Origin: an uncultured cyanobacterium
GTDB lineage: Bacteria; Cyanobacteriota; Cyanobacteriia; PCC-9006; JAAUQQ01
Direction: 5' to 3'
Assembly (NCBI GenBank): GCA_963718615.1
Contig: OY970368.1
Span: 128,001 to 192,000, forward strand
Length of the DNA: 64,000 nt
Below, piece by piece: positions 1 to 64,000 of the stretch (position 1 is its first letter; every line of letters starts with the position of its first letter). The translations under genes and the position numbers were made by a program. The notes beneath the pieces were generated by a model, which was given only the letters and a program-made list of their open reading frames with translations, made no database searches and was not told the origin of the DNA.

Positions 1-746
1 TGCTAGAGCCTGGACTAGAACCTGTACCCGTCCCAGGGGTCGTCGTTTGGGGTGCTTCGTTGCTTTGGGATCTGGCGGTAAATCGGGCGGGTTGCTTGGC
101 TACCCCATAGACAATTTGGCCACCCCGTTGCAGCCGCCCAACAATGACCCCTTCTTCCAAACGGCCTTGGTTATTCACCGGGAGCGTCGCAGTATAAACA
201 CCAGTGCTAGATTCTTGGGCCTGAATCTCGCGCACCATTCGTCCATCTTCAACCAACAAGACCGAAGCTTGCGCCCCTCGGGTCCCATTTCGTCACCAGC
301 AGCGTCCCGCCTCGCCCGATCCCCTCAACGGCGTTGTGGGTCACCTGGCTAATCTCCAAGGCGGCCTGGGACTGAACCGTAAACATCCAGCTAACGCTGC
401 GGCGTTGTCCTTGGGTTGATTGATAATCCACTCGCACCGTATAGGAGCCAGGACTCAAGGGCGACGTTGGGCGATAGCTAAAAAAACTGCGCGTCACCGT
501 ACTGTTTGTGGTGACGTTTTGGCCATTGAGATAAATCGTGACCGATCCTGGCTGCACCAAGCTACCATCGCTCGTCTCAAAAACCCCGGAAATGGACGTA
601 TCCGGGGAAACCATTGAGCTGTTCACCCCTGGGGTCACATCAATCACCCGTTGGGCCATAACGCCCGGCGCATTGACCACTATCCCCAGGAGCAATCCAA
701 GCCCCGCCAAGGTCGATAAAATTCTGTGCTGACGAATGATGTTCAT
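1..746 (-). pseudogene. Secreted Ig-like/beta-sandwich domain protein, frameshifted near 290 and running off the left edge (pseudogene or sequencing indel)
   Basis: ORF 249..746 has a signal peptide (LAGLGLLLGIVVNAPGVMA-Q) and a beta-rich domain. After ...GTLLVT a shifted frame continues stop-free to position 1 as NGTRGAQASVLLVEDGRMVREIQAQESSTGVYTATLPVNNQGRLEEGVIVGRLQRGG... Confidence 0.6.
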
Positions 747-1462
747 AATAAGTCTCTAAGATTCCTGCTGCTTCATGCAAACCCAATATTCCCGCATCTG
801 GAAACTCTCGCTAGAATCGCGAATCTTCAGACCTTTGACAGATAGGGCAGCGGATTCAGCAGCAAGTCCGCAGCAAGTCCGCAGCAAATCGGCACAAAGA
901 AGCATGGTTTGGGGAACTTTATGCTGCGATCGCCATCGAATAAATCGTCATCGTTTATTTTTCGTGGCCATTGCCATTGGTTTAGCTTGGGTTTTTCCCT
1001 TGGTTTTAGCTTGGGTTTTAGCTTTTGCCTTAGCGTTTGTTTTGCCGTTTATTTTGTTTCGTTTTCAAATCCTTAAAAAATGCCAAATCAAATCGTCCTA
1101 AGCCTTTGAGGGATGAAATTTTCAGACTTTTTATAAAAACTATTACGAGCAGTGGCTTTATCGTCAAGATTCCGTAGTTTTCGGTATGGAATCCATCAAA
1201 TGAGATGGGCACCTTGAAATTAACCCACTGCTCCGGTCAACCCAGGACGATGGCAACGGCGTCTCTCTCCGGACGGTAGCCCCCCATCCCCTCCAGCCTG
1301 GACTTCGCCCCAATCCAGAACCTTCAAAGGATCACCCGTTCATCCGTCCAATGAAGCATCAATCCATCATCCCCTTGGCCCTCAATGTTTTGAGTCAGTT
1401 GTTGGACCGGACTAGTGATTGAATAGCCTTCTTCTCTCCCCACTTGTTCATCGCTTGAGTTC

Positions 1463-1639
1463 ATGGAAAGCCAAAATCAATTCACGCTCAAATTTCCCAT
1501 GTGGCAGTATCTGACTCAGCCACTCTTTCATTCCGAATTTCGCCTACGGCTCAATCCTAGGGCATTCTGGCGGGATTATCAGATTGACTTTCTGGAGCAC
1601 TGTTTCATGATCACCTCGGAGAGTTCGAATCCCAATTAG
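1463..1639 (+). CDS. Small 58-aa hypothetical protein (below the ORF-track cut-off)
   Basis: ATG..TAG translated by hand: MESQNQFTLKFPMWQYLTQPLFHSEFRLRLNPRAFWRDYQIDFLEHCFMITSESSNPN. The FPxWQYLxQPLF/LNPRxF pattern resembles small conserved cyanobacterial hypotheticals (from memory). Confidence 0.6.
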   Translation: MESQNQFTLKFPMWQYLTQPLFHSEFRLRLNPRAFWRDYQIDFLEHCFMITSESSNPN

Positions 1640-1748
1640 AGGCTAAGCACAGGCATTTGTCGCATCGTTACGTTGCTCGTAGGATCGTCAGGATCAGCAG
1701 AAACGACCCAGGCGTCAAAGACTCGATTTAAGCCTTTGACGCTTCTCC

Positions 1749-2657
1749 CTAGGGGATGGGTACGGATTCTAGTAAACGGGCGATCGCCCCTCGGCCAGAT
1801 TCTCGACCAGTCGTAATGACGCGATGGGCCAAAACCGCAGGGGCAAGCCGCTTGATGTCATCGGGAATGACAAAGGCTCGGCCTTCTAGAAAGGCGATCG
1901 CCTGCACCGCCCGATGTAATGCCACCGTCCCCCGAGGACTCACCCCCAAAGACAACGATTCATCCACCCGCGTCTCCCGCACCAGGGCCAACATATAGCG
2001 TTGTAGCGATTCCTCGACCTTAATTTGTCGACAATGCTGCTGAAGTTGCTGCACCGTTTCCAGCGAAATACAAGCCTGTAAAGCCTCAACCGGCGTTGCC
2101 GTGGACAGCCGTTGCAGCATTTGCAGTTCCTCTGCCTCCGTCGGGTAACCCAAGGACAGGGACAGTAAAAATCGATCCATCTGCGCCTCAGGCAGCGGAA
2201 ACGTCCCCTGATACTCCACCGGATTCTGCGTTGCGATGACAAAGAAGGGCAACGGCACCGGACGAGACAAGCCATCTAGCGTCACCTGTTGCTCTTCCAT
2301 CACCTCCAGAAGCGCTGATTGGGTACGCGGCGTTGCCCGATTGATCTCATCCGCCAACAAGACATTGGCAAAGACAGGACCAGGGCGAAACTCAAACTCT
2401 CCACTCTTCAGATTCCAGATATTGGTGCCCGTCACATCGCTAGGCAAGAGATCCGGTGTACATTGGACCCGCTGAAACTTACCTTCGATCGATCGCGCTA
2501 AAGATTTGGCTAAGAGCGTCTTACCAACGCCCGGTACATCTTCAAGGAGGGCATGGCCCCCCGCCAGTAAGGCAACGAGGACGAAGTCGATCGCCTCCCG
2601 TTTACCCACAATCGTCTGGCTTAAATTTTCGATTAAGAGATCGATCCCTGCCCGCAT
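1749..2657 (-). CDS. moxR: MoxR family AAA+ ATPase
   Basis: GHALLEDVPGVGKT Walker A, QCTPDLLPSD, LLADEINRA Walker B, ATQNP, FPLPEAQMDRF. Confidence 0.95.
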   Translation of the reverse strand: MRAGIDLLIENLSQTIVGKREAIDFVLVALLAGGHALLEDVPGVGKTLLAKSLARSIEGKFQRVQCTPDLLPSDVTGTNIWNLKSGEFEFRPGPVFANVLLADEINRATPRTQSALLEVMEEQQVTLDGLSRPVPLPFFVIATQNPVEYQGTFPLPEAQMDRFLLSLSLGYPTEAEELQMLQRLSTATPVEALQACISLETVQQLQQHCRQIKVEESLQRYMLALVRETRVDESLSLGVSPRGTVALHRAVQAIAFLEGRAFVIPDDIKRLAPAVLAHRVITTGRESGRGAIARLLESVPIP

Positions 2658-2850
2658 GGTAATTGCTCTGTGATACTATCCGTAACTGCCTCATGCTCTT
2701 TACCCTGGAGTCATAGGTTCCCCGAAAAGCTCCCCTGGCGGGGTGAATGGGCTGGGTACTGAAGGGTCGGTGCTGAAAGGAGCGACCGACCGTGATAGCC
2801 TCAATTTTAATTGGACACCGTTTAATTGCCTCCCAAGAGTCGCGCAATTC

Positions 2851-4617
2851 ATGCAGCCTAACTTCCAGCGTCGGACTAAGATCGTTGCAACCATTGGTCC
2901 GGCCACCAGTCAGCCAGACGTTCTCCGCTCTCTGATTGAGGCAGGAGCTACCACCCTTCGCCTCAACTTCTCCCACGGAAGCCACGAAGATCACCAGCGT
3001 AATATTCGCCTCATTCGTCAAATTTCCTTTGAGCTGAATCAGCCGGTTGCCATTTTGCAAGACTTGCAAGGACCCAAGATTCGTCTGGGTCGCTTTGAGG
3101 AGGGTTCGATTACCGTTAAACCGGGCGATCCGTTTGTGTTGACCAGTGAAAAAATATCAGGTACACAAACCCGTAGCTATGTATCCTACGACAAGCTAGC
3201 GGACGAGGTCCCCGAAGGAGCTGTCATCATGCTGGATGATGGCAAGGTAGAAATGGTTGTGGACAAGGTCGACCCTGCCGCCGAAGAGCTTCACTGTCGG
3301 GTTGTAGTTGGCGGAGTTCTGTCCAATAACAAAGGGGTTAATTTTCCGGGGGTCTATTTATCAGTAAAAGCGCTGACGGAAAAGGACCGCACCGATTTGA
3401 TGTTTGGCCTGGATCAAGGCGTAGACTGGGTGGCGCTGAGTTTTGTCCGCAATCCGGAAGATGTCCAGGAAATCAAAGAGCTGATTGCCAGCGCCGGTAA
3501 GGATGTGCCGGTGATCGTCAAAATTGAGAAGCATGAGGCGATCGAAAATATTGAAGCCATTTTGGCGCTGGCGGATGGGGTCATGGTGGCACGCGGTGAT
3601 CTGGGCGTAGAAGTTCCTGCCGAAGATGTGCCCCTGCTGCAAAAGCGTCTCATCTCTTTGGCCAATAGCTTTGGCATGCCGGTGATCACAGCCACCCAAA
3701 TGCTCGATAGCATGGTCAGCAATCCTCGGGCGACCCGCGCTGAAATCTCGGACGTGGCCAACGCCATTTTGGATGGTACCGATGCGGTGATGCTCTCTAA
3801 CGAAACCGCTGTGGGCGCTTTTCCCGTAGAGGCGGTGGCGACGATGGCTCGGATTGCAGCCCGCATTGAGCAGGAGCAAACCATTCCGCAGCCCCCGGAG
3901 GAGCGAGGCCACAAGGAACAGATTCCTAATGCTATTAGTCAGGCCGTTGGGCAAATTGCTCAGCAGCTCAAAGCTTCAGCCATTATGACCCTGACAAAGT
4001 CTGGGGCCACGGCCCGCAATGTGTCTAAGTTTCGACCGACTGCTCCGATTTTGGCGGTTACCCCTCAGGTTGATGTGGCCCGGCGGCTACAGTTGGTTTG
4101 GGGCGTTCGTCCTCTATTGGTCTTGGACTTGCCTTCTACGAGTCAAACCTTCCAAGCGGCAATTTCGGTTGCTCAGGAAAAAAATCTGCTCAAGGGGGGC
4201 GACTTGGTCGTGACCACCGCCGGGACGCTCAAGGGTGTTTCGGGCTCAACGGATTTAATTAAAGTTGAATTGGTCAATGCGGTCCTGGGTCAAGGCGTCG
4301 GCGTCGGTCAAGGCCGTGTGACCGGGATCGCGCGGGTTGCTACCGGTAAAACCTCAGAAAAAAATCTGGTGTTCAATCCGGGGGACATTTTGGTCGCGCC
4401 GCAAACCAATGCGAGTTTGATGGACTGCATTCACCATGCCTCCGGTTTGGTGACCGAAGAGGAAAGCCTGACTAGCCACGGGGCGGTCATTGGTCTTCAA
4501 CTGGGCATTCCGGTGATTGTGGGGGTGAAGGGCGCAACCACGATGATTCGCGAGGGCTCGGTCCTAACTTTAGATATTCCTAAGGGCTTGGTTTATTCCG
4601 GTGCTGTGAATGACTAA
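2851..4617 (+). CDS. pyk: Pyruvate kinase with C-terminal PEP-utilising domain
   Basis: RRTKIVATIGPA, RLNFSHG, DLQGPKIR, MVARGDLGVE, MLSNETAVG and C-terminal TSHGAVIGLQLGIP. The ATG at 2851 is preferred over the upstream GTG. Confidence 0.97.
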   Translation: MQPNFQRRTKIVATIGPATSQPDVLRSLIEAGATTLRLNFSHGSHEDHQRNIRLIRQISFELNQPVAILQDLQGPKIRLGRFEEGSITVKPGDPFVLTSEKISGTQTRSYVSYDKLADEVPEGAVIMLDDGKVEMVVDKVDPAAEELHCRVVVGGVLSNNKGVNFPGVYLSVKALTEKDRTDLMFGLDQGVDWVALSFVRNPEDVQEIKELIASAGKDVPVIVKIEKHEAIENIEAILALADGVMVARGDLGVEVPAEDVPLLQKRLISLANSFGMPVITATQMLDSMVSNPRATRAEISDVANAILDGTDAVMLSNETAVGAFPVEAVATMARIAARIEQEQTIPQPPEERGHKEQIPNAISQAVGQIAQQLKASAIMTLTKSGATARNVSKFRPTAPILAVTPQVDVARRLQLVWGVRPLLVLDLPSTSQTFQAAISVAQEKNLLKGGDLVVTTAGTLKGVSGSTDLIKVELVNAVLGQGVGVGQGRVTGIARVATGKTSEKNLVFNPGDILVAPQTNASLMDCIHHASGLVTEEESLTSHGAVIGLQLGIPVIVGVKGATTMIREGSVLTLDIPKGLVYSGAVND

Positions 4618-4661
4618 GGTCTAGAATGACTGAGGTCTAAGCTGTGAAACGATGGGCTAGG

Positions 4662-5486
4662 CTAGGGCTGCATGATGTTCTGGGCAGCCTTTTTGAGGGG
4701 GTCGAGCAGGGTGAGCGGCAGGTTGTAGTGATTGAGGGAGGGGCGATCGCTAAATCGCTCGTCTGGCCCATGGTAATCACTTCCCCCCGTCCTGATTAGA
4801 CCATATTGCCCACAGAGAGCCTCTAGCTTCTGCCGCTGATGGAGCATGTTGCTGGGGTGATACACCTCTAAACCCAGGAGCCCAGCTTCAACGAATTGGG
4901 GCAAAATCGCCTCGACGCTGCCGCCTTTCCACAAATAAGGATGTGCCCACACGGGTACAGCGCCTGCTTGGCGTAGGGCTCGAATGCCTTCACAGGTTTC
5001 TAGGGGAGCGTAGGGAACGTAGGCGGGTTTTCCCTGCCCCAGAAAGCGGCTAAAGGCTTCATCGCGGGTCTCCACATGGCCTGCGGCCAGCAAAGCACTG
5101 GCAATGTGGGGACGACCGGGGGCAGTGCTGGGGTCTAAGGCCGGAAGCTCGATGGGATACCCTAGGGCTCGCAGTTTTTCGACCATGGCGATCGCCCGCT
5201 CCCAGCGTCCTTGCAATCGTTCTTGGAGCAATTCTGCCAAGGCTTCTACCTGGGGATAAAAACCTAAAATATGAACCGAATGGCCGTTTTCCGTGGTGCT
5301 CAGCTCAATTCCGGGCACAATTTCTAGCGCGTTTCCAGCGGCGGCGATCGCCTCATCCCAGCCCGCCAGCGTATCGTGATCCGTAATCGCCAGGGCTTTT
5401 ACCCCCGTTTTCAACGCTTCTTGTACCAATTCCGTTGGCGTCAGCGTGCCATCGGAGCAGGTGGTGTGGCAATGGAGTTCCAGCAT
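4662..5486 (-). CDS. PHP-domain metal-dependent phosphoesterase (TrpH/YciV-like)
   Basis: LHCHTTCSDG, ITDHDT, GIELS, AHP, GGSDYHG motifs. Confidence 0.92.
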   Translation of the reverse strand: MLELHCHTTCSDGTLTPTELVQEALKTGVKALAITDHDTLAGWDEAIAAAGNALEIVPGIELSTTENGHSVHILGFYPQVEALAELLQERLQGRWERAIAMVEKLRALGYPIELPALDPSTAPGRPHIASALLAAGHVETRDEAFSRFLGQGKPAYVPYAPLETCEGIRALRQAGAVPVWAHPYLWKGGSVEAILPQFVEAGLLGLEVYHPSNMLHQRQKLEALCGQYGLIRTGGSDYHGPDERFSDRPSLNHYNLPLTLLDPLKKAAQNIMQP

Positions 5487-5567
5487 GTGTCTGTGTTCCC
5501 TGATACGCAGTATTCCAAGGGTCTACCTCCTTTTGATAAAATCGTAGACTTGTCACCATTCCAATAG

Positions 5568-6581
<1,014 letters not shown>

Positions 6582-6616
6582 CCCTATCCCCCATTGCACA
6601 TAGCGATGCAGTAGCA

Positions 6617-6692
6617 GGTAACGGGGTAGCGGGTAACGGGGTAGCAGATGATGAATACCCCGCCACCTCATCACCCCGTCACCCCATTACCC
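6617..6692. repeat. STRR-like short repeats forming an imperfect inverted repeat between convergent genes
   Basis: GGTAACGGGGTAGC x2 (6617-6645) facing the complementary TCACCCC/TTACCC repeats (6671-6692). Confidence 0.55.
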
Positions 6693-7952
6693 TTCATGAT
6701 CCAATCGTTCCTGAGCCCGAAACGTTCGTTGATAAACCCAGAGGGCAAAGAGGGGAAAGGCGATCGCCTGGGTCACCAACACCGCCACCGCCACGGCCCC
6801 AATCCCCCCTTTAATCACCGCAACGATCGCCCCCACAAACACCAGCGTAAAGACCACATTCCAGGCAATATCTAAGGCGATTTGATCCACCGCCTGCAAA
6901 AGCTGGGACGTGGCATTGGACAGGGCCAAGGGAATCGCTGAGCAACAAATCAAGATCAAAATCGGAATCGCCGAAGTCCACTGTTTGCCAAACACAATGG
7001 GCACATAAAAGGGCGCGAGGGTGGTTTGGAGCACCACCAAGGGAACGACAAGGGTCGCGATGGTTCTGAGGCTTTTGAGGAAGCGATCGCGCAAAGCCCT
7101 CCGGTCCGCTCGCACTTCACAAAAATAGGGATACCAGGCAATGGTCAGCGAATTAATCACACTCTGGCTAATGCCGATCCCCGCGCTATAGGCGAAAAAA
7201 TAGATCCCCAAGGCTTCCAGTCCCAAAAGGCGGGCCACCACCAGATAATCCACCTCTCGCCGAAACCGACTGAGCAGATCCACGCCCAAACGCTGGGTGC
7301 CAAACCCCAGCACTTCTCGCCAGCGCTCAAAATAAAACCAATGCTTGGGCCGCCAGCGGTTAAACCGATAAATAATCGGGATCCAGACCAGATAGCTGAG
7401 CACCATTCCCCACACCACCGACCAAACCCCAAAACCTCGCCAAGCCAGCAAGACCAAAATTAAATTGCTGACAATCGACTGAGCAGCCATGGCCCAAGCT
7501 TGAACCTGAAGCTGATTTTGGCGCTCCAGCAGCGCCGCCTGCACAATAAACGCCGGAATAATGCAATAGCTCAGTCCCAAAACACAAATGGGCCAAACCA
7601 ACTGCATGTTGCCGTAGAACCGGGCAATGGGATAAGCCAAAAGGCATTGGAAAATAAACAGGCTACCCACCATCAGCCAGTTAATCCAATAGGCAGTGTG
7701 GCAAAACGTTTCTAGGTCAGAATCCTTAGCTTGGATCAGCTTAGCCGAGATGCCACCCCGACAGCTCACCGTATTCGCAAACTCGAAAATGGTGTAGACC
7801 GCCGCCACCATTCCATAGTCTTGCTGCGTGAACAGTCGAGCCATCATGACCGTCGCAACCAATCGAAAAATGCGCTGCACTAATTCTGCAAACCCGAGCC
7901 AGCCAATGTTGCGAAGATATTGACTGGACAGCAACGCCTGGATGCGTGACAT
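6687..7952 (-). CDS. wzx: Polysaccharide flippase (Wzx, MOP superfamily)
   Basis: Multi-TM protein with the MARLFTQQDYGMVAA, GFGVWSVVWG, LGLEALGIYFFAY and FGKQWTSAIPIL patterns of WzxC-like exporters. Confidence 0.85.
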   Translation of the reverse strand: MSRIQALLSSQYLRNIGWLGFAELVQRIFRLVATVMMARLFTQQDYGMVAAVYTIFEFANTVSCRGGISAKLIQAKDSDLETFCHTAYWINWLMVGSLFIFQCLLAYPIARFYGNMQLVWPICVLGLSYCIIPAFIVQAALLERQNQLQVQAWAMAAQSIVSNLILVLLAWRGFGVWSVVWGMVLSYLVWIPIIYRFNRWRPKHWFYFERWREVLGFGTQRLGVDLLSRFRREVDYLVVARLLGLEALGIYFFAYSAGIGISQSVINSLTIAWYPYFCEVRADRRALRDRFLKSLRTIATLVVPLVVLQTTLAPFYVPIVFGKQWTSAIPILILICCSAIPLALSNATSQLLQAVDQIALDIAWNVVFTLVFVGAIVAVIKGGIGAVAVAVLVTQAIAFPLFALWVYQRTFRAQERLDHEG

Positions 7953-8659
7953 ATGAAAAGCTCAACCTCCATGGCATCAACTACGCATCTTAATCGGATT
8001 TCCGGCGATCCTCTAATGAACTGGACACAATCATCTGTTCTTCACGATTTTCTTAAACACACCAAGGATTGATTCAGAAAACTCAGCACGATTTTTGGCC
8101 TAAATTCGCAGCAAACACCCACTCAAGCTCAGTATTAGGCTGCTATCAAACGGTCTTCTGACACAATCTATGTGACATATAAAACAGACAAGCCAGCTCT
8201 TCTTGTTCTAAAATTAACCCATATCAGCGTCTTCATGCGTATCAGCAAACAACGTGTTTCCCAATTTCCCTAGATAACAACGCAATTCTATGACGAGGAA
8301 CAATGAGCCTTAAGCAGAAATAATACGTCAACAGGATGTGATTGAATGATTGGGGTAGACAATCTAGCATTTTTTAAACTCCGTCAGAATTAATTTTAAA
8401 ATCACATTTTACTTTTTCAAGAATTCAGTCGTTGTGTATCTGATTCAACGTTAGAACAGGCGTAAGATTCGGTGATTCCGTCCATTTCATCTTAGGCACA
8501 ACCGTTTATACTTCAACAAAGATATTAATATAGCGGTTTCAATCGCTGAGGTTAAGCAACAACCTCAAGCTCATGTCCATATCTTCTAGCCAAAACCTGC
8601 GCAAGCACTGCCAGTCCCTGTTTGAATTTGATTTTGATCGGCCAATTGTGTGGTAGACC

Positions 8660-9775
8660 ATGGTGTTGAGTTCCCTTTTACAACCACAGATTTCAATCGT
8701 GATTCCGGCCTATAACGCCATGCGGTATTTGCCAGAAACAATCACAACTGTCTTAGAGCAAACTTACCAAAACTTCGAAATCGTTCTTGTTAATGATGGC
8801 AGTTCAGATTCCATTCAAAACTGGCATAAAACCCAGGGTGACAGCCGTATTCGTTTGATTAGTCAAGAGAATCGCGGTTTATCTGAAGCACGCAACACAG
8901 GAATTCATCACGCTCGGGGCGAGTGGATTGCCTTTCTGGATGCGGACGATCTCTGGATGCCCTCGAAACTAGAGCGACAGGTTGCAGTGATGGAGCAATA
9001 TCCAGAAGTGGGGTTGGTGTACTGTGGCGTGGCGATCATTAATGCCGCTAGCCAGAAAACGGGTCGTACGATGCAGACCCATGCCTCTGGATTTGTCTGG
9101 GCCGATCTCATGCTCCACAATTTTGTTGAATGTGGCAGCACTCCTTTGGTCCGTCGAGATTGTTTTGTATCCCAGGGGGGCTTTGACCCTCATCTGGGCT
9201 CCCATGCAGAAGATTGGGATATGTGGCTCCGCTTAGCGCTGCACTGGCGTTTTTATGGCATTCCAGAGCCGTTAGTTTGCTATCGCCAGCATGAGGGTGG
9301 TGCCTCCAAAAACTGGCTGCAAATGGAGCGCAGCTTTGTGATTGTGCTGCAAAAAGCCATGGATGAGGCTTTAGCGCTCCAAGCAATGTTGCCCAGTGGC
9401 TCTCCCCGACTACCGACGACCTCCCTCTTGAGTGTGAAACGGCGGGCCTATGCCAATGCCTATCTCTGCTTAGCCTGGAAGCCATTACAAGCCCGTGATA
9501 AAAAGATTCAGGAGGCGATCGCCCTAGGCTACAAAGCCTTCTGCTATCATCCCTCAACCCTATTCTCTAAGGAGTTTTTGCGTTGGGGAGTGGCGATCGC
9601 CCTCATGGGCCTACTTGGCTCCAGAACCTATCTCCGATTGCTCAAGTCTCTGCACAAACTGCGAGCGCGACTCAGGCATCGAGACATTGAACCGTTACCC
9701 CAATCTGAATCAGCACCGCAGCTGCCGTTCCTAGCCTCTAGGCCATCCCCCCAAAACAGCATAAAACGCCGTTAA
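8660..9775 (+). CDS. Glycosyltransferase family 2
   Basis: ISIVIPAYN, VNDGSSD, ARNTGI, FLDADD, EDWDMWLRL. Confidence 0.95.
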   Translation: MVLSSLLQPQISIVIPAYNAMRYLPETITTVLEQTYQNFEIVLVNDGSSDSIQNWHKTQGDSRIRLISQENRGLSEARNTGIHHARGEWIAFLDADDLWMPSKLERQVAVMEQYPEVGLVYCGVAIINAASQKTGRTMQTHASGFVWADLMLHNFVECGSTPLVRRDCFVSQGGFDPHLGSHAEDWDMWLRLALHWRFYGIPEPLVCYRQHEGGASKNWLQMERSFVIVLQKAMDEALALQAMLPSGSPRLPTTSLLSVKRRAYANAYLCLAWKPLQARDKKIQEAIALGYKAFCYHPSTLFSKEFLRWGVAIALMGLLGSRTYLRLLKSLHKLRARLRHRDIEPLPQSESAPQLPFLASRPSPQNSIKRR

Positions 9776-9811
9776 GAGCTTGATTCTTCAGAGCCACCGT
9801 CCAACAAAAGC

Positions 9812-10879
9812 CTACAGACGTGATGCAGCTTCCAGGCTAGCGGCAGGCGCAGCCTTTGTCACCAATCGAGGAATTCGACCCAGCAAGAGCTCTTCCTGAC
9901 GACCAGCCACTTCAACCCATTGGGTCTTCAGGAGAGGAATCGGTAACCGGTCGAGCAGTTGGAGTGCAGCCACACCAATATCTTTGACCATCCCGGTCCA
10001 ACTTTGGGCTAAGAGGCGTAGAAGCTGTTGGTAACACCCGAGGCGATCGCCCAAGGACAGCGGGGTCTCCTGCACAGCAGCAACATAGCGCCAATAGCGT
10101 TCCCAGCGTGGAAAAATGAGACGCCCTCGACGCGAGTCATCGTACCAAATACACAACAGATGCGTTGAGATCGCGTTGATGCTCAAAGACTGTCCTTCAT
10201 GCCGTCTCAAAAAGAAAAGATTTTCAGGGACTTCGTGGAATCGCCCCAGCAGGCTTAAACGAGCCAACAGAACTAAATCTGTCCCCGCATAAGTTCCCAT
10301 TAACGGAGTTCGGCGTAGCGCATCCAAGCGCATCACACCAAACAACTGGTAACCCGAATGGGGGAAACATGCCAGATCCCCAAATCGTTCAGCAGCCTTT
10401 GGAGAATCGCTTCTCAACCTCGTATTTGCATTCGTCAAGCCCACGTAGAGCTCATCATTTTTGCCAATTCCCTTGTCAAGCGGACGCCCTGCATCATCAA
10501 TCACCGTTGCTCGGGGATGGCACACAACAATGGAGGGATCCTGCTCCATGGCTGCTACACATTTTTCCAGCAGCGTCGGTGCACAAACATCGTCATGATT
10601 CGCGAGTTTGAAGTATTTTCCGGTCGCCAATTGAACCGTATAGTTTTGGTTTCGAGTACAGCCAATATTTTGAGGATTACGAATATATCGAACCCGTGAG
10701 TCCTTCTCTGCATACGCTTCACAGATCTGCTGGGTACTATCTGTAGAAGCATTATCCGTAATAATGAGCTCAAAGTCTTGAAAGGTTTGGTTGAGAATTG
10801 AATCAATTGCTTCTCGAATAAAATTCTCACCGTTATAAACCGCTAAACCAACCGTTACGAGGGGACTGGGTGTGCTCAT
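9812..10879 (-). CDS. Glycosyltransferase family 2
   Basis: VTVGLAVYNGE, ITDNASTD, LANHDD (GT-A fold). Confidence 0.93.
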   Translation of the reverse strand: MSTPSPLVTVGLAVYNGENFIREAIDSILNQTFQDFELIITDNASTDSTQQICEAYAEKDSRVRYIRNPQNIGCTRNQNYTVQLATGKYFKLANHDDVCAPTLLEKCVAAMEQDPSIVVCHPRATVIDDAGRPLDKGIGKNDELYVGLTNANTRLRSDSPKAAERFGDLACFPHSGYQLFGVMRLDALRRTPLMGTYAGTDLVLLARLSLLGRFHEVPENLFFLRRHEGQSLSINAISTHLLCIWYDDSRRGRLIFPRWERYWRYVAAVQETPLSLGDRLGCYQQLLRLLAQSWTGMVKDIGVAALQLLDRLPIPLLKTQWVEVAGRQEELLLGRIPRLVTKAAPAASLEAASRL

Positions 10880-11194
10880 AATAGAATCAAAGCTAAAAGA
10901 TCAATATAAGGAAGTAATGATGAAAACTCAAACATCACCAAAAGCAGTGACTACATATCGAGCCACATACAAAATCGTATAACGGAGCTTACTGAAACCG
11001 TACAAAAACCGTCGTACAAAGGCTAGAGTATCCCCATCGAAGACCACTAAATTAAAGGGACTACGTCGCTGACCATTATTCAACATATCTTCTAAATTTG
11101 CAAAGACTTCACCAGATCTCCATCAGAGGGTAGGTCTCTTTACGGCTTATATAAAGGGCCTGGATATACAGACATTGAATTAATCCATATAATC

Positions 11195-12706
11195 CTAGTC
11201 AACAACGACCTGGCCGCGATTTCGCCAGGCTCCATAAAGTTCTACCGGGATACGACGTAAGCTAGGGCTAATCATCAGCACAGTGCCATAACTGAAACTC
11301 AAAAGCAAAAGACCTATCCAGGAAGGAACCCAAGGACCCAAGAATAGCGCAGGTAGCGTTGCTGCCACGAGCAGAACAACATTTTTGTAATCGGGAGAGC
11401 CACATAATTTCGTCAGCCCGTAGTGAATCAGGATATAGCTAGGGATCGTTGAAATCTCAGCAATGCCATAACCCCAGACTCCTAAAAGCGGTAATGCGAC
11501 CAGCGCTGCAGTCCATTGCAACGTTATAAATCCAGCGTTGAATAGTGCAACAGAACGATTATTGGCTGCGGCATAGAGGGTGGACGTATGCAATTCAAAC
11601 ATGGCAGCCATGACCACTCCCGCTGCTACAAAGGGAAAAATCTGTGCACTCATCAGCCATTCCTCTCCAAAGAGCAAAGGAATGAGCCAAGAAGCACAAC
11701 AGGAAAAGGCTGCACAGGCGGGAGCGACCAAAAGGACCTGATAAACCATCCCCTGGCTCAAGGCTGAGCGAATTTTATCGGGTTGTCCTATCAACTTAGC
11801 AAACACCGTAATTGACATTCGACTAAGCACAAAGCGGAAAATCGCCAGTTGCTCAGCAAAACGAATAGCAATACTCACAATCCCTGCCGCTTCAATTCCA
11901 GCAAGGCGAGTCACCAGAAGAGGAACAGTCAAAGCCTTTAGAGAAAGAATCCAGGCGGAGCCGGTGTAACCTAAGCCCCCCTGCAAGGCAGGTCGAATAC
12001 AACCCCGCGTCCATTGCAAACTCATGGGAATCGGCTGATAGCGACGTACCATAAGGGTCACGACCAAGCACTGAAGGGCTAGTCCCCAAATGGGGCCCCA
12101 GTAACCTTTACCAAAAACTGTTGCAGGCAGAAAAATCCCGGCTGTGGACAACCCATCGATAACGTGGGTCTGCAGAGCTGTATTTGAGAGAAACAGAACT
12201 AAGGGAATAGAAAGCGCATAGTTAGAAATTTGGCCAATGGTTTCGGCAAGTCCAATTTCCGTAAACTGAATTTCACGCGACATCTTCATCATCGAGACAT
12301 CACCTATCATTTCAATCCAAAGCGGCAGGGCAAGGAATCGAATCATCCATAAGGTTTCCGGTTGTTTTGTCCATTGAACCAAAACAGGGGCAAGTACCCA
12401 AAGTAGGATCAGCGACAAAATACTCAGAGTATTGAAAAAAGCTAAGACTTGACGGAGTGCGTCATCCGAAAACTCCGATTGACGTACAGCATAGACACCG
12501 ATTCCTAACTTATTTGTCCAAACCAAAAAGAAATAAATCCCTAGACAACTTGCAAGAATCCCATATTGTTCCGGTCCCAGAACCCGAGCAATTATCAGAA
12601 TACTCATCAGTGAACAGCCAGAAGTAACAAGCTGTCGAATGGCGAGGGATACACCACCTTTTAGTACTTTCTTCTTTAGATCTTTATCTAAATTTTGATC
12701 TGACAT
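11195..12706 (-). CDS. wzx: Polysaccharide flippase (Wzx), second copy
   Basis: IIARVLGPEQYGILA, many TM helices, LFGEEWLMSA. Confidence 0.85.
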   Translation of the reverse strand: MSDQNLDKDLKKKVLKGGVSLAIRQLVTSGCSLMSILIIARVLGPEQYGILASCLGIYFFLVWTNKLGIGVYAVRQSEFSDDALRQVLAFFNTLSILSLILLWVLAPVLVQWTKQPETLWMIRFLALPLWIEMIGDVSMMKMSREIQFTEIGLAETIGQISNYALSIPLVLFLSNTALQTHVIDGLSTAGIFLPATVFGKGYWGPIWGLALQCLVVTLMVRRYQPIPMSLQWTRGCIRPALQGGLGYTGSAWILSLKALTVPLLVTRLAGIEAAGIVSIAIRFAEQLAIFRFVLSRMSITVFAKLIGQPDKIRSALSQGMVYQVLLVAPACAAFSCCASWLIPLLFGEEWLMSAQIFPFVAAGVVMAAMFELHTSTLYAAANNRSVALFNAGFITLQWTAALVALPLLGVWGYGIAEISTIPSYILIHYGLTKLCGSPDYKNVVLLVAATLPALFLGPWVPSWIGLLLLSFSYGTVLMISPSLRRIPVELYGAWRNRGQVVVD

Positions 12707-12714
12707 TATTCATT

Positions 12715-12772
12715 ACTAAACCTATAAAGACTAAACCTTTAAAAATTAAACCCTTGAAAAACTAAACCCTTC
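12715..12772. repeat. Degenerate 15-16 bp tandem repeat (x4), intergenic
   Basis: ACTAAACCTATAAAG / ACTAAACCTTTAAAA / ATTAAACCCTTGAAAA / ACTAAACCCTTC. Confidence 0.7.
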
Positions 12773-12787
12773 CATTCAGCTACTGGT

Positions 12788-13948
12788 CTAAGTATTACGC
12801 TGCAACTTGGCGAATTTTGAGTTCATCGAAGAACGTTCAATCGTCCTGAGAATAACTTGTTCATAGTCTTTAATCACAGCATCCCAACTAAAACGAGCAG
12901 CATTACGGCAAGCTCTATCTTCCCAACTCTGGGATAGAACGTCTTGAAGGGCATCGGCATATTCACCTGGATTTGTAACATCACAGAGAATGCCAGCATC
13001 CCCAATCGTATGTCTCCGCATCGGATCCGCAGTGGTCACGACCGGCAGACCACTAGCCATGGCTTCTAAATAAGACAAGGCACAAGGTTCATCAATTGAG
13101 GCAAGGGTGAATAGATCGACACTGCGATAGACTTCTGGCATCTTGTCAAAGCTAAAGGTCCGAATTGCAAATCGTTCTTTGCCCAATAGCTGTTCGCCCA
13201 GCTCTTGATAGTAGAGGCGATCAGGCCCATCTCCACAAATAAGTAGACTGAGATTGGGAAGCTTAGCAACGGCATTGAGCGTGAGGTCTACCCGCTTATG
13301 ATCTGCTTTACAGAGAGAAGCGACGCAGAGTGCGATCGGTCCAGGTAAATTTAAATCGAGACGCAAACCTCTTACTGAAAAACGGTTGAGATCAACCCCA
13401 TTATGAATTACATCCACAGATTGATGGGGATAGTGCTCTCGAACGAAATGAGCAGTTTCTGGAGAAAATACGATAAGACCATCGGGCTGAAACCACAGAT
13501 TTCGTCGGAGAGGTTTGTTATTTGCAAGAGAACCAGTGTGCTGGGTATAAAGCACGGGAGTTCCCTTCAATACTCTAGCCACCGCTGCTACGGCTAATCC
13601 TCCATAGTCATTACAAGGCAATATTAGATCTGGAGGATGGCTGAGAAGTCGCCAAAGGCAGGGTAAAAAGCTGGTTAAATGTTCAACAACAATATCAGGA
13701 TGAGTCGCAATTTTACTTAGAGGATAGGATAGATACAGTTTGTCTAACAGCTTGCGAGCATCTGAACGCGTGATCGCCCAAATACTGTGGGCTTCTGCAC
13801 AGGAGCGATTACTACCAGCTAAAAGCTCGACATCAAAAGAGGAAGAGAGACGTCGAGATATTTCAATAGAAAAGGCTTCCGCACCACCACTATGATTAAT
13901 ACCAGCACTAGGGCTCAGAATTGTAATCCTAGGTTTTGAGTTGACCAT
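12788..13948 (-). CDS. Glycosyltransferase family 4
   Basis: SGGAE, IHNGVD, EPCALSYLEAMASGLPVV, FSWD (GT-B fold). Confidence 0.93.
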   Translation of the reverse strand: MVNSKPRITILSPSAGINHSGGAEAFSIEISRRLSSSFDVELLAGSNRSCAEAHSIWAITRSDARKLLDKLYLSYPLSKIATHPDIVVEHLTSFLPCLWRLLSHPPDLILPCNDYGGLAVAAVARVLKGTPVLYTQHTGSLANNKPLRRNLWFQPDGLIVFSPETAHFVREHYPHQSVDVIHNGVDLNRFSVRGLRLDLNLPGPIALCVASLCKADHKRVDLTLNAVAKLPNLSLLICGDGPDRLYYQELGEQLLGKERFAIRTFSFDKMPEVYRSVDLFTLASIDEPCALSYLEAMASGLPVVTTADPMRRHTIGDAGILCDVTNPGEYADALQDVLSQSWEDRACRNAARFSWDAVIKDYEQVILRTIERSSMNSKFAKLQRNT

Positions 13949-14043
13949 AAAATTTGTAAATCACTAGAAAAGCAGAAAGTCTAAATATAAATGTTGACGA
14001 AAAAATAAAATCCTTAAACATTGTACTTTTTTAGGATACAGAT

Positions 14044-15492
14044 TTAAGGAACAGGCTGAAGAACTTGAGCGGTCGTCTTCTGAGGAGTAAGAGTCCAGTC
14101 CCAGGAAACTACCGAGGCTAGCAGCCAGAAATAGAAGAACAAAGTAGTATGAGTCCAAATATTATCCGTTAACATTCCTGTTGCTAGAGACATCCAAATT
14201 GCTAGTACGGTCAATCCTAAGCTTCTCTGATTAGCAGGCAGTTTTTTATTACTGGCGATCAAAGCCAAGCGCAGCGCAACACCACCTAAAAGCAAGAGAA
14301 ACAAAACAAATCCAACGACACCTCCTTCAACCAATGCCCGTACATAATCATTATGAGCATAATTTTGATAGATAGTCAGTGAAGACGCTGTCGCAAGACC
14401 ATAGCCCAAAAAAGGATGCTTCGCCCAAGCCTGTAGCAAAAATGTCCATTGAGTCAATCGCCAGTTAAAGCTGTTGCCATCCCACTGCCCCATCAACACC
14501 GCACGAGATAGATCCATGTCTGAATTAAGCAATGGCGTATCTCCGATTGAGGCCAGTCGTTCTCTACCAAATTCAGTAGAGGCAAAAAGCAAGAGCAGCG
14601 TTGCCGAGAGCAGGATAGCTCCCAACGCATTGGCCACGTTGAGTCGTGGAACAATAAAAACGATAAGAAATGCACCAAACATCACTAAACCGGTTAAAGC
14701 CTTTGTGGTCACCAAGAAAAAGATAAGGATGAGCAATAGTATGGTCCAGCCTAACTTTTGATGTGAGGCCAATATCTGCCAAAGCGTGAGTCCAATAAAT
14801 AAAACCAAAAACGATGCAAACGTTGCTGGATGGCCTAGCGTTCCATTCACACGAGAGCCAATTTCAAAACCAACTCCGGTATTAGTAAACAATAAAAAAG
14901 AAGGCAGAAGCGAAGGTGGTAAAATAGCTTGCAACAAACCAGCAGTGAGCGGAGCGGCCAAGCTAAGGAACAGTATTTTTAAAACTTTTTCTGGCCGAAT
15001 CTTATCCCGTAGCTGAGAGATTAGAAGATAAATGACAAGCCAAGATGCCATCCGAATCCATTCCCTTAGGGCATCAGAAATCGAAACGGGACTGGGCCCT
15101 AAGCCACCTAAAGGAATCAAGAGAATCCAAACGAATTGAAGCGCAATCCAACCACCAAAGAATAAAAATAATCCGTCAATTTTAATCGGTTTTTTGAGAA
15201 GGATAAGAATAGCAAGATAGAGTACAGCAACCAGATCTAGGGCAACCGCAAAGATTGCAGGAAGTTGCTGCTCGGAAAAAATATCCAGAGAGCTGCGCAC
15301 AATCAACAAGCTAAGGATTGTGATCTCAAATTTAAAAACCAAGCTGAGGGAGACTAAAAGAGCCGCTAAACCTGCGATCGCAAAGAATGGTTCTGAGCTA
15401 CCCAAAAAACTAATAACTAACCCTACCACTAACGAGAGAGCAGCTATTAAGGGAATCGCCAAAACAGTTTTTGAGAGTGAATTGTTGAGCAT
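14044..15492 (-). CDS. O-antigen ligase/polymerase family (Wzy_C) membrane protein
   Basis: Multi-TM protein with RVNGTLGHP, SFNWRLTQW, PFLGYG and AHNDYVRALVEGG motifs; adjacent to the Wzc-like gene. Confidence 0.85.
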   Translation of the reverse strand: MLNNSLSKTVLAIPLIAALSLVVGLVISFLGSSEPFFAIAGLAALLVSLSLVFKFEITILSLLIVRSSLDIFSEQQLPAIFAVALDLVAVLYLAILILLKKPIKIDGLFLFFGGWIALQFVWILLIPLGGLGPSPVSISDALREWIRMASWLVIYLLISQLRDKIRPEKVLKILFLSLAAPLTAGLLQAILPPSLLPSFLLFTNTGVGFEIGSRVNGTLGHPATFASFLVLFIGLTLWQILASHQKLGWTILLLILIFFLVTTKALTGLVMFGAFLIVFIVPRLNVANALGAILLSATLLLLFASTEFGRERLASIGDTPLLNSDMDLSRAVLMGQWDGNSFNWRLTQWTFLLQAWAKHPFLGYGLATASSLTIYQNYAHNDYVRALVEGGVVGFVLFLLLLGGVALRLALIASNKKLPANQRSLGLTVLAIWMSLATGMLTDNIWTHTTLFFYFWLLASVVSWDWTLTPQKTTAQVLQPVP

Positions 15493-15647
15493 TTTAACCT
15501 CACACCAGATGACTCAAAGTTAATACATTAGTATCAACGGCTTGGCAATAGAAAAACCTCAGCAAATTGGGTCGAAAAGGCTGATACCTTTGTGAGGCTT
15601 TCTCTCGAAAAAACGCTCAATCTTCTGGGCTAAAACCACAGCGAGCA

Positions 15648-17825
15648 CTACCGTGCTGTAAATTGATTAGAACCAAACAGCTTCACTTCGCTTGACTGAC
15701 CAAATTTTAGACCTCCTTTGCCGGTCGTCTTAATCTTAGGTAGTTTTCGAGTTTCGTTAACGACAATTCCAGCAATAGGTATTTGGTTGGCCCGCAAATT
15801 CTGCATTGCATCAACCATCGTATCTTTTACCGTATGGTTAGGTCTCACGACAAAGAGAACTCCATTGGAATACTGACCCATCGTCGTTGCATCAGAAGAT
15901 TGCGCCACAGGGGCAGCATCAATCAAAACCAAATCATAATACTTCGAGGCTTCTTCCACTAGAGACTTCATTCCAGCAGACTCGATTACAGTCGAGGGCC
16001 TACTCATTAATTCGCCACAGGGTAGGATATCGAGATTATCCAGTCCGCTTGGCTGTACTGCCTCTTGTAGTGTCACTTGCCCCTGAATAACATGGGCTAA
16101 ACCAACCGTTGAGGCGATCGGGAATAGCTCGCTTTGGAGTGGTTGTAGCAAGTCGGCATCAATAATAAGGGTGCGACGAGAAAGCATGGATGCCACAGCG
16201 GCAAGCCGAGCTACAACATCTGATTTACCCTCACTTTCTACTGTGCTAGTTACAACCAATACTTGAGCCTTACCATGGGGAGTAGAACCTAATACTGTTC
16301 TCAGTTCTATATTTTTGAGTAATCGACGATGCGGTTCAACCACTTCAGGAGAGTTCAAAAAATTTTCTAGCGGAAACTCTTCGTCGCTCCGAAGCAAATG
16401 AGCTTGCTGCTTGGGCAAAATACCCAGAACCGTTGCTTCAGTCGAACTTTCGATTTCTTGTGTATTGCGGACTGTATTGTTAAGAGCCTCTAGCAAAATT
16501 ACGACTGAGCTGGCTAATACTGCACCTCCGGCGATCGCTAAGGCTAAAACGACAGACAGTTTCGGATCGCTTGGTTCACCTGGCACCTCGGCCATGCCGA
16601 TAATTCGGACGTTGCTCAATAATTGAGCCTCAGCGATCTTAGCTTCCTGCAACTTACCTTGTAATAGATCTAGATTCTTTTGAATTTCAGTGCGCGCCCG
16701 CTCAATATTTTCAAGACGCTGTCTTCGACTGGGAACAGTAGCCAATTGAGTTTGTAAGAACTGACGATTTTTCTTAAGTAGTTCTAAATGATTGTCGAAA
16801 GCAGAGCTTTCGATCGTATTCAAAACATACCGAGAAATTAAATCTTGACTTAGCTGATCCTTAGCTTCTAAACCAGCAGGAATCGTCTTGAGAGAAGGAA
16901 CTAATTGAGATAATCGATTGGAATAGAGAGATTGCAGATCATTACGCTGTTGCAGCAAAGACTGAACCTGAGGATGCTGATCCTGAAACTTAGCGCGCGC
17001 AGCAATCACTTGAGTTTCAAGGTCAGTCAACCGAGTCTTCAGCGCATTCAGCTCGGGATCTTGACCGACACGAGAGGCAACATAGGCCCACTCAGGTGAC
17101 TGAAAGCCAGTCATTTGGCGTAGAAGGTTACCACGGGTTTTAGACTCTTGCAACTGGCCAGCAAGTGTACGCTCTTGATCTTGAATTTGCGATAGATTGT
17201 CCAAAAGTTTAGCAGTTTGTCCTTCGACATCAACAATGCCGTTCTCTTCACGAAATTTCGTTTCGAGAACTTCTGTCGCCTGGAGTTTAGCCTGTTCTTG
17301 TGGAATTTGCTGTTCTAAAAACTGGCGAATTGAGGAAGCTTCACTCCGAATATCTTCCGAACTTTGGGCAACAACCTCACCCGCAATCCGGTTAAGCAAA
17401 CTGGAGGTCAGCTTAGGATTACTATTTTTATAACTAATCTCAAGAATATTAGTAGCCGGAAGCACTGAAACGTCTAGATCCTGACTCAGGGTCCAAGGGT
17501 CCGGAAGTTGACTGGGATCGATACCTGAGGCCAAGGCTTCTTGCTGTAAAGCCTGATTCAGGACCCGTTGGGACTTCACCAATTCAGCTTGGGTTGCCAT
17601 AGGATCCGTGCTATTGGAAAACCGACCAGGGGGAGCCGTCAGGGCTTGACCAATCGCCGAAACGCTCACTTCTGGTTCTTCAACGGAAAGGCGTACAGAG
17701 GACTGATACGTTGGAGTAGCAGTTAATAAGTATAAAGCGGCTCCTCCCATGACAGAGGCAAACGCAAGAACCGCAGGAAACCAGTGACGCTTTATAGGGG
17801 GCAATACAGATGAAATCTGGTCCAT
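15648..17825 (-). CDS. wzc: Polysaccharide co-polymerase/BY-kinase-like (Wzc/GumC family)
   Basis: N-terminal TM + PTYQS, long coiled coil, second TM, then EGKS, IIDADL and LIDAAP motifs. Confidence 0.88.
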   Translation of the reverse strand: MDQISSVLPPIKRHWFPAVLAFASVMGGAALYLLTATPTYQSSVRLSVEEPEVSVSAIGQALTAPPGRFSNSTDPMATQAELVKSQRVLNQALQQEALASGIDPSQLPDPWTLSQDLDVSVLPATNILEISYKNSNPKLTSSLLNRIAGEVVAQSSEDIRSEASSIRQFLEQQIPQEQAKLQATEVLETKFREENGIVDVEGQTAKLLDNLSQIQDQERTLAGQLQESKTRGNLLRQMTGFQSPEWAYVASRVGQDPELNALKTRLTDLETQVIAARAKFQDQHPQVQSLLQQRNDLQSLYSNRLSQLVPSLKTIPAGLEAKDQLSQDLISRYVLNTIESSAFDNHLELLKKNRQFLQTQLATVPSRRQRLENIERARTEIQKNLDLLQGKLQEAKIAEAQLLSNVRIIGMAEVPGEPSDPKLSVVLALAIAGGAVLASSVVILLEALNNTVRNTQEIESSTEATVLGILPKQQAHLLRSDEEFPLENFLNSPEVVEPHRRLLKNIELRTVLGSTPHGKAQVLVVTSTVESEGKSDVVARLAAVASMLSRRTLIIDADLLQPLQSELFPIASTVGLAHVIQGQVTLQEAVQPSGLDNLDILPCGELMSRPSTVIESAGMKSLVEEASKYYDLVLIDAAPVAQSSDATTMGQYSNGVLFVVRPNHTVKDTMVDAMQNLRANQIPIAGIVVNETRKLPKIKTTGKGGLKFGQSSEVKLFGSNQFTAR

Positions 17826-17887
17826 AGTAATTTAGGCAGGAATAATGCGATTGACCTGATGGATTTAATGCATAACGGGTCGGTGAA

Positions 17888-19099
17888 CTACCCCCCAGAC
17901 ACAGAAACTTTGTTTTTCTGTGTAATTATTCCCTGAGGCTCGGCAATTATAACGGCTTTGCTAACCCCTGAAGAGCCCAGCAACATAGCATGCAGTTGGA
18001 GACTGTCACCGACGACCCTTTCCCAACTGTAGTGCTTGCGAACATAGGTTTGCGCATGAAGAGCCATTTCTGCCATCTCGCTTGGATGCGTCATAGCCCA
18101 GGATAGCTTACTTATACAGTCGTCTATGTCACCGGCCCGGAAAGTAAGACCGCGTAGGTCCCCTAAAAGTTGCTGATGTGGAGGGATGTCACTAGCAACA
18201 ATCGGTTTTCCCTCCTGCATGGCTTCTAACATGGCGAGCGGCAGTCCTTCAATGTCGGAAGGGAGCACAAAGAGACCTGCACCACGAATCACTTCCGCGA
18301 GGAAACGCCCTTTCAGAACACCGGTCAAGATGATGTTGGGATTATCGCCAGCCAAACTCAGTAGATGGTTTTGGAAGGCAGGAGTATCACTACTGCCCCC
18401 GACGATCGCGAGTTTCCAGCCCTGATTCTTTAACCGCTGAAAGGCTTGAATCAAAAGATCGGGACATTTCTCCGGCACAAGGCGACCTAAGAAGACTAAA
18501 TATTTACCCGGCTCTAACCCCAGGCTTCGACCAAACGCAAAGTCAGAATCCGAGGGAGCATACTGAGCTGGCCCATTAGGGATATAAATCGTTTCACGAC
18601 CGTGGGTTGTCCAAAAGTAGCGTCTGAGCTCTTTAGAGACCACTACGATTTCGTCGGCGTACCGCACTGCCAATTTTTCACCTAAACGAATCAGAAAGCT
18701 AGAGAGCTTACCCCATTTGACTCGCTGCCAATCTAGGCCATGGCAGAAAACGACGACTTTACACTGGCGTGCTAGATGAGGCAGCCAGCTAAATAATGCG
18801 GGGCCTAACGCATGAATATGAACAACATCGTATTGGCGGCCCAGACTTGCCAAAGCGCCTAATCCAGAACTAACAATTGCATCAGCGCCTTTAATGCCGG
18901 GTGGGGAGGGTAAAGAGACGACCCGAACACCGCAAAAGTCGTACTCTTCAAAAGACTGTAAATCGATATAGGATGAGCGGGCGTACAAATCCACTGAATG
19001 GCCTGCTGCCACCATCCGAGGATAGACCTCTGCGCAGTAGTGCTCGATCCCCCCTTGGCCTGGTGGTAAACCTTTAGCTCCAATAACAGCAATTTTCAT
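17888..19099 (-). CDS. Glycosyltransferase family 4
   Basis: MKIAVIGAKGLPPGQGGIE, GRLVPEK, EGLPLAMLEAM, YSWE. The ATG at 19099 is preferred as start. Confidence 0.95.
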   Translation of the reverse strand: MKIAVIGAKGLPPGQGGIEHYCAEVYPRMVAAGHSVDLYARSSYIDLQSFEEYDFCGVRVVSLPSPPGIKGADAIVSSGLGALASLGRQYDVVHIHALGPALFSWLPHLARQCKVVVFCHGLDWQRVKWGKLSSFLIRLGEKLAVRYADEIVVVSKELRRYFWTTHGRETIYIPNGPAQYAPSDSDFAFGRSLGLEPGKYLVFLGRLVPEKCPDLLIQAFQRLKNQGWKLAIVGGSSDTPAFQNHLLSLAGDNPNIILTGVLKGRFLAEVIRGAGLFVLPSDIEGLPLAMLEAMQEGKPIVASDIPPHQQLLGDLRGLTFRAGDIDDCISKLSWAMTHPSEMAEMALHAQTYVRKHYSWERVVGDSLQLHAMLLGSSGVSKAVIIAEPQGIITQKNKVSVSGG

Positions 19100-19153
19100 T
19101 TCAGCGCACCTCAACTGCGTTTAGATCTAGCAACTGAAAACCTAGGGAAGGGA

Positions 19154-20380
19154 CTAGGAGGGCAAGTGGGTTTTCCATTGGAGCCACATTTGTTCATACA
19201 GTTCACCGACAACTTGCTTAGCCTGGTAGGGCTTGGCATCGAGCACACAGGCAGATGCGGGATAGAGCTCGGGATGCTCTAACACCTGAGACAGCGCATG
19301 GGCGATCGCCTCAGGCGTACGTTCATCACAAACAATGCCACTTTTCTCCGACAGTAGTTTCGGAGTCTCCCCACAACGGGTGCTAACCACCGGGGTCCCA
19401 CAGGCAAGGGCTTCGAGAACGACGAGGGGTAAGCCTTCGTACTGGCTAGTGAGTGCACAAACCTGAGCAATTTGATGAAGTTGAATCAGCTCCTCTTGGG
19501 GGACTGCCCCCAAAAAACTGACCGCAGAGGCGACGCCAAGACGCTGGGCTTCCGCCTCAGCCGCCTCTCGCAATTCGCCATCCCCCGCAATTAAGAGGTG
19601 GACATGGGGAATACGAATCTGTGCCAAGGATTGGATCAGCAGCAAGGGATCTTTTTGAGGATGAAGGCGTCCCGCGAATAAAATATATTGCGTATTTAAC
19701 GGAAGACCCAAACGCTGAGAAAAGGCGTAACGTGTGGTTTCCTCAATCTCTGGGGGAAGCGGCTTGAATAAATCGTTGTCTACCGTATTTCGAACTAATG
19801 CCACCCGGTGGGCAAGATCGGGGTAGCGATCGCAATAAAATTGCTTGGACTCAGAGTTGCAGGATAAAATTTGACTAAAGCCAGGCAGCAAAAACCGCTC
19901 TAGGGCAAGATAAGCCTGGGGCAGTTTACGCCAAAGAATTCCAGCCGTTTCTTGCTTATCCCCCGGTTGGCGGGTGCTCATGACTTGGCGATGAATGTCG
20001 TTATGGACAAACAGCGTTTTTTTCCCTGACCATCGCAGAGCCGCCAGACCCGGCTCCAAACGATGGAAATGCATGAAATCTGAGGCCAAATGCTTCTTCA
20101 TCAGCGCCAGCGTGTAGCGCAGCGTGGTGGGAATCCAGTGACGACGATTGTCGTCTTCAATGTAGAACAGCGGCATGAAGAGAACCTCGCGCCCCTTGAG
20201 CTGGTTTTCATGCCAGACACCGGTTTTTAGGGTGCGATCGCTAGTTATCCCCACCACACGCAAGCGAAAGTCCTCGGGTGCGTATTTGAGGCAGGAACCA
20301 ATAATCGTTTGAATTCCCCCAATCGTCGCATTCCAGGGATCATACTGATAAAAAATTGTTAATACGGGCTTACGCATCAC
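19154..20380 (-). CDS. Glycosyltransferase family 4
   Basis: IGGIQT, FAGRLHPQKD, EGLPLVVLEALACGTPVV. Confidence 0.95.
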   Translation of the reverse strand: MMRKPVLTIFYQYDPWNATIGGIQTIIGSCLKYAPEDFRLRVVGITSDRTLKTGVWHENQLKGREVLFMPLFYIEDDNRRHWIPTTLRYTLALMKKHLASDFMHFHRLEPGLAALRWSGKKTLFVHNDIHRQVMSTRQPGDKQETAGILWRKLPQAYLALERFLLPGFSQILSCNSESKQFYCDRYPDLAHRVALVRNTVDNDLFKPLPPEIEETTRYAFSQRLGLPLNTQYILFAGRLHPQKDPLLLIQSLAQIRIPHVHLLIAGDGELREAAEAEAQRLGVASAVSFLGAVPQEELIQLHQIAQVCALTSQYEGLPLVVLEALACGTPVVSTRCGETPKLLSEKSGIVCDERTPEAIAHALSQVLEHPELYPASACVLDAKPYQAKQVVGELYEQMWLQWKTHLPS

Positions 20381-21470
20381 TTACTCCGGTTAACGGTCTT
20401 GCTGATTGCCGCAACAGAAGTAGCTGCCAAAACAACTCCCGACTCTTGCTTCTTCGGAGTACAGGTCCCAAAACACTTGCTTGAGGCTCGTAGAAAACCA
20501 TATATATTCAAATATAAAACCCAATAAAACTGCGATTACTGCTTCCAAGGTGTGCTGGCTCTTAGAGGTTTCTCAGTGTGACTAGAGACCTTTAGAGCAA
20601 CATGTTCAAGCAACGGGTCCGGGCAACGGGTTCGAGCCATGTGACTGAGGACGGCTGAACTGAGTCACCCCATTGACTGAACCGACTGGAACTAGTTAAG
20701 CAGTCAAGCAGCCACAATTTTGTTCATCAAGTCACCGAGTTTGCAGAGCTGGCAGCATCATGACGTTCCTCTCGCAGGCTGCGACTTTATACCGCATTAT
20801 TCTATCGACCATTGAAGCAGGTACGGTCTACACAACTCCAGGCTTGACCATTTCTTATACAGGAGGACCTCCTGTATGAGACTTTTGTAAAGGAGAAGCA
20901 AGATTTGCGTGATTTTACCTCTCGCATAGGCTAAATATCTCCACCAAAGCCAAGTTGGGATACACGGGTCTAGGCTCATAACCTGGATCAGTCTAAAATT
21001 TGAACACTCAAGTTTAAGTACCCTTTAAGAATAGAAAGACGAATATGTAGCCCAGATAAAGCCCAACCAGATCTGGGTCAACCCTAGGGAACTGCCGATG
21101 CTTGCAGGTATAATCTGGTGCGGACTCATTGCCTACATGACTTTGTTTCCTAGACCTATGGCTTGTCTAGCCATAATTCTTTGAAGTAAACCTCAAGTGA
21201 ACTGGGTATTTTAGATTTAGCATCTTTAGCTTTCCCATAGGTTACCCATAGAGAGAGCAAGTCTTAAAGCCCCAATGGCTATTTTTGTAATTTTGTCAAT
21301 CTATTGATTTTCAGCAATCCCTATGGGGGCTGATCTTTGATTGAATCTTGACACTCGCATCGCTGGGCAATCCTTTAGCAAGGAGGAAGCCGCTTAGGTT
21401 GAACACATTATTGAACATAGAAACTTTAGACTACCTAGCTATCGAGTAAATTTCGGGAGATTTATTTTCT

Positions 21471-22256
21471 ATGAAAGCCGTTCTATTTGCTGGCGGTTTA
21501 GGAACTCGTTTGAGTGAAGAGACGAGTGTACGCCCTAAGCCCATGGTTGAAATCGGAGGACGCCCGATCCTCTGGCACATCATGAAAACCTACTCGTCCC
21601 ATGGCATTAACGAATTCGTGATTTGCTGTGGTTACAAGGGGTATGTCATCAAGGAATATTTTGCCAATTATTTCCTTCACATGTCAGATGTCACCTTTGA
21701 CATGGTCGAAAATCGGATGACCGTTCATGAGCGTAGTGTTGAACCTTGGCAAGTGACACTAGTTGATACAGGACTCAACACCATGACTGGTGGACGACTT
21801 AAGCGCGTCCGTGAATACATTGGTGATGAGACCTTTTGTCTGACCTATGGAGATGGCGTTGCCGATGTAGACATAACGTCACTCGTTGAATTCCACCAAC
21901 AAAAAGGCATGTTGGCTACCATGACGACGGTTCAACCGCCCGGTCGATTTGGTGCTATTTCGCTGCGAAAGGATGAGACCACAATCCATAGCTTCCAGGA
22001 GAAGCCCGATGGGGACGGTGCCTGGGTCAACGGTGGCTATTTTGTTTTAGAGCCGGAGGTCATCGACTATGTTGCCGACGACACGACGGTTTGGGAGCAG
22101 GAGCCCCTCGAAAAGTTAGCCCAGATGGGTCAATTGTCGGCCTTCAAACATAGCGGCTTTTGGCATCCCATGGATACGCTGCGGGATAAGCAACATCTCG
22201 AAAACCTTTGGAAGTCGAGCAGTGCCCCTTGGAAAGTTTGGGAAGATCTTCGGTAG
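21471..22256 (+). CDS. rfbF: Glucose-1-phosphate cytidylyltransferase
   Basis: AGGLGTRLSEETSVRPKPMVEIGG, TMTGGRLKR, TYGDG, GFWHPMDTLRDK, APWKVW. Confidence 0.95.
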   Translation: MKAVLFAGGLGTRLSEETSVRPKPMVEIGGRPILWHIMKTYSSHGINEFVICCGYKGYVIKEYFANYFLHMSDVTFDMVENRMTVHERSVEPWQVTLVDTGLNTMTGGRLKRVREYIGDETFCLTYGDGVADVDITSLVEFHQQKGMLATMTTVQPPGRFGAISLRKDETTIHSFQEKPDGDGAWVNGGYFVLEPEVIDYVADDTTVWEQEPLEKLAQMGQLSAFKHSGFWHPMDTLRDKQHLENLWKSSSAPWKVWEDLR

Positions 22257-22343
22257 GGAACGGGCGATCGCCTTTTCTATAGGTTTTCTATAGACAGATG
22301 AACGATAGACGGATGAACTTGAGTTAGGAGTAAAAGAATCTCA

Positions 22344-23570
22344 ATGACTTATGATTACGCGATTGTCGGTGGTGGCATCGTTGGTCTTTCAGTTGCAATG
22401 ACGCTGGGTCAACGCTTTCCGGATTCTAAAATTTTGGTTTTAGAAAAAGAGTCGGAATGGGCTCACCACCAAACGGGCAACAACAGCGGCGTCATCCACT
22501 CAGGCATTTACTACAAACCGGGGAGCTTCAAGGCAAAATTCTGCCGAGAGGGAGCACAGTCCATGGTGAGATTTTGTGAAACTCATCAGATTCCCCACGA
22601 AGTTTGCGGCAAGGTCATTATTGCCACGGAAGAGCAAGAGCTGACTCGGCTCGAAAATCTTTATGAGCGGGGCATGCAGAACGGCCTCCCCGTTAAAAAA
22701 ATTACGGCGGAAGAGGTTAAAGAGTACGAGCCCCATGTGAGCGCGATCGCCGGTATCTGGGTGGAGTCCACAGGGATTGCAGACTACCGGAAAGTCTGCC
22801 TCAAGTACGTTGAGATTGCCCAGGCTCAGGGGGCGGATTTACGCCTGAAGACAAAGGTAGAGCGGATTGTTAAGGGCGATCGCGAACAAATCCTCGAAAC
22901 CAATCAGGGCAGTTTTAAAGCCAAGTTTTTGGTCAATTGTGCCGGATTGCAGAGCGATCGCATCGCCAAGCTCGACCAAGTGGATCCCCAGGCCAAAATC
23001 GTTCCCTTCCGAGGCGAGTACTACGAACTCACCCCTGAAAAGCGGCATTTGGTCAAAGGACTGATCTATCCAGTCCCCAATCCAGCCTTCCCGTTTCTTG
23101 GGGTCCATTTCACCCGTATGGTCGATGGCTCCGTTCATGCAGGCCCCAATGCAGTTCTCAGCCTTAAGCGAGAGGGCTATCACAAAACAGACTTCGACTT
23201 GCGTGATTTTGCGGAAGTAATGACTTATCCTGGTTTTTGGAAGCTGGCGGCCAAACATGCGGATGAGGGCATCAAAGAAATCATTCGTTCCTTTAGCAAA
23301 GCGGCTTTTGTCCATAGCCTACAGCGGTTAATCCCGGAGGTGCAGATGGCAGACGTAGTTCCAACCCATGCGGGGGTTCGAGCCCAAGCCCTGATGAATT
23401 CTGGAACGTTGGTGGAGGATTTTCTCATCGTCCAAGGCGAACAGTCGATCCATATCTGTAATGCGCCTTCTCCGGCAGCAACCTCTTCCCTAGAGATTGG
23501 CAAGGCCGTGGTGGAGCAAATTGCTCAAATTCAGGGCGCGATCGCAGCAACCGCATTGTCAGCGTCTTGA
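22344..23570 (+). CDS. lhgO: L-2-hydroxyglutarate oxidase (FAD-dependent)
   Basis: GGGIVG FAD motif, HQTGNNSGVIHSGIYYKPGS, PFRGEYY, PFLGVHFT, NAPSPAATSSL. Confidence 0.92.
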   Translation: MTYDYAIVGGGIVGLSVAMTLGQRFPDSKILVLEKESEWAHHQTGNNSGVIHSGIYYKPGSFKAKFCREGAQSMVRFCETHQIPHEVCGKVIIATEEQELTRLENLYERGMQNGLPVKKITAEEVKEYEPHVSAIAGIWVESTGIADYRKVCLKYVEIAQAQGADLRLKTKVERIVKGDREQILETNQGSFKAKFLVNCAGLQSDRIAKLDQVDPQAKIVPFRGEYYELTPEKRHLVKGLIYPVPNPAFPFLGVHFTRMVDGSVHAGPNAVLSLKREGYHKTDFDLRDFAEVMTYPGFWKLAAKHADEGIKEIIRSFSKAAFVHSLQRLIPEVQMADVVPTHAGVRAQALMNSGTLVEDFLIVQGEQSIHICNAPSPAATSSLEIGKAVVEQIAQIQGAIAATALSAS

Positions 23571-23681
23571 CCCCCTCTGATTACCTACAGAGCCAATTAC
23601 CTAAGATCCGATTACCTAAAGATCTGAAATTTCCTGGATCTGACTACATCTGACTCACCTAAATCCTAAATCTTTAAACTT

Positions 23682-24704
23682 ATGAAAGTTCTGGTGACTG
23701 GAACCGAAGGTTATCTCGGTTGTTTGCTGGCTCCCATGCTGATGGAGCGCGGCCATGAGGTTACAGCGGTTGATACTGGTTTTTACAAGTCCGGCTGGCT
23801 TTACAACGGCACGGGTAAAACCGCTAAAACCCTAACCAAGGATATTCGCAATATTGAACTCGAAGACCTAGCAGGAATTGAAGCCATCGTTCACATGGCT
23901 GAGCTCTCTAATGACCCCACTGGTCAGCTTTCGCCCACGATTACCTACGACATTAACCATAAGGGTTCGGTTCGTCTGGCGGAACTGGCCAAGCAAGCAG
24001 GGGTACGCCGGTTTGTGTATATGTCCTCCTGTAGCGTTTACGGCGTTGCCACCGACGGAGACATTACCGAAGCATCGCCGGTCAATCCGCAAACCGCCTA
24101 CGCTGAGTGCAAAACCTTCGTCGAGCGGGATTTGCAGCCAATGGCAGATGATGATTTCTCGCCCACGTTCATGCGGAACGCCACGGCCTTTGGGGCGTCG
24201 CCTCGGATGCGGTTTGACATCGTCGTCAACAACCTCTCGGGTCTGGCTTGGACCACGAAAGAAATCAAAATGAGCAGCGACGGCACCCCCTGGCGTCCGC
24301 TCGTCCATGCTCTGGATATTGCCAAGTCGATTTACTGTGTTCTGGAAGCACCGCGCGACATCATCCACAATCAAATCTTCAATGTGGGCGACACCAGCAA
24401 TAACTACCAGGTGCGACAGATTGCCGAAATTATTGCCGCTGAGTTCCCCGGTTGTAGCCTCAGCTTTGGCGAGAACGGAGCCGACAACCGCAGTTACCGG
24501 GTTTCCTTCGACAAGATCAACAGCCAACTACCCGGCTTCAAGTGTGACTGGAACGTCGAGCGAGGCGCAAAGCAACTTCACAAAGTCTTTGCCCAAATTG
24601 ACATGACCCAGGAGATGTTTGAGTCCCGTGGCTTTACCCGCCTCAAGCAGTTGGAATATCTCATCCGGACCCAGCAAATCGATCAAGACTTTTTCTGGAA
24701 GTAA
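23682..24704 (+). CDS. NAD-dependent nucleotide-sugar epimerase/reductase (extended SDR)
   Basis: VTGTEGYLG, SSCSVYG, YAECK (YxxxK), RNATAFGASPRMRFD. Confidence 0.9.
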   Translation: MKVLVTGTEGYLGCLLAPMLMERGHEVTAVDTGFYKSGWLYNGTGKTAKTLTKDIRNIELEDLAGIEAIVHMAELSNDPTGQLSPTITYDINHKGSVRLAELAKQAGVRRFVYMSSCSVYGVATDGDITEASPVNPQTAYAECKTFVERDLQPMADDDFSPTFMRNATAFGASPRMRFDIVVNNLSGLAWTTKEIKMSSDGTPWRPLVHALDIAKSIYCVLEAPRDIIHNQIFNVGDTSNNYQVRQIAEIIAAEFPGCSLSFGENGADNRSYRVSFDKINSQLPGFKCDWNVERGAKQLHKVFAQIDMTQEMFESRGFTRLKQLEYLIRTQQIDQDFFWK

Positions 24705-24782
24705 CTCCAAAAGCGACCCAGCAGCTCATCCTGGTCGTCAATCTTGTCGTCAACCCTGGTAGTCAAATCTAGAGACAAACTG

Positions 24783-25310
24783 ATGCTGTTTACCGAAACC
24801 AAGCTGAAAGGCGCATTTATCATTGACCTGGAAATGCGTGAGGACGATCGCGGCGGCTTTGCCCGCACCTTCTGTTCCAAGGAATTTGAAGCGCACGGCA
24901 TTAAACCCACCTTTGTGCAGTGCAATCTCTCGTTTAACTACAAAGCCGGTACCCTCAGGGGCATGCATTATCAAGTTGCACCGGCCTGCGAAACCAAGCT
25001 GGTGCGCTGCACCCAAGGCGCAATTTACGATGTCATCATCGACATGCGTCCGGACTCGCCCACGTACATGCAGCATATTGGGGTAGAGCTGACCGCCGAG
25101 AATCACCGGGCGCTGTTGGTTCCCGAAATGTTTGCCCATGGTTACCAGGCGCTGACCGATGGGGCCGAAGTGGTCTATCAGGTGGGCGAGTTTTATACTC
25201 CCGGCTATGAACGCGGTCTTCGCTACGACGATCCGGCCTTTGGCATCGAATGGCCCATGGAAGTAACCGTCATCTCCGAAAAGGATGCAGCTTGGTCCCT
25301 GTTTGAATAA
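24783..25310 (+). CDS. rfbC: NDP-4-keto-sugar 3,5-epimerase (RmlC/RfbC cupin)
   Basis: DDRGGFARTF, GTLRGMHYQ, KLVRCTQGAIYDVIIDMRPDSPTY, FAHGYQ, DDPAFGIEWP, ISEKD. ATG at 24783. Confidence 0.92.
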   Translation: MLFTETKLKGAFIIDLEMREDDRGGFARTFCSKEFEAHGIKPTFVQCNLSFNYKAGTLRGMHYQVAPACETKLVRCTQGAIYDVIIDMRPDSPTYMQHIGVELTAENHRALLVPEMFAHGYQALTDGAEVVYQVGEFYTPGYERGLRYDDPAFGIEWPMEVTVISEKDAAWSLFE

Positions 25311-25340
25311 TCGTTTGAATGCGCATATGTCCCATCCATC

Positions 25341-26294
25341 ATGAAGCTCAGCGTAATTCTCCCTTGCCATAACGGAGCGGCGACGATCGCTCAGCAGCTC
25401 GATGCCCTCGTGGCTCAGCAGTATGCGGGCGAGTGGGAAATGATTGTGGTGAATAATGGTTCGACGGATGAATCGGTAGCGATCGCCCAACAATATAGCG
25501 ATCGCCTCCCCCAATTCCGCATCGTTGATGCCCATCACCCTCCCGAACCCTTACTCGGGGTCACCCATTCCTACAACGTGGGTCTCCAAGCCGCGACTGG
25601 CGATGCCTTTGTCTTTTGCGAAGCGGATGACGAAGTGGGTCCGGCATGGCTGGCGAGTGCCGCCCAAGGTCTAGAGCAAGCAGACTGTGTGGCGGGTCCG
25701 TTGGATCACACCAAGCTCAATCCCCCTTGGCTCTTCAAAACCTTTGGCCCTGGAACTCAGTTAGATGAACTGCCTCGGTTTTATCTGATGAAGGAGTTAA
25801 CCTACGCCTCAGGCTGCAACCTAGGTTTTCGTCGTGCTGTCTATGAAGCCTTAGGTCCGATTGACGAGTCCATTCGCTATGTTTGGGATACAGAGTTTTG
25901 CTGGAACATCCAGCTTTCAGGTTTTACGCTCAAGCTGGTGCCCGGTATGCTGGTTCACTATCGCTTACCCACCTCCTTGGCCAAAATCTATCGCAGAAGT
26001 TTTCTCTGGTGTGTCGAAACGGTTGATTTGCAGCGACGGTTCCGGCGACCCAATGCCCCCTTTTGGTACCTACGGGTTACCTATTGGGTGATTAAGAATG
26101 CCCTAAGGCTCGCGGTGGGATGGATCACCTATCCCCTGGTTCGTTCCAAGGGCAATATCGCCAAAGCCTTGTATGAACTGGGAGGATGCCTAGGTCGATT
26201 TCAGGGCAATCGCCAATACGGCCCTCTGCCCACCTCCCGAAAATCAGAGCCTGCCATCTCGCTCGATGAACGCAAAGAAATCAGTGCCCTATAA
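25341..26294 (+). CDS. Glycosyltransferase family 2
   Basis: LSVILPCHNG, VNNGSTD, FCEADD. Confidence 0.9.
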   Translation: MKLSVILPCHNGAATIAQQLDALVAQQYAGEWEMIVVNNGSTDESVAIAQQYSDRLPQFRIVDAHHPPEPLLGVTHSYNVGLQAATGDAFVFCEADDEVGPAWLASAAQGLEQADCVAGPLDHTKLNPPWLFKTFGPGTQLDELPRFYLMKELTYASGCNLGFRRAVYEALGPIDESIRYVWDTEFCWNIQLSGFTLKLVPGMLVHYRLPTSLAKIYRRSFLWCVETVDLQRRFRRPNAPFWYLRVTYWVIKNALRLAVGWITYPLVRSKGNIAKALYELGGCLGRFQGNRQYGPLPTSRKSEPAISLDERKEISAL

Positions 26295-26372
26295 CGCAGC
26301 CTAAGCTGCTTAACCGGTCAACCATCAGGACTTAGCGTTCCGCTTTATCAAAACTATCCAAAGAAGAATCCT

Positions 26373-27710
26373 ATGATTATTGTCGATCAAGCTCTCAAAG
26401 CCCGTGCCGAAGCCGGAAACCCCGTTCGCGTGGCCATGATTGGGGCCGGTTTTATGGGACGGGGCGTCGCGAATCAAATTATTAATTCTGTGCCAGGCAT
26501 GGAATTGGTCGCCGTTTCCAATCGCAATTTGGCGGGGGCGGAGCGGGCCTATCGGGAAGCCGGTCGGGAAGATTTCATCGAAGTTAACGATGTTTCCGCT
26601 TTAGAGGCCGCAATTCAAAAGGGTCAACCGGCGGTAACGGAAGATGCCATGTTGCTCTGTCGGGCCGAGGGCATTGATGCGGTGATCGATGTGACAGGTG
26701 CGATCGAATTTGGCACCCATGTGGTGATGGAGGCGATCGCCAACCAAAAACACATCGTTTCCATGAACGCCGAGCTCGACGGTACCATTGGTCCCATCCT
26801 CAAAACCTACGCCGATAAGGCAGGCATTATCCTCACGGGCTGCGATGGCGACCAGCCAGGAGTTCAAGCCAATCTCTATCGCTTTGTGAAAAGCATTGGT
26901 CTAACGCCTCTGGTTTGCGGCAATATCAAGGGCCTTCAGGATCCCTACCGCAACCCCACGACCCAGGAAGGCTTTGCCAAGCAGTGGGGCCAAAATCCTT
27001 ACATGGTGACCAGTTTTGCGGATGGTACAAAGATTTCCTTTGAGCAAGCGATCGTCGCCAACATGACCGGCATGACTGTGGCCAAGCGGGGCATGCTGGG
27101 CTACGACTTCCGGCTCCATGCTGATGAACTGGTACAGCAGTTTGGTCTGGACAACTACACCGGCCACATCGACGATGTCACGAAAATCTACGACATTGAT
27201 CAGCTCAAGGAGCTGGGCGGCATTGTGGACTACGTGGTCGGTCTCAAGCCTGGTCCTGGGGTTTATGTTTTTGCGACCCACGACGATCCGAAACAGCAGC
27301 ATTATTTGAATTTGTACAAGCTGGGCCAGGGTCCGCTCTACAGCTTCTACACTCCCTACCACCTCTGCCACTTTGAGGTTCCCCTCTCGGCAGCACGGGC
27401 GGTACTTTGCAATGACGTGGTCTTGGCTCCCCAGGGTGCGCCCCTTGTGGATGTGGTGGCGACGGCGAAGACCGATCTGAAGGCAGGCACTACCCTGGAC
27501 GAATTGGGCGGCTACAACACCTATGGTCAGTGCGAAACTGCTGAGATTACCCTGCGCGATCGCCTCCTTCCCATTGGCCTAGCCGAAGGCTGTCGCCTCA
27601 AGCGCGATCTGCCCAAGGACGCGGTCCTCACCTACGACGATGTCGAATTCCCCGAAGGACGGCTGTGCGATAAACTGCGGGCAGAGCAAGACAGCCACTT
27701 TTTCGGTTAA
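26373..27710 (+). CDS. NAD(P)-dependent oxidoreductase, homoserine-dehydrogenase-like, with C-terminal SAF domain
   Basis: IGAGFMG Rossmann motif, GDQPG, SFADGTK, PYHLCHFE, SAF region AKTDLKAGTTLD..LPIGLAEGCRLKRDLPKD. Confidence 0.88.
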   Translation: MIIVDQALKARAEAGNPVRVAMIGAGFMGRGVANQIINSVPGMELVAVSNRNLAGAERAYREAGREDFIEVNDVSALEAAIQKGQPAVTEDAMLLCRAEGIDAVIDVTGAIEFGTHVVMEAIANQKHIVSMNAELDGTIGPILKTYADKAGIILTGCDGDQPGVQANLYRFVKSIGLTPLVCGNIKGLQDPYRNPTTQEGFAKQWGQNPYMVTSFADGTKISFEQAIVANMTGMTVAKRGMLGYDFRLHADELVQQFGLDNYTGHIDDVTKIYDIDQLKELGGIVDYVVGLKPGPGVYVFATHDDPKQQHYLNLYKLGQGPLYSFYTPYHLCHFEVPLSAARAVLCNDVVLAPQGAPLVDVVATAKTDLKAGTTLDELGGYNTYGQCETAEITLRDRLLPIGLAEGCRLKRDLPKDAVLTYDDVEFPEGRLCDKLRAEQDSHFFG

Positions 27711-27725
27711 GACCAGACCTCAGCC

Positions 27726-28583
27726 ATGACAACCGTTTTTGCATCAGACTGGACCACGCTGGATCGCTCTGAATCGGACGTCATTGGCCTGATTCCCGCC
27801 GGGGGCCAAGCCACCCGCTTGGCCCCTTTACCCTTGAGCAAAGAGCTCTATCCCATCGGCTTTCAGGAGCTTCCCGAGAAAGGACTGCGGCCTAAGGTGG
27901 TGGGTCAATATTTACTGGAAAATTTTCGCCAAGCGGGAATCCGCAAGGTGTTTTTTATTTTGAGGCCGGGGAAGTGGGACATTCCGGCTTATTTTGGCTC
28001 GGGCGATCGCCTCAATCTCGACCTAGGCTACCTCGTTGTCGAAAATTCTACGGGCGTCCCCGACACCCTCAACCAAGCCTACGCCTTTGTCAAACAGGCC
28101 CGTGTGGCCCTCGGCTTTCCCGATATTTTGTTTTATCCCTCTACGGTTTTTCAGCTGCTGCTGGACCATCAAGCCCAAACCCAAGCGGCGGTTGTGCTCG
28201 GCCTAGTGCCCTTGAAACCAGGCCAGCGAGCGGGCGTCGTAGATTTTGACGCCTCAGGGCGAGTAACGGCCATTCTTGAAAAACCGGAAAGCACGGATTT
28301 GACCTACGGCTGGGGTGCGGCGGTGTGGTCTCCGATGTTCACAGAATTTCTACACGGGTTCCAGGCTCAGCGACGGAAGACCGAGGCGGGTCCCGAGGTT
28401 CCGATTGGGGATGTGATCCAGGGGGCGATCGCCCAAGGACTCCCGGTTCAGGCCGTAGCTTTTCCAGAGGGACACTTTCTCGACATTGGCATTACCGATA
28501 ATCTCATCAGAGCAGTGCACCAATTTTCTGCGGACCCTTCCTTGTTTGCCGATATCTCCCCCATCACTCCCGATCGCCATTAA
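27726..28583 (+). CDS. Sugar-phosphate nucleotidyltransferase (RmlA-like)
   Basis: GLIPAGGQATRLAPLPLSKELYP, LGFPD, ILEKP, LDIG. Confidence 0.85.
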   Translation: MTTVFASDWTTLDRSESDVIGLIPAGGQATRLAPLPLSKELYPIGFQELPEKGLRPKVVGQYLLENFRQAGIRKVFFILRPGKWDIPAYFGSGDRLNLDLGYLVVENSTGVPDTLNQAYAFVKQARVALGFPDILFYPSTVFQLLLDHQAQTQAAVVLGLVPLKPGQRAGVVDFDASGRVTAILEKPESTDLTYGWGAAVWSPMFTEFLHGFQAQRRKTEAGPEVPIGDVIQGAIAQGLPVQAVAFPEGHFLDIGITDNLIRAVHQFSADPSLFADISPITPDRH

Positions 28584-28615
28584 AAAGCGCACTGAGTAAA
28601 CACTCAGCACGCTTT
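28582..28615. terminator. Probable bidirectional intrinsic terminator between convergent genes
   Basis: AAAAAGCG-CA-CTGAGT-AAAC-ACTCAG-CA-CGCTTT imperfect hairpin flanked by A and T runs. Confidence 0.6.
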
Positions 28616-28660
28616 CCAAACGCAATGGAAACGATTTCCTTCATTAAGGGAAAGTGAAAT

Positions 28661-28816
28661 TTACAAGTCGCCGCCCCGGAAGGCCAGAAGAACGACCACG
28701 ACCGGACCGGCCAGCACGATCAGGGCCAGCGAGATGAGCTGAAAAATCACCTCAAAATTAATTCCACCAACGAAACTTGCGAGACCACTAAAAATGCCAG
28801 CGAGTACCAGAGACAT
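28661..28816 (-). CDS. psb30: Photosystem II reaction centre protein Psb30/Ycf12 (51 aa, missing from the ORF track)
   Basis: Hand translation [51 protein letters not shown] matches the Ycf12 pattern (INFEVIxQL...AGP...LLA.RxGxL). Strong SD GGGAGGAG upstream. Confidence 0.93.
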
Positions 28817-28963
28817 ATCTCCTCCCTATAACCCAAGCAACGCAATGAACGATTAAGCCTTAGCAGTATTTGATTTTATCGGTTCGCCGTCCCCTGAATT
28901 TAAGGAAAGTTACAAAACTCCATCAATTTTTGTACGGGATCGAGGAAACCAAGAGGGTTGGCA

Positions 28964-30457
28964 TCAATTCTCTCGCGGCATGATTTGGGAGAGCTGTTCG
29001 AGGTCCAGGACTTCTGCCAGTTGGGTTTCATCCATGAGCCCTTTCTCTAGGACAATCTGGCGAAGGGTCTTACCACTGTCCAGGGATTTTTTGGCCACGG
29101 CGGCGGCGTTGAGGTAGCCAATGTGGGGATTGAGGGCAGTGACGAGGGACAGTGTGCGCTCTGCGTAGCCGAGGCAGCGATCGGCGTTAGCGGTGATGCC
29201 CTGGAGACAGCGTTGGTCGAGGGCACTGAGGGTGTTGCCGAGAATTTCGATGCTGTGGATGAGGTTGTAGGCGATCAGCGGCATCATCACATTGAGTTCC
29301 AACTGACCAGCTTGGGCACAGAGGGCGATCGCGCTGTCATACCCCATTATTTGAAAACACACCATCGAGGTCATCTCCGCCATCACCGGGTTATATTTCC
29401 CCGGCATAATCGACGAACCGGGCTGGACCGGCGGTAATTGGATTTCTTTGAGCCCGGTCATAGGCCCCGAATCCATCAGCCGCAGATCGTGGGAAATCTT
29501 GACCAAATCCTGAGCTAGATTTCGTAATGCACCGGAAACCGCCACAAAGGGAGCCATGCTCTGCATCGCCGCCATGAGGTGAGGCGCAGACTGCAGCGGA
29601 AAGCCCGTGAGCTCGCCTAACACTGCGGCGACGCGGTGGGCATAGCGAGGGTGGGTGTTCATGCCCGTGCCGGAGGCGCTGCCGCCTAGGCCCAATTGCA
29701 TCAGATCCTGGGCCGCAAATTCTAACCGCCGCAAATGGTCTTGCAAAATCTGTGCCCAGGCCCGGAAGCCTTCACCTAAGCGAACAGGGACAGCGTCCTG
29801 CATGTGGGTGCGGGCAGATTTGACAATGGGTTGAAATTCTTCGGCCTTGGCTTCGAGGGTGGCGATCGCCCCCTTCAAACTCGGATACAGCGAATGGGCC
29901 AGCGCCAGCAGCCCCCCAATCCGAATCGCCGTGGGAATGACATCGTTCGTAGATTGACCATAATTGACGTGGTCATTGGGACTGAGCCGCTGATAATTCC
30001 CCTTTTCGTCGCCCAAAATCTCTAGGGCTCGATTGGCCAGAACCTCATTGAGATTCATGTGGTGAGAGGTTCCGGCTCCAGCTTGATAGACATCCACCAC
30101 AAACTGGTCCCGCAGGTTGCCCTGCAAAATCTCGTCCGTGGCCTGGACGATGGCATCGGCCATGTCCTGGGGAATGCAGCCGAGCTCTCCATTCACCATC
30201 GCCGTCGCCTTTTTAATCAGCAAACCCGCATCCACATAGGTCGGCAGGGGTTTGAGGCCACTGATGGGAAAATTTTCCGTGGCCCGTAGGGTTTGGATTC
30301 CGTAGTAGACGTCATGGGGGATGGGGCGATCGCCCATGGAATCTTTTTCGATGCGGCAGTTTGCTAAGGAGTTTTCTGGGGCACTGGATTGCGGGACACT
30401 GGATTGCGGGACACTGGATTGCGGGGCACTAGATTGCGGGGCACTAGATTGAGACAT
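28964..30457 (-). CDS. aspA: Aspartate ammonia-lyase / class II fumarase family lyase
   Basis: RIEKDSMG, YYGIQTLRA, QAGAGTSHHMN, GQSTND, RTHMQDAVP, GSSIMPGKYNP signature. Substrate (aspartate vs fumarate) is not resolvable by eye. Confidence 0.85.
   Translation of the reverse strand: MSQSSAPQSSAPQSSVPQSSVPQSSAPENSLANCRIEKDSMGDRPIPHDVYYGIQTLRATENFPISGLKPLPTYVDAGLLIKKATAMVNGELGCIPQDMADAIVQATDEILQGNLRDQFVVDVYQAGAGTSHHMNLNEVLANRALEILGDEKGNYQRLSPNDHVNYGQSTNDVIPTAIRIGGLLALAHSLYPSLKGAIATLEAKAEEFQPIVKSARTHMQDAVPVRLGEGFRAWAQILQDHLRRLEFAAQDLMQLGLGGSASGTGMNTHPRYAHRVAAVLGELTGFPLQSAPHLMAAMQSMAPFVAVSGALRNLAQDLVKISHDLRLMDSGPMTGLKEIQLPPVQPGSSIMPGKYNPVMAEMTSMVCFQIMGYDSAIALCAQAGQLELNVMMPLIAYNLIHSIEILGNTLSALDQRCLQGITANADRCLGYAERTLSLVTALNPHIGYLNAAAVAKKSLDSGKTLRQIVLEKGLMDETQLAEVLDLEQLSQIMPREN
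30378..30451 (-). repeat. Coding 15-bp tandem repeat (x5) at the aspA N-terminus
   Basis: Encodes QSSAP-QSSAP-QSSVP-QSSVP-QSSAP. Confidence 0.9.
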
Positions 30458-30554
30458 GGTCGATAGCTGGCAGCATTGACAGGCGACTTTCTATTGTGCC
30501 GGACCATCTGTCCTTAGAGCACCCCCTTAGAACATTGCCCTTAAAACATTGTCC

Positions 30555-31275
30555 TTAGGACACCGTTAGCACCTGAAAGCGCTGGAGCAGCATGGCATTA
30601 TCCGGTGTCAGCAGGTTTTGCAGATAGTTGACATCGTCTAGCAAGGTCAGCTCACGGGCACATTCCGATTCTAGAACTCGGATGTAGCGCTGGCGCTCGC
30701 CATCAGACGCAGCAGACTTAAGCAAATGCAACGCCATATTGATATTTGACACCGGTTCCCGCAAATCCTGGGCAATCCGTTGCAACAAATTCGATTTCAG
30801 TATTTCTAGCTGCTGCGTATCCTTAAGACGACGCTGACTTTCCGCAAGCTCCTGTTGCAGCGATTGGGTCAACCCTTGCCGCTGCTCTAGGGCCACAGTC
30901 AAGCTCTCTTGCCGTCGTAGGCGGCCCTGAATCGCGCCTTGCAGGGCTGCCAGGTTCAAAGGGCTTCATCAGATAATCATCCGCCCCCAGGTCCATCCCC
31001 TGGCGCGCTTCCGTCAGGCTAGAGGGCATGGTGAGCAACAACAGCGGCATGAGCAGGGTTTTGGCATCCTGCCGAAGGGCACAAACCAGGGTTGAACAGT
31101 CAATCTCCGGGTTTTGGAGATCGCAAATCACCAAATGAGGCAACGCCGATTGGGCCTTAGCTAAGCCGGTTTGGACATTTTCTGCATAGAGTAACTCCAC
31201 TTCCTCCGGCGCGAGCATCTCTGCGATCGCCCCTTGAAGTGCTTCATCTGCGCCAATTAGCAAAATTTTTTTCAT
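30555..31275 (-). pseudogene. Response regulator (REC + degenerate HisKA-like helix), split by a 1-nt frameshift near 30957
   Basis: The REC half ends GADDYLMKPF. Removing one base joins it to NLAALQGAIQGRLRRQ...IAQDLREPVSNINMAL in ORF 30555..30959. Confidence 0.75.
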
Positions 31276-31496
31276 ATCAATCCGGAACCGCTGCCGGTTC
31301 TCTTCCCCGAGTACAAGATGAATGAGACCACGCTCTCTCCATTGAAACTCGCGGACTCTGACAAATCACACCGAACAAGTCCGGAATCTAGCCCAGGCTT
31401 GGCTTACGAGGATTATCCGAGATCGCTCCACCATCAGCTCCCTTGATTTACGGAGCAACCCTCTGCGTAATACGCAGGGGCACAAATCTAGGATTT

Positions 31497-31555
31497 TTTA
31501 TCCCAAACGCTTTATCCCAAACGCTTTATCCCAAACGCTTTATCCCAAGCCTTTA
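31497..31555. repeat. 14-bp tandem repeat (~x4) downstream of the second hetZ paralog
   Basis: TTTATCCCAAACGC x3 plus TTTATCCCAAGCCT. Confidence 0.9.
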
Positions 31556-31558
31556 AAC

Positions 31559-32692
31559 CTAGGCAACTGCGTTGCGGATTTCTTGGGCTGTCAAATAGAG
31601 TTTCCCCCAGGAGCGCATGGCCTGAGTCGTCCGCCAGCCCAGTTCTTTGGCGATCGCCTCCAGCGGTTTTCCCGTTTTCATTCCCGCCAAAAGACTCTGT
31701 TCTTCCTCTTCTAGACGCTGCTCTAGAACCTGCCACTGGTTTTCATTCAGCCCTAAGTTATGCTCTCGCACGGACGTCCCTAGCCAATCCGTCACCAGTT
31801 CCGGTTCCACTTTGAGCGAAAATACCTGAACGGCATGGTAGCTGACCTTTTCCCGCAATCGATAGACCTTTTTGATCGGAATTCCCAGATCGGCGGCGAT
31901 CGCATCCTGGGTATAACCCTGTAAATAGAGCCGCAGCCAATCCACCGCCTGGGGTTCAACGCGATCGCTCAAATAAGCCTCAAACTCATCTTGAACCGCC
32001 TTGCGCTGGGCTTGGGTTTGCTCCCAGTCCTGCTGCTGCTGAAACTGCGCCAACGCCTCATGGTCGAACAGACTCATGGGCGTATCTTCCGTATCCGGCG
32101 CAATTTCCTCCGAAATCAAACGCACCATTTCCTTCGCCGGAACCTGGGTTAATCCGCCCCGCTGGGACCGATTGAGATAATTCACAAACCGGTAGACCAA
32201 CAGCGGCTGATTGCGAATCGGACGGAGACAATATTCTTCTAAACTAGCCAACAGCAAGGTATTGCGCAGTTGAGAGCTCGGTGTACATTGACGAATCCAG
32301 CCCATCTGCCGTTGTAGGTGGCGATCGCTTTGGAGCATCTCCTGAATCACTTCCCCCAAGACATCCACGACACTGCGGTAGCGATCGCGGCTTTGGGAGA
32401 CCCAGGTACGAATTTTGCTACGGATAAGGAAAAGACTGCTCAGGCGGCGCATCAGACGCTGATAGGTTTGCTGAGATCCGACTCCGAGATAACGCTGAGT
32501 CAAAATTCGGTAACGGTAATCCATCGCCTGCTGTGCCAGAGTGAGCTCCTGCTCATCAAGCCGATCAAACCGATCTTGGTCTTCCCCCAGCAACCATTGC
32601 ACAATGCTGGCTTTCGTGGCTTGGGACTGTTTGGGGCAGTCTTCATTGAGCCGCGTCATCCATTCCGTTGTGAGGGTGTCCGCCAGTGCCAT
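31559..32692 (-). CDS. HetZ-related protein (second paralog) with two C-terminal HTH-like motifs
   Basis: SIVQWLLGED..QAMDYRYRIL, EEYCLRPIRNQPLL, HTH LYLQGYTQDAIAADLGIPIKKVYRLREK. The WL....HNLGL motif is shared with 34692..35834. Confidence 0.75.
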   Translation of the reverse strand: MALADTLTTEWMTRLNEDCPKQSQATKASIVQWLLGEDQDRFDRLDEQELTLAQQAMDYRYRILTQRYLGVGSQQTYQRLMRRLSSLFLIRSKIRTWVSQSRDRYRSVVDVLGEVIQEMLQSDRHLQRQMGWIRQCTPSSQLRNTLLLASLEEYCLRPIRNQPLLVYRFVNYLNRSQRGGLTQVPAKEMVRLISEEIAPDTEDTPMSLFDHEALAQFQQQQDWEQTQAQRKAVQDEFEAYLSDRVEPQAVDWLRLYLQGYTQDAIAADLGIPIKKVYRLREKVSYHAVQVFSLKVEPELVTDWLGTSVREHNLGLNENQWQVLEQRLEEEEQSLLAGMKTGKPLEAIAKELGWRTTQAMRSWGKLYLTAQEIRNAVA

Positions 32693-32999
32693 CGAATACA
32701 TCCTAAGCTTGGCCTTTCTTTGATTGTTTCACGAGAATTGCCATGTGGGGCATGACATCTATCTATTCGCAGGAAACTTGCCCATTATGCACAATCTCGG
32801 GCGGTTTCTAACTCTAGCCCGAAGCGTCCCCGGTCAGGGTCCATAGCGTTCGTCGGTTGGTTCATGAAGAACAACAGCAAGAACAGGAGACCTGGCAGGA
32901 TTGGGCTAGGATTCGAAACTGAATCCTGTGGTTTCTCCCCGCTTGCCGATGACTGCACGCTCCTTGACACCAAGCTGCCCGACAGCCCATCTGAAGACG

Positions 33000-33563
33000 A
33001 TGCCACCTGGTGAGCCTGGTTTCTTCTACTTTGCCTACGGGTCCTGCATGTGCCCAGTGGACCTCAAGCGTACGCTGGGTGAGGATACTCACCCCTACGT
33101 CCTAGGACCAGCCTTGCTTCAGGGCTATCGGCTCGGTTTTTACCGACGATCGCCCCGGCGAAATTGCGGGGTTCTAGATATTGTGCCCGTGGCGAAGGGT
33201 TGGATTGAGGGGGTTTTGTATCATTTGCCCTGGCGGTTAAGCGATCGCCTCGACGAACGCGAGGAAGTCTCCACCGGCGGCTATCGACGGGAAGGAATCA
33301 GCGTGTCCTATCAAGGGCAGCAGTATGACGATGTACGCACCTACGTTGTCGTCAACAAACTGCCCACAGAACTCGCCCCCAACGACTGGTATTTCAACGT
33401 TGTTTTACGTGGCGCAGTTACCTGTGGCCTGTCAGAACATTACTGCTGGCAGCTCTTCCACCACATGACCCATTTACAAGGGCAACCACAAGCACAAGCA
33501 CAAGCACAATCACAGCCAAAGCCACAACTACAAAGCTCACCTTGCCAAGCCACATGGGCTTAA
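33000..33563 (+). CDS. Gamma-glutamylcyclotransferase (GGCT/AIG2-like)
   Basis: YFAYGSCM, GYRLGF, GVLY, LDERE. The start is uncertain (32928/32949/33000). QA-repeat C-terminal tail. Confidence 0.88.
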   Translation: MPPGEPGFFYFAYGSCMCPVDLKRTLGEDTHPYVLGPALLQGYRLGFYRRSPRRNCGVLDIVPVAKGWIEGVLYHLPWRLSDRLDEREEVSTGGYRREGISVSYQGQQYDDVRTYVVVNKLPTELAPNDWYFNVVLRGAVTCGLSEHYCWQLFHHMTHLQGQPQAQAQAQSQPKPQLQSSPCQATWA

Positions 33564-33568
33564 TCCAC

Positions 33569-33610
33569 AAAAAAGCCTAGGGTCATGAGCATCGTGCTTC
33601 AACCCTAGGC
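33569..33610 (-). terminator. Intrinsic terminator after hetZ-patU
   Basis: Minus strand reads GCCTAGGGT...ACCCTAGGC followed by TTTTTT. Confidence 0.7.
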
Positions 33611-33666
33611 ACAGTTTTCGTCAAACAGTTTTCGTCAAATCAACCAGGGCTCCCAGAGCCCCAAGA

Positions 33667-34665
33667 CTAGAGCTGGATGGCAAATCCCAGCGGAGCATCT
33701 CCACCCACTAGGCTGACTTGCAACCGACAAATCGACTCCGGCTGAAGCATCATTTGCAGGACAACGGAACCAGATTCGGTGCGTTCGGCCTGGGTACGCT
33801 GGGCACCCTGCTCTAGTCGCACACTGCCTCCGGCTGGCAACTCGGCTTCAACCCGCAACGTACCGTCCCCATAGGCTAAATGCAGGAGCAGCGGACCTGC
33901 CGCTGTTTCCCAAGACTGACTGATGCTAGGCTCTGCTGCCGACAGCTTCAGCGTCAGACGATTCAGCATTTCGTAGGCCGCAATCATCGCCAGCGTTAGC
34001 TGCTGCTGCTGCGGAGCCGAGGCGTAAGTCTCCGGCATACTATTGCCCAACAAACGCGTCGCCAAGCCTTCGCCATCCCGGCTATAGCCCAAGCGGACCG
34101 CATTGGCCAGCAAATTTAGAGACTGGGGATCAACCGCAAAGAGAGACTCTACTGCTTCTACTAGGCGACGACCGTCTTGGACCGCAGACTGAGCCAAGTC
34201 CTGACAACGCTGAAACAGCTTCGCCAAGATCTCATCAGGCAACGCAACCGGCAAACGGAGCTGACGCAGCTGGGGCTCCCAAGCCGACAGGCCAAGGGTA
34301 GCCGGTAAGGTATCCTCATATTCCATAAGCTCTGTTTCCCAGGGGAAAAGGGGCGGGCGAGCTTCCATTTCCCGCTGGAACCTCTGCTTCAGCAGGGTAT
34401 AAAAGCGTTCTTGTACCACAGATTTTGCTCCCAGTTTAAGTGGTTCGTGCCCTGAAGATCGAGGGATAGCTTTCCCATCAAAAAGATGCATGGTCTCAGG
34501 ACTAAGACTCGGCGCGGGGTCTGTGAGTGATGCATCCCCAAGCGAGTCAGCCCAAACCTCAGAATCAAGCGGGTCAGGGGTTTCAAACCACAGTGCATCC
34601 GCAGGATGCTCCTGGAATAACCAGGCCAAGAACCGCTCCTCTAAGGTGTATGTGTCCCTATTCAT
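33667..34665 (-). CDS. patU: PatU-family protein (single ORF covering the PatU5- and PatU3-like parts)
   Basis: DPLDSE, VQERFYTLLKQRF..PPLFPWE, W..QL..L.LP, QQLTLAMIAAYEML motifs; directly downstream of the hetZ-like gene as in Nostocales. ATG at 34665. Confidence 0.78.
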   Translation of the reverse strand: MNRDTYTLEERFLAWLFQEHPADALWFETPDPLDSEVWADSLGDASLTDPAPSLSPETMHLFDGKAIPRSSGHEPLKLGAKSVVQERFYTLLKQRFQREMEARPPLFPWETELMEYEDTLPATLGLSAWEPQLRQLRLPVALPDEILAKLFQRCQDLAQSAVQDGRRLVEAVESLFAVDPQSLNLLANAVRLGYSRDGEGLATRLLGNSMPETYASAPQQQQLTLAMIAAYEMLNRLTLKLSAAEPSISQSWETAAGPLLLHLAYGDGTLRVEAELPAGGSVRLEQGAQRTQAERTESGSVVLQMMLQPESICRLQVSLVGGDAPLGFAIQL

Positions 34666-34691
34666 TGCCGAGTGCCCCTCTCCGGAAAAAT

Positions 34692-35834
34692 TTAATCCTC
34701 GGCAGCCATTTGTGCCTTTGAGGCAGGCCGATTGCGGAGGTCCCAAGCCTGTTCTAGCATTTTGGACCACTGCCGATTCATCTGCGCAACCGTGCATCCT
34801 AGGTTTTTGGCGATCGCACTATCCTGCACTTGCTCCTGCTTCATCCGTAACAAGTCTGTCTGTTTCGCATTAAGACTATCCTGAAAGACCTCCCATTCTT
34901 GGGGTAATAGCCCCAGGTTATTGTCTAAATCAGCTTCGAGCCACTGGTGCACCAATTCCCACTGGTGCGACATGGAAAATCGAATCAGATGATACTTAAA
35001 GCGCTGCTGCAAATAGTCCCGTTCCCGTGGGGTGAGCCCTAGGATTTCTTCAATTTCACTGGCGGATAGGTCCTGAAGCCGCAGGATAAAGTAATTGGCA
35101 CAGTCCGTCTGCTGTCGAGCCTCTAAATAGCCCAACAGCTCTTGAACTACCTTTTCCCGCAGGGCATCTTCAGCCGGTTCTAGGTCTTGAGCCACCATCT
35201 GCTCCCGCACCTGCTGGAGCGAGGCATTGCCGCGCGCATCATCGGACTCCGAGGTGCTCCCTTCCGCTGCTTGCTCCAGATCGACGAGAGATTCCTGGGG
35301 CTGTTGCTGGGAGAAAGTTTGAACCCGCAGAATGATCAGCTGTTGGCTACGACCGTAGGGGAGCGGAATCCGTCGTTTGGCATAGCGCTCGGTGAACGCC
35401 ATGTATTCGGCTAATTCCAACAGGGTTCGGGGCTGGTAGTCCTCCGCCGATTGCGTCTCCCGACGAAAGACATTGAGGCCCTCCATATAAAAGCCCTGGA
35501 GGAAGTCCTCAATCAGGGTCAGACGGGCCTGATAACTGGCCTGGGCCTTGGCCGGGGTAATATACCGATAAATCACTGCGCTCAAGGTACTATGCAGCTC
35601 CACGCGGCCTTGACGGTGCCCTAGACGGTAGTACTTCAAGCACTGGGACAGCCGATGACGCGCTAAATTTTCGGCCCAAGCTGCGACTTCACCCGATGAC
35701 TGAATGCGATGACTCTCAGTACAGATGCGTTCAACTTCCTCTGCCAGACGAAAGGCGATCGCACGGCAGTTCGAATCGGACGCTCGGGTGGCCTGTCTGA
35801 GCTCGTTGTACAACAGATTGAAAGTTGTCTCCAC
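34692..35834 (-). CDS. hetZ: HetZ-family developmental regulator
   Basis: EVERIC..S.RIQ.SG, GRVELHSTLSAVIYRYI, LIEDFLQGFY, PRTLLELAEYMAFTERYAKRRI, QQLIILR, LGLTPRERDYLQQRFKYH, WELVHQWLEA..NLGL. Confidence 0.82.
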   Translation of the reverse strand: METTFNLLYNELRQATRASDSNCRAIAFRLAEEVERICTESHRIQSSGEVAAWAENLARHRLSQCLKYYRLGHRQGRVELHSTLSAVIYRYITPAKAQASYQARLTLIEDFLQGFYMEGLNVFRRETQSAEDYQPRTLLELAEYMAFTERYAKRRIPLPYGRSQQLIILRVQTFSQQQPQESLVDLEQAAEGSTSESDDARGNASLQQVREQMVAQDLEPAEDALREKVVQELLGYLEARQQTDCANYFILRLQDLSASEIEEILGLTPRERDYLQQRFKYHLIRFSMSHQWELVHQWLEADLDNNLGLLPQEWEVFQDSLNAKQTDLLRMKQEQVQDSAIAKNLGCTVAQMNRQWSKMLEQAWDLRNRPASKAQMAAED

Positions 35835-36272
35835 GCCTCAGATCCCCTGATGAATACGGTAGCTAATATTGACCCTAACATATGGGCTTAGGGCTTCATG
35901 GAAAACTTGCGAAAGCCTGAAACCATCAAACATTCGTAAAAACTTATGTGGTAGAAATGACTGCAAAAGTAGCTTCGATTACGCCCTGAGAGTCGATGTC
36001 TAGTTGCAGCCCTGAATCTGAGATAAAAGCTTATACAGCGGATGAAAGCCCGCTCTAGGATAGCGAAGATCCGTATTAATGGACGGAATCAATGGACGAA
36101 CAGCCGCAGCCTGAGCCGAACTACCCTAGTATCCCTAGGGAGGTAATGTCATCATAATCGCTACCCGATTACGCAATGGACCCGAGCCATGTTAACCGTA
36201 AAAGCCACCGATAGCACAACAGATAAAACATGCTAAGGTGTCGGCCTAAGCGATTTATGGGGCATTTACGCC

Positions 36273-36767
36273 ATGGAGAGCCTCGACCAACAGATTAAGG
36301 TGCTGATTGAACAGGCCCCTCAGGACGGCATTACCGCGACTCTCGTAAGGGTCATTGCACCGCTCCTTAAGCAAATGGCGAGCCAGCTAAGGCACCATCA
36401 GTATTATGTGCTTCAGACCCTAGATGCAGGCTGGATCGTAACAACCCTGAGTAATCGTACAAAGCCTGAGTTAGAAAAATCAGTTATTTACGCATTTCCT
36501 ACCTACGATGATGCCCAGCGGCAGGCCACCGACAACAGGGAGGAAGAAAGCTTAATTATTCCTATACCAATTATCCATATTCTGTTTCGGCTCATTGCCC
36601 TCCAACGGGTGGATAGCGCGATTTTCTTTGAAAGCAAAGGTGATTCGCGGCAGGGAATCGAAATTCGCTGTGATGATTTGCAACGCCAAGTACAGGCGCA
36701 GATTGCAGCCTATCAAGCTCAGCTACGTTCTACAGAACCGCGCAATCCTCCTCCGGATATTGCGTGA
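36273..36767 (+). CDS. Conserved cyanobacterial hypothetical protein
   Basis: Clean 164-aa ORF divergent from hetZ (LIEQAPQDG, YYVLQ, W.VTTLSNR, VIYAFPT, VDS.IFFE). Confidence 0.75.
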   Translation: MESLDQQIKVLIEQAPQDGITATLVRVIAPLLKQMASQLRHHQYYVLQTLDAGWIVTTLSNRTKPELEKSVIYAFPTYDDAQRQATDNREEESLIIPIPIIHILFRLIALQRVDSAIFFESKGDSRQGIEIRCDDLQRQVQAQIAAYQAQLRSTEPRNPPPDIA

Positions 36768-36820
36768 AGGAAGGATGAAGTGAAAAAATTTGACGAGACA
36801 TTTTCAGCGTTTTGCGCTAC

Positions 36821-37603
36821 CTAGGTTCCCACGGGTTCAGCCCCGGCTGTTTTTTTCGTGCGGAAGGTCACGTTAGAGCCATCCTGCATTTGTTCTAGCA
36901 CCAACAGCGGCGTGGGTTTGGCTTTTTGGTCCCATTCCATATGGGCCAAGCGTCCTTGAATCGTCGGTTGCCAGTAATCGTCTTCCGCATTCGGGCTGAG
37001 AAACGCTTCAATACAGTCAATGAGCTGCTGAATGGTTTGCGAGCTTGCTTGGGTGGGAAGTTTAACCAAACGAATCTGGATCCGAAAGAGGACCCGTTTT
37101 TCTTGACCCAGGAGACTATCGCCGGGGCAATAGAACACATCGAAGGTTTCATCAATCTGACGCCCTGCGCTGGCAACCCCAATCACACCGAGATCCGCCT
37201 GCTTGGGTCGTAGGGCGAGGGCGATCGTTTCTTTAATTTGGATTTTGATCGTATTGAGAATCGCGAAGTTAAACGTATCCTCGGCCATACGCATGCGCAG
37301 ATAGTCAAGGTTAAAATCTCGCGAATGCATGAGGTCGGGATTTTGCTCCATCTTGGTGATGGTTTTCAGGGCTAGCTTGAGCTTTTTCTTCAGCTCCCGG
37401 CCTTTGAAATTTTCGAACTTTAACTGTTTTTGCAGATGTCGCAACCGCAGGCGTAGTAAGACATTAGTCCCGATAAGCGCGACTAAGAGGACACCGGAGG
37501 AGCATATCCAGAGCTCACCATTGTTGGCACTGAGTGCAGATGGCAAAGAGGCTGCACCGGATGCGGCAGTTACTTGTTTTTGGGCCGCGAGCGAACCTGA
37601 CAT
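36821..37603 (-). CDS. Hypothetical membrane-anchored coiled-coil protein
   Basis: One N-terminal TM, basic coiled coil, NPDL.HSRDFNLDYLRMRM and WQPTIQGR..WDQKAKPTPLLVLEQ blocks; SD AGGAGG upstream. Confidence 0.8.
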   Translation of the reverse strand: MSGSLAAQKQVTAASGAASLPSALSANNGELWICSSGVLLVALIGTNVLLRLRLRHLQKQLKFENFKGRELKKKLKLALKTITKMEQNPDLMHSRDFNLDYLRMRMAEDTFNFAILNTIKIQIKETIALALRPKQADLGVIGVASAGRQIDETFDVFYCPGDSLLGQEKRVLFRIQIRLVKLPTQASSQTIQQLIDCIEAFLSPNAEDDYWQPTIQGRLAHMEWDQKAKPTPLLVLEQMQDGSNVTFRTKKTAGAEPVGT

Positions 37604-37780
37604 GCGTTGACGCCTCCTGAATCCTCACTGTTTGATTTGTAGCGAGGATAAGGGGGAGGCAGGATCGGGGGAGGTACGGAAAAAATAGGGGAGCGTCGTG
37701 GAGGGGGAGGGGAGATTGACTAGAGGGGTATGGGGAAGAGGGAAGTAGGAAAGAGGGAATGGGGGATGAAGAAGAGAGCT

Positions 37781-39526
37781 TCAGTTAGTCCAGCGGGCAC
37801 GGTAGCTGCGGGCGTCGAGGTGGCAGAGATAGGGAAACTTGACATAGCGCCCTAGACCGCCGGGCCACCAGGGGTCGAAGGTCCAGTAGAGCTGGTTGCC
37901 GGTGAGGCCATCAACGTAGAAATCAACGGCGTCACCGACGATATGGCGACTGTAGGGGGCTCCGCCGACAGCGCGGTTAACATCGGGGGGACGATACCAA
38001 CTGGTGACAATGAAGGGGCGATCGATCCGGTCAAAGGCCCGTTGAGCCAACTGGGCAATCCGGACAATGGCATCGACGGTGGCTTGGTTGGGGGGCATGC
38101 GGGTGCCGCCGTGGGTGGCCTGGGCCCAGGTGAAATGGCCTCCGGGGATAATGGCGGCGTAGAGCTGAATATTGCGGGTGGTCCAGCGGGTGGGACGGGG
38201 CGGCGGCGGGACGGGCTTAGGTTTGGGGGGAGCCTCGGGGGTATTGGGGCGGGCCGTGGCCATGGCTTTGACTTCTTCGACGAGAGAGTTAATCACTTGG
38301 GTTTGATTCGGGGTTTCGCGCCAGAGCTGAACCAGGCGGACAAGGGCTTGGCGTTGGTGGTCGGTCTGGCCGTAGTTGCCAGGGATACGGCGAATGAAGT
38401 TGAGCAGTTCGCGATCGAGCTGAGAAGCGGCCTGCTGGATCGTCGCGGCGGAGAGTTGTTGTTCGCCACTAAATATATCGGCGTTGATCCCTAAGGCCAT
38501 AAGGGCGGTGCTGCGGGAATCGAGCTGCCGCCAAAGGCGAAAGGCTTCAGTGAGGGCGTGGCGTTGGGATCCTGCCCCTTGGTAGTACTGGGGAATGCGC
38601 TGGACAAAGGAGAGGAGCGCGGGGTCGATGGCGGTGAGGTTGGGACGGGGGATGGTGTCTTTGCGGAGGGAGGCGATCGCCTGCTCCCGCGAATTCAATT
38701 CCCGCCAAAGCTGGGCCAATCGCAGCAACGCCTCTCGCTGATGGGGATAACCACTGTAGTTCACCGATAATCGCTGAATGAACTGCACCAGCATCCGATT
38801 CAGATGGGCAGGCGGCGATGTCTCGGACAGTCCTAGGGATGTAATAACCGCAGCATGGTCCGGCAGTTTCCGCCAAATCCGACCGGCTTCAAGCAGGGCA
38901 TCCCGCTGGCTGGGCAACCCTCGGTAGTAGGCCGGAATTCGTTCAACGAGCTGGAGCAGTGCTTTGTCGAGAAACGCAAGATTGTGGGGGGCCTGATCAA
39001 TGGAGAGGTCCGCTTGGGCGTCGGTAAAATAGGCCTGTTTGAGAATTTGGAAATTGCAGGGTAGCAGCCGCGCCACGCCGGGTTCCGCTGGGCTGGGCGT
39101 ATAACCGGCAGCCACTTGCTTGAGAAAACCGTCACCATAGCCCCCGGCATCGGCATTCCACAGATCCAGGGGAGAAATTTTTTTGTCGATCAGCTGGTCC
39201 GTCAGATTGCGCAACGTCGTAGCCGCGACCTGGACTTGCTCTTCAAAACTGTCCAACGCCGACGCCGTGACCGGCGCAAAGGGAACAACCCCCAGCGTAC
39301 CGCTATCGGTTCCTTGAGCCTCTCGCCGAGCTGCCTCATCCTGAACCGCCATTTCCTCTTCTGGCAAGGCATCCTGGGGCTGGGGGGTCACCTCCGGCAG
39401 CACGGCGCGGGCTGCACCCGGATTATGGGCCGCATAAAGCCCTGCCAGGATCGACTTGTGAATTCCGACTCGGGCGGCTTCTAGAAGGTAGAGATAGTTG
39501 CGCTGATCCGCGTTGAGAGCTGTCAT
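37781..39526 (-). CDS. Peptidase M15A (D-Ala-D-Ala Zn metallopeptidase) with long repetitive N-terminal region
   Basis: C-terminal VTSWYRPP.VN..VGGA..SRHIVGDAVD and HLDAR Zn motifs; Pro-rich linker. Confidence 0.85.
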   Translation of the reverse strand: MTALNADQRNYLYLLEAARVGIHKSILAGLYAAHNPGAARAVLPEVTPQPQDALPEEEMAVQDEAARREAQGTDSGTLGVVPFAPVTASALDSFEEQVQVAATTLRNLTDQLIDKKISPLDLWNADAGGYGDGFLKQVAAGYTPSPAEPGVARLLPCNFQILKQAYFTDAQADLSIDQAPHNLAFLDKALLQLVERIPAYYRGLPSQRDALLEAGRIWRKLPDHAAVITSLGLSETSPPAHLNRMLVQFIQRLSVNYSGYPHQREALLRLAQLWRELNSREQAIASLRKDTIPRPNLTAIDPALLSFVQRIPQYYQGAGSQRHALTEAFRLWRQLDSRSTALMALGINADIFSGEQQLSAATIQQAASQLDRELLNFIRRIPGNYGQTDHQRQALVRLVQLWRETPNQTQVINSLVEEVKAMATARPNTPEAPPKPKPVPPPPRPTRWTTRNIQLYAAIIPGGHFTWAQATHGGTRMPPNQATVDAIVRIAQLAQRAFDRIDRPFIVTSWYRPPDVNRAVGGAPYSRHIVGDAVDFYVDGLTGNQLYWTFDPWWPGGLGRYVKFPYLCHLDARSYRARWTN

Positions 39527-39621
39527 GGTTGAGGACTCACTCGGCTAACGCCTATTTGACCACGGATCCATTTAAGCGTGCCGATTTCATCTCAGGATTG
39601 AATTTTCTAGGGGAATGCCCG

Positions 39622-40476
39622 ATGACATTGCAAGCGCTTGATGAATTTTCTGGGGAACTGGTGCGATCGCTCCGTCTGATCGCCAGCGACATGGATGGCA
39701 CCCTCACCCAATCCGGACAGTTTTCTACAGCTCTTTTAGCGGCCTTAGACCGGCTGAATCAAGCCCATCTACCGCTGCTGATTGTAACCGGGCGATCGGC
39801 TGGATGGGTCCAAGGCATTGCCCAGTATTTGCCAGTGTTGGGGGCGATCGCCGAAAACGGGGGCCTATTCTTTCGAGGGCCAGACTATGCAGCCGAACTT
39901 TTAGTCGAAATTCCGGACTTGGGGGAACATCGCGATCGCCTTGCCCAAACCTTCCAACAGCTCCAGCGGCATTTTCCCCAGATCCAAGAATCTAGCGACA
40001 ACCGCTTTCGGCTGACGGACTGGACGTTTGATGTACAGGGGTTGAGTCAAGGGGAGTTGGGGGCGATCGCCCACCAGTGCCACACCGAAGGCTGGGGCTT
40101 TACCTACAGCACCGTCCAGTGCCACATTCGTCCCCTGGAACAGGATAAGAGCATCGGCCTCCTGCACCTGCTCAAAACCTTTCTTCAGAAAGACTTTCCA
40201 GCCCTACAGCCCCATCAGGTCCTCACCCTCGGCGATAGCCCCAATGATGCCAGCCTGTTTAATCCCAAGGATTTTCCCCTCTCCGTAGGAGTCGCCAATG
40301 TGCGGCATTACAGAGACCAACTCCCCTATCTGCCTCGATTTGTTACAGGAGCTGAAGAAGCAGTTGGATTTTGTGAACTCGTGGACCATCTTTTGAGGGT
40401 TTCTCCCCCAGTTCCCCCACAGGAATGCGAGAATATCCAACGGGCCAAAGGATTAAATCCCAATCTGGCACGGTAA
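39622..40476 (+). CDS. HAD-superfamily hydrolase, subfamily IIB
   Basis: [27 protein letters not shown] motifs. ATG at 39622. Confidence 0.9.
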
Positions 40477-40492
40477 ATTCAAGGAGAAACCC

Positions 40493-40912
40493 ATGACCCG
40501 AGCGATTATGGAAACCGAGAAGGGGACAATCAATCTGGAGCTGTTTGACCAAGACGCCCCCAATACGGTGAAAAACTTTGTCGACTTGTCCGAGAAGGGC
40601 TTCTACGACGGGTTGAATTTCCACCGCGTCATCCCCAATTTTATGGTTCAAGGTGGTTGCCCCAAGGGCACTGGTACCGGCGGTCCGGGCTATAAAATCA
40701 AGTGCGAAATCAACGGCAATAAACACGAAGCCGGAACCCTTTCCATGGCCCATGCAGGCAAGGATACGGGGGGCAGTCAGTTTTTCATCTGCCACAGCCC
40801 TCAGCCCCATTTGGATGGAGTCCACACAACGTTTGGTAAAACCAACGATATGGATGTGGTCAATGCCATTCGTCAGGGTGACAAGATTTTGTCGGTAAAA
40901 ATCGAGAAGTAA
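40493..40912 (+). CDS. Cyclophilin-type peptidyl-prolyl cis-trans isomerase
   Basis: [52 protein letters not shown]; SD AAGGAG. Confidence 0.95.
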
Positions 40913-41079
40913 ATTCATGGTTACCCAATAGGGGTCCCCAATAAACCTGGACGAACGCGGTTTCTACGGGATTCGCGATCGCCTCCCCAGATCCATCGGC
41001 CATCCGACCTGTCTGGAGGCGATCGCCTTCGCTACCATAAGTTCAGAATCTTCGACACTCACTGTTCACCGCAAATTTC

Positions 41080-41727
41080 ATGATTTTTTCTGCACTCTTT
41101 GGTGGTAAAAAGCTTGTCCTGCCTAGCCCAGAGGAAGCACTACCGGGCCGCACGACGGAAATGTCAGTTCCGGCCAAACATTTTGTCAATGGTAATCCTA
41201 TCAAAGGGCCGTTTCCCGCCGGACTAGAGCAGGCCGTTTTTGGGCTGGGCTGCTTCTGGGGCGCGGAGCGGAAGTTTTGGCAACAACCGGGCGTCTATAG
41301 CACTGCCGTAGGCTATGCAGCGGGGATTACCCCCAACCCCACCTACCAAGAGGTTTGTTCGGGCATGACGGGCCACAATGAAGTGGTTTTAGTGGTTTAT
41401 GACCCGAATGTCATTCGCTATCGAGACTTGCTGAAGGTTTTCTGGGAATCTCACGATCCGACCCAGGGCATGCGCCAGGGTAATGATGCAGGCACACAAT
41501 ATCGTTCAGGCATCTACACCTTTACCCCCGAACAGAAAGCCGCAGCGGCAGCCTCTAAGGCCGCCTACGAAGCGAACCTGCAGAAGTCGGGCTATGGCGA
41601 GATTACCACGGAGATCCGGGATGCGCCCCCGTTTTACTATGCGGAAGAGTATCACCAACAGTATCTAGCCAAGAATCCCAGTGGCTACTGTGGTTTGGGC
41701 GGTACCGGAGTTACCTGCGCGGTCTAG
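41080..41727 (+). CDS. msrA: Peptide-methionine (S)-S-oxide reductase
   Basis: [45 protein letters not shown]. Confidence 0.97.
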
Positions 41728-41746
41728 GGCCTACGTGCTCTCGGGC

Positions 41747-43474
41747 CTACGTGCTCTCAGGAAGAAGCGATCGCCAGCGGTTCAACACGGCGGCTAAATC
41801 TTGCCGCCGAAACTGAGCTAAATTTCCCTGGGGGAACTCCGTCAAGGCGTCCAAATCCCCCTCGGCAATTTGCGCTTCAACCTGGTTTAAAACTTCCACC
41901 ATAGTTTGTTGGCCCCGCAACGATGTCTGGCGCAGTTGTAAAAGCACCGCTGCGATCGCCTTGAGCTGTGCGGGTTCAACCCACTGCTCCAGGGCTGAAA
42001 CGTCGATGTTTTCTTGGTTTATGGCGATCGCCTCTAGCCCCCGCGTTTTGCCCTTGACCCGGCGGTCTGCTGCCTCCCCTGGGCTCGGCTGGGCTCGGGA
42101 TGTAAGCTGGGGATAGCGAGGGGTGAGACAACCGAAGCGATCGCCCCCTTCCGAGAGTCTGGCGGTGGTGAACGTCTCGGCGATCGCCTTAGCTTTTTCA
42201 GTCACATCCTCGGGGATAAACTCGTCCAGAGCGATTACCCTATCCGCCACGTCAAAATAATCCCCACTGCCACCCATGACTAAAATCGTCGAGACGCCCT
42301 GTTCTGTATAAAGCTGCTGCACTTTATCTACGAAGGGGGTGATGGGTTCGCGATCCTGGGCGATCAGGGCTTGCATGCGGCGATCGCGAATCATAAAGTT
42401 GGTCGCGGACGTGTCTTCGTCCAAAAGCAACAGCTTGGACCCGGCCTCCAGGGCTTCCAGGATACTGGCGGCTTGGGAGGTGCTGCCGCTAGCGTTGGGC
42501 GTTGAGAAGTTTTCGGTGGATTGGCCTAGGGGCAGATGGTTGATAAAGGGAGAGAGATTAACCCCTGCGACGCTGCGGCCATCTTCGGCACGAATTTTCA
42601 CAGCACTGGGGTCGGTGACAACGGACTCGCGGCCATCGCCGGGAATGTGGCTATAAATCCCCTGGGCGATCGCCTGGAGTAGGGTTGATTTGCCATGGTA
42701 GCCCCCACCGACAATCAGCGTAATCCCGCGCGGAATGCCCATGCCGGTGATCGGACCTCGGTTGGGACAGGTTAACTGAACCCGCAAAGACTCGGGCGAC
42801 TGAAATGGAACAGCCGCAGCCAGGGGGCGGTCATCGATACCGCTGCGGCGCGCTAGGATTGCGCCGTCGGGAATAAACGCTACGAGATTTTGGTGGGCGA
42901 TCGCCCTCCGCAAATATTCCGTATCCTCAACGGTTTCGACATGGGTTTGCAGGGCTGAGGCATCCAGATTGGCATAGCACAACGCTTTCTCTACCAGCGT
43001 CGGGATATCTTCACAAAACATTGCCGCTGCCTGCCGCCCCAGAATCCGCCGTCCCTGGGCCGGGAGTCCGACCGTAAACCGCAGTTCAACCGCACCGGTT
43101 TCTCCGATCAAGACCGTGGTGCGCTCTAAAACCGCTTGACTGGGCCGTTCTAGCTCAATGCGACCGCTATTCCCCATGCCGCGTGACTGGCCGCGTGACT
43201 GGCTGAGCTGCCGACTCCAGCGATCGCCCTGGCGGGTCAAAAAATCCTCTAGCCCTAACCGTCGCGCATCGGTGCCATAGAACGCCGCTGGTAGTCGCGC
43301 CAACCCAGCCTCCACCACGACCCGACAACGACTCGGTGCAGCGAAGGGATCCCCTTGGACCGCATCGATCAGTACTGTAAAACCGTCAGCATCATAGGAG
43401 CCCCGCAGATCTTTGTAGGCGCGATAGCTTTGGCCATCGAGACGCAACAAACGGTCGGAAAGCGCCTGGAGCAT
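41747..43474 (-). CDS. ABC-class P-loop ATPase domain protein (ABC_ATPase family)
   Basis: VQGDPFAAPS, GGGYHGKSTLL, IRAEDGR, NASGSTSQAA, LLDEDTSATNFMIRD. Confidence 0.88.
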   Translation of the reverse strand: MLQALSDRLLRLDGQSYRAYKDLRGSYDADGFTVLIDAVQGDPFAAPSRCRVVVEAGLARLPAAFYGTDARRLGLEDFLTRQGDRWSRQLSQSRGQSRGMGNSGRIELERPSQAVLERTTVLIGETGAVELRFTVGLPAQGRRILGRQAAAMFCEDIPTLVEKALCYANLDASALQTHVETVEDTEYLRRAIAHQNLVAFIPDGAILARRSGIDDRPLAAAVPFQSPESLRVQLTCPNRGPITGMGIPRGITLIVGGGYHGKSTLLQAIAQGIYSHIPGDGRESVVTDPSAVKIRAEDGRSVAGVNLSPFINHLPLGQSTENFSTPNASGSTSQAASILEALEAGSKLLLLDEDTSATNFMIRDRRMQALIAQDREPITPFVDKVQQLYTEQGVSTILVMGGSGDYFDVADRVIALDEFIPEDVTEKAKAIAETFTTARLSEGGDRFGCLTPRYPQLTSRAQPSPGEAADRRVKGKTRGLEAIAINQENIDVSALEQWVEPAQLKAIAAVLLQLRQTSLRGQQTMVEVLNQVEAQIAEGDLDALTEFPQGNLAQFRRQDLAAVLNRWRSLLPEST

Positions 43475-43511
43475 AGGAGAAACGCAAAACTAGTACCGGA
43501 CTCGTGCCGCA

Positions 43512-43757
43512 CTAGCAAGCACCGACTTTAACCGGTTCTTTGGTCTTGGCAGTTTCTCTGGCCTTGATGGTTTCTCTGGCCTTGGCGGTTTCTTTGAGCT
43601 CTTCGGTGACATCAAAACCACCGGCATCACGGGTAGCAATAACTTTCAAATTGGGCGAAGAGGCGATCGCTTTCTCCAAGGGCTGACCCAAAAATTGGCT
43701 CAACATATTGCCAAAACCGAGGAGATAAACAATCGGGAAAGCGTCTGGAGATTCCAT
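43512..43757 (-). CDS. Small hypothetical protein with an 18-bp repeat-encoded C-terminus
   Basis: 81-aa ATG ORF co-oriented between the AraC and ATPase genes; KETAKA-RETIKA-RETAKT repeat; no family recognised. Confidence 0.4.
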   Translation of the reverse strand: MESPDAFPIVYLLGFGNMLSQFLGQPLEKAIASSPNLKVIATRDAGGFDVTEELKETAKARETIKARETAKTKEPVKVGAC

Positions 43758-43879
43758 GGCAGGATGCTGGCTGAGGAAGGATTGCGATACGAGTAATTAT
43801 ACTGAAAGAAAAAGGGGCTGGCGATGAAGATTCGGTGATGCTGTGTGACGCTCTAGCGACTGTAAAGATGAATGATCCG

Positions 43880-45064
43880 TTAATGCCCTGATGCGTTGAC
43901 TTGATCCAGTGGGCCAGTGCCAGGATTTGTATCAGGGTTTGTACCAAGGTTGGGAACCGTAGAATTACGACCTAGCCCCAAGCGATATTCTCCCGGTGTC
44001 ATGCCTTCCCAACGCCGAAAGGCACGATTGAACGCCGTGTTTTCTGAAAATCCCAGCAAAAAGGCAATTTCGCTCGTGGTGAGCTGGGAGTTTTGCAAAT
44101 ATTGCACCGCTAGCTGACGACGAATTTCATCGAGAACCTGTTGAAACGAGGTCCCGGCTTGTTGCAACTTGCGCTGGAGCGTGCGAGGAGAATAATTGAG
44201 CCGTTGGGCGATCGCCTCCAGTTTGGGTTCCCGCGCCCGCAATTCTCCTGCTAAAAGATGGCGCAGTTCGTCGACGATGCTGCCGGAGGGGGGCAATTGG
44301 TTCAGCAGATTTTCGGCATAGCGATCGAGCAATTCGCATAGCCCCGCATCGGCCTGGGTCAGCGGGGCGTCCAGCCAGGCGACGGCAAACTGCAGCCGGT
44401 TGCTCCGCCCCCCAAAGGCCAGACGATTGCCAAAAATACGCTGATAAATAGCCTTTTCCTGGGGTTGAGCCTGTTGAAATTCGACCCGGTTGAGCAGCCA
44501 GGGTTGACCCAGACTCCGGTTGCCCCACCGCACGATATTGGCCAGGGTCCAGCCCACACTAATGGAGGATAACCAGACTGCTGCACTGACCGGTGCATAG
44601 ATCAGCGACACCTCGTGACCAACCTGGGACAGCTGAAATTCCATGCCACCGTAAAACAAGCGGCTGTAGCGAACGAGGCGATCGAGCGCTTTACCCAGGG
44701 TTGGGCTGTGGCTCATGGCATAGCCGGTCACATTAAACGTTTCCAATTGGGTGACCTCTGCCATTCGCAAGCCAATATCGGCATCGCCCGACCGACGCGC
44801 AATTTCTCGCCACAGGATCATCAGCTTCTCCTGGGAGACCCGCTGGTCAGGGTCCTCCAAGCTTTCAGGAGAAACCTGAATCGTCTTCAGCAGCTCGGAC
44901 CTAGACAGATCAAACTGTTCCGCCGCTGCCAAGATGCCTTGGATGAGTTTTGCCGAAACCGAGTAGTGGTGATCCAAAGTGTGGTCCCAGGCGATCGCGT
45001 CAGCGGCCAATGGTGAGATTGCTATCTGACATTTTAGGTCACTGTTTATGGCGTCTTCGGTCAA
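43880..45064 (-). CDS. AraC family transcriptional regulator (OruR/VqsM-like N-terminal domain)
   Basis: C-terminal IAQRLNYSPRTLQRKL, EIAFLLGFSENTAFNRAFRRWEGMTPGEYR. The start is uncertain (TTG). Confidence 0.92.
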   Translation of the reverse strand: MTEDAINSDLKCQIAISPLAADAIAWDHTLDHHYSVSAKLIQGILAAAEQFDLSRSELLKTIQVSPESLEDPDQRVSQEKLMILWREIARRSGDADIGLRMAEVTQLETFNVTGYAMSHSPTLGKALDRLVRYSRLFYGGMEFQLSQVGHEVSLIYAPVSAAVWLSSISVGWTLANIVRWGNRSLGQPWLLNRVEFQQAQPQEKAIYQRIFGNRLAFGGRSNRLQFAVAWLDAPLTQADAGLCELLDRYAENLLNQLPPSGSIVDELRHLLAGELRAREPKLEAIAQRLNYSPRTLQRKLQQAGTSFQQVLDEIRRQLAVQYLQNSQLTTSEIAFLLGFSENTAFNRAFRRWEGMTPGEYRLGLGRNSTVPNLGTNPDTNPGTGPLDQVNASGH

Positions 45065-45124
45065 TCTTTTTGGTCCCCTCCATCGCTACCGTAGAGAGCA
45101 GTGTGTAGGAGAAATTCAAAAATT

Positions 45125-45376
45125 ATGAAACGCGCATTTGCTTTGGCGATCGCCCTAGGTACCGCCTTCTCAGTATCCTTGACCGCTTGTTCGTCCCCTG
45201 ACGCCACCGATCCCGCAGCGCCCACCGAGGGTGCAGCCCCTGTGGAAGAAGCTACGCCCATGGAAACGACCGCTCCGGCTCCGGATGCCAGCAGCACAAC
45301 CCCCGATGCAGCGCCCACCGATGGCGCTGCAACCCCGACCGATGGTGCCACCCCCGCTGCAACCCCAACCCCCTAG
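45125..45376 (+). CDS. Small Pro/Ala/Thr-rich lipoprotein
   Basis: MKRAFALAIALGTAFSVSLTA-C lipobox; low-complexity acidic tail with AAPT(D/E)GA repeats. Confidence 0.75.
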   Translation: MKRAFALAIALGTAFSVSLTACSSPDATDPAAPTEGAAPVEEATPMETTAPAPDASSTTPDAAPTDGAATPTDGATPAATPTP

Positions 45377-45490
45377 GTTTTGATTCTCCATCAGCCATAG
45401 AGCTATATCTCACCCATTAACGTGAGATTCATATCCCGTCCCTAAGGTTTAGGGACGGGGTCTTTTGAGAATCATTAAGGATCTCTTCTC

Positions 45491-48349
45491 ATGGCCCCTG
45501 CCTCTCCTTCCAGTGCCTTGGCACGCGCTAGCCGCGACGCCTATCATGTCTTGGATATTGCGGAAACCACCCAACAGCTTGCTGTCAATCCGGAGACGGG
45601 GTTGACTGCCCCCGAGGCCCAAGCACGACAACGACGCTACGGGTTGAACGAGTTGGAGGAGAAGGGAGGACGGAGTAAATGGGCCATCTTTCGCGATCAG
45701 TTCACCAATATCATGCTAGTGATGCTGATGGTGGTGGCGGTGGTCTCAGCGGTTTTGGATATTCGAACCCAGCAGTTTCCGAAGGATGCGATCGCCATCT
45801 TCGCCATCGTTTTGCTCAACGGCATTTTGGGCTATTTCCAGGAGAATCAGGCAGAAAAGGCATTGGCGGCGCTAAAACAGATGTCTTCGCCCCAAGTGCG
45901 AGTCCTGCGCGACGGCAGCCAGCAAGAGATTGATGGCAAGGAATTGGTGCCAGGGGATGTCATCTATATCGAAGCGGGAACCCAACTGGCAGCGGATGGA
46001 CGCTTGCTAGAGGCGGTGAATTTGCAGGTGCGGGAAGCGGCGTTGACGGGGGAGGCGATCGCCGTAACCAAACAAGCGGATTTGGTTCTACCGCTGGATG
46101 CGGCTTTGGGCGATCGCCTCAACTTAGTGTTTCAAGGCACAGAAGTCATCCAAGGTCGAGGCCAGGTGTTGGTCACCGCCACAGGCATGAGCACAGAACT
46201 GGGCCGCATTGCTGAACTCCTCCAAACGGTGGAAACAGAACCCACCCCGCTCCAGCAACGCATGACCCAATTGGGAAACGTCCTGGTCAGCGGCTCAATG
46301 GTTCTGGTTGCCCTCGTGGTTTTGGGCGGAGGCTTTGTCTTGGGCTGGGACAATCTGCCCAATTTGCTCGAAGTCTCCCTCAGTATGGCGGTGGCGGTGG
46401 TCCCGGAAAGTCTCCCGGCGGTGATTACCGTAACCCTAGCCCTAGGGATGCAGCGAATGGTGAAGCGACAGGCTCTGATCCGTCAGCTTCCGGCGGTAGA
46501 GACCTTGGGATCGGTGACCACGATTTGTTCGGACAAAACCGGCACGCTGACCCAAAACAAAATGGTCGTGAAACAGGTTTACTGCGAGAACCAATCCTTG
46601 TGGATTAGTGGGGATGGCTATAACCCGGTCGGAAATTTTATTCAAGCCGATACCGGCTCCGCGCCGCTCTCGCCAGAGCAATTATCCCCGGCGATTCAGT
46701 GGCTGTTGCTCGCGGGGCTCCTCTGCAACGATGCAGTTCTGCAAAAAGAACAGGGCCAATGGACAATTTTAGGGGATCCAACGGAAGGGGCGCTGCTCTC
46801 CCTTGCGGGTAAAGCCGGGTTGCAAAAGGATTACTGGATTGAGCGGTTACCTCGGGTCTTGGAAATTCCCTTCTCCTCCGAGCGCAAACGCATGAGTATT
46901 GTTTGCCAAACGGACTCCCGCCTAGAAACCGATCTAGCCGTCGATCTGCCTCCCTATGTCGCCTTTACAAAAGGATCACCGGAGCTGGTCTTGGACTGTT
47001 GCAGTCAACAGCAAAATGGTGAACCACTGCCGCTTACCCCTACCCTACGGCAACAAATTTTGCAGCAAAACGAGCATCTGGCCCGTCAAGGATTGCGGGT
47101 TTTAGGATTAGCTTTTCGTCCACTGGCCAGCCTTGGAAACTTGACCGCTACAGAGCAGCTAGAAGGGATTTCAGCGGAGGCTGCCATAGAACAGGATTTG
47201 GTTTGGCTCGGTCTCATGGCAATGATGGATCCACCCCGGCCCGAGGTTCGGACAGCGGTTGAACATTGTCGTGCTGCTGGGATTCGCCCGGTGATGATTA
47301 CGGGAGACCATCAGTTAACGGCTCAGGCGATCGCCCAAGACCTCGGCATTCTCCCCGCCGGCCCCCACGACCAGGACGTTCTAACTGGACGGGATTTGGA
47401 TCAATTAACAACGGCTGAACTGGCCACCCGCGTTGACCAAGTGGGCGTCTATGCCCGTGTGTCTCCGGAGCACAAACTGCGCATTGTCCAAGCCCTCCAG
47501 CAAAAGGGGCAAATCGTCGCGATGACCGGCGATGGCGTCAACGACGCCCCAGCCCTCAAACAGTCCGACATCGGTATTGCCATGGGGATCACCGGCACGG
47601 ATGTCAGCAAAGGGGCGGCGGATATGGTGTTGCTCGACGATAACTTTAGTTCGATTGTCTCGGCCACGGAAGAAGGCCGGATTGTCTACGACAATATTCG
47701 TCGCTTTATCAAATATGTTCTAGGCAGCAACATTGGCGAAGTCTTAACCATTGCCATGACGCCGCTGCTGGGGTTCGCTGGGGTTCCCCTCAGTCCGCTT
47801 CAGATCCTGTGGATGAACCTAGTGACCGATGGTCTACCGGCATTGGCATTAGCGCTGGAACAGGGCGAACCCGACGTGATGCAGCGTCCGCCTTACCATC
47901 CCAGAGAAAACATTTTTGCAAGGGGATTAGGGCTATACATGGTGCGGGTCGGTTTAGTCCTGGGAATTGTGACGATCGCCCTGATGATCTGGGGCTATCA
48001 CTACACCCACGCTAATCCAACCGCTGCTGACCCCGATAGTAATCGCTGGAAAACCATGGTGTTTACGACGCTGTGTTTGGCTCAGATGGGGCATGCTTGG
48101 GCGGTGCGATCGCAAACCCAGTTCACTTTCGAACTCAATCCCTTTTCCAACCGCTTTCTCCTCTGGGCTGTATTGCTGACCACTGCCCTACAACTGCTGT
48201 TGATCTACGTCGAACCGCTACGCAACTTCTTCAACACTTACTGGCTAAGCCCGATAGAACTGTTGGTGTGTTTAGGGTTTAGCGCCCTCGTCTTTGTTTG
48301 GCTCGAAGCGGAAAAATTAGTTCTACGGCTTAAACATCGGTCTCCTTAA
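45491..48349 (+). CDS. P-type IIA cation-transporting ATPase (PacL/Ca2+-type)
   Basis: [51 protein letters not shown]. Confidence 0.93.
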
Positions 48350-48399
48350 TGCATCATCGGTCCTGCTGAATTCCTTACCTGGTTGGCTGAGGTTTCTCC

Positions 48400-50511
48400 A
48401 TGTTCAATACCGCCGGACTGGCTGCAAACCCAGTCGTCGCCTTTACGATTTTGCTGTTGGTCAGTCTCACCGTCCCGCCGCTGATCGAGCGACTGCGATT
48501 ACCAGGGTTGGTGGGGCTTTTACTGGCCGGAATGGTACTGGGTCCCTTTGGGCTCAAACTACTCAATCCGGAGACCGAAACCGTCAAACTGCTTTCCGAT
48601 ATCGGCAAGATTTATCTAATGTTTGTGGCCGGGTTGGAAATCGACATGCAGGCGTTTCGCCGCACCCGCAATCGCTCCTTGGGGTTTGGCCTAGCGACGT
48701 TTACCTGTCCGCTGCTTGTGGGCACGGCTGTAGGGTTAGGATTTGGCTTTGGCTGGAATGCTTCAATTTTGATCGGCTCGCTGTTTGCCTCCCATACGCT
48801 TTTGGCCTATCCGCTGGTGCAGCGGCTGGGGGTGGTTCGCAATGAAGCGGTGACGGTGACGGTGGGTGCGACGATTTTTACGGATATTGGGGCGTTGTTG
48901 GTCCTGGCGGTTTGTGTGGCGATTCATCGGGGGGAATTCACCTGGTACAGTTTGCCGCTGCAATTGTTGGCCCTGGGAATTTATGCGGCAATTGTGTTGC
49001 TAGGTCTCGATCGCCTCGGCAAAGAATATTTCCGCCGCACCGGAAACGACGAAGGCAACCAGTTTTTGTTTATTCTCCTAGCCCTATTTCTCGCGGCGGT
49101 CGGGGCTCAACTGATCCACATTGAAAATATTGTCGGCGCATTTTTAGCGGGTCTCGCGGTCAATGACGTCCTCGGGCGCGGTGCAGTCAAGGAAAAGGTC
49201 GAATTTGTTGGCGGTGTCCTGTTTATCCCGTTTTTTTTCGTGGCCATGGGGCTGCTGATCGACATTCCGGTCTTTATCCAAACCCTCTCCAGCGATTTTG
49301 CGCTGGTCTTAGCCGTAGTCGTAGGCCTGATCGGCAGCAAATTCCTCGCCGCGCTCTGCGCCAAACAGCTTTATGGCTACGGCTGGACGGAAGCTCTAAC
49401 CATGTGGTCGCTGTCTTTGCCTCAGGTGGCCGCAACCCTAGCCGCAGCATTGGTAGGGGTGCAGGTGGGGCTGTTGAGTCAGCCGTTGTTTAACAGCGTG
49501 ATTGTGTTGATGCTTGTGACCTCGGTGTTAGGGCCGGTTCTGACCAAGCGGTTTGCCAGTCGGTTACCCCTGGCGGAAGCGATTCCCCAGGCGATCGCGA
49601 CGCATTCTGAAGCGCCTTCCGTCGAAACTCATTCTAGTCAGCCTTCTCCGGTCAGCATCGTTGTCCCAATCTACAACCCCAACACCGAAGGCGCACTCCT
49701 AGAGCTAGCGGGAGTTTTCTTGCAGTCTTCGCTAATTTCCCAGGACAACTCGACCGCTGGATCTCAGATCGTCCCCCTAGCGGTAGTGCCTGCCCCCTCA
49801 GGACTGAATGGTTGGGAACTAGAAACCGAACTCACTCGACGTAAAGCGTTGCTGCGGCAGGCGATGGAAATTTGCGATCGCCTCGCCCTCCCCGCCCATC
49901 CGCTCCTCCGGATTGACCGAGATATTGGCCTTGGCATTTGTCACGCCGCGCAGGAGCAGAACGCGAAGCTGATTGTCATGGGCTATGGCGATCGCACCTC
50001 CCTCCAAGCCCGTTTACTCGGAACCATCACTGACCAAGTCTTTCGGGCTAGCCCTTGCCCACTCCTGGTGGCCTATTTGCTCAGTCCTCCCGCAACCTTG
50101 AAACGGATTTTGGTCCCGCTCTGGGATCTACGCCCTCAAGCCTTTCAACTTCTGTACTTTGCTCAGGATTTAGCCCAATGCCTCCAAGCTCAAATCACGA
50201 TTCTTTATATTTGTCCCCCCTCGGTGTCCATCGCCGAGCAGCGGGAATTGCGCGATCGCCTAGAGCAGCAACTGGTTAGACCCCCAATGCATTCAGCGTC
50301 CTCAGCGCTGTCAGAGCCGTTACTCAAAATCAAAGTCTTTCCCCATGCGGATATTGAAGCGTCGGTTCTACGCGCATCCCAGCAGGTTGATTTAGTCCTG
50401 CTCAGTGCTTGGGATGTCGCACCGGGCCGAGACCTCACTCGCAACTACGGCATCAATCTGTTACAAAACGTCCCCTGTTCAATTGCGCTGTTATCGGAGG
50501 CCATGGGATGA
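48400..50511 (+). CDS. Cation:proton antiporter (CPA2) with C-terminal Usp-like domains
   Basis: Multi-TM N-terminal half (LMFVAGLE, GATIFTD, VGAFLAGLA, LFIPFFFV) followed by Usp-like LIVMG..LLG...QV...PCP. Confidence 0.9.
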   Translation: MFNTAGLAANPVVAFTILLLVSLTVPPLIERLRLPGLVGLLLAGMVLGPFGLKLLNPETETVKLLSDIGKIYLMFVAGLEIDMQAFRRTRNRSLGFGLATFTCPLLVGTAVGLGFGFGWNASILIGSLFASHTLLAYPLVQRLGVVRNEAVTVTVGATIFTDIGALLVLAVCVAIHRGEFTWYSLPLQLLALGIYAAIVLLGLDRLGKEYFRRTGNDEGNQFLFILLALFLAAVGAQLIHIENIVGAFLAGLAVNDVLGRGAVKEKVEFVGGVLFIPFFFVAMGLLIDIPVFIQTLSSDFALVLAVVVGLIGSKFLAALCAKQLYGYGWTEALTMWSLSLPQVAATLAAALVGVQVGLLSQPLFNSVIVLMLVTSVLGPVLTKRFASRLPLAEAIPQAIATHSEAPSVETHSSQPSPVSIVVPIYNPNTEGALLELAGVFLQSSLISQDNSTAGSQIVPLAVVPAPSGLNGWELETELTRRKALLRQAMEICDRLALPAHPLLRIDRDIGLGICHAAQEQNAKLIVMGYGDRTSLQARLLGTITDQVFRASPCPLLVAYLLSPPATLKRILVPLWDLRPQAFQLLYFAQDLAQCLQAQITILYICPPSVSIAEQRELRDRLEQQLVRPPMHSASSALSEPLLKIKVFPHADIEASVLRASQQVDLVLLSAWDVAPGRDLTRNYGINLLQNVPCSIALLSEAMG

Positions 50512-50868
50512 CCCCCCCAAACGCCCAAAACCAGAGATTGCGATCGCGCCCCAGTTCTAAGCCTAAGCTCCCCTATTTCTATCATCCTGCGGGGACAGCG
50601 CCAGGGACGCTAAACATTTCCGTACGCGCATTCGCAGTCACAAAGGCGTGATTCGACGCAGCTGACGGTGATCTCCACAATCTTTATCCCGTTGACGTTT
50701 GTTGCCGGGATTTACGGCATGAATTTCAACCCCGACGCATCCCCTTGGAATATGCCGGAGTTGAACTGGTATTGGGGATATCCTTTGGTTTTGGGCGTGA
50801 TGGGGGCAATGGCGATCGCCATGGTCCTGTTCTTTTGGCGAAGAGGTTGGTTTAATCGACTGCCCTAA
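50508..50868 (+). pseudogene. corA: corA Mg2+/Co2+ transporter remnant with a large internal deletion
   Basis: ATG at 50508 overlaps the antiporter stop (ATGA) and encodes a CorA-like N-terminus (YFYHPAGTAPGTLNI). After ~40 nt a different frame gives the CorA C-terminus QLTVISTIFIPLTFVAGIYGMNF..MPELNWYWGYP..FFWRRGW. Confidence 0.85.
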
Positions 50869-50911
50869 ACCTTAAACCCTTGCCCTTAAACCCTTGCCCT
50901 CACTTTGGCCC

Positions 50912-51175
50912 TTAACCCGGAATCAAACTACTGAGGAACTGGAGCAGAAAAATCGCCAAAATCGGAGAGATATCAATTCCACCCAGGGGCGGAATAAATT
51001 GGCGAAACAGATTCAGATAAGGATCGGTGATTTGGCTCAGGGCCGCGAAGGGCTGGTTATACCAATCGATGGTCGGGAACCAAGTCAGCAAAACCCGAAC
51101 AATCAGCAGACCCGTATAGATAAATAGCGTCGTGGAGACGGTATTAGAAATTAATCCAAAAGAGGACTCAGCCAT
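50912..51175 (-). CDS. YggT/YlmG family membrane protein
   Basis: LLIVRVLLTWFP, ITDPYLNLFRQFIPPLGGIDISPILA. Confidence 0.93.
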   Translation of the reverse strand: MAESSFGLISNTVSTTLFIYTGLLIVRVLLTWFPTIDWYNQPFAALSQITDPYLNLFRQFIPPLGGIDISPILAIFLLQFLSSLIPG

Positions 51176-51392
51176 AGGAGTTTTTTGAGAACGTGACCAA
51201 GACAGCTTAACTAATCAACGTGGAACAAGCCACAGCACTACTTTAACTCAATTGCCCAAAACCCTGGCCCTAGGGCTTCGCGTTTCTCAGGAAAAAACAG
51301 TCAAAAAAAGGGTGTGGAGCAACACACCCTCAAATCTGCTTTACAAAACGGAGGAAATTGAGCAATCATCCACCCAGCCTAGACAGCCAAGC

Positions 51393-52679
51393 CTAAGTCA
51401 AAGCTTCAAGGTAGTCACGGATGAGGTTGCGACGGCGGGGCTGACGCAGCTTTTGCAACGCCTTGGCTTCGATTTGGCGCACGCGCTCCCGAGAGAGTTC
51501 CAGCGTCCGGCCAATTTCCGCTAGTGAGTAGGGCTGACCATCCCGTAGGCCGAAGCGCATGCGAATCACGTCGCGTTCGCGATCAGTCAGTTCCGCCAGC
51601 AGGTTGTGCAAGTCCCGGCGGAGAGATTCCCGCAGGAGCTGATCCTCCGGCGTGGCTTCGTCGGTTTCCAGTAGGTCACCCAGTTCCGTATCCTTTTCCT
51701 TGCCCACCTTGGTTTCCAGGGAAACCGAGCGGGGCACCCGCAGGAGCACTTCCCGCACCTGGGCGGGCGTCATTTCCAGCTCCTTGGCCACGTCTTCGAT
51801 GGTGGCGGTATGGCCCTTTTCCTGGGAGATTTGGCGTTGGGCCTTTTTGATTTTGTTGAGCTTTTCGGTGATGTGGACCGGTAGGCGGATGGTACGGCTT
51901 TGGGTGGCGATCGCCCGAGTAATCCCCTGACGAATCCACCAGTAGGCGTAGGTACTAAAGCGATAGCCCTTGGTGGGGTCAAACTTCTCAACCGCCCGCT
52001 CCAAACCGAGGGTTCCTTCCTGAATCAAGTCCAGGAGTTCCAAACCCCGGTTCTGATATTTCTTGGCGACAGAAACCACCAAGCGTAGGTTGGCATTAAT
52101 CATTCGCTGCTTTGCCTTTTCGCCAGCAGTTAAAGCCTTTTCCAGTTCCTCAACCGGGATTTCTGCAGCTTCGGCCCAGAGGGCTTTGCCCTTGGCCAGA
52201 GCAGGCTTGAGTTCCGCAGAAGCAATGCCTGCCGTGGCTGCCCAGCGCTCCAAAGAAGGCCGATGGCCCAGCCGAGAGCGGAGAGAATCTCGCACTTCGA
52301 CCAGCTTGACGTACTCTTGCAGCACGCCGCCTTGCTCGTTGGCAGCGACTTGGCGCAGTTCCAGCAGACTCATGTAGCGCTGAACTTTTTGGGCCTCGGA
52401 AACTTCCTCATGGCGCATGAGCAAGCGCACGCGGCCAATTTCCTGAAGGTAGAGACGGACTAAGTCGGTGGTCCGACGACCGGTTCCAACGGCAGCCGCA
52501 GCTTGGATGTCGAGGGTGGGCTCGTCTACCAGTTCTTCAGCTTCCAGTTCTTCGACAGCGGCGATCGCGTCGTTATCAATATTATCAATCTCATCACCGC
52601 CGAAAAAGTCGTCGGTTTCAGGGTCAAGAACAGCCTCATCTGAGGGTGCTGACGCTTGATAGAAGGGGAGTTCTGACAT
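51393..52679 (-). CDS. sigC: Group 2 RNA polymerase sigma factor SigC
   Basis: TDLVRLYLQEIGRVRLL..EEVSEAQKVQRY, ANLRLVVSVAKKYQNRGLELLDLIQEG, FSTYAYWWIRQGITRA, LSRERVRQIE. The insert after region 1.2 is typical of SigC. Confidence 0.88.
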   Translation of the reverse strand: MSELPFYQASAPSDEAVLDPETDDFFGGDEIDNIDNDAIAAVEELEAEELVDEPTLDIQAAAAVGTGRRTTDLVRLYLQEIGRVRLLMRHEEVSEAQKVQRYMSLLELRQVAANEQGGVLQEYVKLVEVRDSLRSRLGHRPSLERWAATAGIASAELKPALAKGKALWAEAAEIPVEELEKALTAGEKAKQRMINANLRLVVSVAKKYQNRGLELLDLIQEGTLGLERAVEKFDPTKGYRFSTYAYWWIRQGITRAIATQSRTIRLPVHITEKLNKIKKAQRQISQEKGHTATIEDVAKELEMTPAQVREVLLRVPRSVSLETKVGKEKDTELGDLLETDEATPEDQLLRESLRRDLHNLLAELTDRERDVIRMRFGLRDGQPYSLAEIGRTLELSRERVRQIEAKALQKLRQPRRRNLIRDYLEALT

Positions 52680-52839
52680 AGGTCACGCAGGTGGTTGAGG
52701 AAATGATGACTAGACTTACTCTGGTCTCACGCCCCTAGTGTTCCCAACGATGTAGACTCGTGCACAGTCTGGGAGGTTCCGGGAATCTAGGGAGGTTAGG
52801 TCGGGGAGAATCGCTTAAGTCAGTTTTATCTGACTCCGA

Positions 52840-52855
52840 TGTAAAAAAGTCTACA
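52840..52855. promoter_or_regulatory. Putative NtcA-binding site upstream of sigC
   Basis: TGTA-AAAAAGTC-TACA is a perfect TGTA-N8-TACA, ~160 nt upstream of the sigC ATG. No canonical TAN3T at +22. Confidence 0.5.
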
Positions 52856-53294
52856 TGGATAGAAAAAAGGGTTGATACAGAGAAAACACGGGAAAGTTTT
52901 ACAGGTCTAGGTCTATCCAAAGTGATCTACGGAATTATCAGCGTGATTTCCTGAAAATTAGCGAGAAAGTATCCCGAAAAAACCAGGAAGCATCTGCAAT
53001 TGAGCGGCCTGTTGGCTTTCACCCATCAGCTTCATACGTTCCTGAGCCCCCATTGACCATTTGGCAGACTTCATGATTTACATCAAAGCGTTACAAAGAC
53101 TTCATAGAGATTTTGTTTGAACTGAATTTTTCAAGTGCTTTGTGACGTCCTGAAGCTGTTCTGATTGATGTCTGATTCAGTGGACACAAATCATAGAGGG
53201 GAAAGTTCGGCTTTATTCCGACTCGTCTTCAGAATTTTGCAGAACGTGAGAATTCGCATTTAATCGCAATAAAACAGTCGCAACCAATCGCAAC

Positions 53295-53322
53295 AAAAAA
53301 GCGACCCGCTATTCGGGTCGCT
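53295..53322 (-). terminator. Intrinsic terminator of pgk
   Basis: Minus strand AGCGACCCG-AATAG-CGGGTCGCT followed by a T run. Confidence 0.85.
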
Positions 53323-53359
53323 ATCAAACCATCAAAATCAATCAATCCCTGTAGGTGCT

Positions 53360-54565
53360 TTAGGCTTCGTCAAGGGCCGCGATACCGGGCAGCTCTTTGC
53401 CTTCGAGCAGCTCTAAGCTCGCGCCACCCCCCGTCGAAATATGGCTCATTTGATCCGCAAGACCAAACTGCTCTACCGCTGCGACGGAGTCACCGCCACC
53501 AATAATCGTCGAGCAGCCACCAGGGGTTAAAGAGCCGAGCGTCTCCGCGACGCCACGGGTCCCTGCTTCAAATTTGGGAAACTCGAAGACGCCCATGGGT
53601 CCGTTCCAAATGACAGTTTTGCAATCCCCCAGCGCGGCCTGGAACGTCTTAATGGAGTCGGGTCCAATGTCCAAACCCATCCAGCCATCGGGAATGGCAT
53701 CGACGCTAACGGTTTGGGTGTTGGCTTCTTTGTCGAACTTGTCCGCAACGACCACGTCGGTGGGCAGCAGCAGCTCAACGCCATTTTTCTCAGCCAAGGC
53801 TGTCAGTTCCTTGGCCAAGTCAAGCTTGTCATCTTCTACCAGGGAGCTCCCCACGGAAATGCCGCGAGATTTGTAGAAGGTAAAGATCATGCCGCCGCCG
53901 AGGAAAAGCTTGTTGACTTTGCCCAGGAGGCTTTCGATCACGGTGATTTTGCTGGAGACCTTAGAACCGCCGACGATCGCCGCCAAAGGCCGTTCCGGTG
54001 CATCCACCGCTGCCTGCAAATACTTCAATTCTTTCTCGATCAGGAAACCAGCGACGCTGGGCGAGAGAAACTTAGTGACCCCTTCGGTGGAAGCGTGGGC
54101 GCGGTGGGCGGTGCCAAAGGCATCGTTGACATAGACATCCGCAACGGACGCGAGGGCCTGGGCAAACTCAGGGTCGTTGGCCTCTTCGCCCCCATGGAAG
54201 CGCACGTTCTCCAACAGGATGACATCACCATTGGCCATGGCATCCACTGCCGCTTTGACCGCGTCGCCAATGCAGTCGTCGGGCTTGGCCACGGGCTTGC
54301 CCAGCAGCTCCGAGAGGCGCTCGGCCACGGGGGTGAGGCGCATGCTCTCGACGACCTTGGCCTTGGGGCGACCGAAGTGGCTACAGAGAATCACTTTGGC
54401 GTCTTTGCTAATGAGATCTTGAATCGTGGGCAGGGCTGCGCGGATACGGGTGTCGTCGGTGATTTTCCCGGCGTCGTCCAGGGGCACGTTAAAGTCTGCC
54501 CGCATGAGGACGCGCTTACCGGCTAAATCGCTCGCAGAAAGATTTGCAACGGATTTTTTAGCCAC
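53360..54565 (-). CDS. pgk: Phosphoglycerate kinase
   Basis: [62 protein letters not shown]. Confidence 0.98.
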
Positions 54566-54748
54566 AGCAGCAGGTCTCCTAACATTTTATTAAGTCTTTA
54601 TACTCATTGTCTAATAAATCGGCACCAGGGCAATGGGGATTTTGGAGCGTAAAGTTTCGCGATTAAGGTCAAACCCAGAAAACCAGGACTGCTAGACTGC
54701 GGGAGAGAAGCTTTGGGGCATTTTGAGTCCACAGGGAGGAAATGGGAG

Positions 54749-55168
54749 ATGTTCACAACCGTTCTATTTCCAATTGATCAAAGCCGCGAGTCACGAGAAG
54801 CCGTGGATGTGGTGGTTCGGCTCGTACAGATCCATCAGAGTAAGCGGCTGGTGCTGCTGTCGGTGGTGGAGCCATCTGAGGAAAAGTCCACTGAGCCAGT
54901 TCGGGCGGAGGTGATGACGTCAGCGGAGGCGATCGCCGAACTCCTCACCCAAGCGAAACAACTCTTTTCTGAGCAGGGAATTACGGCGGAAATAGAGGAG
55001 CGGGAAGGAAAACCAGCCTTTGTGATTTGCGACTTGGCCGATGAAATAGGTGCCGATCTGATTGTCATGGGCTGTCGGGGCATTGGCCTCACGGAAGAGG
55101 GGGCGGCGGAAAGTGTCACCAATCGGGTGATTAATTTGGCTCCCTGTCCTGTTTTGGTGGTGCCTTAA
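54749..55168 (+). CDS. Universal stress protein (UspA family)
   Basis: MFTTVLFPID, GKPAFVICD.A.E..ADLIVMGCRG, SVTNRVINLAPCPVLVVP. Confidence 0.92.
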   Translation: MFTTVLFPIDQSRESREAVDVVVRLVQIHQSKRLVLLSVVEPSEEKSTEPVRAEVMTSAEAIAELLTQAKQLFSEQGITAEIEEREGKPAFVICDLADEIGADLIVMGCRGIGLTEEGAAESVTNRVINLAPCPVLVVP

Positions 55169-55761
55169 TGATGGGGACTCTGCTGGGGGCTGCTGGGGGA
55201 GCCTTCCAGCAATTGTGGACGCCCATTCAAACGGCGCTTCAGCCGTTCTGGCCGCTGCTCAGTGCGGTTTTGCCTTGGGGGATTGGGGCGATCGCGCTCT
55301 ACGCGATCTGGAAAGGCATTGCGTGGCTGCTGCGATCGAGCCATCGTTCTCGTCCAGCGGTGAATAAAGCGCCTTTAGCGGAGCTCCAGCCGTTGCAGCA
55401 GCAGGGTTGGAAGTTTGAGCTGGGGAGTAGTGCGGAGACGGGCGATCGCCAGATTATCGCGCGATCGCCCCAGGGCAAAGCCTATTGCATCATTGTCAAG
55501 GCGGAGCGGGGCCGGATTGGCAGCGATGGCCGCACGGTGTTTCGGCTCTATGACCAATCGCGCCAGCCCTTTAGCTCAGACTTTATCCTTCAGACCAAGC
55601 AGCGAACCGCCAGGACCCAGCAGCGCTTGCACCTGCGCACAGCCGTAGTGCCAGTGTTGGCCTTTGCGGAGGCGGTGGTGGCGGTGGAACCCAGTCTGGT
55701 GGCAGGAGTCCATGTGGTTTCGGTAGCGGATCTGCGCAGAACCCTATTAACCCTCGGATAG
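55168..55761 (+). CDS. Membrane-anchored protein with a degenerate NERD-like domain
   Basis: N-terminal TM; TGDRQIIARSPQGKAYCIIVK...VVPVLAF...GVHVV fits the NERD layout. The start overlaps the usp stop codon. Confidence 0.6.
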   Translation: MMGTLLGAAGGAFQQLWTPIQTALQPFWPLLSAVLPWGIGAIALYAIWKGIAWLLRSSHRSRPAVNKAPLAELQPLQQQGWKFELGSSAETGDRQIIARSPQGKAYCIIVKAERGRIGSDGRTVFRLYDQSRQPFSSDFILQTKQRTARTQQRLHLRTAVVPVLAFAEAVVAVEPSLVAGVHVVSVADLRRTLLTLG

Positions 55762-55789
55762 GGGCCGATTCACTCAGGACTTATTTAAC

Positions 55790-56362
55790 TCAGGACTGAT
55801 TCAGGACACCGGGCCAGTTTTGGTTGGCCTTGGCAATATTGCCTGCAATATCCTTAGCCCATTTTTGCTGGATGTTGTTGTCGTAATTCAGATAGAGCTT
55901 GCCGTCAACAATCTTCCAGGCCGTCGGGTCCACTTCCGCCGTGTAGCCCTGACTCACCGCCCAGGCGCAGAAGCCGCCGTACTGGGGCGCATAGGCTTCA
56001 GGATTGCTGGCAAATTGGTCCCGGTGCTCGGCGGTGGCAAACTGCCAGGTCACCCCGTTCCATTCCTGGGTGAATTCAGCGCTGCCTGGAACATAGGTCC
56101 CCTCGGTAAAGTAGGCGACGGGGTCTGCACCGCGAATGGCAATGCCTTTTTCAGCAAAGTAGCTGGGCGTCGCCGATGGCGCGCCACTGGCAACCGTTGT
56201 TGCGGGAGCACCTGCCGATGAACCCGCTGAGCTGGCGGAACTACCGCCGCTTTGGACACTACAACTGGTGAGGAGTAGGAGGCTGAGACTGCCGAGGAGT
56301 AGCAAACGGCGAGAGGCGGTTTTCACCTGGGATTGAGAGAAGTGTTGAGGTCTAAGACTCAT
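55790..56362 (-). CDS. YHS-domain lipoprotein
   Basis: Lipobox LLTS-C; AIRGADPVAYF, F..NPEAYAPQYGGFCAWAV, DP.AWKIVDGKLYLNY, ANQNWP. Confidence 0.88.
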   Translation of the reverse strand: MSLRPQHFSQSQVKTASRRLLLLGSLSLLLLTSCSVQSGGSSASSAGSSAGAPATTVASGAPSATPSYFAEKGIAIRGADPVAYFTEGTYVPGSAEFTQEWNGVTWQFATAEHRDQFASNPEAYAPQYGGFCAWAVSQGYTAEVDPTAWKIVDGKLYLNYDNNIQQKWAKDIAGNIAKANQNWPGVLNQS

Positions 56363-56449
56363 GGTTGCGAAACCCTTCATGGGCGCTGAAATGATGTTGT
56401 TTCTGTTGTAATGCCCTTGCCTTAAAAACGCCTGAGAGAAAGATAGGAA

Positions 56450-56728
56450 TTGGGAAAGACAACGATGGGTATTGAAGTTGTTTCCCCCGGCGACCAAACC
56501 TCAGACAATTACCAGCGGGATTATGTTCGCAAACGCCGAGAGTATGGGCTGCGAGGGGGTTTAGAGTATTCGATTGTGGATCCAAGTTGTGAGGTTGTGT
56601 TGGTTTTGGCGCTGGAAAGGGCGGCTTACCGTGGGGTTGGAACATTTTGCGGGACAGAGCGTTTGGTGTCGCCGAGTTTTGAGGGGCTGGCGTTGACGAC
56701 GGAGCAGGTGCTGCGGGCAGGGCGGTGA
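56450..56728 (+). pseudogene. Uma2 (DUF820) endonuclease, C-terminal remnant
   Basis: IEVVSPG...RDYVRKRREY..RG..EYSIVDP...SPSF..L.LT.EQVL. The N-terminal half, including the PD motif, is absent. Confidence 0.78.
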
Positions 56729-56854
56729 CTGCGACAAAACATACAAAAATTCGTTTAGATTGGGTACACTATATTCAGTGATTCACCCCATCACAGAATC
56801 AAACATAAGGTATTATGAGCTCAAAATGACTTCTGTGGTTGGGCAGGCATCATC

Positions 56855-57145
56855 TTGAGATTCAAGTTCAAGAGGAAGAAAATAGAAGCTCTCTATACCG
56901 AGGAGAAGAATGCCCACAAGTATCCGAATGTCATAGACGATTTCTTTGATGCGATGAGTGCCATTGATGCAGCCAAGGATGAGCGCGATCTATACGCATT
57001 GAAAGGGTTTCATTTTGAAAAGCTTAAAGGGCGGCAAGGAGAGCGCTCCCTAAGGCTTAACAAACAATGGCGATTAATCGTTTCGCTAGAGGAAGATGAA
57101 GATGGGTCATATCTCCTGATCATTGATATTGAAGACTATCACTGA
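56855..57145 (+). CDS. higB: HigB-family (RelE/ParE superfamily) toxin
   Basis: FEKLKG..GERSLRLNKQWRLI..IIDIEDYH; upstream of the antitoxin as in higBA; TTG start. Confidence 0.88.
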   Translation: MRFKFKRKKIEALYTEEKNAHKYPNVIDDFFDAMSAIDAAKDERDLYALKGFHFEKLKGRQGERSLRLNKQWRLIVSLEEDEDGSYLLIIDIEDYH

Positions 57146-57172
57146 ATTTAAGGACCTACGAGGGGGAGAAGC

Positions 57173-58267
57173 ATGAGCCAAACATTAGCACCAGCAAGGG
57201 TTTCGCCGCCCGGACGTATTTTAAGCCGGGAGATTGAAGCTAGAGGATGGACCCAAAAAGATTTGGCTGAAATCATGGGTCGACCTCATCAAACTATTAA
57301 TGGAATTGTAAAGGGCAATAAGCAAATTACGCCAGAGACGGCGATCGAACTGGCCGAAGCGCTAGGAACTTCTGCTGAGTTTTGGACAAACTTAGAAGCA
57401 AAGTACCGCCTGCATATTGTCCAGAAAGAACTTCGAAATGCGGAAAGAAATAGTGAAATATTTCGCAGAAGCCGTTTGTATACTTTTGCGCCAGTAGCCG
57501 AGATGATTAAGCGGTGCTGGCTTCCCCCTAGTGATTCCATAGACGAATTAGAGGAGAAAGTTTGTCATTTTTTCGGCATTAGCCAAGTCGAAGAGTTTCC
57601 TCAGCTTGCAATCAATTTCCGGCAGTCGGGGAATCGAGATCCCAAGACTCAGGCACAAATGACCTGGGCTAAGAGGGTTGAAAATATTGTGCAGGGACAA
57701 AAGATTCCTGCTTTTGATCGAGCTAGCTTAGAAGCAGCTATTCCCGACATTTTGACTTGTGCTGCGGATGCAGAAGATATTGCGCTTGTCCCCCCCAAGC
57801 TACTATCCCTGGGAATTCATTTCGCAATTGTCCCTCATTTAGAAAGAACCTATTTAGATGGTGCTGCCTTTTACCTTGAAGATGCTCCCGTTATTGCACT
57901 CACGTTACGACATAAGCGCATCGATAACTTCTGGTTTACTCTGATGCATGAGTTAGGTCATATTGTGGCAGGACATCAAGGTCGCTATCTTGATGATATG
58001 GAGAATCTCGAAGTGGAAGAAGAAGAGGAAGAAGCCAATCGGCTCGCTACTAGTTGGTTGTTAGATAGCGCTGAAGTTGAACGATTTGTTCTTAAGAATC
58101 AGCCTTATTTTTCTTCAACAAAAGTTCAGAATTTTGCGATATCTCAGGATCGTCACCCAGGCATATTAGTGGGACGTTTACATCAAAAGAAAGTAATTTC
58201 CTACAGGAACCATAAGAAGTTCTTGGTCAAGATTGATCAGTATCTTACTGATTACATTTATCCATAG
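57173..58267 (+). CDS. higA: HigA-family antitoxin (Xre HTH) fused to an ImmA/IrrE (M78) metallopeptidase domain
   Basis: PPGRIL..E...GWTQKDLA..INGIVKG..ITPETAIELA..LGTSAEFW.NL HTH; C-terminal LDGAAF, DNFWFTLMHELGH (HExxH), EEEAN. Confidence 0.88.
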   Translation: MSQTLAPARVSPPGRILSREIEARGWTQKDLAEIMGRPHQTINGIVKGNKQITPETAIELAEALGTSAEFWTNLEAKYRLHIVQKELRNAERNSEIFRRSRLYTFAPVAEMIKRCWLPPSDSIDELEEKVCHFFGISQVEEFPQLAINFRQSGNRDPKTQAQMTWAKRVENIVQGQKIPAFDRASLEAAIPDILTCAADAEDIALVPPKLLSLGIHFAIVPHLERTYLDGAAFYLEDAPVIALTLRHKRIDNFWFTLMHELGHIVAGHQGRYLDDMENLEVEEEEEEANRLATSWLLDSAEVERFVLKNQPYFSSTKVQNFAISQDRHPGILVGRLHQKKVISYRNHKKFLVKIDQYLTDYIYP

Positions 58268-58349
58268 AACTCTGATAGGCATAGAATTCTAAGCCATGTT
58301 GTTCATCCTCATCGTGGGAATAAGGTCAAGCAAAGACTTTGGAGAAAAG

Positions 58350-59780
58350 TTAGGGTTCCAAAATTCGCAATCGCCGCAGAATTAGCTGACTCACCCGCTC
58401 TTGGCGCGTTTCAATATCCGCGCGACCTTCCAAACCGGGCTGAATCGGACAGGTCAAACTACCGCTGGTCAAAACCGTTTGCTCTGGCTCCAGGGTGACG
58501 CGGTAGGCGCGGGTGTCGCCCTGGGGTTCGGTGTCTGGGGCGATCGCCCTCACCCGACTGGGCAGCGTCCCAAAATCCGTATAGGGACAGGCCGAGATCC
58601 GCACCTGAGCCGCTTGATTCAACTGAACCTGATTAATATCCTCCGCTGACACCCAAGCCTGAATCTCCAGGGATGCCGCCTTGGGCAAAATCTCCACGAG
58701 TAAATCCCCTGGCTGAACCGTCTGACCTGCATTGCGCAGGTTAATCGCCTGGACGACCCCATCGATAGGACTGCGGAGCGATCGCCGTTCCCGTTCTTCC
58801 TCAATCCGCGCCAGCATCTGCATCGCCGTTTGCTGCTGGGCTAGGCGTTCGCTCTGCTGCTGCTGGAGTTCCTGCTGTTGCTGTTGGAGCTGGGCCAGGC
58901 GAGTTTGGACCTGAACCTGGGCTTGGGCAATGTTAGTTTGAGCGATGTCTAGGGAGGCGCTGCTGGGGTGGAGTTGGGCCTCTAGGCTGAGGAGCTGGGC
59001 TTGGGCACGCTGCAACTCGGCCTGTTTGTTGCGGACCTGTTGCTGGGCGATCGCCCCTGCATCCGCCAGCCCCTGCAATCGCCTCAGCTCATCGCTCAAC
59101 ACCGTCACATCGGTCTTGGCAATCTCAAACTGCGCCTGACGCTGAATCTGTTCCTCCCCATAGCGCTGCTGACTGAGCCGCTGTTCCGCTTGGGCCTGGT
59201 TCAAGGCCAGCGACCCCTGGGCCAATTCCGTTTGAATTTGCAGATTGAGCGCTTGGATTTGCAGATCGCCCTGACGCCGCTGGGCGGTGAGTTGCTGAAG
59301 CAAGGTTTGCTGTTGCTGCTGCTGGAGTTGGAGGTCGCGATCGTCCAGTCGCAACAACACATCCCCCTTTTTGACCGTAGCGTAGGGTTGGACCATGAGG
59401 TCGGCGATCGTACCGGGGATTTCGCTTTGGATTTGGTAGAGTTCGCCGCTGGGCCGGACGACAGCTGGCGCTTTGATGGTCGTGCGGTAGGGGGTAAATT
59501 GGACCGAAACGAAGGCAGCGGTAAGGGTGCCCAGGAGGGCGATCGCCCCCCCACTCATCCAACCCCTAACCTGGGGCAGGAGCAACTCCGACGACAACAT
59601 CGGCAAGCTTCCCGGCTGGGGCAGTTTTTCCCAGGGAGATGACGCTTGGGCAGGCGCTTCCGGCGGCAGCTTACCGCGCGATCGCAGCCCAGTGGGCCGT
59701 TGATTGGGCCGTTGATTTTTAGGAGAGGACTTGGGGCGCTGGGCGGGGGGCTGGGAAGAAGCAGAATTAGCCGGAGTCAT
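58350..59780 (-). CDS. HlyD-family periplasmic adaptor of a peptide/type I secretion system
   Basis: Single TM, VRPSGE..IQS...G.I, VKKGD.L..LDD, Gln-rich coiled coil, RSPIDG, VRISACPYTDFGTL, IQPGLEGRADI. Confidence 0.92.
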   Translation of the reverse strand: MTPANSASSQPPAQRPKSSPKNQRPNQRPTGLRSRGKLPPEAPAQASSPWEKLPQPGSLPMLSSELLLPQVRGWMSGGAIALLGTLTAAFVSVQFTPYRTTIKAPAVVRPSGELYQIQSEIPGTIADLMVQPYATVKKGDVLLRLDDRDLQLQQQQQQTLLQQLTAQRRQGDLQIQALNLQIQTELAQGSLALNQAQAEQRLSQQRYGEEQIQRQAQFEIAKTDVTVLSDELRRLQGLADAGAIAQQQVRNKQAELQRAQAQLLSLEAQLHPSSASLDIAQTNIAQAQVQVQTRLAQLQQQQQELQQQQSERLAQQQTAMQMLARIEEERERRSLRSPIDGVVQAINLRNAGQTVQPGDLLVEILPKAASLEIQAWVSAEDINQVQLNQAAQVRISACPYTDFGTLPSRVRAIAPDTEPQGDTRAYRVTLEPEQTVLTSGSLTCPIQPGLEGRADIETRQERVSQLILRRLRILEP

Positions 59781-62700
59781 GTCTTCGTCTCGGGGAGGCG
59801 CGCTGCACAGCTCGGTGCAGCGGTAGCCCTAGAGGATAGAGGATGGGAAGAAGGCGTTAAGACAACCTGACTCTGAGCATTAAGGCTCCACCCTTGCGCT
59901 TCTTGCAGCGTAGAGGATGGAACCCCTGGGACATCGGTAGATGCAGACGCAGTGCGTGAATCTTGCCAGAGGGAACCCGCGTTGAGGGTCGCCTGAGGAT
60001 TCGTCGGTAAGCCACCCCGGCCCGTAGTCACAAAGGTTCCCTGAGTAGCTTGACCACACTGAGCCACAATTTGCTGGTTGGCATCCACCAGCTGATCCGG
60101 CAGCTCCGGGAGAGACTGACTGGGGTCGATACCGGGGGTCTCTAGCTCAACGGTGCCGTCAAACTGAGCGCCAAGGCCAGAGCTGGCAGTGATATCGCTA
60201 TTTGGGGTTAATTGTTCCCGGAATTGAATGCCAAATATCCGCTGGGCCGCAATCTCGACCTGTCCGCCAAAATTGCTGGCGGCATTGGCCGTAATATCGC
60301 TATTTTCATCAGCAGGGGCGATTAGAAATCCAGTCTTGATTTGGATATTCCCCCCGGTGGCATCGCCCTGGGCATCGGTGTAGATGCGGCTGCCGTTGCG
60401 GAGGACCAGCAGATTCGAGAGCAAGGCAATGTTGCCCTGATCGCCTCCGGCACTGCCAGCGGTCAACGTACTGTGGTCAAGACTAATAATGTCTGCAGTG
60501 AGATTTAGGCTACCTGCCGATCCATTGCCCGGTGGCAGCAAACCCTGGCTTTGAAAATTGCTGGCGCTAATGGTTGCCCCGGTCTGTAGGCTCAGATCGC
60601 GGGTCTCGACAGTTACCGTCCCTCCATTACCGGTTCCCAGAATGGCGTTGGCAAACAAACCGCTCCGACCATTGGCCGTTCCACCGCCGACCAATTCAAT
60701 CCGATCCTGAGCCCGAACGATCAGATCACCGGCATTGCCTGCACCTAAGGTACTGACCGCAATTTGCCCACCTCCAGTTATCTGCAATTGGTTCGTTTCC
60801 ACGATGAGCTGTCCCCCGTTGCCCGTCGCGTTGGGCTGGACGAGGGCAAACAAGCCGCTGGGAGAAGCATCGTCGGGGCTGACGCCGTCGATCTGAATTT
60901 GGTTGGCTTGGACAAGGAGCTGTCCGCCATCACCGCTGCTGAACGTACTGACTGCGGCTCTGGCTCCCCCGGTGATCTGAAGGGTGTCTGTGTCGATCTT
61001 GAGCATGCCGCCGGAGCCGGTAGCATTGCCTTGAGCCTGGGCAAACAGGCCGCTGAGATTATCGGTATTCCCCAGACCGGTGAGAACAACAGCACGGGCT
61101 TTAATGTCTAAGACTCCGCCTTGGCCTGCACCGTAGGTACTCACAGAAACCGTGCCACCGTTGAGGGCCGTGAGCTGATCAACCGTAAGATGAACCTCAC
61201 CGCCATTGCCGCTACCGTAGGTTTGGGAAAAGATGCCGCTGGGAGAATCGACGATGGATAACCCTTCGAGTTTGACCCGGTCAGCGGTGATATTGATGGA
61301 GCCGGAATTGCCGGAGTCGAGGGCGATCGCCGCAATATTCCCCCCATCCGTCAACCCAAGCTCAGGCGTCTTCACCGAAATATCTCCCCCGGCCCCCGTA
61401 GCAAAGGCATAGGAAAATAATCCACTGGGAACCCCCTGGGCGCTGGTTCCCAATATATGCAGATATTCGCTGGCGTCTATCCGGAGGGGACTAGCCTGTC
61501 CTGGGCCGGCACTGTAGCTCAAAAGCGTCGCCCCATCCCGCAGATTCATCCGCTGAGTTGCAATCTCAACACCGGCTGCGCTACTGGGAGAAAAAACGCT
61601 GCTAAAAATTCCACTACCAAAGTTTTCCAGGTCGATTTGGTCTGCTTCGATTCGCAGCAAACCTGCCGTGCCTAAATCATAGGTATTGACAGTCAAGACT
61701 CCACTTTGCTGCAGCGTGAGCTGCGGGGTTTTCACCAAAATCGAACTGCCTTGCCCCGCTGCACCGAACTCCACGTCCGCGCGAATAAAGCTGAATTGGC
61801 CTTGACCTTGACCAATGAGCGTCAATGCTTCGTTGGCCGTAATTGAAATTTGTCCCCCTGGTGTACTGCTCGTGCCGCCGGTTGTGTTGCTGACCAAACC
61901 GCTGCCTTCCAGCAGCGCGATGCGGTTGCCTTGGAGGGAAATGGAACCGGGGCGATCGCCCGACACATCCCCCGAGGCTTGCCGCAAGGTAATATTGCCC
62001 AAAGCTTGACCGGGCTGGGGGCCCTGGGTCAAATCTAGGGAGCCATCGGACAAGGCCCAAAGATTCAGCGTTCCGCTTGGGGCTGTTAAATTTCCGCCCA
62101 CCAAATCGATATTGGGGGCAGCCAGCAGCAATGTCTTTCCGGCAGCTACGGCTAACCCCTCGGGACGGTTGGAGCGATCGAGAATAAAAAACTGAGGATC
62201 GGTACTGTATTGATTGCCCGTGCCTGCCACTTGAATTAATCCAGCGTTAGGGTCGGTAATCGGGGAATTGGCGCTGGAGCCGAACTGGAGACCGACGGGG
62301 GTGCTGACGGTGAGGAGATTGGGGGGTTGGGGGGCGATCGCACTAAATTCGCTGCCATCGCTCAAGGTCAAACCAGATGCCGTACTGGCGTAAAAACTGC
62401 CCCCTAACTGAAGGGATGCATTGGGGCCAAACAGAATCCCAGCCGGATTAATCAAAAAGAAATCCGCTGTACCGTCGGCCCGAATCTTTCCATCCAAACG
62501 AGATGCCGTACCGCCCGTAACGCGGCTCAAAATGGCGGCTAATCCAGAGGCATTTTGGAAATAAACCGTTTCGTTAGTTCCCAGAGAAAACTGCTCAAAG
62601 CTATGCAATCGCCGATTGTCCAGCAAGGTCCCCCCCTCAATGCAGTAGGTAACGGCACAACTGCTGTTGAGCTGAGTCCCTGCGGTTGAGTCCGGAATGA

Positions 62701-62803
62701 TCTGGGCTTGAACCGGTGCAATCCACTGGCTTGCCAGCAGAACTCCGCCCGTCAATCCGGACTTGAGCGGTAGGCGAGGGAAACCGGTGTGAAGCAGACG
62801 CAT
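59777..62803 (-). CDS. Filamentous-haemagglutinin N-terminal (TPS-domain) beta-helical exoprotein
   Basis: Signal peptide (VQA-QIIPD), LHSFEQFS, ILSRVTGG..S..DG, LINPAGILFGPNASLQLGGSF.ASTA, many Gly-rich (S/N)GLF..GxGGxL repeats, C-terminal TGRGGLP/EAQGW. Confidence 0.9.
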   Translation of the reverse strand: MRLLHTGFPRLPLKSGLTGGVLLASQWIAPVQAQIIPDSTAGTQLNSSCAVTYCIEGGTLLDNRRLHSFEQFSLGTNETVYFQNASGLAAILSRVTGGTASRLDGKIRADGTADFFLINPAGILFGPNASLQLGGSFYASTASGLTLSDGSEFSAIAPQPPNLLTVSTPVGLQFGSSANSPITDPNAGLIQVAGTGNQYSTDPQFFILDRSNRPEGLAVAAGKTLLLAAPNIDLVGGNLTAPSGTLNLWALSDGSLDLTQGPQPGQALGNITLRQASGDVSGDRPGSISLQGNRIALLEGSGLVSNTTGGTSSTPGGQISITANEALTLIGQGQGQFSFIRADVEFGAAGQGSSILVKTPQLTLQQSGVLTVNTYDLGTAGLLRIEADQIDLENFGSGIFSSVFSPSSAAGVEIATQRMNLRDGATLLSYSAGPGQASPLRIDASEYLHILGTSAQGVPSGLFSYAFATGAGGDISVKTPELGLTDGGNIAAIALDSGNSGSINITADRVKLEGLSIVDSPSGIFSQTYGSGNGGEVHLTVDQLTALNGGTVSVSTYGAGQGGVLDIKARAVVLTGLGNTDNLSGLFAQAQGNATGSGGMLKIDTDTLQITGGARAAVSTFSSGDGGQLLVQANQIQIDGVSPDDASPSGLFALVQPNATGNGGQLIVETNQLQITGGGQIAVSTLGAGNAGDLIVRAQDRIELVGGGTANGRSGLFANAILGTGNGGTVTVETRDLSLQTGATISASNFQSQGLLPPGNGSAGSLNLTADIISLDHSTLTAGSAGGDQGNIALLSNLLVLRNGSRIYTDAQGDATGGNIQIKTGFLIAPADENSDITANAASNFGGQVEIAAQRIFGIQFREQLTPNSDITASSGLGAQFDGTVELETPGIDPSQSLPELPDQLVDANQQIVAQCGQATQGTFVTTGRGGLPTNPQATLNAGSLWQDSRTASASTDVPGVPSSTLQEAQGWSLNAQSQVVLTPSSHPLSSRATAAPSCAARLPETKT

Positions 62804-62974
62804 AGATTTGAGGTAGGAAGACTCAGCTTAAGGATTCCCAAAGTTTGGGGTGCTCCAACGCTGACAGAGATTCAGCTGACAGAGATTCAAATGTCCGTCT
62901 GCGGAGAAACACTCTCCGCAGGAGATCTTTTCTAGACGACTTTCCTGGACGACTTTTCCAAAGGACAGATTTAC

Positions 62975-63187
62975 TTAAGTGTTTTGATCGACCTGAGTAT
63001 TACAATCCAAACCACCGGTTGTGCTCAATCCACCACCACCGCCACCGCTGCCACCACCAAAGGGCCAAATCGGAGGCCAACCGCCCTGAGCGTTTTCTTG
63101 GTCTTCTTCCGAGAGCTCCGTCCACAGTTCAGCTTGGGGAGGCTCGGAAGGCTGAGATTGCTTTTTTTTGTTTTTGTTCCAATTCAT
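62975..63187 (-). CDS. Double-glycine-leader secreted peptide precursor 1
   Basis: Leader ends ELWTELSEEDQENAQGG; core WPPIWPFGGGSGGGGGGLSTTGGLDCNTQVDQNT; next to HlyD and the C39 exporter. Confidence 0.82.
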   Translation of the reverse strand: MNWNKNKKKQSQPSEPPQAELWTELSEEDQENAQGGWPPIWPFGGGSGGGGGGLSTTGGLDCNTQVDQNT

Positions 63188-63636
63188 GGTGAGGACCTGC
63201 GAAGAAGTGATGAGAAAGCAGTTAGATGGAGCTGACTTATGAACCGAGGCTTTCGATTGAATGATTCAAATCTAATCAGCCTAATCGTCTGAATACATCA
63301 AGAATTAATTCCCAGCGGGAGTAGAAGCAACAGCCGAAATAGCAACGTTGCTAGCTGAGCTGCTAATGACTGCACTCATGCCACCGCCACCACCACCGCT
63401 GCCACCGCCAATCGGCCAAATCGGAGGCCAACCGCCCTGAGCGTTTTCTTGGTCTGCTTCCGAGAGCTCCGTCCACAGTTCAGCTTGGGGAGGCTCGGAA
63501 GATTGAGATTGCTGCTTTTTGTTCCAATTCATGGCGATAACTTACAAAGAAGTGATGAGAAGGAAGTTAGATGAAGCTGGTTTCTTGAACCAATACTTCC
63601 GGTTGGATGATTCAAATCTAACAAGCCTAATCGTCT
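63032..63636. repeat. Tandem duplication (two ~255-bp homologous units, 63032-63290 and 63382-63636) covering the upstream leader and the 5' two-thirds of each peptide gene
   Basis: Near-identical coding DNA for the leader, WPPIWP and Gly linker. Similar upstream sequence ends sharply at CTAATCGTCT in both copies. Confidence 0.9.
63305..63532 (-). CDS. Double-glycine-leader secreted peptide precursor 2
   Basis: Leader ends ELWTELSEADQENAQGG; core WPPIWPIGGGSGGGGGGMSAVISSSASNVAISAVASTPAGN. Confidence 0.82.
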   Translation of the reverse strand: MNWNKKQQSQSSEPPQAELWTELSEADQENAQGGWPPIWPIGGGSGGGGGGMSAVISSSASNVAISAVASTPAGN

Positions 63637-63920
63637 TTTAGTTAAGGCTTTGAGCAAGATTTTCTTAGGAATTGAATGAATAGTTTTTGGTGAGTTCAAG
63701 GGAATTACGGCCTACTTGAGAAACTTATCTTTGAGAACTGCGTGATTTTGCAGAGCGATCGCAAACCTCAAGAACCTTTCACGATTCCTCAGCACATCGG
63801 CATTTACAGTTCTACTCATTCCGGCAAATTTTGCAGATCTACGAATCCGTATTTTCCTGAGTTATTCAGGTTTTTCAACGGTGAACAATAGGTTGAATCC
63901 GAAGATCTCCCCCCTGCTCT

Positions 63921-64000
63921 ATGCGCTATCCCGCGATTCTTCAACATTCCGAAGAGGACTGCGGTGCCGCTTGCCTCGCCTCGATCGCCCAGTACCACGG
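63921..64000 (+). CDS. C39-peptidase-domain ABC transporter (PCAT), 5' end only, runs off the window
   Basis: Hand translation from ATG 63921: MRYPAILQHSEEDCGAACLASIAQYH(G), which is the C39 Q-x5-C catalytic motif (QHSEEDCGAACL). The ABC part is inferred, not visible. Confidence 0.88.
   Translation, partial: MRYPAILQHSEEDCGAACLASIAQYH

Follow-up and report, generated by a model that had tools for sequence, protein, structure and literature searches.

We propose that a stretch of cyanobacterial DNA holds an export locus for GG-leader peptides with a gene for a TpsA-type surface exoprotein inside the same operon, a reading that we favour on balance. The most likely role would be surface-associated assembly (adhesion, aggregation or cell-cell recognition), and the main alternative would be a toxic variant of this arrangement that resembles Cdz. 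The DNA analysed, hereafter the window, consists of 64,000 nt from an uncultured cyanobacterium (JAAUQQ01; contig OY970368.1), in which the module was seen at 58350-64000.

Organization of the locus

The minus strand carries two precursor genes in tandem, for peptides of 75 and 70 aa, the gene for a 1008-aa exoprotein with a two-partner secretion (TPS) domain, and hlyD, all four genes lying on this single strand, divergent from the start of a peptidase-containing ABC transporter (PCAT). The composition given to this module in a first-pass annotation was recovered in full, with every element in its place:

58350..59780, minus strand: HlyD-family periplasmic adaptor, 476 aa (Pfam HlyD_3, HlyD_D23)
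59777..62803, minus strand: TpsA-type exoprotein, 1008 aa (PF05860, TIGR01901, AF2 model, Foldseek)
62898..62922, no strand: 10-bp stem-loop in the gap from peptide 2 to the TPS gene (sequence)
62975..63187, minus strand: precursor peptide 2, 70 aa (ORF, comparison with peptide 1)
63188..63304, minus strand: region upstream of peptide 2, second copy of a ~105-nt segment (comparison with the peptide 1 upstream region)
63305..63532, minus strand: precursor peptide 1, 75 aa (ORF, GG-leader HMM, family alignment)
63533..63920, no strand: divergent intergenic region, 388 bp, from peptide 1 to PCAT (sequence)
63921..64000, plus strand: PCAT start, first 26 codons, C39 N-terminus with the catalytic-cysteine motif; the gene exits the window (PF03412)

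The ATG at 63921 (+) opens an ORF of which 26 residues, including QHSEEDCGAACL, are encoded in the 80 bases up to the end of the window. This fragment matched PF03412 (1.1e-6; 28.9 bits vs a cut-off of 22; profile positions 1-25) as well as 66 of the 82 PCAT ORFs of related loci (median identity 73%, best 87%), the match beginning at transporter residue 1 in 33 of these 66. The lengths of the matched ORFs cluster at about 714-750 aa, and these PCATs adjoin hlyD homologues. Both the profile match and the alignments with PCAT N-termini bear out the divergent C39 start proposed earlier at this position; the ORF, known here from 26 residues, would be the start of a short-type PCAT.

In peptide 1 an acidic leader of 34 aa, with GG at its end, precedes a 41-aa core that begins with WPPIWP, followed by a Gly run and then by a Ser/Ala/Val-rich tail, G/A/S/V/I making up 76% of the core. 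Peptide 2 has a 36-aa leader, also ending in GG, and a 34-aa core with the same WPPIWP and Gly run, its tail being unrelated to that of peptide 1, polar and acidic, with 1 Cys. The two are 86% identical over their first 43 residues, after which the likeness ends abruptly. When the window was searched with an HMM of 18 columns, for which 63 distinct GG leaders had been taken from related loci, the two peptides ranked 1 and 2 of 1572 six-frame ORFs (E-values 0.0064 and 0.018; next best ORF 2.8); leader positions -4 (Ala) and -7 (Gln) deviate from the published hydrophobic consensus quoted in the accessible part of PMC3140520. The ~105 nt adjoining peptide 1 in the intergenic region recur upstream of peptide 2, and 63188..63304 belongs to the duplicated unit because it is this second copy; the two copies hardly differ in the upstream segment and onward to the end of the Gly run, and the mean column identity for the unit overall is 81%. 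The predicted fold of the upstream segment is weak (-10.5 kcal/mol from two sequences), and an Rfam search of the region upstream of peptide 2 gave no match. The peptide family has 10 representatives among 1.84 billion, 2 being the window's own; all 10 share the leader type LWTE[IV]S.EQQE..GG, the aromatic-proline motif, the poly-Gly run and variable tails, the likeness stopping sharply after the Gly run across the family as it does between the two window copies. Judged by their sequences, these GG-leader Gly-rich peptides appear to form a new peptide family.

The exoprotein matched PF05860 (6e-44; 151 bits vs a cut-off of 33.5) and TIGR01901 (82.4 bits vs a cut-off of 29.1). Residues 1-32 are a Sec-like signal, as judged by eye, and residues 33-263 the TPS domain, which contains NPAGI; a beta-helix is predicted to extend to about residue 890 (AF2 model: pLDDT 81.5, pTM 0.77, strands 53-890), and the C-terminal module has a TGRGGLP motif and two family-invariant cysteines (C916, C999). 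Foldseek matched the model to EtpA (6e-6), HxuA (1.9e-4) and the HMW1 and EtpA secretion domains (1.3e-3). In a FastTree tree the window protein, itself a long and poorly placed branch, fell, on long branches and with support 92, together with those of loci L049 and L031 and a paralogue encoded in the same genome as itself. No TpsB gene was found, either in the window or among those TPS-linked loci that were examined.

The hlyD product matched HlyD_3 (1.1e-19) and HlyD_D23 (4.6e-16) of Pfam and has a single hydrophobic segment (75-93). As read from the sequence, the TPS stop codon overlaps the hlyD start codon in an ATGA at 59777-59780; an alternative hlyD start at Met61 would put a gap of ~177 nt in place of this overlap, and alignments with HlyD relatives begin only at about residue 54. 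The window HlyD is a long, poorly placed branch in the HlyD tree, whose other large clade has no TPS-linked row (0/44).

Both promoters presumably lie in the 63533..63920 intergenic region, where the sole promoter-like consensus match is 63878-63851 (-), such matches being no commoner than in shuffled sequence. The stem-loop at 62898..62922, which has no T run after it on the coding (-) strand, might at a guess be an attenuator or an RNA-stability element. HIP1 sites occur at the usual density of the genome (9 in 5.6 kb). As the first-pass annotation had it, the visible part of the window (58-64 kb) holds neither a LanM, YcaO, radical SAM or similar enzyme among its domain matches nor a credible small membrane protein as immunity candidate, the scan for the latter being empty; no sensor or regulator gene was found there either.

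The TPS gene in related export loci

Gene order was compared across 80 related loci. The PCAT adjoins hlyD in 72 of them, GG-leader ORFs occur in 40 (E<=0.05), and the bulk of the loci consist of PCAT, HlyD, peptides and nothing more. Of the 80, 15 have a TPS gene close to PCAT and HlyD, a count that overstates the independent events since many linked loci come from closely related Nostoc genomes; at least four gene orders are seen:

10 Nostoc-type loci: TPS, GG proteins, PCAT, HlyD, all in one direction
2 loci: PCAT, HlyD, TPS, CHAT, all in one direction
L041: TPS, PCAT, HlyD, all in one direction
L049: peptide then TPS leftward, PCAT then HlyD rightward
L031: distant TPS with CHAT and CHASE2

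Most TPS genes were close to the PCAT-HlyD core, with 14 of 16 at <=4 kb (467 kb available) and 2 of 16 at 4-10 kb (419 kb available). L049 mirrors the window, with a homologous peptide and then TPS, divergent from PCAT; its peptide (leader 43% identical, E 2e-8; phmmer 2.2e-7 against 26362 ORFs) is encoded immediately before the TPS gene. Because of the ATGA overlap, the 15 linked loci and this mirror locus, we regard the TPS gene as belonging with the export genes and not as a chance neighbour, and the earlier assignment of the FHA-like protein to the export module agrees with these data and with the distances above. The link is not universal among the related loci: a TPS gene is absent from four Nostoc-clade loci with enough flank (L039, L048, L052 and L062), and in L030 and L033 it has decayed to fragments.

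Proposed function and its alternatives

In PCATs the acidic leader is bound by the cytoplasmic C39 domain and cleaved off behind the GG; the cores then leave the cell through the ABC transporter, the HlyD adaptor and an outer-membrane channel of the TolC type, whose gene lies elsewhere. Here the products are predicted to be two peptides, unmodified and 41 and 34 aa long, each beginning with WPPIWP and then a Gly run, whose different, variable tails may provide specificity. The TPS protein would follow a separate route, through Sec and then a TpsB partner predicted to be encoded outside the window, and would form a beta-helical fibre ~800 residues long. We infer a common transcript for hlyD, TPS and the two peptide genes, and fibre and peptides would act jointly outside the cell. 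The pairing of peptide export with the fibre recurs in other cyanobacteria, and the two therefore probably cooperate at the cell surface. Candidate functions would be surface or matrix assembly, contact-dependent antagonism, or signalling; for GG proteins that are not antibiotics, a cyanobacterial precedent is provided by EbfG1-4 and PteB, as described in the available portions of PMC4997328 and PMC9981879.

A good deal less probable than a surface assembly, yet the strongest competitor, is a bacteriocin- or microcin-like or Cdz-like contact-dependent two-peptide toxin, for which the fibre would give contact or retention and immunity would be encoded past the end of the window. GG leader, PCAT and HlyD are the classic export route of unmodified bacteriocins (PMC3140520 and PMC5380434, available text), and a tandem peptide pair with a common leader is consistent with a toxin, as is the composition of the peptide 1 core when set beside the ~75% glycine plus small hydrophobic residues of CdzC/CdzD (PMC5380434, same portion). 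However, the tail of peptide 2, being polar and acidic, is not membrane-active in character, and the peptides have only a poly-Gly run, with no extended GxxxG zipper in a hydrophobic stretch. The abrupt end of likeness after the Gly run is typical of conflict or recognition loci, and the combination of a conserved leader and N-terminal core with C-terminal tails that vary points to antagonism or recognition; the nearest ESM Atlas clusters, taken as leads only, are cyanobacterial 'bacteriocin family' peptides (scores 0.82-0.85). As to immunity, a conserved 2-TM DUF6232 protein between the transporter genes in L049, L041 and L035 could be such a protein, while the lack of a small membrane protein in the visible part of the window argues against a toxin, as does the cargo of the Nostoc TPS-linked loci, an ~80-aa domain with a weak beta/gamma-crystallin match that looks structural.

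Slightly less probable again, and in our view unlikely, is that the TPS gene is functionally independent and lies by chance between the precursors and hlyD, the locus being a plain GG-peptide exporter. The TPS family is very large, with 3245 of 8000 scored candidates counted as relatives and 143 places on 83 plasmids, its genes elsewhere usually have CHAT as partner or stand alone, several related PCAT loci have the gene missing or decayed as listed above, and a WD-repeat protein takes the equivalent position on a Calothrix plasmid. This reading is opposed by the overlap of the TPS stop with the hlyD start, by the steep fall in TPS genes beyond 4 kb, by the survival of the association through several rearrangements, and by the repetition of the peptide-TPS pair in L049 with a homologous peptide.

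We consider improbable a ComAB/ComC-type peptide signalling, in which an extracytoplasmic sensor would detect the peptides and surface genes including TPS would be regulated. All 11 loci with a CHASE2 sensor protein are TPS-linked, and in most of them a response regulator of the LuxR type is also encoded, divergently from TPS; L056, L064 and L072 have large hybrid kinases downstream, and an extracellular factor regulates ebfG in S. elongatus (PMC4997328, available portion); but no sensor or regulator gene was found in the visible window or next to the L049 peptide, and the Nostoc cargo is a folded domain rather than a short pheromone. Least probable of all is that the peptides are RiPP precursors served by Trp/Pro/Cys-acting or other tailoring enzymes whose genes would lie past the end of the window or at another place in the genome: short-type PCATs are used as well in groups IV and V, the LanM and three-gene transport clusters (PMC3140520, available part), the aromatic-proline motif straight after the cleavage site is a possible recognition or modification site, and the visible DNA ends within the PCAT start, but no tailoring enzyme was found at 58-64 kb or among the ORFs scanned in the 21-kb L049 locus, and most of the 80 related loci hold just PCAT, HlyD and peptides.

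Comparison with known systems

The window TPS protein is in the same family as the cyanobacterial FHA-N proteins encoded with CHAT (and CHASE2, DUF928), a neighbourhood that adjoins PCAT-HlyD in 11 related loci; unlike it, the window and L049 TPS genes have no CHAT, CHASE2 or DUF928 in view. Our literature search found no published function for this neighbourhood and no paper describing a TPS link to PCAT-HlyD peptide-export loci. With the two-partner secretion adhesins (FHA/FhaC, EtpA/EtpB, HMW1/HMW1B, HxuA/HxuB) the window protein shares an N-terminal TPS domain with NPxG, a long right-handed beta-helix and a Sec-type signal, whereas it has no adjacent TpsB gene, probably shares its operon with an adaptor of type I secretion, and carries a cyanobacteria-specific C-terminal module with two invariant cysteines.

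The Cdz system of Caulobacter crescentus, as described in the available part of PMC5380434, resembles the window in having two small Gly-rich proteins, a type I system (ABC and HlyD) and divergent operons, its proteins staying on the producer's surface. It differs in its adjacent small membrane immunity protein CdzI, which has no counterpart in the visible window, in the extended hydrophobic glycine zippers of CdzC/CdzD, where the window peptides have a poly-Gly run and an aromatic-proline motif, and in having no TpsA in the text available. In Synechococcus elongatus PCC 7942, EbfG1-4/PteB likewise comprises several small GG-motif proteins near a C39 transporter and an HlyD-family gene (PMC4997328, PMC9981879 and PMC12267927, in part); the products, likened to the window by description only, are secreted, matrix or surface proteins and not antibiotics, and unlike the window no TPS protein is reported in those portions.

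The closest likeness in the export core is to the clusters of Wang, Fewer and Sivonen 2011 (groups III-V; PMC3140520, accessible part), which share with the window tandem GG-leader precursors, an HlyD adaptor, a C39 domain at the extreme N-terminus of the transporter and core peptides poorly conserved in sequence. They differ from the window, in which a TpsA-type gene separates hlyD from the precursors (PMC3140520 nowhere uses the word 'hemagglutinin') and hlyD lies apart from the PCAT, on the opposite strand. The first-pass description of an undescribed system was thus overstated, as the core of short PCAT and HlyD is of this known cyanobacterial type; beyond it there are two additions, the new peptide family and the recurring TPS link.

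Gene layout and export core

Near the window end, two tandem GG-leader precursors (peptides 1 and 2), a TpsA-type exoprotein (the TPS protein) and hlyD are encoded on the minus strand, and a C39 peptidase ABC transporter (PCAT) begins on the plus strand:

58350-59780, minus strand: hlyD, 476 aa (table-11 ORF listing and direct reading)
59777-62803, minus strand: TPS protein ORF, 1008 aa (table-11 ORF listing)
62975-63187, minus strand: peptide 2, 70 aa (table-11 ORF listing)
63188-63292, minus strand: ~105-nt segment upstream of the peptide 2 gene, conserved between copies
63305-63532, minus strand: peptide 1, 75 aa (table-11 ORF listing)
63533-63640, minus strand: ~105-nt segment upstream of the peptide 1 gene, conserved between copies
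63921 to the window end, plus strand: PCAT start, ATG followed by an open frame, 26 codons in all (direct reading)

The C39 ORF that the first-pass annotation had placed at 63921 was borne out by a Peptidase_C39 match (PF03412, 1.1e-6 for the 26-aa fragment, profile positions 1-25) and by N-terminal identity to other PCATs. Its 26 visible codons include those for QHSEEDCGAACL, and the catalytic-Cys context of C39, Q(x)5-6DCG, is present on direct reading. The fragment matches 66 of the 82 PCAT ORFs from the listed related cyanobacterial loci (numbered L0xx), with a median identity of 73% and, among these ORFs, a best identity of 87% (L014, L025 and L045); in 33 of the 66 the match runs from residue 1 of the transporter, and PCAT ORFs in these loci cluster at lengths of ~714-750 aa. 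As the matches fall at the N-termini of related-locus PCATs, the fragment can be assigned, by sequence, to the N-terminus of what Wang et al. 2011 call a short-type PCAT. The related-locus PCATs carry the complete architecture of C39, ABC membrane and nucleotide-binding domains (L024 as representative).

The proposed hlyD was likewise confirmed, its product matching HlyD_3 (1.1e-19), HlyD_D23 (4.6e-16) and Biotin_lipoyl_2, all above cut-offs, with a hydrophobic segment at residues 75-93 (membrane segments were assigned by inspection or from a simple hydropathy window). Its score against NCBIfam TIGR01843 (type_I_hlyD), 140.5 bits, lies under the cut-off of 208.65 and marks it as a divergent member of the family; its closest relatives among the matches listed are 39-40% identical. 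The TPS stop and the hlyD start overlap as ATGA at 59777-59780; since the alignment of hlyD relatives begins only near residue 54, a start at Met61 is possible, which would leave a gap of ~177 nt. Promoter and terminator scans gave hits no commoner than in shuffled sequence. HIP1 sites (GCGATCGC) are typical of cyanobacterial genomes; the 86 in the window mark it as cyanobacterial, and the nine within 58350-64000 make the export genes look native to the genome.

Adjoining hlyD, at 56855-58267 (plus strand), lie a HigB-like toxin ORF (96 aa, PF05015 6.9e-10) and then a 364-aa HTH_3 and Peptidase_M78 (ImmA/IrrE) protein that also matches TIGR02607 HigA. The GC content of this stretch is ~0.44-0.48 versus 0.58 in the adjoining hlyD and TPS genes, and it possibly represents a toxin-antitoxin-like pair inserted at the edge of the locus. 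Another cell-surface locus, a polysaccharide biosynthesis cluster at ~6687-28583, holds two Polysacc_synt flippase-like genes, a Wzy_C ligase/polymerase, a Wzz/GNVR chain-length protein, at least six glycosyltransferases, nucleotidyl transferases and an epimerase. Further along the window, two 380-aa ORFs at 31559-32701 and 34692-35834 (both minus strand) are distant paralogues (29% over ~250 residues, E 5e-15) with no Pfam match; the 376-aa ORF between them (33667-34797), unrelated to the second, has no Pfam match either.

The GG-leader peptides and the TPS protein

An 18-column leader HMM, built from 63 distinct GG leaders of related loci, was run on the 1572 six-frame window ORFs of at least 25 aa. 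The two peptides recognised at first reading as GG-leader precursors came first and second, with E-values of 0.0064 and 0.018, the next ORF scoring 2.8. Both leaders are acidic (charge -4 and -3) and end in GG, and 388 bp separate the peptide 1 gene from the PCAT start. The leaders carry Ala at -4, Gln at -7, Leu at -12 and Trp at -15, whereas the consensus M(R/K)ELX3E(I/L)X2(I/V)XG(G/A), as quoted in PMC3140520, has hydrophobic residues at -4 and -7; Gln at -7 also occurs in leaders from the listed related cyanobacterial loci. The two peptides are 86% identical across their first 43 residues, and their DNA units are near-identical over the ~105-nt upstream segment, the leader and the first 17 core codons, after which similarity ends abruptly. 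The consensus fold of the upstream segment, derived from just two sequences, is weak (-10.5 kcal/mol, three pairs having changed on both sides), and an Rfam scan of 56500-64000 gave no match.

Predicted cores of the two window peptides
Peptide 1: 41 aa; WPPIWP, then a Gly run; G/A/S/V/I 76%; neutral
Peptide 2: 34 aa; WPPIWP, then a Gly run; G/A/S/V/I 44%; acidic, polar, one Cys

A word-seeded (k-mer) search with peptide 1 returned the window's own two copies only. That result reflects a sensitivity limit, and orphan status was ruled out by a profile built on three peptides and run against 1.84 billion representatives, which at E<=1e-3 retrieved 10 proteins: the window's two and eight database members of 53-138 aa (P0243-P0250). 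All ten have a leader of the type LWTE[IV]S.EQQE..[KQ]GG, directly followed by a [WYF]P..WP motif and usually by a Gly run, while their tails are unrelated. These alignments indicate that the window peptides belong to a small but real family, for which no name was found in Pfam or NCBIfam, where nothing scored above the curated cut-offs. Assignments to YxzE (18.8 bits versus 40) and plantaricin C (15.7-16.7 bits versus 29) were rejected as sub-threshold; ESM Atlas matches, at 0.82-0.85, fall under the 0.9 mark and serve as leads only. A tblastn search of plasmids with P0243 found no match.

The 1008-aa TPS protein, read in the first-pass annotation as an FHA-like beta-helical exoprotein, was upheld as such by two profiles, an AF2 model and Foldseek. 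It matches the TPS secretion domain PF05860 (6e-44, 151.3 bits versus a cut-off of 33.5) and TIGR01901 (82.4 bits versus 29.1), and carries NPAGI, the NPxG motif, at residues 119-123. A Sec-like signal is visible by eye (hydrophobic residues 20-31, then AQ|I) and is similar in related loci. Of 8000 candidates scored, 3245 were relatives, with a best non-self identity of 43%; one of them, P0092, is a paralogue from the source genome. The AF2 model (56 aligned relatives; pLDDT 81.5, pTM 0.77) has regular strands over residues 53-890 and predicts the right-handed beta-helix of TpsA proteins. The top Foldseek matches in the PDB are two-partner-secretion exoproteins (EtpA 6e-6, HxuA 1.9e-4), followed by the secretion domains of EtpA and HMW1 (1.3e-3); TM-scores reach only 0.14-0.26 (query-normalised), since long rods do not superpose well. 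Model confidence is low over the C-terminal 110 residues. Here the alignment of the cyanobacterial TPS family (A3) shows a conserved module (916-999) with invariant C916 and C999, a TGRGGLP motif and an EAxGW hairpin; we know of no function assigned to this module.

Recurrence of the TPS link in related loci

The synteny search across cyanobacteria that the first-pass annotation had advised was carried out on 80 listed loci of 601 matching stretches (31-39% identity), the source genome not being among them. ORFs of at least 70 aa were called greedily and clustered by BLASTP, and Pfam annotation was applied to representatives of 30 clusters selected from the 43 largest of 522. HlyD is present in 80/80 loci by construction and PCAT in 72/80, and beside the pair stand GG-leader small proteins of many unrelated core families (129 leader-HMM matches at E<=0.05, in 40/80 loci). 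TPS-like genes were found in 15/80 loci, a count inflated by closely related Nostoc genomes, in the following arrangements:

Gene orders of TPS-linked loci
Ten Nostoc-type loci: CHASE2 <- (usually LuxR-type regulator) <- divergent from -> TPS -> 1-3 GG proteins -> PCAT -> HlyD
L063 and L071: PCAT -> HlyD -> TPS -> CHAT
L041: TPS -> PCAT -> HlyD; TPS gene split
L031: GG protein -> PCAT -> HlyD -> AAA_35 -> AAA_35-CHASE2 -> DUF928; CHAT and TPS on the opposite strand
L049: <- TPS <- peptide, divergent from PCAT -> HlyD

No more than 4 kb separates 14 of the 16 TPS genes from the PCAT-HlyD core (467 kb of sequence at that distance in the listed loci), and the other two are 4-10 kb away (419 kb of sequence); L030 and L033 retain TPS only as fragments. 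All CHASE2 loci (11/11) and all CHAT loci (5/5) among those listed fall within the 15 TPS-linked loci. The first-pass annotation had also advised looking for ShlB and CHAT genes: CHAT was found, in these five loci, while no TpsB (ShlB/POTRA) turned up among the ORFs scanned, that is, 35 larger window ORFs, the 30 selected cluster representatives and 17 further ORFs of TPS-linked loci; TpsB may lie elsewhere in the genome. Within the Nostoc clade, four loci with enough flank are without TPS (L039, L048, L052 and L062) and five more end at contig ends; in the other large HlyD clade, 0/44 rows are TPS-linked. On a Calothrix plasmid the TPS position is taken by a WD-repeat protein, and the plasmid TPS contexts examined were TPS with CHAT, or TPS alone.

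The same search yielded a mirror of the window locus, L049, in the MAG Cyanobacteria bacterium J06554_1. Motif scan and ORF listing identified there a 71-aa peptide ORF whose leader shares 43% identity with that of the window (pairwise E 2e-8; phmmer 2.2e-7 among 26362 ORFs) and whose core opens with an aromatic-proline motif and then six Gly. The ORF is on the same strand as an 884-aa TPS gene, 199 nt upstream of it, and the product of this TPS gene is 33-38% identical to that of the window; both genes are divergent from a PCAT with an N-terminus 80% identical to the window fragment. The layout of peptide followed by TPS, divergent from PCAT, is thus conserved between two distant genomes, whereas the position of hlyD differs (after PCAT in L049, after TPS in the window). 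The L049 upstream region could not be convincingly aligned with the ~105-nt segment of the window.

In the HlyD tree (82 rows, IQ-TREE quick, LG+G4, ORFs under 380 aa excluded), the TPS-linked loci occupy two places, a clade of 26 rows, 12 of them linked, and the group of L041, L049 and L035; the window HlyD sits on a long branch (1.1) and its placement is unreliable. The TPS tree (69 rows, FastTree, ORFs under 600 aa excluded, 55 rows being database proteins without genomic context) unites the ten Nostoc PCAT-linked proteins in one clade (100), with both gene orders inside, and places the window protein with L049, L031 and P0092 (support 92, long branches) and L041 elsewhere. A single dedicated subfamily of PCAT-linked TPS proteins was therefore not supported, the Nostoc clade, L041 and the loose window/L049/L031 group standing apart. 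We read the trees as suggesting that at least two or three TPS lineages stand beside PCAT-HlyD pairs, with rearrangement and occasional loss.

Several further features of the listed loci were recorded. In Nostoc, a divergent pair of CHASE2 and LuxR-type response regulator genes stands 5' of the TPS -> GG proteins -> PCAT -> HlyD series in L030, L033, L037, L042, L056, L064, L067, L072 and L076. A DUF6232 protein (1.3e-6; 208-213 aa, two hydrophobic segments) is encoded between two convergent PCAT-HlyD pairs in L041 (11318-11944), L049 (11271-11912) and L035 (1347-1988, minus strand), and is a candidate for an immunity or accessory role at the membrane. The Nostoc GG proteins, of 110-123 aa, have cores with a weak beta/gamma-crystallin match (PF00030 5.8e-4, under cut-off). 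Low-complexity GG-peptide cores of Gly, Tyr, Phe, Arg and Pro, with runs such as GYGG and YPPY, are found in several Nostocales PCAT loci (all plus strand: L073 15609-15797, L051 15726-16019, L069 15871-16191, L075 15408-15767, L079 15279-15479 and L043 14309-14485), and cargo of this Gly-rich, aromatic kind seems to recur more widely among these exporters. Directly 5' of PCAT in L044 (151-450, plus strand) is a GG-leader ORF with a leader near the window type, ..ELWQDL.E.D.E.LKGG, whose predicted core opens with the hydrophobic segment LLLPAVQAAREAARN, which we take to resemble a type IV pilin-like N-terminus.

Proposed roles and relation to known systems

In PCAT systems and type I secretion (PMC3140520 and PMC5380434), the C39 domain cuts after GG, and ABC transporter, HlyD and a TolC-type channel carry the core peptide out of the cell. 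In the window, the peptides, the TPS gene and hlyD would be co-transcribed, the TPS protein would leave separately, through Sec and then a TpsB encoded elsewhere, and fibre and peptides would cooperate outside the cell. Taken as a whole, we consider this joint reading of export and fibre reasonably probable.

What such a system would do admits two answers. It may have a non-toxic surface or matrix role, for which the precedent is EbfG/PteB (PMC4997328 and PMC9981879); the presence of the secreted adhesin EtpA among the structures nearest to the TPS protein, the weak crystallin match of the Nostoc cargo and the lack of an immunity-like gene in view point the same way. It may instead serve antagonism or recognition, as suggested by the conserved head and variable tails of the peptides, by the conserved two-TM DUF6232 protein in L049, L041 and L035, and by the peptide 1 core, whose 76% of G/A/S/V/I is near the ~75% of glycine and small hydrophobic residues given for CdzC/D in PMC5380434. 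A more specific proposal, which we think improbable, is that two secretion routes build one extracellular structure, in which the peptides, delivered by type I export, would dock on a TpsA beta-helix scaffold, delivered by Sec and a TpsB, by their conserved aromatic-proline/poly-Gly head and show their variable tails, such swappable peptides setting the specificity of the fibre in kin recognition or contact-dependent attack. A complex prediction that paired the peptide 1 core with residues 33-960 of the TPS protein scored 0.02 against a mark of 0.32, in a run without controls, and counts neither for nor against docking. If true, the two-route fibre would have no described counterpart in either secretion pathway.

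Cooperation of fibre and peptides, if it occurs, would explain how small secreted peptides are retained at the cell surface, and would suggest a role for the abundant cyanobacterial TpsA proteins in adhesion, aggregation, biofilm formation or filament recognition. GG-leader peptide loci are very common in cyanobacteria, and to our knowledge the cyanobacterial FHA-like, CHAT and CHASE2 families have no known function; the recurrent physical link of GG-peptide loci with FHA-like families offers a concrete, testable handle on both, and the peptide family, being small, lends itself to direct genetics and to work with synthetic peptides.

A full-text search of open-access papers and preprints, main texts being covered, found no report of a link between TPS/FHA-like proteins and cyanobacterial PCAT loci. 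The word 'hemagglutinin' does not occur in PMC3140520 or PMC12267927, and neither the polymorphic-toxin paper of Zhang 2012 (PMC3482391) nor the ISME J 2024 paper (PMC10811720) makes a TPS-PCAT link. EbfG/PteB, in the portion of the literature covered the only GG-peptide system with a tested non-antibiotic role, resembles the window in gene architecture (PMC12267927). Cdz differs in having a small inner-membrane immunity protein, whereas 58200-64000 of the window is without a credible membrane ORF and an immunity gene could lie beyond the window edge; Cdz cores, moreover, form a hydrophobic GxxxG zipper, while the window cores have a poly-Gly run. Wang et al. 2011 (PMC3140520) assigned the short-type PCAT to groups III, IV and V, group III consisting of short-type PCAT, HlyD and precursors without a second ABC transporter or LanM. 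The window, read up to 64000, has the short-type N-terminus and HlyD and may belong to any of these three groups. Overall, clusters with this export core have been described before (Wang 2011), and what is new here is the peptide family and the link of the export locus to TPS.
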